A stretch of 64,000 nt of DNA from Thermoanaerobaculia bacterium (GTDB lineage Bacteria; Acidobacteriota; Thermoanaerobaculia; Multivoradales; Multivoraceae): the NCBI GenBank assembly GCA_963666565.1, contig OY762911.1:448001-512000 (forward strand). The letters are read 5' to 3'. Under the pieces are notes generated by a model that was not told where the DNA came from, did not search any database, and saw only the letters and a list, made by a program, of their open reading frames with translations. Position 1 is the first letter of the stretch. Every line of letters starts with the position of its first letter. The position numbers were made by a program, and so were the translations under genes. Shown piece after piece: positions 1 to 64,000 of the stretch.

Positions 1-939
1 CGCGCGGATGTCCTCCGGCGCGATCCCCGCGGCCATCAGACGCCGGCGTTCGGCGTCCATGAGCTGGAATGACGCCCGGACCGCCTCGTTGACGAAGGAC
101 GGCACGAAGGTGACCATGATCACGCCGCCGTTCTCCGGCAGCCGGCGCAGCACGTCGTCCGGCACGTTGCGCGGGCTGGCGGTGACCGCGAATGCGGAGG
201 AGTGGGAGAAGATGACCGGCGCTTCCGACTCGTCCAGCGCGTGGTGCATCGCCTGCGGCGAAACGTGGGAGAGGTCGACCATCATGCCGAGCCGGTTCAT
301 CTCGCGGATCACCCGCCGGCCGAAGTCCGTCAGGCCGCCGTGGGCCGGCTGGTCGGTCGCCGAGTCGGCCCAGGCCGTGTTGCTCCCGTGGGTCAGGGTC
401 ATGTAGCGAACGCCGGCGGCGTAAAGCTGCCGCAGGACCCCGAGGGACGACTCGATCGAGTGCCCACCCTCGGCGCCGAGCAGGGACGCGACCCTGCCTG
501 CGGCGTGGACGCGCTCGATGTCGTCCGCGCCGAGGGCCAGCTCCAGGTCGTCCGGGTACCGCTCGATCAGCCGCATGGCCATGTCGACCTGCTCGAACAC
601 GACCCGGGCGGCCCCGGCCCCGGTGTAGGAAGTCGGTATGTAGACCGACCAGAACTGCGCCCCGACGCCGCCCTGCCGCAGGCGCCGCAGGTCCGTGTGC
701 ATCGGCGGTACGAGCGCGGCGGTGTCGCGGAAGTCGATCTCGCCGAGGCGGTTCGACACCCGCGTCCGGTACTGCCAGGGCACGTCGTTGTGTCCGTCGA
801 TGAGCGGCGTCTCGCGAAGCAGGCGGAGCACGTGCTCCCGGCTGGCGCGGTCCTCCTGGGCTTCGGTCACGGGCGGTGAACCATAGCTCACCGCCGCGGC
901 CACGACGGCGGCCAGCACGGCGCCGGTTCTTCTCTTCAT
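1..939 (-). CDS. membrane/renal-type dipeptidase (peptidase M19), 3' end runs off window
   Basis: Not in ORF track (truncated). Minus strand reads [16 protein letters not shown]...[48 protein letters not shown], typical M19 motifs; GAGGAGG upstream of ATG. Confidence 0.9.
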
Positions 940-1021
940 CCTGGCTCCCTCCTCGTCAGGCGGCGATTGTAGGGGAACCGGCAACGAATAGGATCGCCCG
1001 GTGCAGGGCTGCTGGGCAAGG

Positions 1022-1762
1022 ATGATCGGCATCGTCGGTCTGGGCAGCTTCGGCCGTTTCCTGGTTCGCCGCCTGGGCGCCCGTTTCGATCTGCAGGTCT
1101 GGGATCGCCGGGACCTGAGCGCGGAAGCCGCCTCGCTCGGGGCGCGCTGGACGGGCCTCGAAGGCTGCGCCGGCTGCGACATCGTGATCCCGGCGGTGCC
1201 GGTCCAGGACCTCGACGGGCTGATCGCCGACCTGGCCCCGCACCTCGCGCCGGGCGCGCTGGTCGTCGATGTCGCCTCGGTCAAGGTGAAGCCGCTCCGG
1301 ATCCTCGAGCGGCGGCTGCCCCGGCAGGTCCAGTTCATCGGCACTCACCCGATGTTCGGTCCCCAGAGCGCCCGCGGCGGGATCCGCGGCCTGAAGGTCG
1401 TGCTGTGCCTCCCGGAACGCCCGGTGGACGCCGAACGGGTCGAAGCGGTGAAGACTTTCCTGGAGTCGGACCTGGAGCTCCAGGTGCTCGAGATGTCGGC
1501 CGAGGAGCACGACTCCGAGATGGCCTACGTCCAGGGCCTGACCCACTGGATGGCCAAGGCGCTCAGGGAGATTCATGTCCCGGACCCGGCCCTCGGCACG
1601 GTCGCCTACCGGCACATGATGAAGATCGAGGAGAACCTCCGCGACGACTCGGACGATCTGTTCCTGACGATCGCCCGCGAGAACCCCTACGCCGCCGCGG
1701 CCCGCCGGGAACTCCGCGAAAGGCTGCGGGAGATCGAGGAGGCGATCGAGCGGGACGACTGA
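1022..1762 (+). CDS. tyrA: prephenate/arogenate dehydrogenase
   Basis: N-terminal Rossmann [38 protein letters not shown]. Confidence 0.85.
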
Positions 1763-1771
1763 TCTCGCCGC

Positions 1772-1828
1772 CGCTTCGCGGCGCGTTTCCTGGCCGCCTT
1801 CGGCGGCGGCTCAGAAGACCCGCGCACC
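1772..1828 (+). repeat. REP-like intergenic palindrome, family A
   Basis: cctggccgcc...GCGGCTC-agaa-GACCCGC-GCACC, shared with 16745, 42580, 42652, 58691. Confidence 0.7.
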
Positions 1829-1878
1829 GGCACGCGGCCGTTCCGGGCGTCAACGCTACGAGCGCGCGGCGCAGGCTC

Positions 1879-2673
<795 letters not shown>

Positions 2674-2750
2674 GGCTCGACTCCCGAGGGGCCCGAAGCC
2701 GCGCACCGCCGCGGCGGCGGCCGCACGCCCCGGCTGGCGGCGGACCGGGC

Positions 2751-2883
2751 GCTCAACCCTGCTCCGCCGACTCCGCGCCGGAAGCCGCCGGCATCTCCGT
2801 CACGGGCCGCCGCCCGACGCGTGCTCAACCCTGCTCCGCCGACTCCCCGCCGGAAGCCATCAGCATCTCGGTGACGGGCTGCC
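2751..2883. repeat. 72-bp-period direct repeat duplicating the 3' end of the binding-protein gene
   Basis: gctcaaccctgctccgccgactcc(g/c)cgccggaagcc... at 2751 and 2823. Confidence 0.85.
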
Positions 2884-4015
2884 ACTTGCCGTCGCGGACC
2901 TCGAAGATCCGCATGCCCTTGACCCCGCGATGGTCGGCCGGCGTGAAGGTGACCGGCACGGTCACGCCTCCGGTCTCGACGCCGTCGAACGACTCGAAGG
3001 CCGCGTGGATGGCCTCGCCGCTCGGCGGGCCCGCGGCGGCGGCACGCCGGATCGCCTCCGTCACCAGCTCGGCCACCGTCCAGCCCTGACCGTAGAGCAG
3101 TTCCTTCCCCTCCATCGACTCGCCCTTCGACGCGAGGTACTCCCTGGCGACGTCCAGGCCTTCGCCGGTCGGCGAGAAGAGGATGGAACCGAGGACGCCT
3201 TCCGCGGTCTCGCCGGCGAGCTCCACCAGGACCTCGTTGCTGCAGTAGTTCAGGCAGGCGAAGCGCAGATCCAGACCCAGGTCGCTCGCGTTCTTCAGCA
3301 CGATCGAGGCCGGCCCCGACGTGTTCTGGAAGACGACCCAGTTGGCGCCCGATTCGGCGATCCGGGTCAGCGTCGCGCTGAAGTCCGTGTTGCCCCGCGC
3401 CATCTCGTGCGGCGCCATCTCGATGCCGATCTGCTGCGCGTACTCCTCGCCTCCCTGGCGCCAGGGCGAGAGACCGAAGGGACTCGGGTGGTGCATCAGC
3501 GCCACGTTCGGCGCCGGACCTCCCGAAGCCTCCGCCACCAGGTAGTCGAGCACGATGTACAACTGGTCCGTGTAGGTCGTGCCGACCAGGAAGTTGTACG
3601 GCGCCTCGTCCGGGTCGCCCAGCACGTGGGAGAACGACGCCGAGACGAAGGGAATGCGGTCGTCCGCGATCCGGCCCCTAAGGGCCTCGGTGTCGCCCGT
3701 GCCCCAGCCCATGAACATGACCGCTCCGGCCTGGACGTACTCGGAGTAGAGCTGTTCGGCCTTGGCGACGTCGTAGCCGTAGTCGTTCCACAGCAGGTCG
3801 ACCTGGCGGCCCGCGATGCCGCCGCGGTCGTTGAGCCAGGCGTAGTAGTCGCGAATGGCCTCGGCGTACATCGTGCCGACATCCGAGGTGGCGCCCGTCA
3901 GGTCGAAGATCGCGCCGATGGTGATCGGAGCGTCCGCTTCGGAAACCGGCTCGCCGCCTCCGCAGGCGGTGAGAAGGAGCAGCGCAAGGGCGGCAAGGCA
4001 TACGAGACGGTTCAT
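2825..4015 (-). CDS. ABC transporter substrate-binding lipoprotein (LivK-like, PBP1 fold)
   Basis: Lipobox LLTAC, IGAIFDLTGATS, WLNDRGGIAG, GWGTGDT. Confidence 0.9.
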   Translation of the reverse strand: MNRLVCLAALALLLLTACGGGEPVSEADAPITIGAIFDLTGATSDVGTMYAEAIRDYYAWLNDRGGIAGRQVDLLWNDYGYDVAKAEQLYSEYVQAGAVMFMGWGTGDTEALRGRIADDRIPFVSASFSHVLGDPDEAPYNFLVGTTYTDQLYIVLDYLVAEASGGPAPNVALMHHPSPFGLSPWRQGGEEYAQQIGIEMAPHEMARGNTDFSATLTRIAESGANWVVFQNTSGPASIVLKNASDLGLDLRFACLNYCSNEVLVELAGETAEGVLGSILFSPTGEGLDVAREYLASKGESMEGKELLYGQGWTVAELVTEAIRRAAAAGPPSGEAIHAAFESFDGVETGGVTVPVTFTPADHRGVKGMRIFEVRDGKWQPVTEMLMASGGESAEQG

Positions 4016-4114
4016 CGTGAAGGTCCCCTCCAGGGGCGCGCCGCGCCCCGAATCGTGACGTGTCGGCAAGCCGGGGGATCATACCGCCCGCGGCGGCCCC
4101 AACGGGCGCTCCGG

Positions 4115-4223
4115 CTAGCGCCCCGAAACGCCTCGCAGACTCGGTGTTTCGGCCCATCCCGTCCGCGCGGCGGAGCCTGCGCCCCGAACTTGCTTCGCTG
4201 CGTTCCGCGGCGCAGGCTCCTAG
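4115..4223. mobile_element. ~110-bp CTAG-bounded MITE-like element, family B
   Basis: Closely similar copy at 36956-37065; both begin and end with CTAG, the right CTAG overlapping a TAG stop. Confidence 0.7.
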
Positions 4224-5263
4224 TACGAGAACGGCCAGACGCGGAAGTAGTCCTTCACGTTGCGCCAGAGCCTGGCGAGCCCTTCCGGTTCGAGCACCAG
4301 GAAGAGGATGATGACGAGCCCGAAGACGCCCTGCTGGACATACGGCAGAACCGTGGCCGCCCAGGGCGCCGTGTCCTGCAGCGAGCGGCCCAGGGTGTTG
4401 ATCATGGCCGGCAGGAGGACGATGAGGGACGCGCCGAAGAACGAACCGGAGATCGTCCCCAGGCCGCCGATGATGATCATCGCCAGGTACTGGATGGACA
4501 CCTCGATCGTGAACCGCTCCCAGGTGACGATCGACCGGTAGTGGGCGAGCAGGGCGCCGGAGAGCCCGACCAGGAAGGACGAGGTGGCGAAGGCGAGCAG
4601 TTTGTAACCGAACACGTTGACGCCGATGGCCGACGCCGCGATGTCCTGGTCCCGGATCGCGACCCAGGCCCGCCCCACGCGCGAGCGGAACAGGTTCGCG
4701 GCGAACAGCGCGACCGCGAGCGCAACGACGATCAGGATCCAGTAGTAGCGGCCGTCGGTGTTCATCCGGGCGCCGAACAGTTCGGGCGCCGGCACGACGA
4801 GCGCTTCCGTGCCGCCGGTGAGCCCGTCCCAGTGCGTGACGACGAACTCCACGATCTGCTGCGCCGCCAGGGTGGCCACGGCCAGATACAGCCCCTTGAG
4901 CCGCAGCGACGGCAGACCGACCACCAGGCCGGCAAAGGCGGTAATCACGGCGGCAACCGGAATGCTGATGTAGAAGGGCACGCCGAATCGCACGGTGAGA
5001 AGACCCGCGCCGTAGGCGCCGATCGCCATGAACGCCCCCTGGCCGAGGGAGATCTGGCCCGTGTAGCCCACCAGGATGTTCAGGCCGATCGCGCCGATCG
5101 TGGCGATCGCGATCTGGTTGGCCAAGTTGAGCCAGTAGGGCGTCGCCAGGAACGGGAACACCACGAGGCCGACCAGGAGCAGGCCCGTGCGCACCTTCTG
5201 CAACGGCATGCGCCGCAGCGCCATGTCGGAGCGGTAGTCGCTGAAGAAGATTCCGGATTCCAT
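4220..5263 (-). CDS. branched-chain-type ABC permease (LivM-like)
   Basis: GLNILVGYTGQISLGQGAF, LRLKGLYLAVATLA, AMIIIGGLG. Confidence 0.92.
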   Translation of the reverse strand: MESGIFFSDYRSDMALRRMPLQKVRTGLLLVGLVVFPFLATPYWLNLANQIAIATIGAIGLNILVGYTGQISLGQGAFMAIGAYGAGLLTVRFGVPFYISIPVAAVITAFAGLVVGLPSLRLKGLYLAVATLAAQQIVEFVVTHWDGLTGGTEALVVPAPELFGARMNTDGRYYWILIVVALAVALFAANLFRSRVGRAWVAIRDQDIAASAIGVNVFGYKLLAFATSSFLVGLSGALLAHYRSIVTWERFTIEVSIQYLAMIIIGGLGTISGSFFGASLIVLLPAMINTLGRSLQDTAPWAATVLPYVQQGVFGLVIILFLVLEPEGLARLWRNVKDYFRVWPFSY

Positions 5264-5311
5264 GGTGGGCAAGGGGACTGCGGGACGCGTCGTCGTGCGG
5301 CGCCGCCGGCG

Positions 5312-6190
5312 CTAGACCCTCTCGATGATCTCCTTGCCGAACAGGCCGTAGGGGCGCACCATCAGGACCAGGATCAGCACGATGTAGGGCACGATGAGTT
5401 CCAGGCCCGACGTCGTGTAGCCGGCGGTGTACGACTCGAGCAGCCCGATGACGCCGCCGCCGACGATCGCGCCCGGCACCGAGTCGAGGCCGCCGAGGAT
5501 GACGACCGGGAACACCCGCAGGCCGATGAAGATGATGTCGTGGCTGACGCCGACGGTGTTGGCCAGCATGATGCCGGCGACCGCGGCGGTGATCGCCGCC
5601 ATCGCCCAGGCCACCGCGAGGACCCGCTTGATGCTGATGCCCATCGACAGCGCCGCCTGCTGGTCGTCGGCGATGGCGCGCATCGCGATGCCGTCCCGCG
5701 TGTGACGGAAGAACAGCGTCAGGACCGTCAGCAGGATCGCCGCGATGGCGATCACGAGCAGGCGGTCGATGCCGACGATCGCGCCCAGGAACTCGACCTC
5801 TCCCGACGGAATGAAGTTGGGGAAGGCCTTGGGCCGCGCTCCCCAGATGCCGTTGACCACGGCTCGCAGCAGGCTCGACAGGCCGATCGTCACCATGATC
5901 ATCGAGATCACCGGCTCGCCGATCAGCGGCCGAAGAACGAGGCGCTCCACGATCAGGCCGATCATTGCCGCGCCCAGCAGCGTCGCCAGCACGCCCAGAC
6001 TCCAGGGCAACCCGAGCTGAGCGATGAAGGCGAACGCGAGGTAGGCGCCGAAGAGCAGGAACTCGCCCTGCGCGAAGTTGATCACGTCGCTCGCCTTGAA
6101 AATGACGACGAAGCCCACCGCCACGAGCGAATAGACCATGCCGTTCGAGAGGCCGGAGACGGTGAGTTGAAGGAAGACGTCGGAGTCCAT
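5312..6190 (-). CDS. branched-chain-type ABC permease (LivH-like)
   Basis: YSLVAVGFVVIFKASDVINFAQGE, GIAMRAIADD, VILGGLDS. Confidence 0.92.
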   Translation of the reverse strand: MDSDVFLQLTVSGLSNGMVYSLVAVGFVVIFKASDVINFAQGEFLLFGAYLAFAFIAQLGLPWSLGVLATLLGAAMIGLIVERLVLRPLIGEPVISMIMVTIGLSSLLRAVVNGIWGARPKAFPNFIPSGEVEFLGAIVGIDRLLVIAIAAILLTVLTLFFRHTRDGIAMRAIADDQQAALSMGISIKRVLAVAWAMAAITAAVAGIMLANTVGVSHDIIFIGLRVFPVVILGGLDSVPGAIVGGGVIGLLESYTAGYTTSGLELIVPYIVLILVLMVRPYGLFGKEIIERV

Positions 6191-6199
6191 CGTCCGCTC

Positions 6200-6365
6200 C
6201 TAGCAGCCCGTGGTGGAAGTGCGCGTCGCACCGAGAGCGGTCAGGCGCCCGTCCGGCAAGGCGCGACGAGGGAGCATACCGGGCCGTATTCGACCGAGGA
6301 GCAACGATGCCGGGCGGGATGCACGGCCGCTCGAATGCAGCGCGACTTTCACTACGGGCTGCTAG
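6200..6365. mobile_element. 166-bp MITE with terminal inverted repeats
   Basis: CTAGCAGCCCGTGGTGGAAGT ... ACTTTCACTACGGGCTGCTAG (19/21 inverted match); right CTAG overlaps the acyl-CoA synthetase TAG stop. Confidence 0.8.
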
Positions 6366-8314
6366 CCGGCGGTGGCGGGCTGAGCGATGCGCAGCCGGGT
6401 CTCAAGGACGGCCGTCGTGCCGTCCTGGTAGGCGATCTCGTTCTCGATCTCGACCGCGTCGCCGCCGCCGTAGAGCGCGTCGACGAGCAGGCGGTAACGA
6501 TCGGCGATGAAGCGGCGCCGCACCTTCCGGGTGCGGGTCAGCTCCTCGTCGTCGGCGTCGAGTTCCTTGTGCAGGAGCAGCAGGCGCTGGATGCGGGCCG
6601 ACTCCGGCAGGTCGCCGTTGATGCCGGCCGTGTGCTCCAGCACGAGCTCGTAGATCTCCGGCTTCTGGGCGAGATCGGTGAACGTCGTGTAGGGAATCTG
6701 GCGCCGCTCCGCCCACTTGCCCGCGTTGGCGAAGTCGATCGTGACGAGCGACGTGACGAACGGGTAGTCGCCGCCGCCGAACACGACCGCCTCCTTGACG
6801 TAGGGGCTGAACTTCAGCTTGTTCTCGATGAACTGCGGCGAGAACTGGGTGCCGTCGTGGAGCTCCATCACGTCCTTCTTGCGATCGATGACGATCAGGT
6901 GCCCGTCGTCGTCCATGTAGCCGGCGTCGCCGGAGTAGAGCCAGCCGTCGCGGAGCGCTTCTTCGGTCGCCTCCTCGTTCTTGTAGTAGCCGAGGAAAAC
7001 GGAGGCGCTCCTGGTCAGGATCTCGCCGCCTTCGCCGAGCCGGACCTCCGCCCCGGGTACCGCGGTGCCGACCGTCTGGAACTTGATGTCGTCGTCGCGG
7101 TGCGCGACCGAAATCCCGGACACCTCGGTCTGGCCGTAGATCTGCTTCAGGTTCACGCCGATGGCGTGGAAGAAGCGGAAGATGTCCGGCCCGAGCGCCG
7201 CGCCGCCCGTGTAGGCCCGGCGGATCCGCCGCACGCCGAGCTTGTCGCGCAGCCAGAAGAAGCAGACGGCGTTGGCGACCCCGTTCAGCATCGCCACGAA
7301 CCTTGGCGGGGCGCCGTGTTCGAGCCGCGCGTCGGCCGCCCGATAGCCGACTCCAAGCGCCCACTCGTAGACCTTGCGCTTGAGCCAGGAGGAATCCTCG
7401 ATCCGGACCTGGACGTCGGACACCATGTTCTCCCAGATGCGCGGCGGCGAGAACATCGTGTGCGGTCCGATCTCGCGGATGTCGTGCTGCACCGTCTCGG
7501 GCTCTTCCGGGAAGTTCAGCGTGAAGCCGACCAGCAGGCCGCAGGCGGCGCCGATCATCTGCTCGCCGATCCACGCCAGGGGCAGGAAGGAGACGAACTC
7601 GTCGTCGCTCTGCATCGGATCGACGCTCTGGAAGCTGTGCGCCATCGTCACCAGGTTGCGGTGAGAGAGCATCGCGAGCTTCGGCTTGCCGGTAGTGCCG
7701 GATGTGGTCGAGAGCAGGGCCACGTCGTCGGCGGCCGTGGCCTCGACCCAGCGTTCGAAGTCGTCCTCCGCGCTGCTCGTGGCGGACCGGCCGATCTTCT
7801 CCACCTCCGAGAAGTCGAGCAGGAAGTCGTGCGGATAGGAACCGAGCCCGCGGGGGTCGTAGTAGATGACCTTCTCGATCCCCCGCCCGTCGCCGTCCGC
7901 GGCGCCGGCCAACTCGTCCCAGACTTCGAGCAGCTTGTCGACCTGCTCCTGGTCCTCGGCGACGACGAAGCGGGCGCCCGCGAACTCGATCAGGTACCGC
8001 ACCTCGCTCGCCACCGAGTCCTGGTAGACGCCCAGGGAGCGCGCGCCGACGGCCTGAGCCGCGAGTTGGGCGATCAGCCACTCGGGCCGGTTGTCGCCCA
8101 CGACGGCTACGATGTCGCCCCGCTCGAGGCCGAGTTCGACCAGGCCGCGGGCGAAGTTCCTGACGCGCTCGGCGTACTGCGCCCAGGTGAAGCTCTGCCA
8201 GATGCCGAACTCCTTCTCGCGGAGCGCGGCCTCGTCGCCGCGCTCGCGGGCGTTGCGGAGCAGCAGCTTGGGCAGGGTGTCCGCGTCCGGCCGCAGTTCC
8301 AGGAGCTCGGTCAT
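6362..8314 (-). CDS. long-chain acyl-CoA synthetase (AMP-binding)
   Basis: TTSGTTGKPK, QIYGQTE, GWLYSGDAG, LTRTRKVRR; ATGA overlap with the upstream ATPase. Confidence 0.92.
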   Translation of the reverse strand: MTELLELRPDADTLPKLLLRNARERGDEAALREKEFGIWQSFTWAQYAERVRNFARGLVELGLERGDIVAVVGDNRPEWLIAQLAAQAVGARSLGVYQDSVASEVRYLIEFAGARFVVAEDQEQVDKLLEVWDELAGAADGDGRGIEKVIYYDPRGLGSYPHDFLLDFSEVEKIGRSATSSAEDDFERWVEATAADDVALLSTTSGTTGKPKLAMLSHRNLVTMAHSFQSVDPMQSDDEFVSFLPLAWIGEQMIGAACGLLVGFTLNFPEEPETVQHDIREIGPHTMFSPPRIWENMVSDVQVRIEDSSWLKRKVYEWALGVGYRAADARLEHGAPPRFVAMLNGVANAVCFFWLRDKLGVRRIRRAYTGGAALGPDIFRFFHAIGVNLKQIYGQTEVSGISVAHRDDDIKFQTVGTAVPGAEVRLGEGGEILTRSASVFLGYYKNEEATEEALRDGWLYSGDAGYMDDDGHLIVIDRKKDVMELHDGTQFSPQFIENKLKFSPYVKEAVVFGGGDYPFVTSLVTIDFANAGKWAERRQIPYTTFTDLAQKPEIYELVLEHTAGINGDLPESARIQRLLLLHKELDADDEELTRTRKVRRRFIADRYRLLVDALYGGGDAVEIENEIAYQDGTTAVLETRLRIAQPATAG

Positions 8315-9126
8315 TCGGCGTCTCCGAGGTACGCGTGGATCACCGCCGGGTCGGCCCGCACCTCGTCCGGCGTGCCGCAGGCGATCGAGCGGCCGAAGTC
8401 GAGCACGGCCACGCGGTCCGAGAGGTCCATGACGACTCCCATGTCGTGCTCGATCAGGACGGTCGTTACCCCCCGTTCCTCGTTCACGTCGAGGATGAAC
8501 CGCGCCATGTCCTCTTTCTCCTCCACGTTCATCCCCGCCATCGGCTCGTCGAGCAGGAGAAGCCTGGGGTCGAGCGCCAGCGCCCGCGCGAGTTCCACCC
8601 GCTTCTGCAGGCCGTAGGCGAGGGTGCCGACCGCCTGGTGGCGCAGGTTCTCGATCTCCAGGAAGTCGATCACGTCCTCCACGGCGGCCCGGTGCCGGAT
8701 CTCCTCCCGTCGCTGGGGACCCCAGTAGAGGCCGCAGGTCAGCACGTTGCCCCGCATGTGGATGTGGCGTCCCAGCATCAGGTTCTCGAGCACGGTCATG
8801 CCGCGGAAGAGCTCGATGTTCTGGAAGGACCGGGCGATGCCGACCTGGGCGACCTTGTGCGGCGCCCGCCCGATGAGCGGGAGCGGCGCCGCTTCCGGGG
8901 CCGGCGTGTAGGCGATCGAGCCCTGCTGGGGCCGGTAGAGACCGCTGATCGAGTTGAGCAGCGACGTCTTGCCGGCGCCGTTCGGCCCGATGATGGCGAA
9001 CACCTCGCCGTGGCGAACGTCCAGGGCGACGTCGTCCAGGGCATGCACTCCGCCGAACGAGAGGGTGACGCCCTCGACCTCGAGGCAGGTCGAGGCCGGG
9101 GGCGCCTGGACTTGGGTCTGGGCCAC
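8311..9126 (-). CDS. branched-chain-type ABC transporter ATP-binding protein (LivG-like)
   Basis: [37 protein letters not shown] end; GTG start inferred from a TACAAT 9 nt upstream. Confidence 0.9.
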
Positions 9127-9286
9127 GGCTGCGCGATTGTATGCGCCCCTGCCCGCGGACGGACGAATCGCGCCTCGACGGCCGGCTCGGCCGGCCACGA
9201 AACGCGCGCCCGCCTCGCGGACGGACAATCTGCAAAGATCGCCGCGCCGCAGACTCTGGACCGACCAGCAGAACGGAGGATCCTCC

Positions 9287-10546
9287 ATGCCGGCCCGACC
9301 CGTACTGGTTTCAGCACCGCCCGAACTCGACCTGGCGCGACCCGAAGAGGTCGGCCTGAACGCGGCGCAACTGGACCGCATCGACGAGCACCTGCGCCGC
9401 CGCTACCTCGAGCCCGGGAAGATCGCGGGTTGCCTCACCCTGGTCGCCCGGGGCGGCCGGCCGGCCTGGCTCTCCGCGCAGGGCCTGATGGACCGCGAGC
9501 GCGGCCGCGCCATGCGGCCCGACACGATCTTCCGCATCTACTCGATGACCAAGCCGATCACCTCCGTCGCCCTGATGCAGCTCTACGAGCAGGGCCACTT
9601 CCAGCTCGACGACCCGGTCCAGAAGTTCATCCCCGAGTGGCGCGGCCTGCGCGTCTTCGAGAGCGGCAACCACCCGAACTTCCTGACCCGGCCGGTCGAC
9701 CGCCCGATGACGATCCGCGACCTGTTCACGCACCAGTCGGGCTTGACCTACGGCTTCATGGAGCGCACGAACGTCGACGCCGCGTACCGCAAGCTCGGCG
9801 TCGGCGGACCGCATGCCGGCGGCAGTCTCCGGCAGATGATCGAGCAGCTCGCGGAACTGCCGCTCGAGTTCTCGCCCGGCACCGCCTGGAACTACTCGGT
9901 CGCCACCGACGTGCTCGCCTACCTGGTCGAGGTCTTCTCCGGCCAACCGTTCGACGAGTACCTGCGGGAGCACGTCACCGGGCCCCTCGGCATGGTCGAC
10001 ACCGGCTTCACCGTGCCGGCGGCGAACGTCGACCGCTTCGCCGCCAACTACCGGCGCAACCGGAACAAGGAGCTCGTCCTGCTCGACGACCCCCTGACCA
10101 GCCACTACACGCGCGACATCAGCTTCTTCTCGGGCGGCGGCGGACTCGTGTCGACGATGCACGACTACTACCGCTTCTGCCAGATGATGCTGAACGGCGG
10201 CACGCTGGACGACGCGCGCATCCTCGGCCGCAAGTCGGTGGAACTGATGACGATGAACCACCTCCCCGGCGGCAGCGACCTGACCGACCTGGCGGTCGGC
10301 GCCTTCAGCGAGACCACCTACGAGGGGGTCGGCTTCGGCCTCGGCGTCTCGGTCACCCTCGACCTCGCCGTCGCGCAGTCGATCGGCTCGGTCGGCGAGT
10401 ACGGCTGGGGCGGCGCCGCCAGCACCGCCTTCTGGATCGACCCGAAGGAGGACCTGATCGTCATCTTCATGGTCCAGTTCTGGATGTCGGGCACCTTCAA
10501 CTTCCGGGGTCAGCTCAAGTCGATCGTCTATCCGGCGCTGACCTGA
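9287..10546 (+). CDS. serine hydrolase, beta-lactamase (class C/esterase) family
   Basis: [11 protein letters not shown] (SxxK), [27 protein letters not shown]; GGAGG RBS. Confidence 0.9.
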
Positions 10547-10552
10547 GCCGCC

Positions 10553-12457
10553 GTGGACGACCCCCGCGCGATCTGCGAGCGCCGCGCCGGGCAGCGCGAC
10601 GCGGAATTGCGGCGGGCGCGGCGAATCGAGAAGGCGATCTCCTGGTCGCGGCTGGCCGCCGTGCTGCTGGCGGCGGTCCTGGCCTGGCTCTCGATCCAGG
10701 AGAGGCTGCTCCCCCTGCCGGTGGCCGGTGCACCGGCGCTGGTGTTCGTGGCGCTGGTCGTCCTCCACGAGCGGGTCGTTCGCCGGGTGGCGCTCCTCAA
10801 GCGGCGCCGGACCTTCTACCGGCAGTCGCTCGCCCGGCTGGACGGCGACTGGCGGCGGGGCGGGCACGAGGGTTCGCGCATCGCCGCCGAACACGCCGAG
10901 CACCTCTACGCCGGGGACCTCGACCTGTTCGGCCCCGATTCCCTGTTCCAGATGCTGAGCCGCTCGCGCACCCGCGGCGGCGACGAGCTCCTGTCTGCCT
11001 GGCTGCTCGAGCCGGCGCCGCCCGACGTGGTGCGGAGACGGCAGGACGCCGTGAAGGAGTTGGCGCCGGGGGTCGACTTCCGCGAGCGTCTCGCCGTTCG
11101 GGGAGTTGCCGCGCGCAGCGAACTCGATCCGGCCGCGCTGGCCGGCTGGGCGGAGCGCGACGCCTCCGGCGCCCTGCCCGGCGGCGACCGGGGCAGGGCG
11201 CTGGCGAGGACCCTGCTGGCGCTGGCCGCCGCCGTCAACGTGATCACGCTGGCCGGCTGGCTGTCCTGGGGCTGGGGACCGTCGCCCTTCCTGGGCGCGG
11301 CGGTGCTGGAGATCCTCTGGAGTCTCTCTGTCCGCCGGCGACTGGCGGCCGCCGTCGCCGGCGTGACCCGCGCGAGCAGGGACCTGAACCTCGTCGCCGT
11401 CCTGCTGGACATCGTCGAGCGGGAGCGCTTCGAGAGCCCTCTTCTGGCCGAACTGTCGGCGGAACTGAGGAACGGGGACGGAACCACGGCCTCCGCCAGT
11501 GCCAGGCGGCTGCGCCGGCTCGTCGACCTGCTCGACTCGATGCGCAACGCCTTCTTCGTCCCGTTCGGACTGCTGCTGCTCTGGACGCCGCAGGTCGCCT
11601 GGGCGATCGACTCCTGGCGGCGGCGCCACGGCGACCGGATCGGGTCGTGGCTGCGCGTCGTCGCCGAGGTCGAAGCCCTGGCCAGCCTCGCGTCCTACGC
11701 CTTCGAACACCCGAAGCACGTCTTCCCGGCGGTCGTGGCGCCGGAGGACGAGCGGCCTTCGCTGCTCGTCGGGCGAGGTCTCGGACATCCCCTGCTGCCG
11801 GAAGCCGAATGCGTAGCGAACGACGTCGTCCTCTCGGCCCGTCCGGCGAACGCGGAACGAGGCGGCACGGCGCCCGGCGCCGAGCCGCTCGACGGCGGCG
11901 GCGCCCCGGGAACGCCGCCCCAGGCGCTCATCGTCAGCGGCTCGAACATGTCCGGCAAGAGCACCCTGCTGAGAACCGTCGGCGCGAACGTCGTCCTGGC
12001 CCTCGCCGGCGCCCCGGTGCGCGCGCAGTCGCTGCGGCTCGTGCCGCTCGCCATCGGTTCCTCGATCCAGCTTCGCGACTCTCTCGCCGCGGGCCAGTCC
12101 CGCTTCTACGCCGAGATCGTGAAGCTCAAGTCCGTACTCGATCTGACCGGCCGCGGGACGTCCGTGCTGTTCCTCCTCGACGAGATCCTTCACGGCACGA
12201 ACTCCCACGACCGGAGAGTCGGCGCCGAGGCCCTGATCCGCGGCCTGCTGGATCGCGGCGCGATCGGCCTCGTGACCACCCACGACCTGGCCCTGGCGAA
12301 GATCGCCGGCGCCTCTACACCGTCCCGGCTCCGCAACGTCCACTTCCAGGACCGGCTGGAGGACGGCCGGATCCGCTTCGACTACCGGCTGCGCGACGGC
12401 ACCGTCACCCGCAGCAACGCCCTCGACCTGATGCGCCAAGTCGGCCTGGACGTGTAG
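10553..12457 (+). CDS. membrane-anchored MutS domain V ATPase (short MutS-related protein)
   Basis: SGSNMSGKST, DSLAAGQSRFYAE, FLLDEILHGTNS, TTHDL; hydrophobic N-terminal segments. Confidence 0.88.
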   Translation: MDDPRAICERRAGQRDAELRRARRIEKAISWSRLAAVLLAAVLAWLSIQERLLPLPVAGAPALVFVALVVLHERVVRRVALLKRRRTFYRQSLARLDGDWRRGGHEGSRIAAEHAEHLYAGDLDLFGPDSLFQMLSRSRTRGGDELLSAWLLEPAPPDVVRRRQDAVKELAPGVDFRERLAVRGVAARSELDPAALAGWAERDASGALPGGDRGRALARTLLALAAAVNVITLAGWLSWGWGPSPFLGAAVLEILWSLSVRRRLAAAVAGVTRASRDLNLVAVLLDIVERERFESPLLAELSAELRNGDGTTASASARRLRRLVDLLDSMRNAFFVPFGLLLLWTPQVAWAIDSWRRRHGDRIGSWLRVVAEVEALASLASYAFEHPKHVFPAVVAPEDERPSLLVGRGLGHPLLPEAECVANDVVLSARPANAERGGTAPGAEPLDGGGAPGTPPQALIVSGSNMSGKSTLLRTVGANVVLALAGAPVRAQSLRLVPLAIGSSIQLRDSLAAGQSRFYAEIVKLKSVLDLTGRGTSVLFLLDEILHGTNSHDRRVGAEALIRGLLDRGAIGLVTTHDLALAKIAGASTPSRLRNVHFQDRLEDGRIRFDYRLRDGTVTRSNALDLMRQVGLDV

Positions 12458-12597
12458 GATCGGGGCCGGCGCGGGCTTTGTCCCGCTGGTCCCGGCGTCA
12501 GTACCGCACTGCAGTGCAGGGCGGAAGGCCGGAGGATGGCAGTCTTGAGTCCACGGAATCCTCAACTCCTCGGTCTTCGTGTAGAATCGACGGTCCA

Positions 12598-13608
12598 ATG
12601 ACCGCGACGGTTCTTCCCTTCCACTCGTCGCCCAAGCCGGCGTTCATCCCGGAGAGCGTTCCCGCTCCCGAGCCGGAGACGTACGTGGTGGATTCCGCCG
12701 AGGACTTCGAGACGCTGAGGGATCGCGCTCGGGAGTTCGTCGCCAGAGGTTCATACCGGGAAGCGGCCACGGTCTACCAGCGAGCCGTCGAGGTAGCGAC
12801 CGCGGCCGGAGAGACCGACCTCGCCGACGAAGCCCTCTGCGGTTGGGGCGCGGCGGAAACGGAACTCGGCAACGGCGCCGAGGTGATGCCGGAGCTCCGG
12901 CGGATCCTGCTTGGCAGTCCGGTCGACCACAACTGCTGCCTGGCCGCTTACACGCTGGCACGCGCCCACGAGCTGGAAGGTCAGGTCAAGAAGGCGCTGT
13001 TCTATGCCCGGCTGTTCCGCGACCGCGCGGAGTACGTCGAGCGTGGAGGGCTCCCCGGTTTGGCGCAGAACCTCCTGGGCAACCTCCTGGTGGCCGAGGG
13101 CAGGGAAGACGAGGCTGCGGTTTGCTATCGAGCGGCGCTTCGCCGCGCTGAGGACGCACCTTCCACGTGGAGGGCCGGCGCCGAGACGAATCTGGGCTAC
13201 TGCCTGCTCGTCAGCGCAACAACGAGCCGAGGACTTCGCCGCGCCAGAATGCGAGAAGGGCTGCGATTGATCTACCGGAGCATTCGGACGTTCCGGCGCG
13301 AAGGTGCGCTCCAGTACAGCATGCTTCCGCACCTCGACCTGTGCTTCGCCCATCTGGAGTTGAAACGTCCCACCTCCGCACGGCGGCACGGACGACGCGC
13401 ACTCGCACTCGCAAAGCGCTACGAGGATCTCGCGACACTCAAGAACGCGCTCTACCTGCTCGGCCATGCGGCACTGCTGGAAGGAGATACGGAAGCAGCG
13501 CGTCAGTGCTTCGACGAACTCGGAGAGCGTTTCTACCCCCATCAAGCCGGTTTGGCCGACCTGCTGATGTCGGTCGACTTCCGTCAAGTGGTGAACCTGA
13601 GAGCATGA
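12598..13608 (+). CDS. tetratricopeptide-repeat protein, no evident catalytic or HTH domain
   Basis: Tail of ORF 8335..13608; repeated TPR-like helices (AYTLARAHELEGQVKKALFY, NLLGNLLVAEGREDEAAVCY, NLGYCLL, NALYLLG); TAGAAT 10 nt upstream of ATG. Confidence 0.8.
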   Translation: MTATVLPFHSSPKPAFIPESVPAPEPETYVVDSAEDFETLRDRAREFVARGSYREAATVYQRAVEVATAAGETDLADEALCGWGAAETELGNGAEVMPELRRILLGSPVDHNCCLAAYTLARAHELEGQVKKALFYARLFRDRAEYVERGGLPGLAQNLLGNLLVAEGREDEAAVCYRAALRRAEDAPSTWRAGAETNLGYCLLVSATTSRGLRRARMREGLRLIYRSIRTFRREGALQYSMLPHLDLCFAHLELKRPTSARRHGRRALALAKRYEDLATLKNALYLLGHAALLEGDTEAARQCFDELGERFYPHQAGLADLLMSVDFRQVVNLRA

Positions 13609-15059
13609 TGAACGGTACGCTCACCAAGTTCCTGAATGGCGTGAAGCCGGCGGGCATCTTCGTCTGGACGACGCTGGCCCTGATGCTCAGCGGCGGTGCA
13701 GTGCACGCCACGGGCAGTGCGCCCGTACTGGGCAAGAGCGGCGACGTCTACCAGATCGCCGTGGGAATCTACAGCGACCTCTTCCCGGGCGGCAGTGAGG
13801 CTTCTGGCGACGCAGAGGTCCTGCGATTGGAGGCTCGGCGCGGTGCCGGCAGGGTCGAGCATTACCTGGTTCCCGGCAGTGAATCGAACGACAGCGACCG
13901 GACGCCGTCCCTCTTCTTCGACGCTTCCACCGGGAAGCTGTACGTGGTGTGGTCGAGCAGCAACACCTCGACTCTGACCCGGATCAACCTCGCCTCCTTC
14001 GACGGTAGCGAGTGGTCCGCGACGATCGAGGTTTCCGGGAACATCTACAGCGAGAAGTCGGCGCCGCGCCTCGCCGTCACCCACGATCGCTTTGAACTGG
14101 CCGGAGAGACTACCGGCGAGTCGAGTACCCGGACAGTCCTCCATGTGGTCTGGTCGGAAGGCACAGGCGGCGAGAAGGTCATGTACGCACCAGTCGTGTT
14201 GATCGACGGCGAGCTCGCCTCCACCTGGCGCCGCGTTCACACGCTGAACCACTACGTATCGCAGCAACTGGTCGACGATCCGCACCACGGCCAGGTAGCG
14301 ACGAAGTTGCTCTCCGCTCCCACAGTTGACGCGGGCAGTGAACCGAACGCCGTGGTCATCGGTTTCGCAGACGGCGACACCGGAGCCCTCGTCCAACTGG
14401 AGCTTTCGACGCCGGCCACCGAGCTTTCCGAACTCGCTGACAGCGTGGCAGACCATCTCGAATCGTCCGATCTCTGTAAACGGATCGCGGACGACGAGTC
14501 GGCTGCGCTGACGAGCGTTGCCGAAGCCGCACGAGTTCACATCGTGCTCGTGGGGCGTCGAATCCGCAGTCGGGTGCTCAGCCCGCTTGCCGAAGACGTC
14601 AAGAACGTACTAGTCCGCCGAGGCGCTGCTCTCTGCGCTGACGGCGGACTGATGAGCGTTTCGAGTGCCGCCAGAGTCCACATCGTGCTCGTAGGCGCCC
14701 GAGCCCAGGAGGGCGAGCTCCTTGAAGGCGCCGCGAACAACGATGCCCACGTCCTCCTCGCCGCCGCCCAGGAAGTCGGAGACGACGTCTACGTCCAGCA
14801 CCTCGCCCGGCTGCAGGTGAAGTCGGAGCGGGTCGCGCCCACTATCGGCCAAGGCGAACCGACGATCTTCGTCTCGCCCAAGGGCGCCGGCGCGGTCGTC
14901 GTCTGGGAGAACGGCAACATCCTGCGCTACGTCGAGACGCTGCCCGGCGACTTCGCCAGCGACGCCTGGAGCAACTCCTACACACTCCAGATCGGCAGCA
15001 CGCTCTCGCGCTCCGAGGCCTATTCGATGCTTCGGGATCGCGCCCGCTCCCTCGAGTAG
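13605..15059 (+). CDS. secreted hypothetical protein with repeated AARVHIVLVG motif
   Basis: ATGA overlap with TPR gene; signal-peptide-like N-terminus ending AVHA; beta-rich N-half; decapeptide repeated twice. Confidence 0.75.
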   Translation: MMNGTLTKFLNGVKPAGIFVWTTLALMLSGGAVHATGSAPVLGKSGDVYQIAVGIYSDLFPGGSEASGDAEVLRLEARRGAGRVEHYLVPGSESNDSDRTPSLFFDASTGKLYVVWSSSNTSTLTRINLASFDGSEWSATIEVSGNIYSEKSAPRLAVTHDRFELAGETTGESSTRTVLHVVWSEGTGGEKVMYAPVVLIDGELASTWRRVHTLNHYVSQQLVDDPHHGQVATKLLSAPTVDAGSEPNAVVIGFADGDTGALVQLELSTPATELSELADSVADHLESSDLCKRIADDESAALTSVAEAARVHIVLVGRRIRSRVLSPLAEDVKNVLVRRGAALCADGGLMSVSSAARVHIVLVGARAQEGELLEGAANNDAHVLLAAAQEVGDDVYVQHLARLQVKSERVAPTIGQGEPTIFVSPKGAGAVVVWENGNILRYVETLPGDFASDAWSNSYTLQIGSTLSRSEAYSMLRDRARSLE

Positions 15060-15149
15060 GGTCGAGCACGTCACGTACTCTCCGTCGAATCGGTGCCGGC
15101 CTGGCGGCCGGCGCGTTTCCCGGCAGCAACTGGCCGATGACGACGTCCA

Positions 15150-15321
15150 GCCTGCCGGGGCCAGCGAAGGGGCGCCCGGCGGGCTGGAGGCAAGCGCCGC
15201 CTGACGCCGCCACGCCAACCGACGCCGACGTGGAGCGCAGCCGACCGAAGCGAGCGCGGCTTACCCTTCACCAAGAGAGCGCGAGCGGCCGCTGGGCGCC
15301 CCTTCCCTGGCCCCGGCAGGC
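15150..15321. repeat. ~33-bp inverted repeat pair between convergent genes
   Basis: gcctgccggggccagcgaaggggcgcccggcgg (15150-15182) vs ccgctgggcgccccttccctggccccggcaggc (15289-15321), 2 mismatches. Confidence 0.8.
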
Positions 15322-15362
15322 GGGTGAGTCCGGGATGCCGCCGAAGACGGACGCGGCTCGGG

Positions 15363-16658
15363 CTACGGACCCAGCCGGACGGCGCGGTCCGATCCGCCGA
15401 GGAGTTCGTGCCGCAAGGCGTCCCGGCGTTCGAAGAACGCCGGCAGCAAGTCCTCCGCCAGCGGCGGCACGGGCTCGCTCACCAGGGCCGCCGGGTTGAT
15501 CCAGCGGCCGTTCCGCTGTACCCGATAGTCGAGGTGAGGTCCCGTCGAAAGACCGCTGGAGCCCACGTAACCGACGACCTGCCCCTGAGCGACCCGCGCT
15601 CCCGCGTGGATGCCCTGCGCGTAGCCTGAGAGGTGCAGGTACGCCGTCAGATAGCCGTTGGCGTGGCGCAACCGGACCGTCCGTCCGCCGCCGCCTCGCA
15701 CGCCCGCCGAAACGACCGTGCCGTCCGCGGTCGCCCGCACCGGGGTTCCGACCGGCGCGCCGTAGTCGACGCCGTAGTGCGGCATCCGCCGCTTCAGGAT
15801 CGGGTGGAAGCGACTCAGCGAGAAGCGGGACGTGACTCTCGAGTACGGCAGCGGCGAACGCAGGAACTGCCGCTGCAGAGGTTGACCGTCGCCGTCGTAG
15901 TACCGGTTCGAGCCCGTCTGGCCGCCGTCCTCGCCCTGGAATCCGTAGGCCTCGAGCCAGCGCTCCCGGTTCCGGTAGCGGAGCGCGTGGACCCGAGCCG
16001 CGCCCTGCGTCCGGCCGTCCAGCAGGAGTTCGTCGAACAGGATCTCGAAGCGGTCGCCGACCCGCAGGTCCCGATTGAAGTCGAGGTCCCACTGCAGCAC
16101 CCTCGCCATGCTGCCGGCCAGGTTCGCAGGCCCGCCGGCTCGGCGAAGCGAGGTCTCCAGGGCGCCCCGCAGCTCGCCGCGGACGAGGCGGCGAACGTGA
16201 GTGCGCCGGTAGGGACGGTAGCGGCTCGTCCAGACCCCGCGATTCCGGTCCGCCAGGACGACGCCCTGGCCGCGGCGCGGCAGCACGATGCCGACGAGTC
16301 CCTCGTCCCGGCGAACCATCGAGTAGACGAACTCCCGAGCGCGCAGCTTCCGGGGGTCCAGGACCTCGCTGACCGCCGTGCTGGCCCGGTGGAGTTCGGC
16401 CGCCGGAACGCCGGCCCGGAGCAGGACCTCGTCGAGGGTGTCGCCCCTCCGAATCTCGCGCTCCAGCGGGAACGGCGCGCGGTCCAACGCCGCCGGGTCC
16501 AACGCCGAGGCCGAATCGTCCTCGACCGCGCCGCCCGGGGCCGCGGCGTCCAACCTGATGGGGGACGGCGCGGGACGCACCGCGAGCCAGCCCAGGACGA
16601 GCGCCAGAGCGACGCTCGAGAGAACCGCGGCCCAGCGCCCACGTTGTTCAGTACGCAC
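15363..16658 (-). CDS. M23 family peptidoglycan DD-metalloendopeptidase (MepM-like)
   Basis: HYGVDYGAPVGTPV, YLHLS, TGPHLDY; N-terminal TM anchor. Confidence 0.92.
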   Translation of the reverse strand: MRTEQRGRWAAVLSSVALALVLGWLAVRPAPSPIRLDAAAPGGAVEDDSASALDPAALDRAPFPLEREIRRGDTLDEVLLRAGVPAAELHRASTAVSEVLDPRKLRAREFVYSMVRRDEGLVGIVLPRRGQGVVLADRNRGVWTSRYRPYRRTHVRRLVRGELRGALETSLRRAGGPANLAGSMARVLQWDLDFNRDLRVGDRFEILFDELLLDGRTQGAARVHALRYRNRERWLEAYGFQGEDGGQTGSNRYYDGDGQPLQRQFLRSPLPYSRVTSRFSLSRFHPILKRRMPHYGVDYGAPVGTPVRATADGTVVSAGVRGGGGRTVRLRHANGYLTAYLHLSGYAQGIHAGARVAQGQVVGYVGSSGLSTGPHLDYRVQRNGRWINPAALVSEPVPPLAEDLLPAFFERRDALRHELLGGSDRAVRLGP

Positions 16659-16744
16659 GATTCAGGAACCTGCCGGGCCGGAGCCCGGAAGCCCTATTCT
16701 GCCATGCTGGGCCCGGTCTGGCACGAGCTTGCAGTTGTCGTCGG

Positions 16745-16806
16745 CGCTTCGCGGCGCGGTCTCCTGGCCGCCTCCCGCGGCAGCGGGTCGTAAGACCCGC
16801 GCACCC
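16745..16806 (+). repeat. REP-like palindrome, family A
   Basis: cgcttcgcggcgcg..cctggccgcc..GCGGGTC-gtaa-GACCCGC-GCACCC. Confidence 0.7.
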
Positions 16807-16878
16807 GGAGCCGCGGAGTCTGAAGCGCGCGTCTCTCGAACCGCCCCGAGCCCAGGCACCGGGCGGCGCGCTGCGCCC

Positions 16879-17499
16879 TCAGGCCGCGTCCTGCTGCCTC
16901 GACCGCATCTTCCTGGGCATGCCGGAGCGGATGTAGCCATGCTCGCGGGCGTACCTCAGGAGGACGGCCTCCAGCTTGCGCCTGCCCCGGTAGAGCCGGC
17001 TCATGACGGTCCCCAGGGGAATGCCGAGCCGATCCGCGATCTCGCGGTAGGACAGTCCCTGCAGGTCGGCCAGCTCGACCGCCGTCCGGTAGTCCTCGGG
17101 AAGCGCCTCGAGAGCCTGCTGAACGTCCTGGTCGAGAGCGCCGATCATCAGTTCTTCCTCCGGGGTGGCGCCGCGCGCGGTCAACGGGGACTCGAGGAGC
17201 TTCGACTCGAAGGCTCCCTCGATCTCGTCGAACGAGTTCTTGAGCGGCTGGCGCTGGCGCTTCCGGTAGCGATTGATGAACGTGTTCTTGAGGATCTTGA
17301 AGAGCCAGGCCTTGAAGTTCGTCCCTTCCTGGAACTTGTCGTAGTACTTGTACGCCCGCAGGTAGGTCTCCTGCAGGAGATCCTCGGCGTCCTGCCGGTT
17401 GCGGGACATCCGGTAGGCCGTGCTGTAGAGACTGTCCATGAAGGGCAGCACCTCGGCCTCGAAGTTCCAGCGGCCGTTGTGATCGGCTATGGCGCTCAT
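16879..17499 (-). CDS. ECF sigma-70 factor (SigH/SigR-like)
   Basis: [34 protein letters not shown]...[11 protein letters not shown]; GGGGGAGG RBS. Confidence 0.93.
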
Positions 17500-17555
17500 G
17501 CGGTTTGCCTCCCCCGTCGCTGTAGTGGATCGCGACGCCTTGCGCGGGAGAAGTC

Positions 17556-17572
17556 AGCACATTCGGTGCCAA
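17556..17572 (-). promoter_or_regulatory. putative sigma54 (-24/-12) promoter for the ECF sigma gene
   Basis: Minus strand TTGGCACCGAATGTGCT with exact GG-N10-GC spacing. Confidence 0.55.
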
Positions 17573-17801
17573 GTACCGCAGTCGGGACGGCAGAACCGTC
17601 ATCTCGTTGTCAGAGCACGGTTCTCGGCCCGACGCAGCCAGCATTGAGGCGAGCGCCGACGCTTACGCGGCGCTCCGTCAAGCGCCAAAATGGCCGGCGC
17701 GCGCCACGCGGGACGCGCAAGCCAGCCGAGTCAGCGCCGCGCAGACGCGGCGTTGGCTTTGCATGGAAACTGGCCGCCAGAACGGAGCCAGCCTGCCGGC
17801 C

Positions 17802-17856
17802 GGCGCGAGTCCTTGGCCGCCTGCGGCGGCAGCCGGCGGGGACGCCGGCGCATCCA
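17802..17856 (+). repeat. REP-like palindrome, family A variant
   Basis: Same tggccgcctgcggcggcagc leader, with hairpin GCCGGCG-ggga-CGCCGGC-GCATCC. Confidence 0.55.
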
Positions 17857-17908
17857 GTATGCGGCCAGTTCCCTGCGCGACAGCGCAGCCTGACGGCTGC
17901 GAATACTC

Positions 17909-18229
17909 CTAGACGAAGCCGGCGCCGCGAAGCGCGATGACCAGGGCGTAGATGACGACCGACTCCATGAACGCCAGACCGATCAGCAGCATGATCTGGA
18001 TGCGGCCGCCGGCGCCGGGATTCCGCGCCAGACCCGCGCAGGCCTCGCCGGTCGCGCGGCCCTGGCCGATTGCGCCGCCCGCCGCGGCGATACCGATGCC
18101 CACGGCGGCGCCCAGCAGGCCGAGATTGGCGCCGCCGCCGTCGCCTTCTGCGCCGTCCTGAGCCAGGGCCGGAGCGGCAAACAGGGTGAGCAGCACGGCC
18201 ACGAGAAGGACGAGCTTTGACTTCTTCAT
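17909..18229 (-). CDS. atpE: ATP synthase Fo subunit c
   Basis: GxGxGxG-like helix, ARNP loop, AFMES; N-terminal signal-like extension. Confidence 0.93.
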   Translation of the reverse strand: MKKSKLVLLVAVLLTLFAAPALAQDGAEGDGGGANLGLLGAAVGIGIAAAGGAIGQGRATGEACAGLARNPGAGGRIQIMLLIGLAFMESVVIYALVIALRGAGFV

Positions 18230-18245
18230 TTCCTGAGAGTCCCTT

Positions 18246-18968
18246 TCAGTGTGCCGACGCCTCAGCCTCGGCGATGTAAACGGTGGTCAACATGATGAAG
18301 ATGAAGGTCTGCAGCGTCGCGGCCAGGAGGCCGAGCGCCATGATCGGCAACGGCAGTGCAAGGGGAACCAGACTGAAGATGGCGGCCGCGGCGAGGTGTT
18401 CGCCGAAGACGTTCCCGAACAGCCGCATGCCGAGCGAGAGCACGCGAGCTGCGTGACTGATGATCTCGAGCGGGATGAACAGCGGAGCAAGCCACAGGAC
18501 CGGACCAACGAAGTGCGCGAAGTAACGCAGGCCGTGCCGGCGCAGGCCGAACAGGTGGTACAGCACCCATGCCGTAATGGAGAGGGCGAACGTGACGTTG
18601 ACGTTCTGGGTCGGGGGCAGCAGGAAGAAGATGGACCCCGACAGGTTGCTGACGAAGATGAAGAAGGCGAACGAGGCGATCAGGGGCAGATGTCGCGAGC
18701 CGCCCTCGCCGATCGTCTCCTCGAGGAGGTTTCGCATCCAGTCGAGGACAATCTCGACGACCTGTTGCACCTTGCCTGGGTCGTCCCGATTCAGTCCGTT
18801 CGACACGACCGCCCCCAGCGTCGTCACGACGCCGAAGACGAACAGCGCCATGACGACGTGGTCCGGCACTTCGGGGGGAAGGCTATCTTCGGCGCCCGTC
18901 AGGCCGACGCCGGCCTTCCAGACCGCGTTCACGGGCTCGTAGAAGATGGAGTGTTCGCCGGCAGCCAT
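18246..18968 (-). CDS. atpB: ATP synthase Fo subunit a
   Basis: PPTQNVN, LEIISHAARVLSLGMRLFGN, LQTFIFIMLT. Confidence 0.95.
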   Translation of the reverse strand: MAAGEHSIFYEPVNAVWKAGVGLTGAEDSLPPEVPDHVVMALFVFGVVTTLGAVVSNGLNRDDPGKVQQVVEIVLDWMRNLLEETIGEGGSRHLPLIASFAFFIFVSNLSGSIFFLLPPTQNVNVTFALSITAWVLYHLFGLRRHGLRYFAHFVGPVLWLAPLFIPLEIISHAARVLSLGMRLFGNVFGEHLAAAAIFSLVPLALPLPIMALGLLAATLQTFIFIMLTTVYIAEAEASAH

Positions 18969-19090
18969 GACAGTCGGAGACGTTCGGACGTGAAGGGACG
19001 GTGACCGTTGCTGAGACGGGAGAGTCGGGCGTGGTGGGGATTACGCGGTATCGAATCGAAGTGCCGGTCGAACTGGAGTCGATACGGGAG

Positions 19091-19522
19091 CTAGCGAACG
19101 GAACCGAGGCGACCCACAAGCTCTGAGACGACCAGCGCGAGGGGCACGACCGAGAATCCCAGGATCAGCGCGATGAACTCCCTTGACCCCACCAGCAGGG
19201 CCGCAACGATGAAAGCGCTCAACAGCGAATAGCGGAGAACCGTGAAGAGAGTGTTCCTGGCGCCGGCACGCCCGTTGGCGTCCGGCTCCAACGCGCGAAC
19301 CTGCATCTCCAGGCCGCGGAAGCTGAAACTACTGACGAGCCCCGCGGCTGTCAAGGCAATTGCGGCGCCCGGACTCCATGCCAGGGCTGCCACGCCTCCC
19401 AGGGTCGTCAGCAGCAGCGACCAGCGAAGAACGCGCTTCGACATCGCGGCCAGTCGGTCGTGCCTTCCGGACGCGCCGCGGAAGCCGAGCAGACGGGCCG
19501 CTTCACGAGCGGCCGAGCTCAT
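19091..19522 (-). CDS. ATP synthase protein I-like membrane protein (start may be 19444)
   Basis: About four hydrophobic segments, positioned between atpZ-like gene and atpB. Confidence 0.65.
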   Translation of the reverse strand: MSSAAREAARLLGFRGASGRHDRLAAMSKRVLRWSLLLTTLGGVAALAWSPGAAIALTAAGLVSSFSFRGLEMQVRALEPDANGRAGARNTLFTVLRYSLLSAFIVAALLVGSREFIALILGFSVVPLALVVSELVGRLGSVR

Positions 19523-19733
19523 CGTTCTCCTCGTCCGCGCTGACGCGCCGGATCGTCTGGTAGGCGTTGTAGAAGCCAGCCGCGACACCGAACAGGAAGC
19601 CGATCATCGCCCCGGTCTTCTCGGCGCCGAACCAGTCTCCGACCGTCTGGCCGGCAAGGAAGCCGAGGACGGAGGCCACCGGGAAGACGAGGCCGATGAC
19701 GGCCACGTCGAGAACACGGACTGGCAGGCGCAT
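19503..19733 (-). CDS. AtpZ/AtpI family protein
   Basis: Two TM helices, GxxxGxxxxD, GFLFGVAAGFYN; first gene of the atp cluster. Confidence 0.75.
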   Translation of the reverse strand: MRLPVRVLDVAVIGLVFPVASVLGFLAGQTVGDWFGAEKTGAMIGFLFGVAAGFYNAYQTIRRVSADEENDELGRS

Positions 19734-19845
19734 TCGGAGTCCATCCTACGCCAACGAACGCCCGCCGCGGAGCGCCACGGCTTCCGGGGCCGCCTTCCGG
19801 AAGCGGACGTGGGCGCCGGCGCTTCCGGTTCCGCGGCACAGGTTC

Positions 19846-35040: not shown

Positions 35041-35760
35041 CTACCCGCCCGCCGCCTGGACGCCGGCGCGGCCGCCGCCGGCCGCCACCGCTCCCGCCAG
35101 GAGGCCCAGCCCGTCCCGGTTGCCCAGCAGCTCTTCGGCGCAACGCTCGGGATGCGGCATCAGGCCCAGCACGTTGCCACCGGCGTTGCAGACGCCGGCG
35201 ACCGCCCGCGCCGACCCGTTCAGGTTGGCCGCCGGATCGAGCCCGCCGGCCGCGTCCACGTACCGGAAGACGACCTGGCCCCTGCGCTCCAGTTCGTCGA
35301 GCGCCTCTTCAGTGTCCGCGTAGTTGCCCTCGGCGTGGGCGATCGGCATCCGCAGCACGTCGCCGCGCCGGTAGCGCGAGCACCAGGCCAGGTCGTCCCG
35401 CTCGACCCGCAGGTGGACGTCGACGCTGAGAAACCGCAGGTCGCGGTTGCGCCGCATGGCGCCGGGCAGCAGGCCCGTCTCCAGCAGCATCTGGAAGCCG
35501 TTGCAGATGCCGAGCACCCGTCCCCCGGCCTCCGCGTGGCGCCGCACCGCGCCCATGATCGGCGAGTGCGCCGCCATCGAGCCGGCCCGGAGGTAGTCGC
35601 CGTAGGAGAAGCCGCCCGGCAGGACGATCAGTTCGCATCCCTCCAGCGACGTCCGCTGGTGCCACAGGAACGTCGTCTCCTGCTCAAGCACGTGGCTCAG
35701 CACGTGGTACACGTCGTGGTCGCAGTTGCTGCCGGGGAAGACCACGATCCCGCACTTCAT
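35041..35760 (-). CDS. purQ: FGAM synthase glutaminase subunit PurQ
   Basis: FPGSNCD, PGGFSYGDYLR, GICNGFQ, MPHPER. Confidence 0.96.
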   Translation of the reverse strand: MKCGIVVFPGSNCDHDVYHVLSHVLEQETTFLWHQRTSLEGCELIVLPGGFSYGDYLRAGSMAAHSPIMGAVRRHAEAGGRVLGICNGFQMLLETGLLPGAMRRNRDLRFLSVDVHLRVERDDLAWCSRYRRGDVLRMPIAHAEGNYADTEEALDELERRGQVVFRYVDAAGGLDPAANLNGSARAVAGVCNAGGNVLGLMPHPERCAEELLGNRDGLGLLAGAVAAGGGRAGVQAAGG

Positions 35761-36047
35761 TCCGGGATCCACTCCACCGTGTAGTCCTCGACGATCGGGT
35801 TGGCCAGCAGGCGCCGGCACATCCGGTCCACCGCCTCGTTGGCCTCCGCTTCGTCGGCCGCCTCCAGCGCCACCTCGAAGCTCTTGCCCGCGCGGATGCG
35901 GCGCACGCCATCGAACCCGATGCGGCCGAGAGCGTCCTCGATCGCCCGGCCCTGGGGGTCGAGCACCTCGGCGCGCGGGTACACCAGTACGCGGGCCACG
36001 AAGCGGCCTTCCGATCCTTGTCCGTGGGGATTCGTCCGCAACGTCAA
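35757..36047 (-). CDS. purS: FGAM synthase subunit PurS
   Basis: VLDPQG, IRAGK, LLANPIVEDY. Confidence 0.93.
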   Translation of the reverse strand: MTLRTNPHGQGSEGRFVARVLVYPRAEVLDPQGRAIEDALGRIGFDGVRRIRAGKSFEVALEAADEAEANEAVDRMCRRLLANPIVEDYTVEWIPE

Positions 36048-36048
36048 C

Positions 36049-36846
36049 TCAACTCCTCCCCGCGGCGCTCAGACCGCCGACCTCCAGCCAGGGTCCCGGC
36101 CGGTGCTGCTCGGCCACCACGAGCCTTGCCCGCGAGCGGCGCCGGTCGAGCACCGGCCTCACCGCCGCGGCGGCGAACGCCGGGGTGTTGTTCGTCTTGG
36201 AGAGGTGGCAAAGGACGATCCAGGACAGACGATCCGAAAGCAGAGCCTCGATGCCGGCGGCGGCGTCCTCGTTGCTGAGGTGCCCTCGCCCCGAAGCGAC
36301 TCGCTCCTTGAGGCGCCAAGGGTATGGCCCCGTGCGCAGCATGTCGAGATCGTGGTTCGATTCCAGCAGGAGAATGTCGAGATTCCGGAGACTCCTCCAG
36401 GCCTCCGTTGTCCGGCGCCCCAGGTCGGTCGCCAGGCCGAGCCGGTATCCGCCGCCGCTCTCCACCACGATGCCGACCGGCTCCCGCGCATCGTGGGAGA
36501 CCGGGAACGTCTCGATCCTGAACCCTGCGGCGGCGAGCGGAACTCCGGGACCCATCGGGCGGGCGAGGGCGCCGAGGCCGCGCAGCAGCGGCCCCCTGTA
36601 TGTGCCGCGCGTGCCGTAGACCGGTACCCGGTGCCGCCGCGCGAAGCGATCGACCCCCCGGCAGTGGTCGTCGTGCTCGTGGGTCAGGAGAACCGCATCG
36701 ACGTCGGCCGCGGAGCGGCCCACCGCCTCCAGGCGGCGTTCGAGCTCCCGGCACGAGAATCCGGCATCGAGCAGCAGGCAGCCCTCGCCCGACTCGACGA
36801 TCATGCTGTTGCCGCCGCTGCCGGAACCGAGCACGACGGCCCGCAG
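36049..36846 (-). CDS. MBL-fold metallo-hydrolase (YycJ/WalJ-like)
   Basis: LGSGSGGN, THEHDDH, SHDA, TDLG, ESNHD, GHLSN, HLS; start CTG 36846 or GTG 36834. Confidence 0.88.
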   Translation of the reverse strand: MRAVVLGSGSGGNSMIVESGEGCLLLDAGFSCRELERRLEAVGRSAADVDAVLLTHEHDDHCRGVDRFARRHRVPVYGTRGTYRGPLLRGLGALARPMGPGVPLAAAGFRIETFPVSHDAREPVGIVVESGGGYRLGLATDLGRRTTEAWRSLRNLDILLLESNHDLDMLRTGPYPWRLKERVASGRGHLSNEDAAAGIEALLSDRLSWIVLCHLSKTNNTPAFAAAAVRPVLDRRRSRARLVVAEQHRPGPWLEVGGLSAAGRS

Positions 36847-36955
36847 CCCCGCGCCTCCGCCCGTCCTGCGGCGGCGCGCCTGGAGCTTCGACTCGCGGGC
36901 GGCGGCCGCCAGCGCGCCGTCGCCGAAGAGCGGGAGTTGCCGGCGCAAGCTCCTG

Positions 36956-37065
36956 CTAGCGCCCCGCAACCCCTCGCGGACTCGGTGTTTCGGCCCATCC
37001 CGTCCGCACGGCGGCGCCTGCGTCGCAGAACTTGCTTCGCTGCGTTCCGCGGCGCAAGCTCCTAG
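36956..37065. mobile_element. family B CTAG-bounded MITE-like element
   Basis: Closely similar to 4115-4223. Confidence 0.7.
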
Positions 37066-39974
37066 AACCGCTGGCCGATCCAGAACGTCGTGCGGCTGTC
37101 GCCCGACTCCTTCAGATCCCACTGGGTCGCGAAGTCCCAGTGCAGATCGAGGCCGAGCATTCGCACCGTGATGCCGAAACCGTAGGCCGCGATCGCGTCG
37201 TCGAGCCGGCTGTTCTCCGAATCCCAGACGTCGAAGTCCTGGATGCCGTCGAAGTAGGCGCCGGCGATGTCGAGGAAGAAGCGGCCCTGGATCCCCTGGA
37301 AGGTCCAGATCGGGGTGACGAAGAAATCGACCAGGGGGAACCGCAGCTCCAGGTTCGTGAAGAAGCCGTGGTCGCCGACCATGTCGCGGAAGTCGACGCC
37401 CCGTACCGTGTCCAGACCGCCGAAGTACACCGGATTGGGGAAGTTCCCGGTCCTCATGCTGCCGAAGAGCCGGGTCGCGAAGACGCTGCGCCGGGTCAGC
37501 GGGAAGTACTTGCGCGCGTCGAGCTGGAACGTCTGCGTCAGTGCGCCGGAGGTCTCCAGATCGGGGGCGTACTCCGCCGACAGGCGGTAGCGGTGCCCGC
37601 TCGACGGTCCCGCCGGCCCGAACACCGTCGTGTCGCCGACCAGGGCCGTCTGGATCACCGGATAGTCGTCTTCCCGCGGCTGGACGATCGGGATCGGCCG
37701 GCCGAAGTCGTCGAAGACCAGGTTGAAGTCGCTGTCGTACGCATAGGCCTGATAGTCGAGCTTGCGGCGGATGTAGCCGGCGCCCAGCTCGAACCGCCGG
37801 TAGAAGCTCATCGGGTAGGAGATGGAGAAGATGGCGCCGGTCTGCTGGAAGAAGGACCGGCCCCGTTCGTAGTACCCGTAGCGGTAGTCGTAGCCGACGT
37901 AGAAGGCGCGGTCGTCGAACAGCGACACCTGCCACTGCAGCCGGTTCGAGAGGTTCAGGTAGGTCACGTTGAACATCGAGAAGCTCTCGATCGAGGCGAA
38001 CGTGGTGAACAGCCGGCGGTCCCCCAGGAAGTCCGAGAACTGCAGGTAGACCTGGCCCAGGAAGGTCTGGTTGTCGTCGACGCCGACCGCGGTCTGGGCA
38101 TCCTCCAGGAACAGTCTCCAGCCCCGCTTGTCCTCCTTGTTCGACTCGTCGATCGAGACCTGGATGTCCGGCTCGAAGAGATCGATCGCCGGGATCGGCC
38201 CCGCGATCCGGCCCACGTCCACCATCCGGACCTCGCCGATCGGTTCGTCGATGTCCGTCTCGTAGAGGTCGAACCGGCCCTGCCAGAAGCCGGTGTACAC
38301 CAGCCGGTCGTCGCTCCCGGCCCTGCCCAGAACGGTCGGCTGGAAGCAGCCGGTGATCGCGTTCGTGTACTGCCGGAGTTCGCCCGTCTCGACGCTGAGC
38401 CCGAAGATGTTCTCGGCGCCCGTGCGGTCCGAGGTGAAGTACACCGTCCGGTCGTCGCTCGAGAAGACAGGGTCCGTGTTGTGGTGCTCGTCGCTGCTCA
38501 GGCGAACGCGCTCGTTCGTCTCGAGGTCGAGCCGGAAGAGCTGCGCCTTCTCGCCCGGAACCGAGGAGAAGACGATCCACTTGCCGTCGTGCGAGTAGGA
38601 CGGAGAGCCGTCGAAGACCTCGTCGTTCGTCAGGTTCCGGATCTCCAGCGACGCCAGGTCGAGCTGGAAGATGTCGTATTGCCCGTTCTGGTTGCCGCCG
38701 AAGGCGATGCTTCGGCCGTCCGGGCTCCACGCCGGCGCCGTCTGCTGCTCGATCTCCATGTCGATGACCCGGCGCACGCCCCCGCCCAGCACGTTGACGA
38801 TGGCCAGGGAGTAGCCCGCCTCCTTGCGCACGAAGGCGGCCAGCGAGTTGCCGTCGGGAGAGAACGCCAGATCGCTGCCGTGCTTGCGCCCCAGGGTCAG
38901 CATCTGGGCGACGTAGTGGCGGAAGTCCGCCGTGTAGCCCTTCGTCAGATTGCGAACCGGCTCGCGTTCCTGGGTGTCGAAGAGAACGATGTCGACGTCG
39001 CCCTGGAAGGTCGAGTACGCCGCCACCAGGTCGCCCGACGGCGAGGCCACCGGCGACGTCTCCTGGCTGCCCTGGGGACGGGTGCGGAACGGCCGACCGA
39101 AGTCGCTGGGTTCGCCGGTCGCCACCAGTTCGGGCAGGTAGCGGTTGCGGAGCCAGCGGCGGAACTCCAGGTCGAAGTCCTCGGGGTCCATGCGGAAGGC
39201 CCGTTCGATCGCCCGGCCCACCCGCGAGCCGATCGTGTTCCGGAACTCGAACAGGAAGTCGATCACCCCGTCGGCGCCCCAGCGCTCCTCCATGAAGTCG
39301 AACGCGGCGTGGCCGTAGCGGTAGGCGAAGAAGCCGCTCGCCTGGCCCGAGGTGATGGGCGGCAACCGGTCGTTGACCACGGCGTCCCGCAGGTACATCC
39401 GGTCGGAGGCGCTCTCGTCCTCGGCGAAGTAGCTCGCCATCCCCTCCATCAGCCACTGCGGCGGGCTGTTCGTCATCGCCCGTCCGAGGCTGCCCCCGAA
39501 GAGGATGTGGTACTGGAAGATGTGGGTCAGTTCGTGGAGGATGAGCTCGTAGAGTTCGACGTCCGGCAGGTCGATCGGCAGGACCATCCGGAAGCGCGCC
39601 GACGTGGCGAACGCCGCGACCCCCTCCGGGATGAAGTTGACCATCACGTTGTTCTGGAGGAAGTCGGAGTGCGTGTTGTAGACGATCAGCGGCGTAGGCT
39701 CCTGGATCTGGTAGTCCAGGTCGAGCGACAACTGGTCGTACGCGCTCTCCGCGAGCGAAGCGACCTTCTGCAGCAGGGGCTCGCTCTCGGAGTAGTAGTA
39801 GATGTCGAAGTGGGTCGAGTGGTAGATCCGCCAGTCGAAGTCCTCGTAGCGGATCTTGTTCTTGCCGAAGCCCTGCGCCTCAAGGCCGGCGGCCGAGCAG
39901 ACCAGCAGGGCGCAGGCGAGGGCGGCGACGCGGGTGGCCGGCATGGCGGCCGGCCGGATTGGTGCTGAGCTCAA
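37062..39974 (-). CDS. peptidase-MA-like + PD40/TolB propeller + Omp85 (BamA/TamA-family) barrel protein
   Basis: FGKNKI, HELTH, WLMEGMA; repeated SPDG/WSPDG; GGLDTVRG and terminal Phe (IGQRF). Confidence 0.85.
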   Translation of the reverse strand: MSSAPIRPAAMPATRVAALACALLVCSAAGLEAQGFGKNKIRYEDFDWRIYHSTHFDIYYYSESEPLLQKVASLAESAYDQLSLDLDYQIQEPTPLIVYNTHSDFLQNNVMVNFIPEGVAAFATSARFRMVLPIDLPDVELYELILHELTHIFQYHILFGGSLGRAMTNSPPQWLMEGMASYFAEDESASDRMYLRDAVVNDRLPPITSGQASGFFAYRYGHAAFDFMEERWGADGVIDFLFEFRNTIGSRVGRAIERAFRMDPEDFDLEFRRWLRNRYLPELVATGEPSDFGRPFRTRPQGSQETSPVASPSGDLVAAYSTFQGDVDIVLFDTQEREPVRNLTKGYTADFRHYVAQMLTLGRKHGSDLAFSPDGNSLAAFVRKEAGYSLAIVNVLGGGVRRVIDMEIEQQTAPAWSPDGRSIAFGGNQNGQYDIFQLDLASLEIRNLTNDEVFDGSPSYSHDGKWIVFSSVPGEKAQLFRLDLETNERVRLSSDEHHNTDPVFSSDDRTVYFTSDRTGAENIFGLSVETGELRQYTNAITGCFQPTVLGRAGSDDRLVYTGFWQGRFDLYETDIDEPIGEVRMVDVGRIAGPIPAIDLFEPDIQVSIDESNKEDKRGWRLFLEDAQTAVGVDDNQTFLGQVYLQFSDFLGDRRLFTTFASIESFSMFNVTYLNLSNRLQWQVSLFDDRAFYVGYDYRYGYYERGRSFFQQTGAIFSISYPMSFYRRFELGAGYIRRKLDYQAYAYDSDFNLVFDDFGRPIPIVQPREDDYPVIQTALVGDTTVFGPAGPSSGHRYRLSAEYAPDLETSGALTQTFQLDARKYFPLTRRSVFATRLFGSMRTGNFPNPVYFGGLDTVRGVDFRDMVGDHGFFTNLELRFPLVDFFVTPIWTFQGIQGRFFLDIAGAYFDGIQDFDVWDSENSRLDDAIAAYGFGITVRMLGLDLHWDFATQWDLKESGDSRTTFWIGQRF

Positions 39975-39984
39975 CTGCTCCTCC

Positions 39985-40731
39985 TCAGGGCGTGAAGATC
40001 ACGCGCGAGACTTCGATGTCCTTCTGCGTGAAGACGCCCAGAATGCGGTCCTCCAGGGCGTACAGGTTCTCGAACATCCCCTGCAGCGGGTCCGCCTGCT
40101 CGCCCTCGAAGCTCTTGAAGTCCTTGAAGTTGTCGTTGTAGATCAGTTCGCCGGTCGAACCGTCGAAGACCATGACGACGATGTCGTACTCGAAGCCCGT
40201 CTGCTCGACGAGAACCTGCCGGTACATCGTGCGGCCGTCGAAAGGCGAGATGTACTCCTCGGTGCGGTAGCCCGACCGATCCTGGATGTCGAAGTCCAGG
40301 GTGCCGGCGAGGATCAGGTCCGACTGCGTACTCTCGCCGAGATTGCGCCAGAAGTCCTCGTCCCTGGCCAGCATCTCCAGGTCGTAGGTCGGGTAGTCGA
40401 TCCGTCCCGCCTCGACGATCCGCAGGTCCGTCTCGCGGCGGAGCACCTTGTTCAGGTAGCGCTCGAACTCGCCCTGGACGTCGATGTCCGACCCTTCGAT
40501 CCGGCCCTCGCCTTCCTGGCTCACGACCAGGAACGGCGCCGGCAGCAGGGTGTCGCGGCCCGCGAGGTCGATGCGCGCCCGCATGGGCAGCTTGAGCCTC
40601 ACTTCGACGGTGCCCTGGGCGCTCGCCGGAACCGCCGTCGACGGCGCCAGCAGGCCGGCAAGGAAACCGGCCGACACCACAACCGCCAACGCATTGCGGG
40701 CGGCCGATCCTCTACTGGCAACTTGCGTCAC
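39985..40731 (-). CDS. secreted hypothetical protein
   Basis: Signal-like N-terminus, GC3-rich coding bias, operonic with the Omp85 gene. Confidence 0.7.
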   Translation of the reverse strand: MTQVASRGSAARNALAVVVSAGFLAGLLAPSTAVPASAQGTVEVRLKLPMRARIDLAGRDTLLPAPFLVVSQEGEGRIEGSDIDVQGEFERYLNKVLRRETDLRIVEAGRIDYPTYDLEMLARDEDFWRNLGESTQSDLILAGTLDFDIQDRSGYRTEEYISPFDGRTMYRQVLVEQTGFEYDIVVMVFDGSTGELIYNDNFKDFKSFEGEQADPLQGMFENLYALEDRILGVFTQKDIEVSRVIFTP

Positions 40732-40816
40732 GCGTCACCTCCAGACCGTCGGGGAAGCAAGAACCGTTCCACCACCTCGCCGGGCCAACCGCAGCCGCCG
40801 CGTACCGGAGGGCAGG

Positions 40817-41305
40817 TCACCGGGCGCCGGCCAGCGGTTCGTTCCCGCCGCCTCCGCCGTTCCCGGTCGCCGCCGGCTGGCCGGCTTCCTCCGCGGCGGC
40901 CGGCGCCTCTTCCTCGCCGTCGCCGCGGTCGCCCTTGAAGTTCTGGTAGTACTCGACGAAGCGCGAGTAGTTCCGCCGGACGTCCCGCTCGCGAGGCGCG
41001 AGCCGCAGGGCCTGCCGGTAGTAGCCCAGCGCTTCCTCGAACAACCCCAGCGCTTCGTGCGCGACGGCGATGTTGCTGAGGATGGCCGGGTGTTCCGGCT
41101 CGATCCGGCGCGCCTGCTCGAAGCGGAACAGCGCTTCGCTCCAGAGGCCCCGGCCGGCCATGTCGACCCCGAACTGCCACTGCTGTTTGGCCTCCGGGGC
41201 CACCTTGCGCTTCTGCGCCCCGGCGGCGCCCGAAACGGTCGCCAGGACGAGCGCTCCGGCGATCAGGGGCAGAACGCGCGGACGGCGCTGAGCGGTGCGC
41301 GTCAT
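40817..41305 (-). CDS. secreted TPR protein
   Basis: Signal peptide, LWSEALFRFEQA...NIAVAHEALGLFEEALGYY. Confidence 0.8.
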   Translation of the reverse strand: MTRTAQRRPRVLPLIAGALVLATVSGAAGAQKRKVAPEAKQQWQFGVDMAGRGLWSEALFRFEQARRIEPEHPAILSNIAVAHEALGLFEEALGYYRQALRLAPRERDVRRNYSRFVEYYQNFKGDRGDGEEEAPAAAEEAGQPAATGNGGGGGNEPLAGAR

Positions 41306-41400
41306 CGAACCAGTATAGATCACGGACCCGGATTCCGTCTCTGTCTCTAGCGCCGTTCCACGCCCCTGCGAGGGCGCACGACCGAAGAGGAGACAGCACG

Positions 41401-42573
41401 ATGGCAGACAACCCGACCCCGAACGAGAACGCCCCAAAGGGCGGAGACGGCGAGAGACGCGCGCTGGTGGCGCTCAACATGGTCCACGGCAACCGCGGTC
41501 TCATCTGCGCCCTCGCCCAACGGCGCCCCGCGCCCGAGGAACTCCGCTGCGACCGTTTCGCCGCGCGGGCGGCGAGCTGCCTCGAGGCGCCGCGGCACAA
41601 GGTGAGGACCATCCTGCTCGCGGCGCGCGGCCGCCTCGACGACGCCGGCGCGGAGATGGCGCGGGCCGGCGAGGAGGGGGTGGCGATCGTCACCCTGCTC
41701 GATCCGGATTACCCGCCGGCGCTCGCCGACCTCGGACTGCAGGCGCCTCCCGTCCTCTACGTGCGCGGCCGCCTGAACGCCGCGCCCGGCATCTCCGTCG
41801 TCGGTTCGCGCAAGGCGGACGCGTACGGTCTCGAAGTCACCGCCTGGTTCGCGCGCCGGCTGGCCGCGGCCGGCCTGGTCGTCATCTCGGGATTCGCCCG
41901 CGGCATCGACCAGGCCGCCCACCGCAGCGCTCTCGCGGCCCGCGCCGGCACCGGTCGCACCGCCGCCGTGCTCGGCTGCGGGATCGACGTCGACTACCCC
42001 CGCAACAGCCGCCGCACCGCGGCCGAGATCGCTCGCCACGGTTGCCTCGTCACCGAGTTCCCGTTCGGCTGGCAGCCCCGCCCCATGCACTTCCCGATCC
42101 GCAACCGCATCATCGCCGCGCTCGGCTTCGCTTCGCTCGTCGTGCGCGCCGCGCGGCGCTCCGGCTCCCTGATCACGGCGCGGCTGGCGCTGGACCTCGG
42201 GCGCGATGTCTACGCGGTGCCGGGTTCCGTCCTCTCCCGGGCTTCCGCCGGCGCCCACCTGCTGCTGCGGGACGGAGCGATTCCCGCGCTCGACCCCGAC
42301 GCGATGCTCGAAACCCTGCCCACGGCGGTCCTCGACCGGCTCGAAAGCGTCCCCGCGAATCCGCGCGAGCCGACCTCGTCGTCCGACCCCGGCGCTTCCT
42401 CCGAGGTCGACGGCCTCCTCGCCGTCCTGCGGGAAGGCGCCTCGACCCCGGAGGAACTCGCGTCCCGGCTTCGGCAACCCGTGCCCGGCGTCCTCGCCAC
42501 GCTCGCCCGCCTGGAAATCGACGGACTCGTCCGCCGCTACGAGGGCGCGAACTACGCGCTGACGACCCGCTGA
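41401..42573 (+). CDS. dprA: DNA-processing protein DprA
   Basis: VVGSR, SGFARGIDQAAH, FPIRNRII, SGSLITA. Confidence 0.94.
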   Translation: MADNPTPNENAPKGGDGERRALVALNMVHGNRGLICALAQRRPAPEELRCDRFAARAASCLEAPRHKVRTILLAARGRLDDAGAEMARAGEEGVAIVTLLDPDYPPALADLGLQAPPVLYVRGRLNAAPGISVVGSRKADAYGLEVTAWFARRLAAAGLVVISGFARGIDQAAHRSALAARAGTGRTAAVLGCGIDVDYPRNSRRTAAEIARHGCLVTEFPFGWQPRPMHFPIRNRIIAALGFASLVVRAARRSGSLITARLALDLGRDVYAVPGSVLSRASAGAHLLLRDGAIPALDPDAMLETLPTAVLDRLESVPANPREPTSSSDPGASSEVDGLLAVLREGASTPEELASRLRQPVPGVLATLARLEIDGLVRRYEGANYALTTR

Positions 42574-42701
42574 CGGGCTGGGTGCGCGGGTCTTCCGACC
42601 CGCCCATCGGCGCGACGACTTCGCCGCCCCCAAACCCTGCCGCCGCGGGCCGGGTGCGCGGGTCTTCCGACCCGCCCAGCGGCCGCGGCGACTTCGCCGC
42701 C
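42574..42701 (-). repeat. two tandem family A REP-like units, 72-bp period
   Basis: gggtgcgcgggtcttccgacccgccca...gacttcgccgcc at 42580 and 42652, between convergent dprA and topA. Confidence 0.8.
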
Positions 42702-42702
42702 G

Positions 42703-45399
42703 CTATCGCTGGCGCCGCGTCTTCTTCTTCGCCGGCCTCCTCCTACGCGCCGGCCGGCGGCGGGGCGCCCGGGGGTCCTTGCCCTGGGCCACCAGCTTCG
42801 CCTCGCGCGCCGCCAGGAGTTCGACCGCTTCTTCCAGGCCGACCTCCTGCGGCTCCCTGCCCTTCGGCACCGTTGCGTTGACCTGGCCGTCCGTCACGTA
42901 AGGTCCGTAGCGCCCCGTCTTGACGGAGAGAGCGAGGCCGCTTTGCGGGTGCTCGCCCAGCTCCTTGAGCACGGACGACGCGCCCCGGCGGCGCTTGGGC
43001 TGGCGCAGCAACGCCAGAGCCTCGTCGAGGGTCAGGGTCGCCATCTGCTCGTGGCCTTCCAGGCTGCGGCTCTCCTTGCCGCAGCGGACGTAGGGCCCGT
43101 ACCGCCCGTCCTGCACGGTGACCGCCTCGCCGCTGTCGGGATGGGGCCCGAGCTCGCGCGGGAACGACAGCGCAAGGAGCGCTTCGTCGAGCGTCAGTCG
43201 CTCCCGGTCCATCGACGGCCACAGGCTGGCTGTCTTCGGCTTGCCTGCGCCGCGCCCGGCCTTCCGGCCCTTGCCGCCCGGCGACGGTTCCCCCAACTGG
43301 ACGTAGTCGCCGTAGCGGCCCGTCTTGACGTAGACGGGTTCGCCGGTCTCCGGATGACGGCCGAGCGGACCGCTCTCTTCCGGCGCGCTTTCGAGCATCG
43401 AGAGAGCGCGCTCCAGCGTGATTTCGTCGGGCGGCACGTTGTCCTCGAGGGACAACCGCTGGCCGTCGTCGCCCGCCTGGAGGTAGGCGCCGTAGCGGCC
43501 GACGCGGACGACGACCTCCCGGCCCTCCCCGTCCTCGCCCAGCCGCAACGAACAGACCGCCCTGGCGTCGATGCCGTCCACGCCGTCCCCGACCATGGAC
43601 TGCAGACCCTCGCGGCCGGCCTCGGACGGGCCCGGCTCGCGGCCGAAGTAGAAGTGGCGCAACCAGGGTTCGGCTTCCCGTTCGCCGCCGGCGATCGCAT
43701 CGAGATCGGCCTCCATGCGCGCCGTGAAGTCGAGGTCCACGAGATCGCCGAGGTGCCGCTCCAGCAGTCGGGTCACGGCGAAGGCGAGGAACGTCGGCAC
43801 CAGGGCCGAGCCCTTCTTCCAGACGTACCCCCGGTCGACGATCGTCTGCAGGATGGCGGCGTAGGTCGAGGGCCGGCCGACCCCCTGCTCTTCCAGTTCG
43901 CGAACGAGACTGGCCTCCGTGTAGCGCGCCGGCGGCTGGGTCGTGTGGCCGTTCGCCTCGGCGCCGGCCACTCCGACCGTTTCGCCCTGGCGAAGGGCCG
44001 GCAGGAACCGCTCCTCGTCCTCGGCGCGGCGCCGCGGATCGTCGCGACCCTCCACGTAGACGCGCAGGAAGCCGGCGAAGCGCAGCACGCGGCCCGAGGC
44101 GGCCAGTTGAACCGGTCCGGCCCCGGGTGTGGACGTCTCCAGGCGCACGCTCGTCGTGGTGCCCTTGGCGTCCTTCATTTGGGACGCCAATGTCCGCTTC
44201 CAGATCAGTTCGTACAGACGGAGCGAGTCCCGATCGAGGGCGCCGCGCACCTGGTTCGGCGTGCGGAAGCTGGTGCCCGCGGGCCGGATCGCCTCGTGCG
44301 CCTCCTGCGCCTTCGCCCTGCTGGCGTAGACCCGCGCCTTCCCCGGCAGGTACTCCGCGCCGTAGAGATCGGCGACCTGCCGCCGCGCGGCGGCGATCGC
44401 CTGCCCGGACAGCACCGTCGAGTCCGTCCGCATGTAGGTGATGTAACCGTTCTCGTACAGCCCCTGGGCCACTCTCATCGTCCTCTGGGCGGCGAACCGC
44501 AGCTTGCGCGCCGCCTCCTGCTGGAGGGTCGACGTGATGAACGGCGCGTAGGGGCGGCGGGTGAAGGGCCGCTCCTTCACCTCGGCGACCGTCGGACGGG
44601 TCGCGGGCAACTCCTCGCCCAGCTTCCGGGCCTCGGCCTGAGAGAGCAGGTGCGCCTTCGTCTTCAGCTCTCCGGTCGTCCGGTCGAAGTCCCGGCCGCG
44701 GGCCACCGTCCTGCCGCCGATCGCCGACACCCTCGCGGAGAAGCGGCGGTTCTCGCCGTCTTCGGTCTCCAGCTCCGCCTCCACCGACCAGTAGCCGGCC
44801 GGCACGAAGGCCATCCGCTCGCGCTCCCGCTCCACCACGATCCGGGTCGCCACCGACTGCACGCGGCCGGCCGACAGGCGCGGCTGCACCTTCTTCCAGA
44901 GCACCGGAGAGACCTCGTAGCCGTAGAGCCGGTCCAGCACCCGCCGGGCCTCCTGGGCGTCCACCAGCCGGCGGTCGATGTTCCGCGTCTCGTTCAGGGC
45001 AGCCTCGACCGCCGACTTCGTGATCTCGTGGAAGACCATCCGGCGCACCGGGACCTTCGGCCGGAGCACCTCCTGCAGGTGCCACGCGATCGCCTCGCCC
45101 TCGCGATCCTCATCGGTCGCGAGCACGAGCTCGTCGGCGTTCCGCAGTGCCTTGCGGAGTTTCGCGATCTGCTCCTTCTTCTCGCGCGGGATCACGTAGA
45201 GCGGATCGAATCCGCCGTCGATGTCGACCCCGAGGCGGGCCCACGGACGCCCCCGGTACTTCTGCGGCACCTCGGCGGCGGTCCGGGGCAGGTCCCGGAT
45301 GTGGCCGATCGAGGACTCCACCCGGTAGCCGGGCCCGAGGTAGCGCTCGATCGTCCGGGCCTTGGCCGGCGACTCGACGATGACGAGAGAGTTGCTCAT
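42703..45399 (-). CDS. topA: DNA topoisomerase I with C-terminal Topo_C repeats
   Basis: IVESPAKA, ATDEDREGEAI, GYITYMRTDS, GRPSTY, repeated GRYG. Confidence 0.97.
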   Translation of the reverse strand: MSNSLVIVESPAKARTIERYLGPGYRVESSIGHIRDLPRTAAEVPQKYRGRPWARLGVDIDGGFDPLYVIPREKKEQIAKLRKALRNADELVLATDEDREGEAIAWHLQEVLRPKVPVRRMVFHEITKSAVEAALNETRNIDRRLVDAQEARRVLDRLYGYEVSPVLWKKVQPRLSAGRVQSVATRIVVERERERMAFVPAGYWSVEAELETEDGENRRFSARVSAIGGRTVARGRDFDRTTGELKTKAHLLSQAEARKLGEELPATRPTVAEVKERPFTRRPYAPFITSTLQQEAARKLRFAAQRTMRVAQGLYENGYITYMRTDSTVLSGQAIAAARRQVADLYGAEYLPGKARVYASRAKAQEAHEAIRPAGTSFRTPNQVRGALDRDSLRLYELIWKRTLASQMKDAKGTTTSVRLETSTPGAGPVQLAASGRVLRFAGFLRVYVEGRDDPRRRAEDEERFLPALRQGETVGVAGAEANGHTTQPPARYTEASLVRELEEQGVGRPSTYAAILQTIVDRGYVWKKGSALVPTFLAFAVTRLLERHLGDLVDLDFTARMEADLDAIAGGEREAEPWLRHFYFGREPGPSEAGREGLQSMVGDGVDGIDARAVCSLRLGEDGEGREVVVRVGRYGAYLQAGDDGQRLSLEDNVPPDEITLERALSMLESAPEESGPLGRHPETGEPVYVKTGRYGDYVQLGEPSPGGKGRKAGRGAGKPKTASLWPSMDRERLTLDEALLALSFPRELGPHPDSGEAVTVQDGRYGPYVRCGKESRSLEGHEQMATLTLDEALALLRQPKRRRGASSVLKELGEHPQSGLALSVKTGRYGPYVTDGQVNATVPKGREPQEVGLEEAVELLAAREAKLVAQGKDPRAPRRRPARRRRPAKKKTRRQR

Positions 45400-45411
45400 A
45401 CGCGCGGGGCG

Positions 45412-45439
45412 ACGATAGTAGAGAAGCGGACCTTGTCAA
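45412..45439 (-). promoter_or_regulatory. putative sigma70 promoter of topA
   Basis: TTGACA-16 bp-TATCGT. Confidence 0.5.
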
Positions 45440-45467
45440 GCTGGCCGCGCCTTGCCATGATGCGGCA

Positions 45468-46862
<1,395 letters not shown>

Positions 46863-47837
46863 TCGGGGACTTCCTGGAGTACCTGGAGCTGGAGCGCAAC
46901 TGCTCCGTACACACCGTGCGCGCGTACGGCAAGGATCTTCGGACCTTCGCCGAGTTCCGCGCCGGCGGCGGCAGCCGCGACCGGGACCTGAACGACATCG
47001 ACCAGTTGCTGGTCCGGTCCTACGTCGCCTCTCTCAACCGGCGGCGGCTGGCGCGCCGCACCCAGGGCCGCCACCTGTCGGCCCTGCGCGGCCTGTTCCG
47101 CTACGCCTGCCTGATGGGCCGGATGGAGTCGAACCCCGCCGAGTCCGTGCCGACGCCGAAGATCGAGAAGACCCTGCCGCGGCACCTGCGCCCGGCCGAG
47201 ATCGACGCCCTGCTGGAGGCCCCGGCCGGCCGCGAGGGGCCGCTCGGCCTGCGGGACCGCGCGCTGCTCGAACTGCTCTACGCCTCGGGACTCCGGGTCG
47301 GCGAGCTGGTCGCCCTGAACTGGCGCGACGTCGATCTTCCCGCCAGGGTCCTGCGCGTGATCGGCAAGGGAGACCGCGAGCGGATGACGCCCTTCGGCGC
47401 GCCGGCCGCGAAGGCGCTCCGCCATTGGCTCGAGGCCTGGGAGGACCTGTTCCGGCGCCGGGCCGGCGACGCGGACCGGCACCTGGAACCGGTCTTCCTG
47501 AACCGGAACGGCGGCCGGCTCAGCGCGCGGTCCGTCCGTCGTATCATCGACCGCTACGTCGAGGAGACGGCGCAGGCGGCGGGCGCTCATCCGCACGCCC
47601 TGCGCCACAGCTTCGCGACTCACCTGCTCGAATCCGGCGCCGATCTGCGTTCCATCCAGGAACTTCTCGGCCATGCTTCGCTCTCGACCACCCAGCGCTA
47701 CATGCACGTGGACACCGGCCGCCTGCTCCAGGTCTACCGGGAGAGCCATCCGCGGGCCAAGGGTGCCTGAGCTTCCGGCCCCGAACGTGCCGGCGCCCCA
47801 TCCTGCCCCTCCAGCCAGCTAACAAGAGGATCCCCCA

Positions 47838-48662
47838 ATGAAACTCCCCTTCGCCCGCCGGACCTTCGCGTCCGCCCTGGCAGCGTCCGCGGCCGCGTGC
47901 CTGGCCGTTGCCGGCGCGGCCGCGGCCCAGGACGACCTGCGCGGCTTCCAACTCGTCGGCGACTACCAGCTCTTCCTGCAGGGACGGGAGGCGCCCGACG
48001 CCCAGCTCTACCTCTCGCGCACCGCCGGCGCCTTCCTGGTGATCGCCGACGACCTGCCTTCCCCGGTGCTGCTGAGCGCCCGCAACCAGATGACCCGCAA
48101 GGTCCAGTTGCTCAAGATCTCCCCCACCGGCGAGGACACGCTCGACCTGTTGCCCGGCGCGCTCTTCGGCCCCGCGATGGCGTTCCGGCCGATCCCCAAG
48201 GGTCTCGAGTTCGCGGTCGACGGCGTCCTGGCCCAGCTCCGGCAGCGCCCGTCCTGGGCCGGCGAAGCGACGCTCGCCGACCTCTACTCGCACGAACCCG
48301 GCTACCGCCGCGACGCCAGGTCCTACGAGGCGAACGCGGCGGCCATGGCCGAGGTGGCCGAACTCGGCGCCGGCGTCGAGGTCCGGGTGGTGTTCGGGTC
48401 CTGGTGCCACGTCTGCGAGCGGTTCATGCCGCGCGGCCTGAAGGTCCACGAGCAGCTCGAGAGCTCGCCCGTGCGGTTCACCTACTACGGACTCGGAGAC
48501 GACAACCCCTGGGGCGACGCGGAAGTGGACCGCCTGGAGGTCAAGGAACTCCCGACCGCCATCGTCTACCGGGACGGCCGGGAGATCGGCCGCTACGTCG
48601 GCGGCCCCGGCTGGACCAGTCCCGAGGTCTCCCTGCTCAACATTCTGCGCGAGAATCCGTAG
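47838..48662 (+). CDS. exported thioredoxin-fold protein
   Basis: Signal peptide; FGSWCHVC; LPT. Confidence 0.75.
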   Translation: MKLPFARRTFASALAASAAACLAVAGAAAAQDDLRGFQLVGDYQLFLQGREAPDAQLYLSRTAGAFLVIADDLPSPVLLSARNQMTRKVQLLKISPTGEDTLDLLPGALFGPAMAFRPIPKGLEFAVDGVLAQLRQRPSWAGEATLADLYSHEPGYRRDARSYEANAAAMAEVAELGAGVEVRVVFGSWCHVCERFMPRGLKVHEQLESSPVRFTYYGLGDDNPWGDAEVDRLEVKELPTAIVYRDGREIGRYVGGPGWTSPEVSLLNILRENP

Positions 48663-48711
48663 ACCAGCTTCGACCGCTCCCCGACGGTCGGCTCGGAGAG
48701 GCCAACAGACC

Positions 48712-49269
48712 ATGACCACCATCCTGCTCGTGCGCCGCGGCGGCGCCACCTGCATGGCCAGCGACGGCCAGGTCACCAACGGCGCCGCGAACACGGTGAT
48801 CAAGGCCCGGGCCCGGAAGGTCCAGCGGGCCGGCAAGGGAAACGTGCTGGTCGGTTTCGCCGGCGGCGGCGCCGACGCCCTGGCCCTCTTCTCCCGCTTC
48901 GAGGCGAAGCTCGACGAGTTCCAGGGGAACTTCGAGCGCGCGGTGGTCGAACTGGCGATGGACTGGCGGACGGACCGGGCGCTGCGCCGGCTCGAGGCGC
49001 AGATGATCGTGACCGACGGCCGCAAGAGCTTTCTCGCGATGGGCAACGGCGACCTCCTGGAACCGGACAGCGACATGCCGCTCGCCATCGGCTCGGGCGG
49101 CAACTACGCGCTCGCGGCGGCCCGCTCGCTGCTCGAGCACACCGAACTCGACGCCGAGCGGATCGCCTTGGAAGCGATGCGGATCACCGCCGACCTGTGC
49201 GTCTACACGAACGACGAAATCACCGTCGAGCGTCTCGAAGCCGGCGGAGACGGCGGAAACGGCGCATGA
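48712..49269 (+). CDS. hslV: ATP-dependent protease subunit HslV
   Basis: N-terminal TTI, DGQVT, GFAG, AIGSGG. Confidence 0.96.
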   Translation: MTTILLVRRGGATCMASDGQVTNGAANTVIKARARKVQRAGKGNVLVGFAGGGADALALFSRFEAKLDEFQGNFERAVVELAMDWRTDRALRRLEAQMIVTDGRKSFLAMGNGDLLEPDSDMPLAIGSGGNYALAAARSLLEHTELDAERIALEAMRITADLCVYTNDEITVERLEAGGDGGNGA

Positions 49270-50639
49270 CCCCGCCTCCGGCGCCGAACGCTCCGTTCGT
49301 CGAGGACCTCACGCCGCGCGAGATTGTCGCCGCGCTCGACCGCCACGTCGTCGGCCAGAAGGACGCCAAGCGCGCCGTGGCGATCGCCATGCGCAACCGC
49401 TGGCGGCGGCAGCAGCTCGACCCGGTGACCGCCGAGGACATCGCGCCCAAGAACATCCTGATGATGGGTCCCACCGGCGTCGGCAAGACGGAGATCGCGC
49501 GCCGGCTGGCCAAGCTCGCCCGCGCGCCGTTCCTCAAGATCGAGGCGAGCAAGTTCACCGAGGTCGGCTACGTCGGCCGCGACGTCGAGTCGATCGTCCG
49601 CGACCTGATGGAGCTCGCGGTGGCGATGGTCGGCGAGGAGCAGCGGACGGCGGTCGAGGCGGACGCGGCGACCCGCGCCGACGAGAGGCTGCTGCAGATC
49701 CTCGTGCCCCAGCCGCCCCAGCCGGCCGGCGAGTCGAGCGATCCCGCCGACCAGCCGGCCCCGACCGAGACCCGGGAGCGCTTCCGCCAGTGGATCGAGG
49801 AAGGGCGCCTCGACCACCGGATGGTCGAGATCGAGGTGGACGACGCCTCGCAACAGCAGTTCGAGATGTTCACTCCCCAGGGCGTCGAGGCGGTGGGCAT
49901 CAACCTGAAGGACATGCTCCCCGGCCTGTTCGGCAAGCGCAAGCGCCAGACCGTCGAAGTGCGCGAGGCGCGGGAGATCCTCAGGCGGCAGGAAGCCGAG
50001 GCGCTGATCGACCGCCACGACGTGGCCCAGGAAGCCCGCCTGCGGGTCGAACAGGCCGGCATCGTCTTCCTCGACGAGATCGACAAGGTCGCCGGCCGCA
50101 ACGGCGGCCACGGTCCCGACGTGTCGCGCGAGGGCGTCCAGCGCGATCTGCTGCCGATCGTCGAGGGGACCACGGTGACGACCAAGTACGGACCCGTCAA
50201 GACGGATCACGTCCTGTTCATCGGCGCCGGCGCGTTCCACGTGGCCAAGCCGTCCGACCTGATCCCCGAACTCCAGGGCCGCTTCCCGATCCGGGTCGAA
50301 CTCGGCGCGCTGGGCGAGGAGGAATTCGTCCGCATCCTCACCGAGCCGGACAGCGCGCTGACCACCCAGTACCGCGCGCTGCTCGGCGCCGAGGGCCTCG
50401 ACCTGACCTTCGGCGACGACGCGGTGCGGGAAGTCGCCCGGCTCGCGGTGCAGGTCAACTCCCAGACCGAGAACATCGGCGCACGCCGGCTGGCCACGCT
50501 GATGGAGCGCCTCCTCGAAGAGGTCTCCTTCGAGGCGCCGGACATGGACGGCGTGAGCCTGGCGGTCGACGCCGCCTACGTGAACCGCGCGCTCGCCGAC
50601 GTGGTGGAAGACCGCGACCTGAGCCGCTATGTGCTCTGA
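49266..50639 (+). CDS. hslU: ATP-dependent protease ATPase HslU
   Basis: GPTGVGKTE, EVGYVG, DEIDK, PELQGR, ENIGARRL. Confidence 0.97.
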   Translation: MTPPPAPNAPFVEDLTPREIVAALDRHVVGQKDAKRAVAIAMRNRWRRQQLDPVTAEDIAPKNILMMGPTGVGKTEIARRLAKLARAPFLKIEASKFTEVGYVGRDVESIVRDLMELAVAMVGEEQRTAVEADAATRADERLLQILVPQPPQPAGESSDPADQPAPTETRERFRQWIEEGRLDHRMVEIEVDDASQQQFEMFTPQGVEAVGINLKDMLPGLFGKRKRQTVEVREAREILRRQEAEALIDRHDVAQEARLRVEQAGIVFLDEIDKVAGRNGGHGPDVSREGVQRDLLPIVEGTTVTTKYGPVKTDHVLFIGAGAFHVAKPSDLIPELQGRFPIRVELGALGEEEFVRILTEPDSALTTQYRALLGAEGLDLTFGDDAVREVARLAVQVNSQTENIGARRLATLMERLLEEVSFEAPDMDGVSLAVDAAYVNRALADVVEDRDLSRYVL

Positions 50640-50886
50640 AGCGGGCAGCCGCCGTCCGTTTGGAACCGCCGCGCCCGCGGTCGTCCTGGTCGCGCTCCTG
50701 GCCTGCCTGGGGTGCGGGCTGAAGGGCGACCCTCTGCCTCCGCTGCGCCCGCCCGAGCCAGCCGAGGAAGAGGTTCCGGCCGGGACGGAGGACGCGAGCG
50801 AGGCCAGCGCCGAGGACGACGAGAACGCCGAGAGCGAGGACGGCGACGGCGGGGAGGACGGCAGCGGCGCCAAGGGTCCGGCATGA
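50629..50886 (+). CDS. small lipoprotein (LppL/LptM-like)
   Basis: LGCGLKGDPLPP lipobox motif, acidic tail, next to dapF. Confidence 0.7.
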   Translation: MCSEAGSRRPFGTAAPAVVLVALLACLGCGLKGDPLPPLRPPEPAEEEVPAGTEDASEASAEDDENAESEDGDGGEDGSGAKGPA

Positions 50887-51746
50887 CCGGGCAGGGCGGC
50901 ACGCCGTTCTTCTTCGTGTCCGGCGCGGGCAACGACTTCATCGCCCTCCTCGAGCAGCCGGCGCCCGAGCCGGAGACGATCAGGGCGTGGTGCCGGCGAG
51001 GGGCGTCGGTCGGCGCCGACGGGCTCTTCACCCTGCGCCGGGTCGCCACGGACCGCTACGCCCTCGACTACGCGAACGCCGACGGCGCCCGCGCGGCCCT
51101 GTGCCTGAACGCCGCCCGCTGTGCCGCCCGCCTGGCCTTCCAGCAGGAACCGCGCGCCGAACGGCTGACGATCGAGACCGGCGCCGGCGCCCTGGTCGCC
51201 GAGCCGGTCGACGACTCGCGCACTGCCATCATCGTGCCGGCAACGGCTGCCGGCCGCGCGATGACGCTGCACGCGGGCGCCCGTGACCACCCGGGCCGCC
51301 GGATCGACGCCGGTGTCCCCCACTTCGTGCTGGGGTGGCCCGGCGACCTGGACGAGGCGCCGGTCGCCTCGCTCGGCCCGGAACTGCGCGCGCACCCGGA
51401 CCTGGGGCCGGAAGGCGCGAACGTCCACTTCGTCGTGTTCGACTCGCCCGGACGCTTCCGCATCCGCTCCTTCGAGCGCGGCGTGGAAGCCGAGACCCTC
51501 GCCTGCGGCACCGGCGTCGTGGCGGCGGCCGCCTGCGGGATCGCCGAGGGCCGGCTCGCGCTGCCGGTCGCGGCCGAGACCCGCGGCGGCTTCGAGCTGC
51601 GCTTGGAGGCCGCGCCGGACGGACCGGACGGGAACGGCCGCTGGCGCCTGTCCGGCGACGCCAGGATCGTCGCCAGCGGCCGCATCGCCGGCGACGCGGC
51701 CGCGCGCGCGAGGTCCTCGCGGGAGTCCCCGCCCGGCGTTCCCTGA
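50883..51746 (+). CDS. dapF: diaminopimelate epimerase
   Basis: GAGNDF, GADG, CLNAARC, GVPH, FERGVEAETLACGTG. Confidence 0.92.
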   Translation: MTGQGGTPFFFVSGAGNDFIALLEQPAPEPETIRAWCRRGASVGADGLFTLRRVATDRYALDYANADGARAALCLNAARCAARLAFQQEPRAERLTIETGAGALVAEPVDDSRTAIIVPATAAGRAMTLHAGARDHPGRRIDAGVPHFVLGWPGDLDEAPVASLGPELRAHPDLGPEGANVHFVVFDSPGRFRIRSFERGVEAETLACGTGVVAAAACGIAEGRLALPVAAETRGGFELRLEAAPDGPDGNGRWRLSGDARIVASGRIAGDAAARARSSRESPPGVP

Positions 51747-51833
51747 GACGGCGTCCGGCCGGCGGCAACCGGGCGCGTCCGGACGGCCCAACCCGCCGCG
51801 TCCTGGCCGCGACCGGCTGCTACCCTCCGCGCC

Positions 51834-53051
51834 ATGAGCAGCTTCCCGCCAGTCGACGAGCAGATGGAACTGCTGCTGCGCGGGGCCGTCGACGTCGTCG
51901 AAGAAGAGGCGCTGCGCCTCCGGCTCGAGGACTCGCGCCGGCGGAACCGCCCTCTGCTGGTCAAGCTCGGCTTCGACCCCACCGCGCCCGATCTGCACCT
52001 GGGTCACACGGTGCCGCTGCGCAAGATGGCGCACTTCCAGCAACTCGGACACCGGGTCCTGTTCCTGGTCGGCGACTTCACGGCCATGATCGGCGACCCG
52101 ACCGGCAAGAAGGCCACCCGCCCGCAGCTCTCGCGCGACCAGGTCCTGGCCAACGCCGAGACCTACCAGGAGCAGGCCTGGAAGGTGCTCGACCGGGAGC
52201 GGACCGAGATCCTCCACAACAGCGAGTGGCTCTCCAAGCTGGGCGCCGAGGGCCTCATCCGGCTTGCCGGTTCCTACACCCTGGCCCGCATGATGGAACG
52301 CGAGGACTTCCGCGCCCGGTTCGAGAACCACGAACCGATCTCGATCCACGAGCTGCTCTATCCCCTCACCCAGGGCTACGACTCCGTCGTCCTGGAGGCC
52401 GACGTCGAACTCGGCGGACACGACCAGTTGCTCAACCTCCTGGTCGGCCGCGACCTGATGCGCGCCCGCGGCATGGAACCCCAGATCGCGCTCACCGTGC
52501 CGCTCCTGGTCGGCACCGACGGCGCGCAGAAGATGTCGAAGAGCCTCGGCAACGCGATCGCCCTGGACGACTCGCCCCGCGAGACGTTCGGCCGCACAAT
52601 GTCGATCCCCGACGACCTCATGTGGGACTGGCGGCTGCTGCTCACCGACCTGGACCAGGCGGAGATCGATCGCCAGCGAGCCGCGGTGCGTGGCGGTCAG
52701 GCGAACCCCCGCGATCTGAAGGCCGACCTCGCCCACGAACTGGTGCACCGTTTCCACGGCCCGGCGGCCGCGGACGAAGCCCGAGCCGAGTTCGACCGCA
52801 TGTTCCGCCGCGGCGGCGTGCCCGACGAGATCGAGACCCGTGCCGTCCCGGCTGGCCAGGCTCTCTTCGCCACGATCGCCGACGCCGGTCTTGCCGGCAG
52901 CAAGGCCGAAGCCCGTCGCCTGATCCAGCAAGGCGCCGTCCGCCTCGACGGCGAAAAGGTCCTCGACCCCTTCCTTCCGCTTCCGGCCACCTCCGAGGCC
53001 ATGCTGCTCAAGGTCGGCAAGCGCCGCTTCCTGAACGTCAGGCCCGGCTGA
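51834..53051 (+). CDS. tyrS: tyrosine--tRNA ligase
   Basis: GFDPTAPDLHLGH, QGYD, KMSKS, C-terminal S4. Confidence 0.97.
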   Translation: MSSFPPVDEQMELLLRGAVDVVEEEALRLRLEDSRRRNRPLLVKLGFDPTAPDLHLGHTVPLRKMAHFQQLGHRVLFLVGDFTAMIGDPTGKKATRPQLSRDQVLANAETYQEQAWKVLDRERTEILHNSEWLSKLGAEGLIRLAGSYTLARMMEREDFRARFENHEPISIHELLYPLTQGYDSVVLEADVELGGHDQLLNLLVGRDLMRARGMEPQIALTVPLLVGTDGAQKMSKSLGNAIALDDSPRETFGRTMSIPDDLMWDWRLLLTDLDQAEIDRQRAAVRGGQANPRDLKADLAHELVHRFHGPAAADEARAEFDRMFRRGGVPDEIETRAVPAGQALFATIADAGLAGSKAEARRLIQQGAVRLDGEKVLDPFLPLPATSEAMLLKVGKRRFLNVRPG

Positions 53052-53053
53052 CC

Positions 53054-53368
53054 GTGCCGCAGCCTGAGCCCCGCCCGGATCCGCAGCCCCGGCAAATCAC
53101 GGAGACCGAGCCCGATCTGCCGCCGCTGGGGGTCGGGGTACGCATTCTCCTGTTCGCCCTGGGCACGTTCCTGGTCCTCTTCGGCCTGATCTTCGGCCCG
53201 TTGCCTCTCATCCCCGCCATCGTCCTCGTCCCTGCGGGCGTGGCTCTGCTTTCGCTCGCCAGCAACCGGCTGAACCGCCGCCTCCGCGCCTTCGTCCTCC
53301 GCCGCTGGCCCAACGCCTGGCACCGAATCCAGCGCCTCCGCGCTTGGCTGCACCGCCGCCTGAGCTGA
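53054..53368 (+). CDS. small membrane protein (PGPGW-like)
   Basis: Two hydrophobic helices and basic tail in tail of ORF 51335..53368. Confidence 0.6.
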   Translation: MPQPEPRPDPQPRQITETEPDLPPLGVGVRILLFALGTFLVLFGLIFGPLPLIPAIVLVPAGVALLSLASNRLNRRLRAFVLRRWPNAWHRIQRLRAWLHRRLS

Positions 53369-54261
53369 TGGCGCCGACGGATCCCGAGCGGGATCTCGCG
53401 GAAGACCGGAGTCGGGGATTCAGGCAGTCGCCCTGATGCACCGGGTCTCGGCTCCTACTCTCGCCTCCACTCCGCGTGAATGGTGCAGGCCGAGATCGTG
53501 ATACTTCGTACGGTGATCTTCGCGTCTGACCGGTCGATGGCCACCGTGGCCACAACACGGTCTCCGACGCAACAGTCGATCTTGGGCGCGTCGGAGTCGA
53601 AGGAAGCCAGTGGCTCCCGCTGAATCGAGTCGAAGATACTCGTGGGAATCTCGACTAGCTGATAGCGGGTGGGCACCTCATTGACCTCGCGCCGGAACGC
53701 TCGCAGCACCACGATGTGGCTGACTGCCTCCTGATACTCGCGGAAGAGCTTCTTCGTTCTGGTCCGGCGAGCTTTGGCCGTGCGTGCGTCCTGGATCCAA
53801 GCGGCCTCAGTCAGCTTCGAAATGTGCAGGGTTCTCTCAGAAAGGCCTCGTGCTGCGGTCGATTTGAGAGAGAGTCGCCTCTCCGCTTCTCCTGGCGGTT
53901 CTACGACCAAGTCGAGGAACCTTCGAGTGCTCGACCCCGGCGGGTCCATGGCCCACTGAACGTGTCCGCATGCGTTCCTGAAGACGGCCTCGAATCCACG
54001 GAGTGCCAACGGCTCCGTAGTCGCGCTGTGGTGAACCGAAAGTGCGAGACCGAAGTACTCGATCCAGGCTGGCATACCCGTGAGCCACGTCCCATGCTCC
54101 CGGATGTCGGCGCTGGGCGGATTCGAGAGCGAGTCCACCACTCTAGCGACGAACTCGATCTGCACGGGCGAGAAGGCGTCCAACTTCCCTCTCTGCCAAC
54201 GTACGTGACACAGCGGGCATCCCGTTGAATAGTGGAGGGCACACGTTGGCAAGGAGGATCG

Positions 54262-54747
54262 ATGGCGAGACGAGAGCAGAGACGTTGGGGTGGCCCGGAG
54301 CTCCCGGCCCCGGGGGGTGAGGAGCGGAGCGACGAGGCCCCCGGGGCCGGCGCGTCGCCCGCGGGGGGTGTTCCCGACCCGGAGGTCGTGGCGAAGCCGA
54401 CCAGACGGCAGTTCACGGCGGAGTACCGTCTGCGGATTCTGGAGGAGGCGGACCGATGCACGGACCGCGGCGAAGTGGGCCGGCTGCTTCGGCGAGAGGG
54501 TCTGTACAGCTCGCACCTGGCCAACTGGCGCAAGGCGCGGCGCGAGGGCGCGCTTTCCGGTCTGCGGCGGAAGAAGCGGGGCCGCAAGCCGACCGAGGCC
54601 AACCCTCTGGCGCCGAAGGTGAAGCGGCTGGAGGCCAAGGTGAAGCGGCTGGAGAGGGAGCTCGCCGCCGCCCACACGATCCTGGACGTGCAGGGAAAAG
54701 TTGCAGGGCTGCTGGGATTCAGCCTCGAAGACGGGAAGGACTGCTGA
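54262..54747 (+). CDS. IS3-family transposase OrfA
   Basis: RRQFTAEYRLRILEEAD, LLRREGLYSSHL, coiled coil; AGGAGG RBS; G GGA AAA slippery site at 54693-54699. Confidence 0.9.
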   Translation: MARREQRRWGGPELPAPGGEERSDEAPGAGASPAGGVPDPEVVAKPTRRQFTAEYRLRILEEADRCTDRGEVGRLLRREGLYSSHLANWRKARREGALSGLRRKKRGRKPTEANPLAPKVKRLEAKVKRLERELAAAHTILDVQGKVAGLLGFSLEDGKDC

Positions 54748-55745
54748 TGGCGGCCCGGTCCCTGGCAAGCAAGGTCGGCGTCGCGCCGGCGTGCCGGGCG
54801 CTGGGCGTGTCGCGATCGACGTTCTACCGTAGGGCGAGGCCCGCTCCCGGGCGCCAGCTGCCCCGACCCGCGCCCGCCCGGGCGCTGAGCGAGATCGAGC
54901 GGGAGCGGGTCCAGGCGACGCTCGCGTCTCCCCGGTTCGTGGATCGCTCGCCGGCGGAGGTGGTAGCGACGCTGCTGGACGAGGGCCGGTACCTGTGCTC
55001 GGAACGCACGATGTACCGCATCCTGAGCGCGAACGGGGAGGTGAAGGACCGTCGCAACCAGCGGGTCCACCCGCCCTACGCCAAGCCGGAGTTGGTCGCC
55101 ACCGCGCCCAACCAGGTGTGGTCGTGGGACATCACCAGGCTGCTCGGCCCGCGGCCCTGGAGCTACTACTACCTCTACGTCCTGCTCGACCTTTTCAGCC
55201 GCTACGCGGTCGGCTGGATGGTTGCCGACCGCGAGAATGCCGCGCTCGCCCAGAGGCTCATCGAGGAGACCTGCCTCAAGCACGGCGTGAAACCCTCGGT
55301 GCTCACCCTGCACTCCGACCGGGGCGCGCCCATGACCAGCCAGGGTACCGCCCAACTGCTCGCCCGCCTCGGCGTGAACCGATCCCTGGGCCGACCTCGC
55401 GTCAGCGACGACAACCCCTTCTCCGAAGCCCAGTTCAAGACCCTGAAGTACCACCCCGGCTTTCCCGACCGCTTCCCCGACCAGGACGCGGCGACCGGCT
55501 ACTGCAGGTCCTTCTTCCCCTGGTACAACACCGAGCACCGGCATGCCGGCATCGCCATGCTGACTCCGGAGACCGTCCACTACGGCCGGGCCCAAGCCGC
55601 GATCGAACAGCGCCAGCGAGCGCTGAGCGCCGCCTGGAGACGCCACCCGGAACGATTCGTCGGCGGCGAGCCGATGCACCAACCCCTGCCTCAGGCCGTC
55701 TGGATCAACAAGCCGAGCCCCGAAGCATCGGAGATGGCTCAGTAA
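54747..55745 (+). CDS. IS3-family DDE transposase OrfB
   Basis: WSWDIT, DLFSRY, HSDRG, DNPFSEAQFKTLKY, YNTEHRH. Confidence 0.93.
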   Translation: MAARSLASKVGVAPACRALGVSRSTFYRRARPAPGRQLPRPAPARALSEIERERVQATLASPRFVDRSPAEVVATLLDEGRYLCSERTMYRILSANGEVKDRRNQRVHPPYAKPELVATAPNQVWSWDITRLLGPRPWSYYYLYVLLDLFSRYAVGWMVADRENAALAQRLIEETCLKHGVKPSVLTLHSDRGAPMTSQGTAQLLARLGVNRSLGRPRVSDDNPFSEAQFKTLKYHPGFPDRFPDQDAATGYCRSFFPWYNTEHRHAGIAMLTPETVHYGRAQAAIEQRQRALSAAWRRHPERFVGGEPMHQPLPQAVWINKPSPEASEMAQ

Positions 55746-55808
55746 ATCCGAGAAGCCCCTGTGTCAAACTCGTTGACAGGTTCCGCTTCGCCTTCAGATC
55801 GTCGAGCC

Positions 55809-56759
55809 TCACAATCGGCCCACTCGATGCTCGATCAGATCGACGAAGGAGGGCTTTATCTCTACACCGACCCACCGCCGGCCCAGCTCACCCGCTGCCA
55901 GAAGGGTTGTCCCCGCTCCGGCATAGGGATCAAGAACAACGCCATCCCCGGTGCTGGTTATGGCTAGACACCTCCTTGCTAGCGACATGGGCATCATGGC
56001 GGGGTGATCGTCATCCCAGCCGCTCGACCGCCGTACCGGCTCAGTGGGCAATTGCCACACGCTTCTCAGACGTCGGCCCCCCGGGCCTTGAACGGCCTTG
56101 GCGTCGTAGAAGTAGTCCTTGTCCTTCGACAGGAGGAAGACTGTCTCGTGGGCCTTCGTTGGACGATCGCGGACCGACTCCGGGTGGGCGTTCGGCTTGT
56201 ACCAGATGACTTCACTGCGAATCCACCATCCGGCAGCTTGAAGAGCCAACGCCAGCCGCCAAGGTACGCCGATCAAGTCCTTGGGCTTCAGGCCTTCGGG
56301 TGTCGGTGGACGTACCTGCATGGCGCGGGCACGGTTCTTTCGATCCGGTGCTCTGTACCTGCGATTCCCCGACGTGTAGGAATCCCCAACATTAAGCCAA
56401 ACCGTGCCTTCCTTCCGAAGGACGCGCCTGACTTGTTCGAACGTGCTGACGATACTCTCAACGTAGGAATCGAGCCGGTCGTTCCTTCCGATCTGATTCT
56501 CGACCTTGTAGTCTCGAAGAGACCAGTACGGCGGGGATGTGAGGACAGTCTGTATGGAGCAGTCGGGCAACAGGGCCAGCGCTTCTTCGGCGTCTCCGCA
56601 TAGCAGAAGAGACTCCCGCAGCTCACGGAAGCGTCCCCTCTTGAGGTCATCGACCCGCACGTAGCCGGGCTCTGGATGCAACCTTAGCTGGCTGTGACGG
56701 GACCGGGAACCCACTGTCTGGCGTACCGGTCGGGGCGGCTGCAGTGCGGTCTCGGTCAT
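55809..56759 (-). CDS. site-specific DNA methyltransferase, N4-cytosine beta class (M.SmaI-like)
   Basis: TSPPYW, KPKDLIGVPWRLA, WYKPN..PESVRDRPT, HPA, VLDPYAGAGTT; GTGA overlap with endonuclease. Confidence 0.9.
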   Translation of the reverse strand: MTETALQPPRPVRQTVGSRSRHSQLRLHPEPGYVRVDDLKRGRFRELRESLLLCGDAEEALALLPDCSIQTVLTSPPYWSLRDYKVENQIGRNDRLDSYVESIVSTFEQVRRVLRKEGTVWLNVGDSYTSGNRRYRAPDRKNRARAMQVRPPTPEGLKPKDLIGVPWRLALALQAAGWWIRSEVIWYKPNAHPESVRDRPTKAHETVFLLSKDKDYFYDAKAVQGPGGRRLRSVWQLPTEPVRRSSGWDDDHPAMMPMSLARRCLAITSTGDGVVLDPYAGAGTTLLAAGELGRRWVGVEIKPSFVDLIEHRVGRL

Positions 56760-56870
56760 GCCGCTTGTCCCGATGAGGTCCTTGCTCCGCAACCGCTCGC
56801 CGTTCATCCCGGTGACGACTTCCGTCATCCGGTGCATCGTATCAAGCTCTCCCAGGTTGCGGCTGCCGGC
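56760..56870 (-). pseudogene. IS1595-family transposase C-terminal remnant
   Basis: GSRNLGELDTMHRMTEVVTGMNGERLRSKDLI resembles IS1595 tails (GRHNxRxxDTxxxM...GMxGKRLRYxDL). Confidence 0.6.
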
Positions 56871-56914
56871 GATCCGGGCTCGTGGCGGTTCGTGAGCTTC
56901 CAACTCGGCAGGTA

Positions 56915-57154
56915 CTGACCGCCGGGCGTGGGCGGTCGGCCAGGTACTCGCACAGCGGCAACCGGACCTTGGTCGTCCTCGCGGAGGGTTCACCCTGCTC
57001 CATCCGCTCGGCAACGATGCCGAGAGACAGGGGCCTTAGGCCGCCTAGCCTAGTGGCGTCTTCACGGCTCTCACCGGAGGGCGTGACGCCTGCTCACGAT
57101 GTTCGCCAGCCAGCCGCCATCCTCCTCGCGCTCTGTCTCGACGGTAAGCCTCAT
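56915..57154 (-). pseudogene. degraded hicB-hicA toxin-antitoxin remnant
   Basis: MRLTVETEREEDGGWLA (HicB-like start), IVAERMEQGEP (HicB-like end), STWPTAHARR (HicA-like start). Confidence 0.55.
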
Positions 57155-57189
57155 CTGTTTCGCCGGACGGGCGCTCACCGCCACGGCGA

Positions 57190-58623
57190 CTAGGGCCGCT
57201 GCGCGCGCTTCCTCAGACCCCGCAGGAAGACGCCGTTCAGCGCGATCAGCACGGCGGCGACGACGATCCACTGGCCGAACATGTTGCCGACGCCCAGCGG
57301 CCCCCAAAGCGGTTCGTTGCGGACGCTCCAGCACATCCAGACAACGAGGGCCACCGCCTCGACCACGACCAGCCGGATCGCCCAGTCCCACCAGGCGCCG
57401 ATTCGGATGTCCTGGTCGCCGCCGTTGATGATCTCGGCGCGGAAGCGGGTGACGCCGTAGCGGATCACGATCAGCGCGAAGAAGAGGCCGCAGAACATCA
57501 GCGCGACGCTCCAGACGTTGTCCTGGTTCAGCCAGAACGGCTGCCAGAGCGCCGAGGGCACGCCGAGGACGAAGGCCGCCACCGCGATGGAGACGATCGC
57601 CTTGCGCCGTTCGAGCCCGGCCTCCTGAAGCGCCAGGCCGACCAGTTGGAACATGGCCACCAGGGAGGTCCAGGCGGCGAACACCAGGGCCATGAAGAAC
57701 AGGATCATGAAGAACGCGCCGCCCGGCATCGCGTTGAAGAGCTGGGGAATCCAGATGAACGTCAGACCCTCGTTGCCGGCGCCGACGATCTGGTCGGCGG
57801 CGCCGGGCATGATCGAGAAGACGGTACACAGGACCATGATCCCGGCCAGCAGCGAGACGCTGTTGTTGCCGAACGCGAGCAGGAACGAGTTCAGGTTCGT
57901 GTCCTCGCGGCGGCGCGAGAACACGGCGTAGGTCAGTACCAGGCCCCAGCCGGCGCCGGTGTCCCAGGCGTTCTGGGTCAGCGCCTGCAGCCAGATGTTG
58001 AAGTCCAGCAGGTCGCTCCACTCGGGCTCGAACAGGAACTCGAGCCCCCTGGCCGCACCGGGCAGCGTCACCGCGCGGATCGCGAGCACCACCACCAGAA
58101 CCAGCAGCGCCGGCATGAGGATCCGCACCACCGTCTCGATCCCCCGGATCCCGTTGAGGACGACGATCACGGCCATCGCGAGCGCCAGGGCGTGGAAGAC
58201 CAGCACCTGCGGTGTGTACGAGAACTCCTCCCAGAGCTGGGCCGAGCGCTCGCCCTGGAGCTGCATCGTGATGGCGGCCAGGAAGTAGCGCAGGGTCCAG
58301 CCCATCACCACCGCGTAGTAGAAGCCGATCGCCGCCGCCACCCATGCTATCCAGGCGCCCATCCAGGCGAACCGTTCGCCCATCATCGCGGCGAAGGTCC
58401 CCACCGTGCCGTTGCGCATCTTCTTGCCGAGCGCGAACTCGGCCAGAATCAGCGGCACCGACCAGAGCATCAGGAAGACGACCCAGGCGACGAGGAAGGA
58501 ACCGCCGCCGTTGGACGCCGCAATCCGGGGGAACCGCCAGATGTTGCCCGTGCCGACGGCCATGCCGAGCATGGCGAGCATCAGGCCCCACCGGCTGGAG
58601 AACAGTTGGGTCGCTGTGGTCAA
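57190..58623 (-). CDS. sodium-dependent transporter, NSS/SNF family
   Basis: GMAVGTGNIWRFP, NGGGSF, EFALG; many TM helices. Confidence 0.93.
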   Translation of the reverse strand: MTTATQLFSSRWGLMLAMLGMAVGTGNIWRFPRIAASNGGGSFLVAWVVFLMLWSVPLILAEFALGKKMRNGTVGTFAAMMGERFAWMGAWIAWVAAAIGFYYAVVMGWTLRYFLAAITMQLQGERSAQLWEEFSYTPQVLVFHALALAMAVIVVLNGIRGIETVVRILMPALLVLVVVLAIRAVTLPGAARGLEFLFEPEWSDLLDFNIWLQALTQNAWDTGAGWGLVLTYAVFSRRREDTNLNSFLLAFGNNSVSLLAGIMVLCTVFSIMPGAADQIVGAGNEGLTFIWIPQLFNAMPGGAFFMILFFMALVFAAWTSLVAMFQLVGLALQEAGLERRKAIVSIAVAAFVLGVPSALWQPFWLNQDNVWSVALMFCGLFFALIVIRYGVTRFRAEIINGGDQDIRIGAWWDWAIRLVVVEAVALVVWMCWSVRNEPLWGPLGVGNMFGQWIVVAAVLIALNGVFLRGLRKRAQRP

Positions 58624-58690
58624 GCCCTTTCCCGCACTCGTTCTATCCGGCGATGCTGGACCCTATCAGCGCGACGGGGCTTCACGTCCA

Positions 58691-58734
58691 CCTGGCCGCC
58701 TGCGGCGGCAGCGGGTCAGACGACCCGCGCACCC
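58691..58734 (+). repeat. REP-like palindrome, family A
   Basis: cctggccgcctgcggcggcaGCGGGTC-agac-GACCCGC-GCACCC. Confidence 0.7.
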
Positions 58735-58752
58735 AGTGGGCGGCCATCGTTC

Positions 58753-59169
58753 CTAGCCGACAAGGTCGCAGGCCGCGAAAAAAAAGGCGCGCTCGATCGC
58801 GGCGTTCTCGGGCGAATCGCTGCCGTGGATCGCGTTGTTCTGGATGTCAGTGCCGTAGAGGTTGCGGATCGTGCCCTCGGCGGCCTGCGTCGAGTCGGTG
58901 GCGCCCATCGTGTCGCGGAGGTGCGCCACGGCGTTGTCGCGCGCCAGCGCGACCGCCACCACGGGGCCGCTCGTCATGAAGGCGACCAGGTCGGCGTAGA
59001 ACGGCCGTTCGCGGTGTACCGCGTAGAACGCCTCGGCCTGCGCCTTCGACAGGCTCATGCGCCGCGTGGCCTGGATCTCGAAGCCCGCGTCCTCCAGGTG
59101 GGCGACGATCCGCCCCGCGTTGCCGGCACGCACCGCGTCCGGCTTGACGATCGTCAGCGTCTCTTCCAT
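58753..59169 (-). CDS. ndk: nucleoside diphosphate kinase
   Basis: MEETLTIVKPDAV, FYAVHRERPF, GTIR, NAIHGSDS. Confidence 0.97.
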   Translation of the reverse strand: MEETLTIVKPDAVRAGNAGRIVAHLEDAGFEIQATRRMSLSKAQAEAFYAVHRERPFYADLVAFMTSGPVVAVALARDNAVAHLRDTMGATDSTQAAEGTIRNLYGTDIQNNAIHGSDSPENAAIERAFFFAACDLVG

Positions 59170-59172
59170 CGC

Positions 59173-59297
59173 GTCCAACCTCCCAGCGCCGTGGCCACGC
59201 ACGCGCCCATCTTCGTCCAGCCTCCCAGCGTCGCGGCCACGCACGCGCCCATCTCCGCTAGCCTCCCAGCGCCGCGGCCACGCGCGCGCCCATCTCG
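59173..59297. repeat. three tandem ~42-bp units derived from the sucD 3' end
   Basis: cctcccagcg.cg.ggccacgc.cgcgcccatct at 59173, 59215, 59257. Confidence 0.9.
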
Positions 59298-60130
59298 GCC
59301 GGTGAATCCACGACCAGGACTCCCGCGGCGGCCAGCGCCGCCTTCTTCTCGGCCGCGGTGCCCTTGCCGCCCGCGACGATCGCGCCGGCATGGCCCATCC
59401 GCCGGCCCGGCGGCGCCGTCGCGCCGGCGATGAAGCCGACGACGGGAATGTCGAGGCGCTTGCCGATCCAGGCCGCCGCCTCCTCTTCCGCCGTGCCGCC
59501 GATCTCGCCGATCAGGACGATGGCCTCCGTCGAAGCGTCCTCCGCGAACAGCTCCAGCACGTCGATGAAGCTGGTGCCGTTCACCGGATCGCCGCCGATG
59601 CCGACGCACGTGGTCTGGCCGAGCCCCTCGTTCGTGAGCTGCCACACCGCCTCGTAGGTCAGCGTGCCGCTGCGGCTGATCACGCCGACGTTGCCCGGCG
59701 CGTGGATGTGCCCCGGCATGATGCCGACCTTCGCCTCGCCCGGCGTGATCAGGCCCGGGCAGTTCGGCCCCAGCAGGCGGCTGTTCCGGCCGGCGAGGAA
59801 GCTCTTCACCCGCACCATGTCGGCTACCGGAATGCCCTCGGTGATGCAGACGATCAGTTCGACGCCCGCGTCCGCCGCCTCCATGATCGCGTCCGCGGCG
59901 AACGGCGGCGGCACGAAGATCAGGCTGGCGTTGCAGCCAGAAGCGTCCCGCGCCTCCGCGACCGAGTCCCACACCGGGAAGCCCTCGACCGTCGAGCCGC
60001 CCTTGCCGGGCGTCACGCCGCCGGCGACATCGGTGCCGTAGTCGCGGCAGCCCAGGGCGTGGAACAGGCCTTCCCGGCCCGTGATGCCCTGCACGATCAG
60101 GCGCGTGTCCCTGCCGGCCAGGATCGACAT
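59258..60130 (-). CDS. sucD: succinate--CoA ligase alpha subunit
   Basis: [31 protein letters not shown]. Confidence 0.97.
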
Positions 60131-60146
60131 TCGTCTCCGTTCTCCC

Positions 60147-61322
60147 TCAGGCGCCTAGCGCCGCGACCGCGCGTTCCGCCGCCGACGCCATGCCGCCGGC
60201 GACGACGAACTCGAAGTCGGCCTCCTGGAGCACCTTGCGGCCTTCTTCCACGTTCGTTCCCTCGAGCCGCACGATCACCGGCACCTCGACCGGCGTATCC
60301 GCCGCGGCGAGTTCCTCGATCGCCGCCACCACGCCGCGGGCGATCCGGTCGGTCCGGGCGATGCCGCCGAAGATGTTGATCAGCACCGCCTTCACGGCCG
60401 CGTCCGAGAGGATGATCCGGAAAGCGCCCGCCACGGCCTCCTGCGAAGCCGAACCGCCGACGTCGAGGAAGTTGGCGGGTTCCGCGCCGTAGAACTTGAT
60501 GATGTCCATCGTCGCCATGGCCAGACCGGCGCCGTTCACCATGCAGCCGATGTCGCCGTCCAGCTTGATGTAGCTGAGGCCGTGCTTCGACGCCTCGACC
60601 TCGAGCGGGTTCTCCTCGTGGACGTCGCGAAGCTCGGCGATCTCGCGCCGCCGGAACATAGCGTTGTCGTCGAAGTTCATCTTCGCGTCCAGCGTGTAGA
60701 CGTCGCCCCGCGAGTCGACCATCAGCGGATTGATCTCCACCAGCGAGGCGTCCGTCTCCAGGTAGGCCCCGACCACGCTGGCGACGGCGGCCTGGATCTG
60801 GCGCGCCGTGGCGCCCGAGAAACCCAGTCCGGACGCCACGCGGCGGCACTGGAACGGCAGCACGCCGAGCTGCGGGTCGATCGCCTCGCGCAGGATCGCC
60901 TCCGGATCCGTCCGCGCCACCTCCTCGATGTCCATGCCGCCGGAACGGGACGCCATCAGCACCGGCCGTTCGGCCGCCCGGTCGAGCGTCACCCCCAGGT
61001 AGAGCTCCCGGTCGATGTCGAGCGCTTCCTCGATCAGGACCTTGCGCACCTTCTGGCCTTCGGGGCCGGTCTGGTGCGTCACAAGCTGCATGCCGAGGAT
61101 CTCGCCGGCGAGCCGCTCCGCCTCTTCCGGGCTGGCCGCCAGCTTGACGCCGCCCCCCTTGCCGCGGCCGCCAGCGTGAATCTGGGCCTTGACCACGCAG
61201 CGGCCCCCGAACTCCCGGCAGATCTCCGCCGCCTCCGCGGCTTCCTCGATCACCCTGCCCCGCGGAACCCTGGCGCCGAACCCGCGCAGGAGTTCCTTGG
61301 CCTGGAACTCGTGGATCTTCAC
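60147..61322 (-). CDS. sucC: succinate--CoA ligase beta subunit
   Basis: [38 protein letters not shown]. Confidence 0.97.
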
Positions 61323-61347
61323 GCTGCGGCCTCAGCCCCGGTTCGGA

Positions 61348-62592
<1,245 letters not shown>

Positions 62593-62688
62593 GGCGGCGC
62601 AGGTTACCACGTTTCCCCGCGTCCGGTTCGAGCCTTCCCGTCTCCGGTTCGAGCCGGGTTCGCCACGGGCTTGCTAAGGTCCCCCGGG

Positions 62689-63153
62689 ATGAGCGCGACG
62701 CCCGTCTTCCACCTGCCGAGGCCCGATCACGCCGCCACCTGGGAGGGCGTCGACTGGGAGGCCCTGGTCGACGCCGCCGTCCGCTGCCGGGAACGGGCCT
62801 ACGCACCCTACAGCAGGTTCCGCGTCGGCGCCGCCCTGCTGGCCGCCGACGGCCGCGTCTACACCGGCTGCAACGTGGAGAACCGCGTGCTCGGCCTGAC
62901 TCTCTGCGCCGAGCGCGGAGCGTTGTCGTCGGCGGTCGCGGCCGGCCAGCAGTCGTTCCGGGCCATGGCGCTGGCGACCGGCGCCGTGCCGCCGGCCAGT
63001 CCATGCGGGCAGTGCCGCGACGCCCTGGCCGAGTTCAACTGCGACCTGCCGGTCGTGTCGGTCACCGCCGGCGCCCGCGACCCCGCGAACTGGCGCCGGT
63101 GGACGCTGCGCGAACTGCTGCCGGAACCGTTCGTCCTCGACCCCGAGCGTTGA
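62689..63153 (+). CDS. cdd: cytidine deaminase
   Basis: AYAPYSRFRVGAA, GCNVEN, CAE, PCGQCR. Confidence 0.94.
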   Translation: MSATPVFHLPRPDHAATWEGVDWEALVDAAVRCRERAYAPYSRFRVGAALLAADGRVYTGCNVENRVLGLTLCAERGALSSAVAAGQQSFRAMALATGAVPPASPCGQCRDALAEFNCDLPVVSVTAGARDPANWRRWTLRELLPEPFVLDPER

Positions 63154-63172
63154 CTCCCCCGAGACCGGCGCT

Positions 63173-63529
63173 TCAGGTCTCGACGGCCTCGCCGGTCTCG
63201 ACGGCCAGCGCCTCCTCGACCGTGTCGAAGGTCGGGAACAGGGAGGCGACGCCGGCCACCGTCAACAACTGGACGATCCGGTCCGAGGGACGGACCAGCA
63301 TCAGCTTGCGCTCCTGCGCCCGCAACCTCACAAGGTAGCCGACCAGCTCGCCGATGCCCGTCGAGTCCATGTAGTTGACCTCCGAGAGGTCGAGCAGCAC
63401 ATGACCGTCGCCCTCGGCCAGACTCCGCTTCAGCGCGTCGGCGAGGAAGCGCGCGCTCTCTCCCAGCTTGATCACGCCCTCGACCGCCAGCAGGCTGCAG
63501 TCGCCGATCCGTCGCTTGTTGATGATCAT
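63173..63529 (-). CDS. STAS-domain anti-sigma factor antagonist
   Basis: LLDLSEVNYMDSTGIGEL, FDTVEEAL. Confidence 0.88.
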   Translation of the reverse strand: MIINKRRIGDCSLLAVEGVIKLGESARFLADALKRSLAEGDGHVLLDLSEVNYMDSTGIGELVGYLVRLRAQERKLMLVRPSDRIVQLLTVAGVASLFPTFDTVEEALAVETGEAVET

Positions 63530-63582
63530 CGGGAAAGCGGCAAGCCCGCCGCCGGCGCGCGAAGCCGCCAGGAGCGGCGGCG

Positions 63583-64000
63583 CTAGCGGCTGAACCGGCC
63601 CACGAAGGTGCTCCGCTTGCCGGGGCTCTTCCAGGTGGCGTCCAGGCCCGGACCCTGCCAGGTGTGTTCGAGGGCGACCCCGGGCATCGCCCCGTCGGTC
63701 GGCGCCAGCGGCGGATAGAAGACGATCTCGTTGCCGCACAGGTGGTCCCGGTGGTCGAGTGGACGGGTCCTGACCGCGACCATGTCGCCGGCGGTGACGG
63801 ACGCCTCCCCGTTCGGCCGCAGGTCGAAGGCGACCTCCGCCGTCTCGATTCCGGCCACGTCCGACACGAGATCCCCGCCCATGCCGCGCGCGAAGCCCTC
63901 GAGCGCCGACCGCTGCGACGGATCAGCGCCGGCATCGACGATCAGGACGGACTCCGTGGCTCGCGCTTCGACGTACGGATCTCCGAGCGTGGCGTCCGAG
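63583..64000 (-). CDS. DUF1326-like protein, 5' end outside window
   Basis: TLGDPY, SVLIVD, HLCGNE..FYPPL, TW...KRS.FVG.F. Confidence 0.6.
   Translation of the reverse strand, partial: SDATLGDPYVEARATESVLIVDAGADPSQRSALEGFARGMGGDLVSDVAGIETAEVAFDLRPNGEASVTAGDMVAVRTRPLDHRDHLCGNEIVFYPPLAPTDGAMPGVALEHTWQGPGLDATWKSPGKRSTFVGRFSR

Follow-up and report, generated by a model that had tools for sequence, protein, structure and literature searches.

A TPR protein and a predicted exported partner with an identically repeated peptide point to a polymorphic peptide-recognition or signalling system in Acidobacteriota

The window, i.e. the whole 64,000-nt stretch of acidobacterial DNA that was analysed, contains two consecutive genes coding for a TPR-only protein and for a larger, apparently exported protein that carries a cassette of short repeated units (Table 1). 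The ATGA at 13605-13608 is shared between the stop of the TPR gene and the start of the exported-protein gene, and the GC3 of the pair (0.76 and 0.81) is lower than that of four neighbouring genes (0.88-0.93). Both properties had been proposed in an earlier reading of this DNA made without database searches (hereafter the sequence-only reading) and both hold, as does the long inverted repeat on the 3' side of the pair: its two 36-nt arms (15147-15182 and 15289-15324) are 92% complementary, the predicted fold has an MFE of -123.8 kcal/mol (z = -4.3), the arm has no other occurrence in the genome, and an Rfam search with the repeat gave 0 matches. Position 12582, given by that reading as the start of the pair, turned out to belong to the TAGAAT hexamer, whereas the TPR ORF itself starts at 12598. 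The hexamer had been taken for a -10 box; it is indeed present, but a scan of the region 12300-15500 for sigma-70-type promoters returned 0 promoter-like sites. The pair is accompanied here by MutS-like and M23 peptidase genes, and in another family by genes for an ABC-2 permease and an FG-GAP protein, so that the genomic context differs between families.

Table 1. Features of the gene pair and its surroundings (positions in the window)
Feature	Position	Strand	Basis and remarks
TAGAAT hexamer, previously read as a -10 box	12582..12587	+	sequence
Gene for TPR-only protein, putative peptide receptor	12598..13608	+	336 aa; translation, Pfam
Gene for exported protein carrying the peptide cassette	13605..15059	+	484 aa; translation
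Predicted Sec-type signal peptide, aa 1-35	13605..13709	+	by eye; possible cleavage after V-H-A
Cassette unit 1, degenerate	14424..14471	+	keeps L-x-x-L-A-D, without the Arg/His core; alignment
Cassette unit 2, active copy	14508..14555	+	core AARVHIVLVG at 14526-14555
Cassette unit 3, degenerate	14577..14624	+	alignment
Cassette unit 4, active copy	14649..14696	+	core AARVHIVLVG at 14667-14696
Long inverted repeat	15147..15324	.	between the convergent 484-aa gene and M23 peptidase gene

In the 336-aa protein Pfam recognizes TPR families only (TPR_12, TPR_2, TPR_14 and TPR_8, with best scores of 1.3e-11 for TPR_12 and 2e-11 for TPR_2); no HTH was found among the Pfam models, and DNA-binding or enzymatic domains are absent. 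A signal-like N-terminus was detected in 0 of 118 TPR homologues by a crude hydropathy rule of our own. Longer or fused forms of the protein were looked for and none was found, which is weak evidence. Three asparagines are strongly conserved (N158 in 97%, N162 in 92% and N198 in 100%) and are interleaved with the specificity positions described below. Export of the TPR protein as a Tat 'hitch-hiker' was considered and dropped: judged by eye, the twin Arg seen in some N-termini of the wider family alignment is absent from those of this clade.

The exported protein belongs to an unannotated family of 723 cluster representatives. By the same hydropathy rule, applied with a cut-off of 2.0, 248 of 260 family members appear to bear a signal, the protein of the window being borderline (1.99). 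No family of Pfam or NCBIfam exceeded its cut-off for the 484-aa protein; among 36 diverse members, none matched NCBIfam and no Pfam family occurred in more than 2. The family libraries PADLOC and PHROGs yielded 0 matches each, and a cluster look-up of 10 family representatives returned 'hypothetical protein' only. For a stored homologue, the Atlas feature score to BNR_4/BNR_2 clusters was 0.87-0.89, short of the level from which the tool regards its scores as reliable; no BNR model matched and a single Asp-box-type motif is present (S-x-D-G-x-x-W, aa 131-138). Membership among BNR/sialidase-like beta-propellers is not supported, and the BNR-like features are a weak lead. The protein is conserved over its full length, with two large conserved domains flanking the cassette, and in this clade the conserved cysteines C291 and C344 flank cassette units 2 and 3. 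Such a large and fully conserved carrier, together with the flanking cysteines, leaves room for the cassette to be a folded element rather than a substrate for processing.

The two active units of the cassette carry AARVHIVLVG at aa 308-317 and aa 355-364. The DNA of the two core copies differs at 5 sites, all of them synonymous, the copies are 79% identical over 47 nt, and TRF found no tandem repeat in the DNA; the exact peptide repeat with only synonymous differences, already noticed in the sequence-only reading, is thus genuine. Conversely, NNDAHVLLAA (14736-14765), regarded there as a degenerate third copy, does not align as a repeat unit; the units that are degenerate are the two so listed in Table 1. 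Within the family, cassettes form regular arrays of up to four units of 23 aa with two to four identical copies, the spacings between active units in cluster representatives falling into the ranges 20-27, 43-49 and 63-73 aa, and the flanks of the core are conserved (L-A-D before it, G-x-R/K after it).

Comparison of relatives, which had been proposed as a check, confirmed that the repeat is constant within a protein and variable between genomes: the 9-aa cores are identical within the protein in 44 of 45 close homologous gene copies, with 19 core variants overall. Across the order, an exact repeat of at least 8 aa is present in 94 of 102 genes, with 71 distinct 8-mers among 93 genes and codons differing in 377 of 1384 comparisons, and the same pattern recurs in 128 of 147 cluster representatives. 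In the 45 close gene copies, synonymous differences between the two cores affect 214 of 405 core codons and a non-synonymous difference only 1; the fraction of differing codons (0.528) matches that expected for independent draws (0.505), indicating synonymous saturation. Since the cores are identical in protein while their synonymous sites are saturated, selection must act on the peptide, and the family offers a clean natural case of selection that keeps repeats identical in a protein while drift has saturated the differences between the underlying DNA copies. Concerted evolution is common among internal repeats, and homogenisation at the DNA level, through gene conversion or recent duplication, might also keep copies alike; nevertheless, gene conversion is refuted by the saturated divergence between copies, and with a single non-synonymous codon in 405 and no TRF repeat the probability of homogenisation in general is negligible. 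Although both copies have to change together, the variable positions of the core evolve rather fast, ranking at the 80th-93rd percentile of the columns.

The boundaries of the selected segment are well defined on one side. The identity between copies within a protein is 1.00 at the Gly and 0.27 at position +1, the level between proteins being 0.31. The constraint thus stops abruptly after the Gly; on the N-terminal side it covers the invariant Arg and extends to about -8/-9. Cleavage after Arg with release of VHIVLVG, as had been suggested from the sequence, does not fit these boundaries, because the constrained segment contains the Arg and extends N-terminal of it.

Among 251 sampled genomes from a single order of Acidobacteriota, 186 contain the module. 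Linkage of the two genes across homologues, another point that the sequence-only reading had singled out for checking, is strict: in 102 of 102 order-level genes a TPR ORF on the same strand ends at most 250 nt upstream, and the Multivorans-type loci all keep the upstream TPR gene, as do 12 of 12 class-level loci. These class-level relatives retain the TPR partner and have a single unit that seems to belong to the fold. Gene duplications copy the whole TPR/exported-protein pair, and the cores differ in all 17 of the within-genome paralogue pairs examined.

Covariation between peptide and TPR protein was analysed in a close set of 44 TPR/exported-protein pairs and in an independent set of 88 distant pairs, and TPR residues 48, 114, 143, 157, 197 and 240 were found to co-vary with the peptide. 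In the close set, core position x1 (V/I,H/A) pairs with TPR197 (T/G/V), x4 (V/F/G) with TPR48 (V,I/G/L), x1=H with D240 and x3=L with C114, each in 44 of 44 cases; these couplings span 10-15 changes on the tree, although the supported branches carry no more than 4 independent pairs (p 0.125). The ten columns most strongly coupled to x1, x3 and x4 consist of TPR columns, the core's own two and one other column of the exported protein. In the distant set, D/E at core position -2 pairs with TPR114 (R versus Q, F, W; z = 13.5), a coupling that is upheld by a phylogeny-aware sign test (p = 0.004) and involves the same pair of positions as x3/C114 of the close set. Position -5 couples with TPR159 and TPR163, and position -1 with TPR60 and TPR48. 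Several pairings of the distant set did not reach significance in the phylogeny-aware test, namely, at position -5, H with TPR159=L (p 0.25) and N with R (p 0.06), and further -1 with TPR60 (p 0.125-0.25) and -8 with TPR247 (p 0.5). Globally, the covariation follows size and charge and the order of contacts is monotonic along the TPR protein. The expectation that TPR residues would co-vary with the peptide is thus borne out in both sets, and peptide positions -1, -2, -5 and -6, read against TPR 48/60, 114, 159/163 and 197/240, make up a readable specificity code.

Could this covariation be a by-product of shared ancestry, with the repeated segments simply packing together within the exported protein, be it as a symmetric bundle or by in-register beta stacking? 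In favour of such a structural repeat are the beta-branched, hydrophobic cores and the regular array of 23-aa units. However, at 6 of 7 core positions in the distant set the top z of a TPR column exceeds that of any non-cassette column of the exported protein; shared ancestry is disfavoured because the exported protein's own columns, which have the same ancestry and are located physically between the TPR columns and the core, couple less strongly than TPR columns. Furthermore, the two active units of the window's protein are non-adjacent, units 1 and 3 having decayed, active units differ in number and location between proteins, and the motif also stands alone in tiny genes (see below). A purely structural role of the repeat is consequently very unlikely. 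Multi-copy cassettes with conserved flanks and variable cores also resemble the multi-core precursors of natural products, such as cyanobactin PatE and fungal repeat precursors, and the exported protein might be a RiPP-type precursor whose units are natural-product cores, the TPR protein being a recognition or scaffold partner of modifying enzymes. Such an assignment is equally improbable: no modifying enzyme is conserved beside the pair, the neighbours vary from family to family, with no known RiPP enzyme among them, a Sec-type signal on the precursor is unusual for RiPPs, and one-to-one covariation of residues with the TPR protein is the behaviour of a receptor, not of a leader-binding scaffold.

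Taken as a whole, the gene pair points to a peptide-recognition or signalling system, and its best reading, which we hold with about even confidence, is a polymorphic lock-and-key module of peptide and TPR receptor that follows the logic of RRNPP systems without detectable homology to them. The comparative evidence supports specific binding, by the cytoplasmic TPR protein as putative receptor, of a peptide of about 10 residues ending in Gly, here AARVHIVLVG. Judging from the sequence register and from what is generally known of TPR domains, the peptide probably lies extended along the TPR groove, so that residues 45-60 and 114, in the N-terminal TPRs, would face its C-terminal end and residues 191-247, in later TPRs, its N-terminal part. 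The same evidence supports a specificity that changes fast, peptide and TPR protein changing together. In the further part of the model, the exported protein, carrying the presumed ligand in two identical copies as units 2 and 4 of its four-unit cassette, would be a multi-copy precursor that is clipped in the periplasm right after the Gly; the freed peptides would return to the cytoplasm through an oligopeptide permease and be recognized there by the TPR protein. Genes for 8 OppA/DppA-type binding proteins (SBP_bac_5) are present in the genome, which is permissive only, as 11 of 14 control genomes also have this family. On this view, RRNPP quorum-sensing logic would have evolved a second time, in a diderm and with specificities that are 'private'. 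Weighing against the model are the large carrier conserved over its full length, the single unit of class-level relatives, the TPR protein's lack of an output domain, the couplings that fall short in the phylogeny-aware test and the absence of small peptide genes from the window's genome.

To our knowledge, peptide signals read by cytoplasmic TPR proteins have so far been described only in Gram-positives and are treated as a hallmark of Bacillota; the unannotated acidobacterial module displays the same kind of co-evolution between putative receptor and ligand, together with an unusual precursor design. Signal-bearing polyprotein precursors of peptide pheromones are familiar from the yeast alpha-factor MFalpha1, which is processed by Kex2 and acts on a membrane receptor. 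It shares with the exported protein the signal, several identical short peptides and spacers with basic residues, but it is eukaryotic, whereas in the present case the cassette sits between two large conserved domains and the candidate receptor is a cytoplasmic protein. Among bacterial systems, a large RRNPP survey gives as signature a TPR receptor of 250-500 aa with an N-terminal HTH or three-helix effector domain and, in an adjoining gene, a propeptide of 10-100 aa that leaves the cell by Sec or PptAB, is matured into a short peptide, and after uptake through an oligopeptide permease alters the activity of the receptor; the survey mentions intragenic peptide duplication for Phr and analysed only Firmicutes genomes (PMC10075063). 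In SHP propeptides the active part is the C-terminal 8 residues, DILIIVGG for SHP2 (PMC4436074). In Rap-Phr, NprR-NprX, PlcR-PapR, PrgX, AimR-AimP and Rgg-SHP a TPR receptor is encoded beside an exported-peptide gene, and here a TPR protein beside the gene for a putatively exported carrier of the presumed ligand. Of the shared features, 336 aa lies within the receptor range, and the tiny ORFs of relatives are reminiscent of SHP propeptides; receptor and peptide covary, and paralogues are insulated from each other. The differences lie in the phylum and the diderm envelope of Acidobacteriota as opposed to Bacillota and their phages, in a main carrier of 484 aa with 2-4 internal copies instead of a propeptide within the length range cited, in extra peptide genes of relatives whose cores do not match the adjacent TPR protein, and in a TPR protein with no HTH or N-terminal effector domain and no specific sequence likeness. 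RRNPP receptor chains gave no match to it in phmmer, and in profile comparison the Rap chains (Rap3T 5.7e-5, RapI 4.5e-4, RapF 2.4e-3) ranked below generic TPR proteins (consensus TPR, OGT, LGN). The RRNPP analogy drawn in the sequence-only reading is therefore a good one for functional logic, because the tests of repeat variation, linkage and covariation all favoured it, but it does not extend to sequence kinship, an HTH or a small propeptide. A literature search, with subscription journals outside its coverage, retrieved no such system outside Bacillota and nothing on 'Candidatus Multivorans'.

The window's genome contains no small peptide gene with the motif. Relatives encode ORFs of 22-24 aa that are preceded by strong Shine-Dalgarno sites and end exactly in motif-Gly-stop, as well as signal-bearing proteins of about 130 aa with two cores; outside Multivorans-type loci one case of small peptide genes was seen (L050/L120), most of the flanks searched being short. 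Because both kinds of gene carry it, the motif is a free-standing functional unit. The accessory peptides equal the adjacent core in 0 of 27 cases and the core of another genome in 16 of 27, the former figure not being significant (we estimate its chance at about 0.06-0.2).

These peptides also bear on the possible, if rather unlikely, alternative that there is no diffusible signal and that the TPR protein serves its partner in the cytoplasm, as a dedicated chaperone, holdase or regulator of export, by gripping the 2-4 identical hydrophobic units while the precursor is still unfolded. Type III secretion class II chaperones, small all-TPR proteins that bind a short extended segment of a secreted client, offer a precedent, being likewise cytoplasmic and encoded beside the secreted partner, although their clients are not Sec substrates and the bound motif is conserved, neither hypervariable nor identically repeated. 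Binding before export agrees with the contrast in signal-like N-termini (0 of 118 TPR homologues versus 248 of 260 partners), with the coupled synthesis suggested by the ATGA overlap, with several identical units (avidity), with a conserved and probably folded carrier and with a TPR protein that has no output domain. It also agrees with the accessory peptides, if the small peptides of relatives are mimics competing for the TPR proteins of other strains; such competition would drive peptide diversification, for which chaperone-client contact without mimicry provides no obvious cause. However, the lack of self-matches is not significant, and the sharp end at the Gly and the 22-24-aa genes ending there are more readily explained by a free C-terminus than by a segment inside a longer chain. 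If the lock-and-key reading is followed further, each strain may possess a private TPR-peptide pair, with the multi-copy ligand in the exported protein, as a self/non-self code, and many strains may export peptides matching the receptors of others in order to signal, eavesdrop or jam; we consider this extension doubtful. It recalls basidiomycete mating-type loci, which encode a receptor together with peptides matching the receptors of other alleles and not their own, although we know of no link between the bacterial module and mating. The accessory peptides of relatives likewise match cores of other genomes and not the adjacent core; in these bacteria, unlike at the basidiomycete loci, the self ligand is also encoded, in several copies.

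The pair lies in a genome assembled as a single contig of 4.79 Mb with a GC content of ~70%, and its two ORFs overlap by ATGA, as the sequence-only reading had it. Pfam assigns only TPR families to the upstream ORF and no family above cut-off to the downstream one. The N-terminus of the 484-aa protein is signal-like, borderline under our own crude hydropathy rule (not SignalP), which calls a signal-like start in 248 of 260 members of the exported family and in 0 of 118 TPR homologues. The lower GC3 ascribed to the pair (0.76 and 0.81, vs 0.88-0.93 in four adjoining genes) was recovered, and so was the long inverted repeat that follows it, which is very stable (fold z = -4.3), is found nowhere else in the genome and matches no Rfam family. 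The hexamer TAGAAT, previously taken for a -10 box, is present, but no sigma-70-like promoter scored, which leaves that role unsupported.

Coordinates of features in the window and in homologous loci of other genomes (L-numbers)
Feature	Location	Strand	Remarks
MutS-like gene	window 10553-12457		MutS_V and weak MutS_III match; neighbour of the pair
Perfect 12-nt palindrome	window 12500-12515		GCACTGCAGTGC; in the 140-nt spacer between the MutS-like and TPR genes
TPR ORF, 336 aa	window 12598-13608	+	translation
Pro-rich N-terminal extension	window 12598-12700		TPR aa 1-35
ATGA overlap of both ORFs	window 13605-13608
Exported-protein ORF, 484 aa	window 13605-15059	+	translation
AARVHIVLVG, first copy	window 14526-14555		aa 308-317
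AARVHIVLVG, second copy	window 14667-14696		aa 355-364
Inverted repeat	window 15147-15324		36-nt arms; between the convergent 484-aa and M23 peptidase genes
M23 peptidase gene	window 15363-16658	-	neighbour of the pair
22-24-aa ORF	L006:2817-2891	+	similar in L005, L007, L011, L020 (two), L028, L031 (two), L039, L040, L048
~130-aa two-core protein	L024:2162-2566	+	similar in L010, L015, L017, L021, L023, L025, L030, L038
Candidate 48-aa ORF	L120:540-686	-	two motif copies, the second ending Gly-stop; same place as the edge of L050
XRE-type HTH gene	L120:18-389		Pfam HTH_3 1.5e-11; adjoins the candidate 48-aa ORF

Both copies of AARVHIVLVG were found where they had been read, and their DNA differs at 5 sites, all synonymous; the proposed 'degenerate third copy' is not a repeat unit. 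A word-indexed search returned 121 homologues, nearly all 60-80% identical, named only 'hypothetical protein' and originating from Holophagales or Acidobacteriota MAGs, and 40 loci were found in species-representative genomes titled Candidatus Multivorans, Thermoanaerobaculia and similar. With the window's own gene and four tandem paralogues counted in, the resulting close, Multivorans-type set comprises 45 gene copies. In 44 of them the protein has the same 9-aa core (A-R-x-H-x-V-x-x-G) at both places, and 19 different cores occur across the set. Compared copy against copy, the cores differ synonymously at 214 of 405 codons and non-synonymously at 1, in agreement with the selection on the peptide that had been claimed. 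The observed fraction of differing codons, 0.528, is close to the 0.505 expected for two independent draws from the genes' own codon usage, which means that synonymous divergence between the two copies has reached saturation. This rules out gene conversion, and it is selection on the peptide that keeps the two copies identical.

The same pattern extends well beyond the close relatives. A profile search of 1.84 billion representatives delineated a family of 723 clusters at E<=1e-3 (349 at <=1e-30), for which no fitting Pfam, NCBIfam, PHROGs or PADLOC family was found. Among the 147 listed representatives (the window's own protein and two fragments excluded), 128 have a stretch of 8-18 residues that recurs exactly within the protein; it follows the pattern L-A-D-x-x-R-x-H-I-I-x-x-G in every case and differs from protein to protein. 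No such repeat is present in 9. Alignment resolves a cassette of up to four tandem units of ~23 aa each; the window's protein has two active units, 2 and 4, along with two others, 1 and 3, of which only the L-x-x-L-A-D/E frame is left. Residues C291 and C344, which bracket units 2 and 3, are invariant in the close alignment and not conserved in the wider family; they may form a periplasmic disulfide. Within the phylum, the family was present in 22 of 301 sampled genomes, all of the window's class, and within the window's order in 186 of 251 (one family, 0 of 45), many genomes having two or three copies; the cores differed in all 17 within-genome paralogue pairs examined. The wider set of 102 full-length genes outside the Multivorans-type set has an exact repeat of at least 8 aa in 94; the 8-mer core is present in two copies in 50 genes, in three copies in 35 and in four copies in 3. 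The 93 resolved genes use 71 distinct 8-mers, and the identical copies differ in 377 of 1384 codon comparisons. Five class-level relatives (L062, L063, L065, L067, L069) are shorter, with ~330-350 aa in the mature protein, and have the TPR partner and only one R-x-R-h-P-h-G-like unit, placed between the N- and C-terminal parts. The protein of locus L068 also has a second copy of its own unit directly before the stop codon.

Linkage to the TPR gene is equally persistent. In 102/102 wider-set genes a TPR ORF of the same orientation ends at most 250 nt upstream, and tblastn places a TPR gene upstream in 71/71 loci, a count that includes re-fetches of the same places, and in 46/46 distant loci (70/70 and 45/45 without L064, a locus in both counts from genome G029, flagged unpublished). 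Tandem duplications carry the whole TPR/exported pair. The Pro-rich N-terminal extension is kept in Multivorans-type TPR proteins and missing in distant families, whose TPR proteins have no signal peptide and begin at the first helix; a weak search found no longer or fused TPR forms. In one family of the order (L105, L106, L116, L119, L120) genes for an ABC-2 type permease and an FG-GAP repeat protein are conserved, divergent neighbours of the TPR gene. The window lacks this arrangement, its neighbours being the MutS-like and M23 peptidase genes.

The sequence-only reading had proposed that a repeat conserved within each protein and varying between genomes should stay linked to the TPR gene and covary with it, and the covariation, too, was found. 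In the 44 unique close pairs (copies cut by a locus edge omitted), x1 V / I,H / A maps one-to-one to TPR197 T / G / V; x4 V / F / G maps to TPR48 V,I / G / L, D240 accompanies x1=H and C114 accompanies x3=L, each in 44/44. Large residues are paired with small ones, and His with Asp. The top-ten lists for x1, x3 and x4 consist of TPR columns and the two columns of the core itself; a single further exported-protein column appears, in the x4 list. Yet the remainder of the exported protein has the same ancestry, and its coding sequence separates the TPR gene from the cassette. Mapped on an exported-protein tree built with the repeat columns removed, the core shows a minimum of 25 changes; x1, x3 and x4 change 13, 15 and 11 times, in step in the two copies, and rank at the 80th-93rd percentile of 441 columns. 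Supported branches of the close set yield only 4 independent pairs, all in the same direction (p 0.125), and all branches 9-10.

An independent set of 88 distant pairs recovers a position pair already seen among the close pairs, core -2 (D/E; counted back from the terminal Gly) with TPR114 (R vs Q,F,W; z = 13.5). In addition, core -5 (H/Q/N) is coupled with TPR159 (L/Q/R; z = 14.1) and also with TPR163, -1 with TPR60 (z = 14.6) and TPR48 (z = 8.0), -6 with TPR243 and TPR191, and -8 with TPR247. In a phylogeny-aware sign test, D with R114 (81/88 pairs in agreement, 12 independent pairs) and E with Q/F/W at 114 each gave p 0.004 and Q with Q159 p 0.03, the other tested pairs of this set not being significant (p 0.06-0.5). 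Ancestry was controlled for by setting the top-scoring TPR column against the top-scoring exported-protein column outside the cassette; the TPR column scored higher at 6 of 7 core positions (for example, 18.3 vs 9.0 at -5 and 13.4 vs 6.2 at -2). The resulting contact map is monotonic, the C-terminal end of the peptide pairing with the first TPRs and its N-terminal part with later ones, as would be expected for an extended peptide in a TPR groove. The TPR positions are putatively placed on the concave face from sequence register and the literature on TPR domains; Asn 158, 162 and 198, conserved at 92-100%, are located between the specificity positions. OGT and other repeat proteins hold peptide backbones by asparagine ladders, which the conserved residues resemble, and for residues 147-191 the strongest profile matches in the PDB include the TPRs of OGT and LGN. 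Taken from these sequence patterns, the TPR protein very probably binds the peptide unit specifically.

The unit itself has well-marked limits. Identity between active units is 0.90 within vs 0.32 between proteins at -8, 0.39 vs 0.14 at -9, and falls to 0.27 vs 0.31 at +1; the constrained segment is therefore ~9-10 residues long with a sharp end at Gly. Of the 40 loci L002-L041, 18 have extra motif-bearing genes upstream of the TPR gene, as does L048; none was found in the window's genome. One kind encodes a protein of ~130 aa that starts with a signal-like segment and contains two different cores, 19 residues apart, with a conserved D-G-P-P-C-T-C ahead of the second; no PADLOC family matches it. 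The other comprises ORFs of 22-24 aa, 100-1100 nt upstream on the same strand, whose start codons are preceded at 5-9 nt by a strong GGAAAGGAG-type ribosome-binding site; they have a conserved hydrophobic leader and end exactly at motif-Gly-stop; their core is never that of the adjacent large protein. Altogether, 0/27 cores of extra genes equal the adjacent protein's core, a lack of self-matches that by itself is not significant, and 16/27 equal another genome's core. Only one TPR homologue was present in 5/5 genomes examined with such genes.

We propose that the exported propeptide would be clipped, re-imported and sensed by the cytoplasmic TPR protein, following RRNPP logic. This reading seems the best fit to the sharp Gly end and the free-standing peptide genes that stop at it, to an exported carrier with a cytoplasmic receptor, and to specificities that change fast and are insulated from one another. 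Against it stand a large carrier conserved along its length, with a conserved Cys pair around units 2-3 in the window's clade and a weak BNR-like lead; class-level relatives that retain the TPR partner with a single unit, which may be part of the fold; and a TPR protein in which Pfam recognizes no output domain. In the main rival explanation, the TPR protein would bind the unprocessed precursor before export, and the relatives' small peptides would be mimics aimed at other strains. Set against the five-criterion RRNPP signature, as given in PMC10075063, the RRNPP-like module shows the receptor length, the TPRs and the adjacency but no small propeptide; its carrier, with a signal-like start that is borderline under the crude rule, may or may not be exported and matured as the signature requires. 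Sequence and profile comparison showed no kinship of the TPR protein with reference RRNPP receptors, and thus the module, judged by its sequence, would operate in the manner of an RRNPP system without belonging to that group. The comparison of the tiny ORFs with SHP propeptides draws on PMC4436074; our search of literature listings found no paper on such a module. A candidate resembling these small genes, encoding 48 aa, is present in one distant family, where it adjoins an XRE-type HTH gene.
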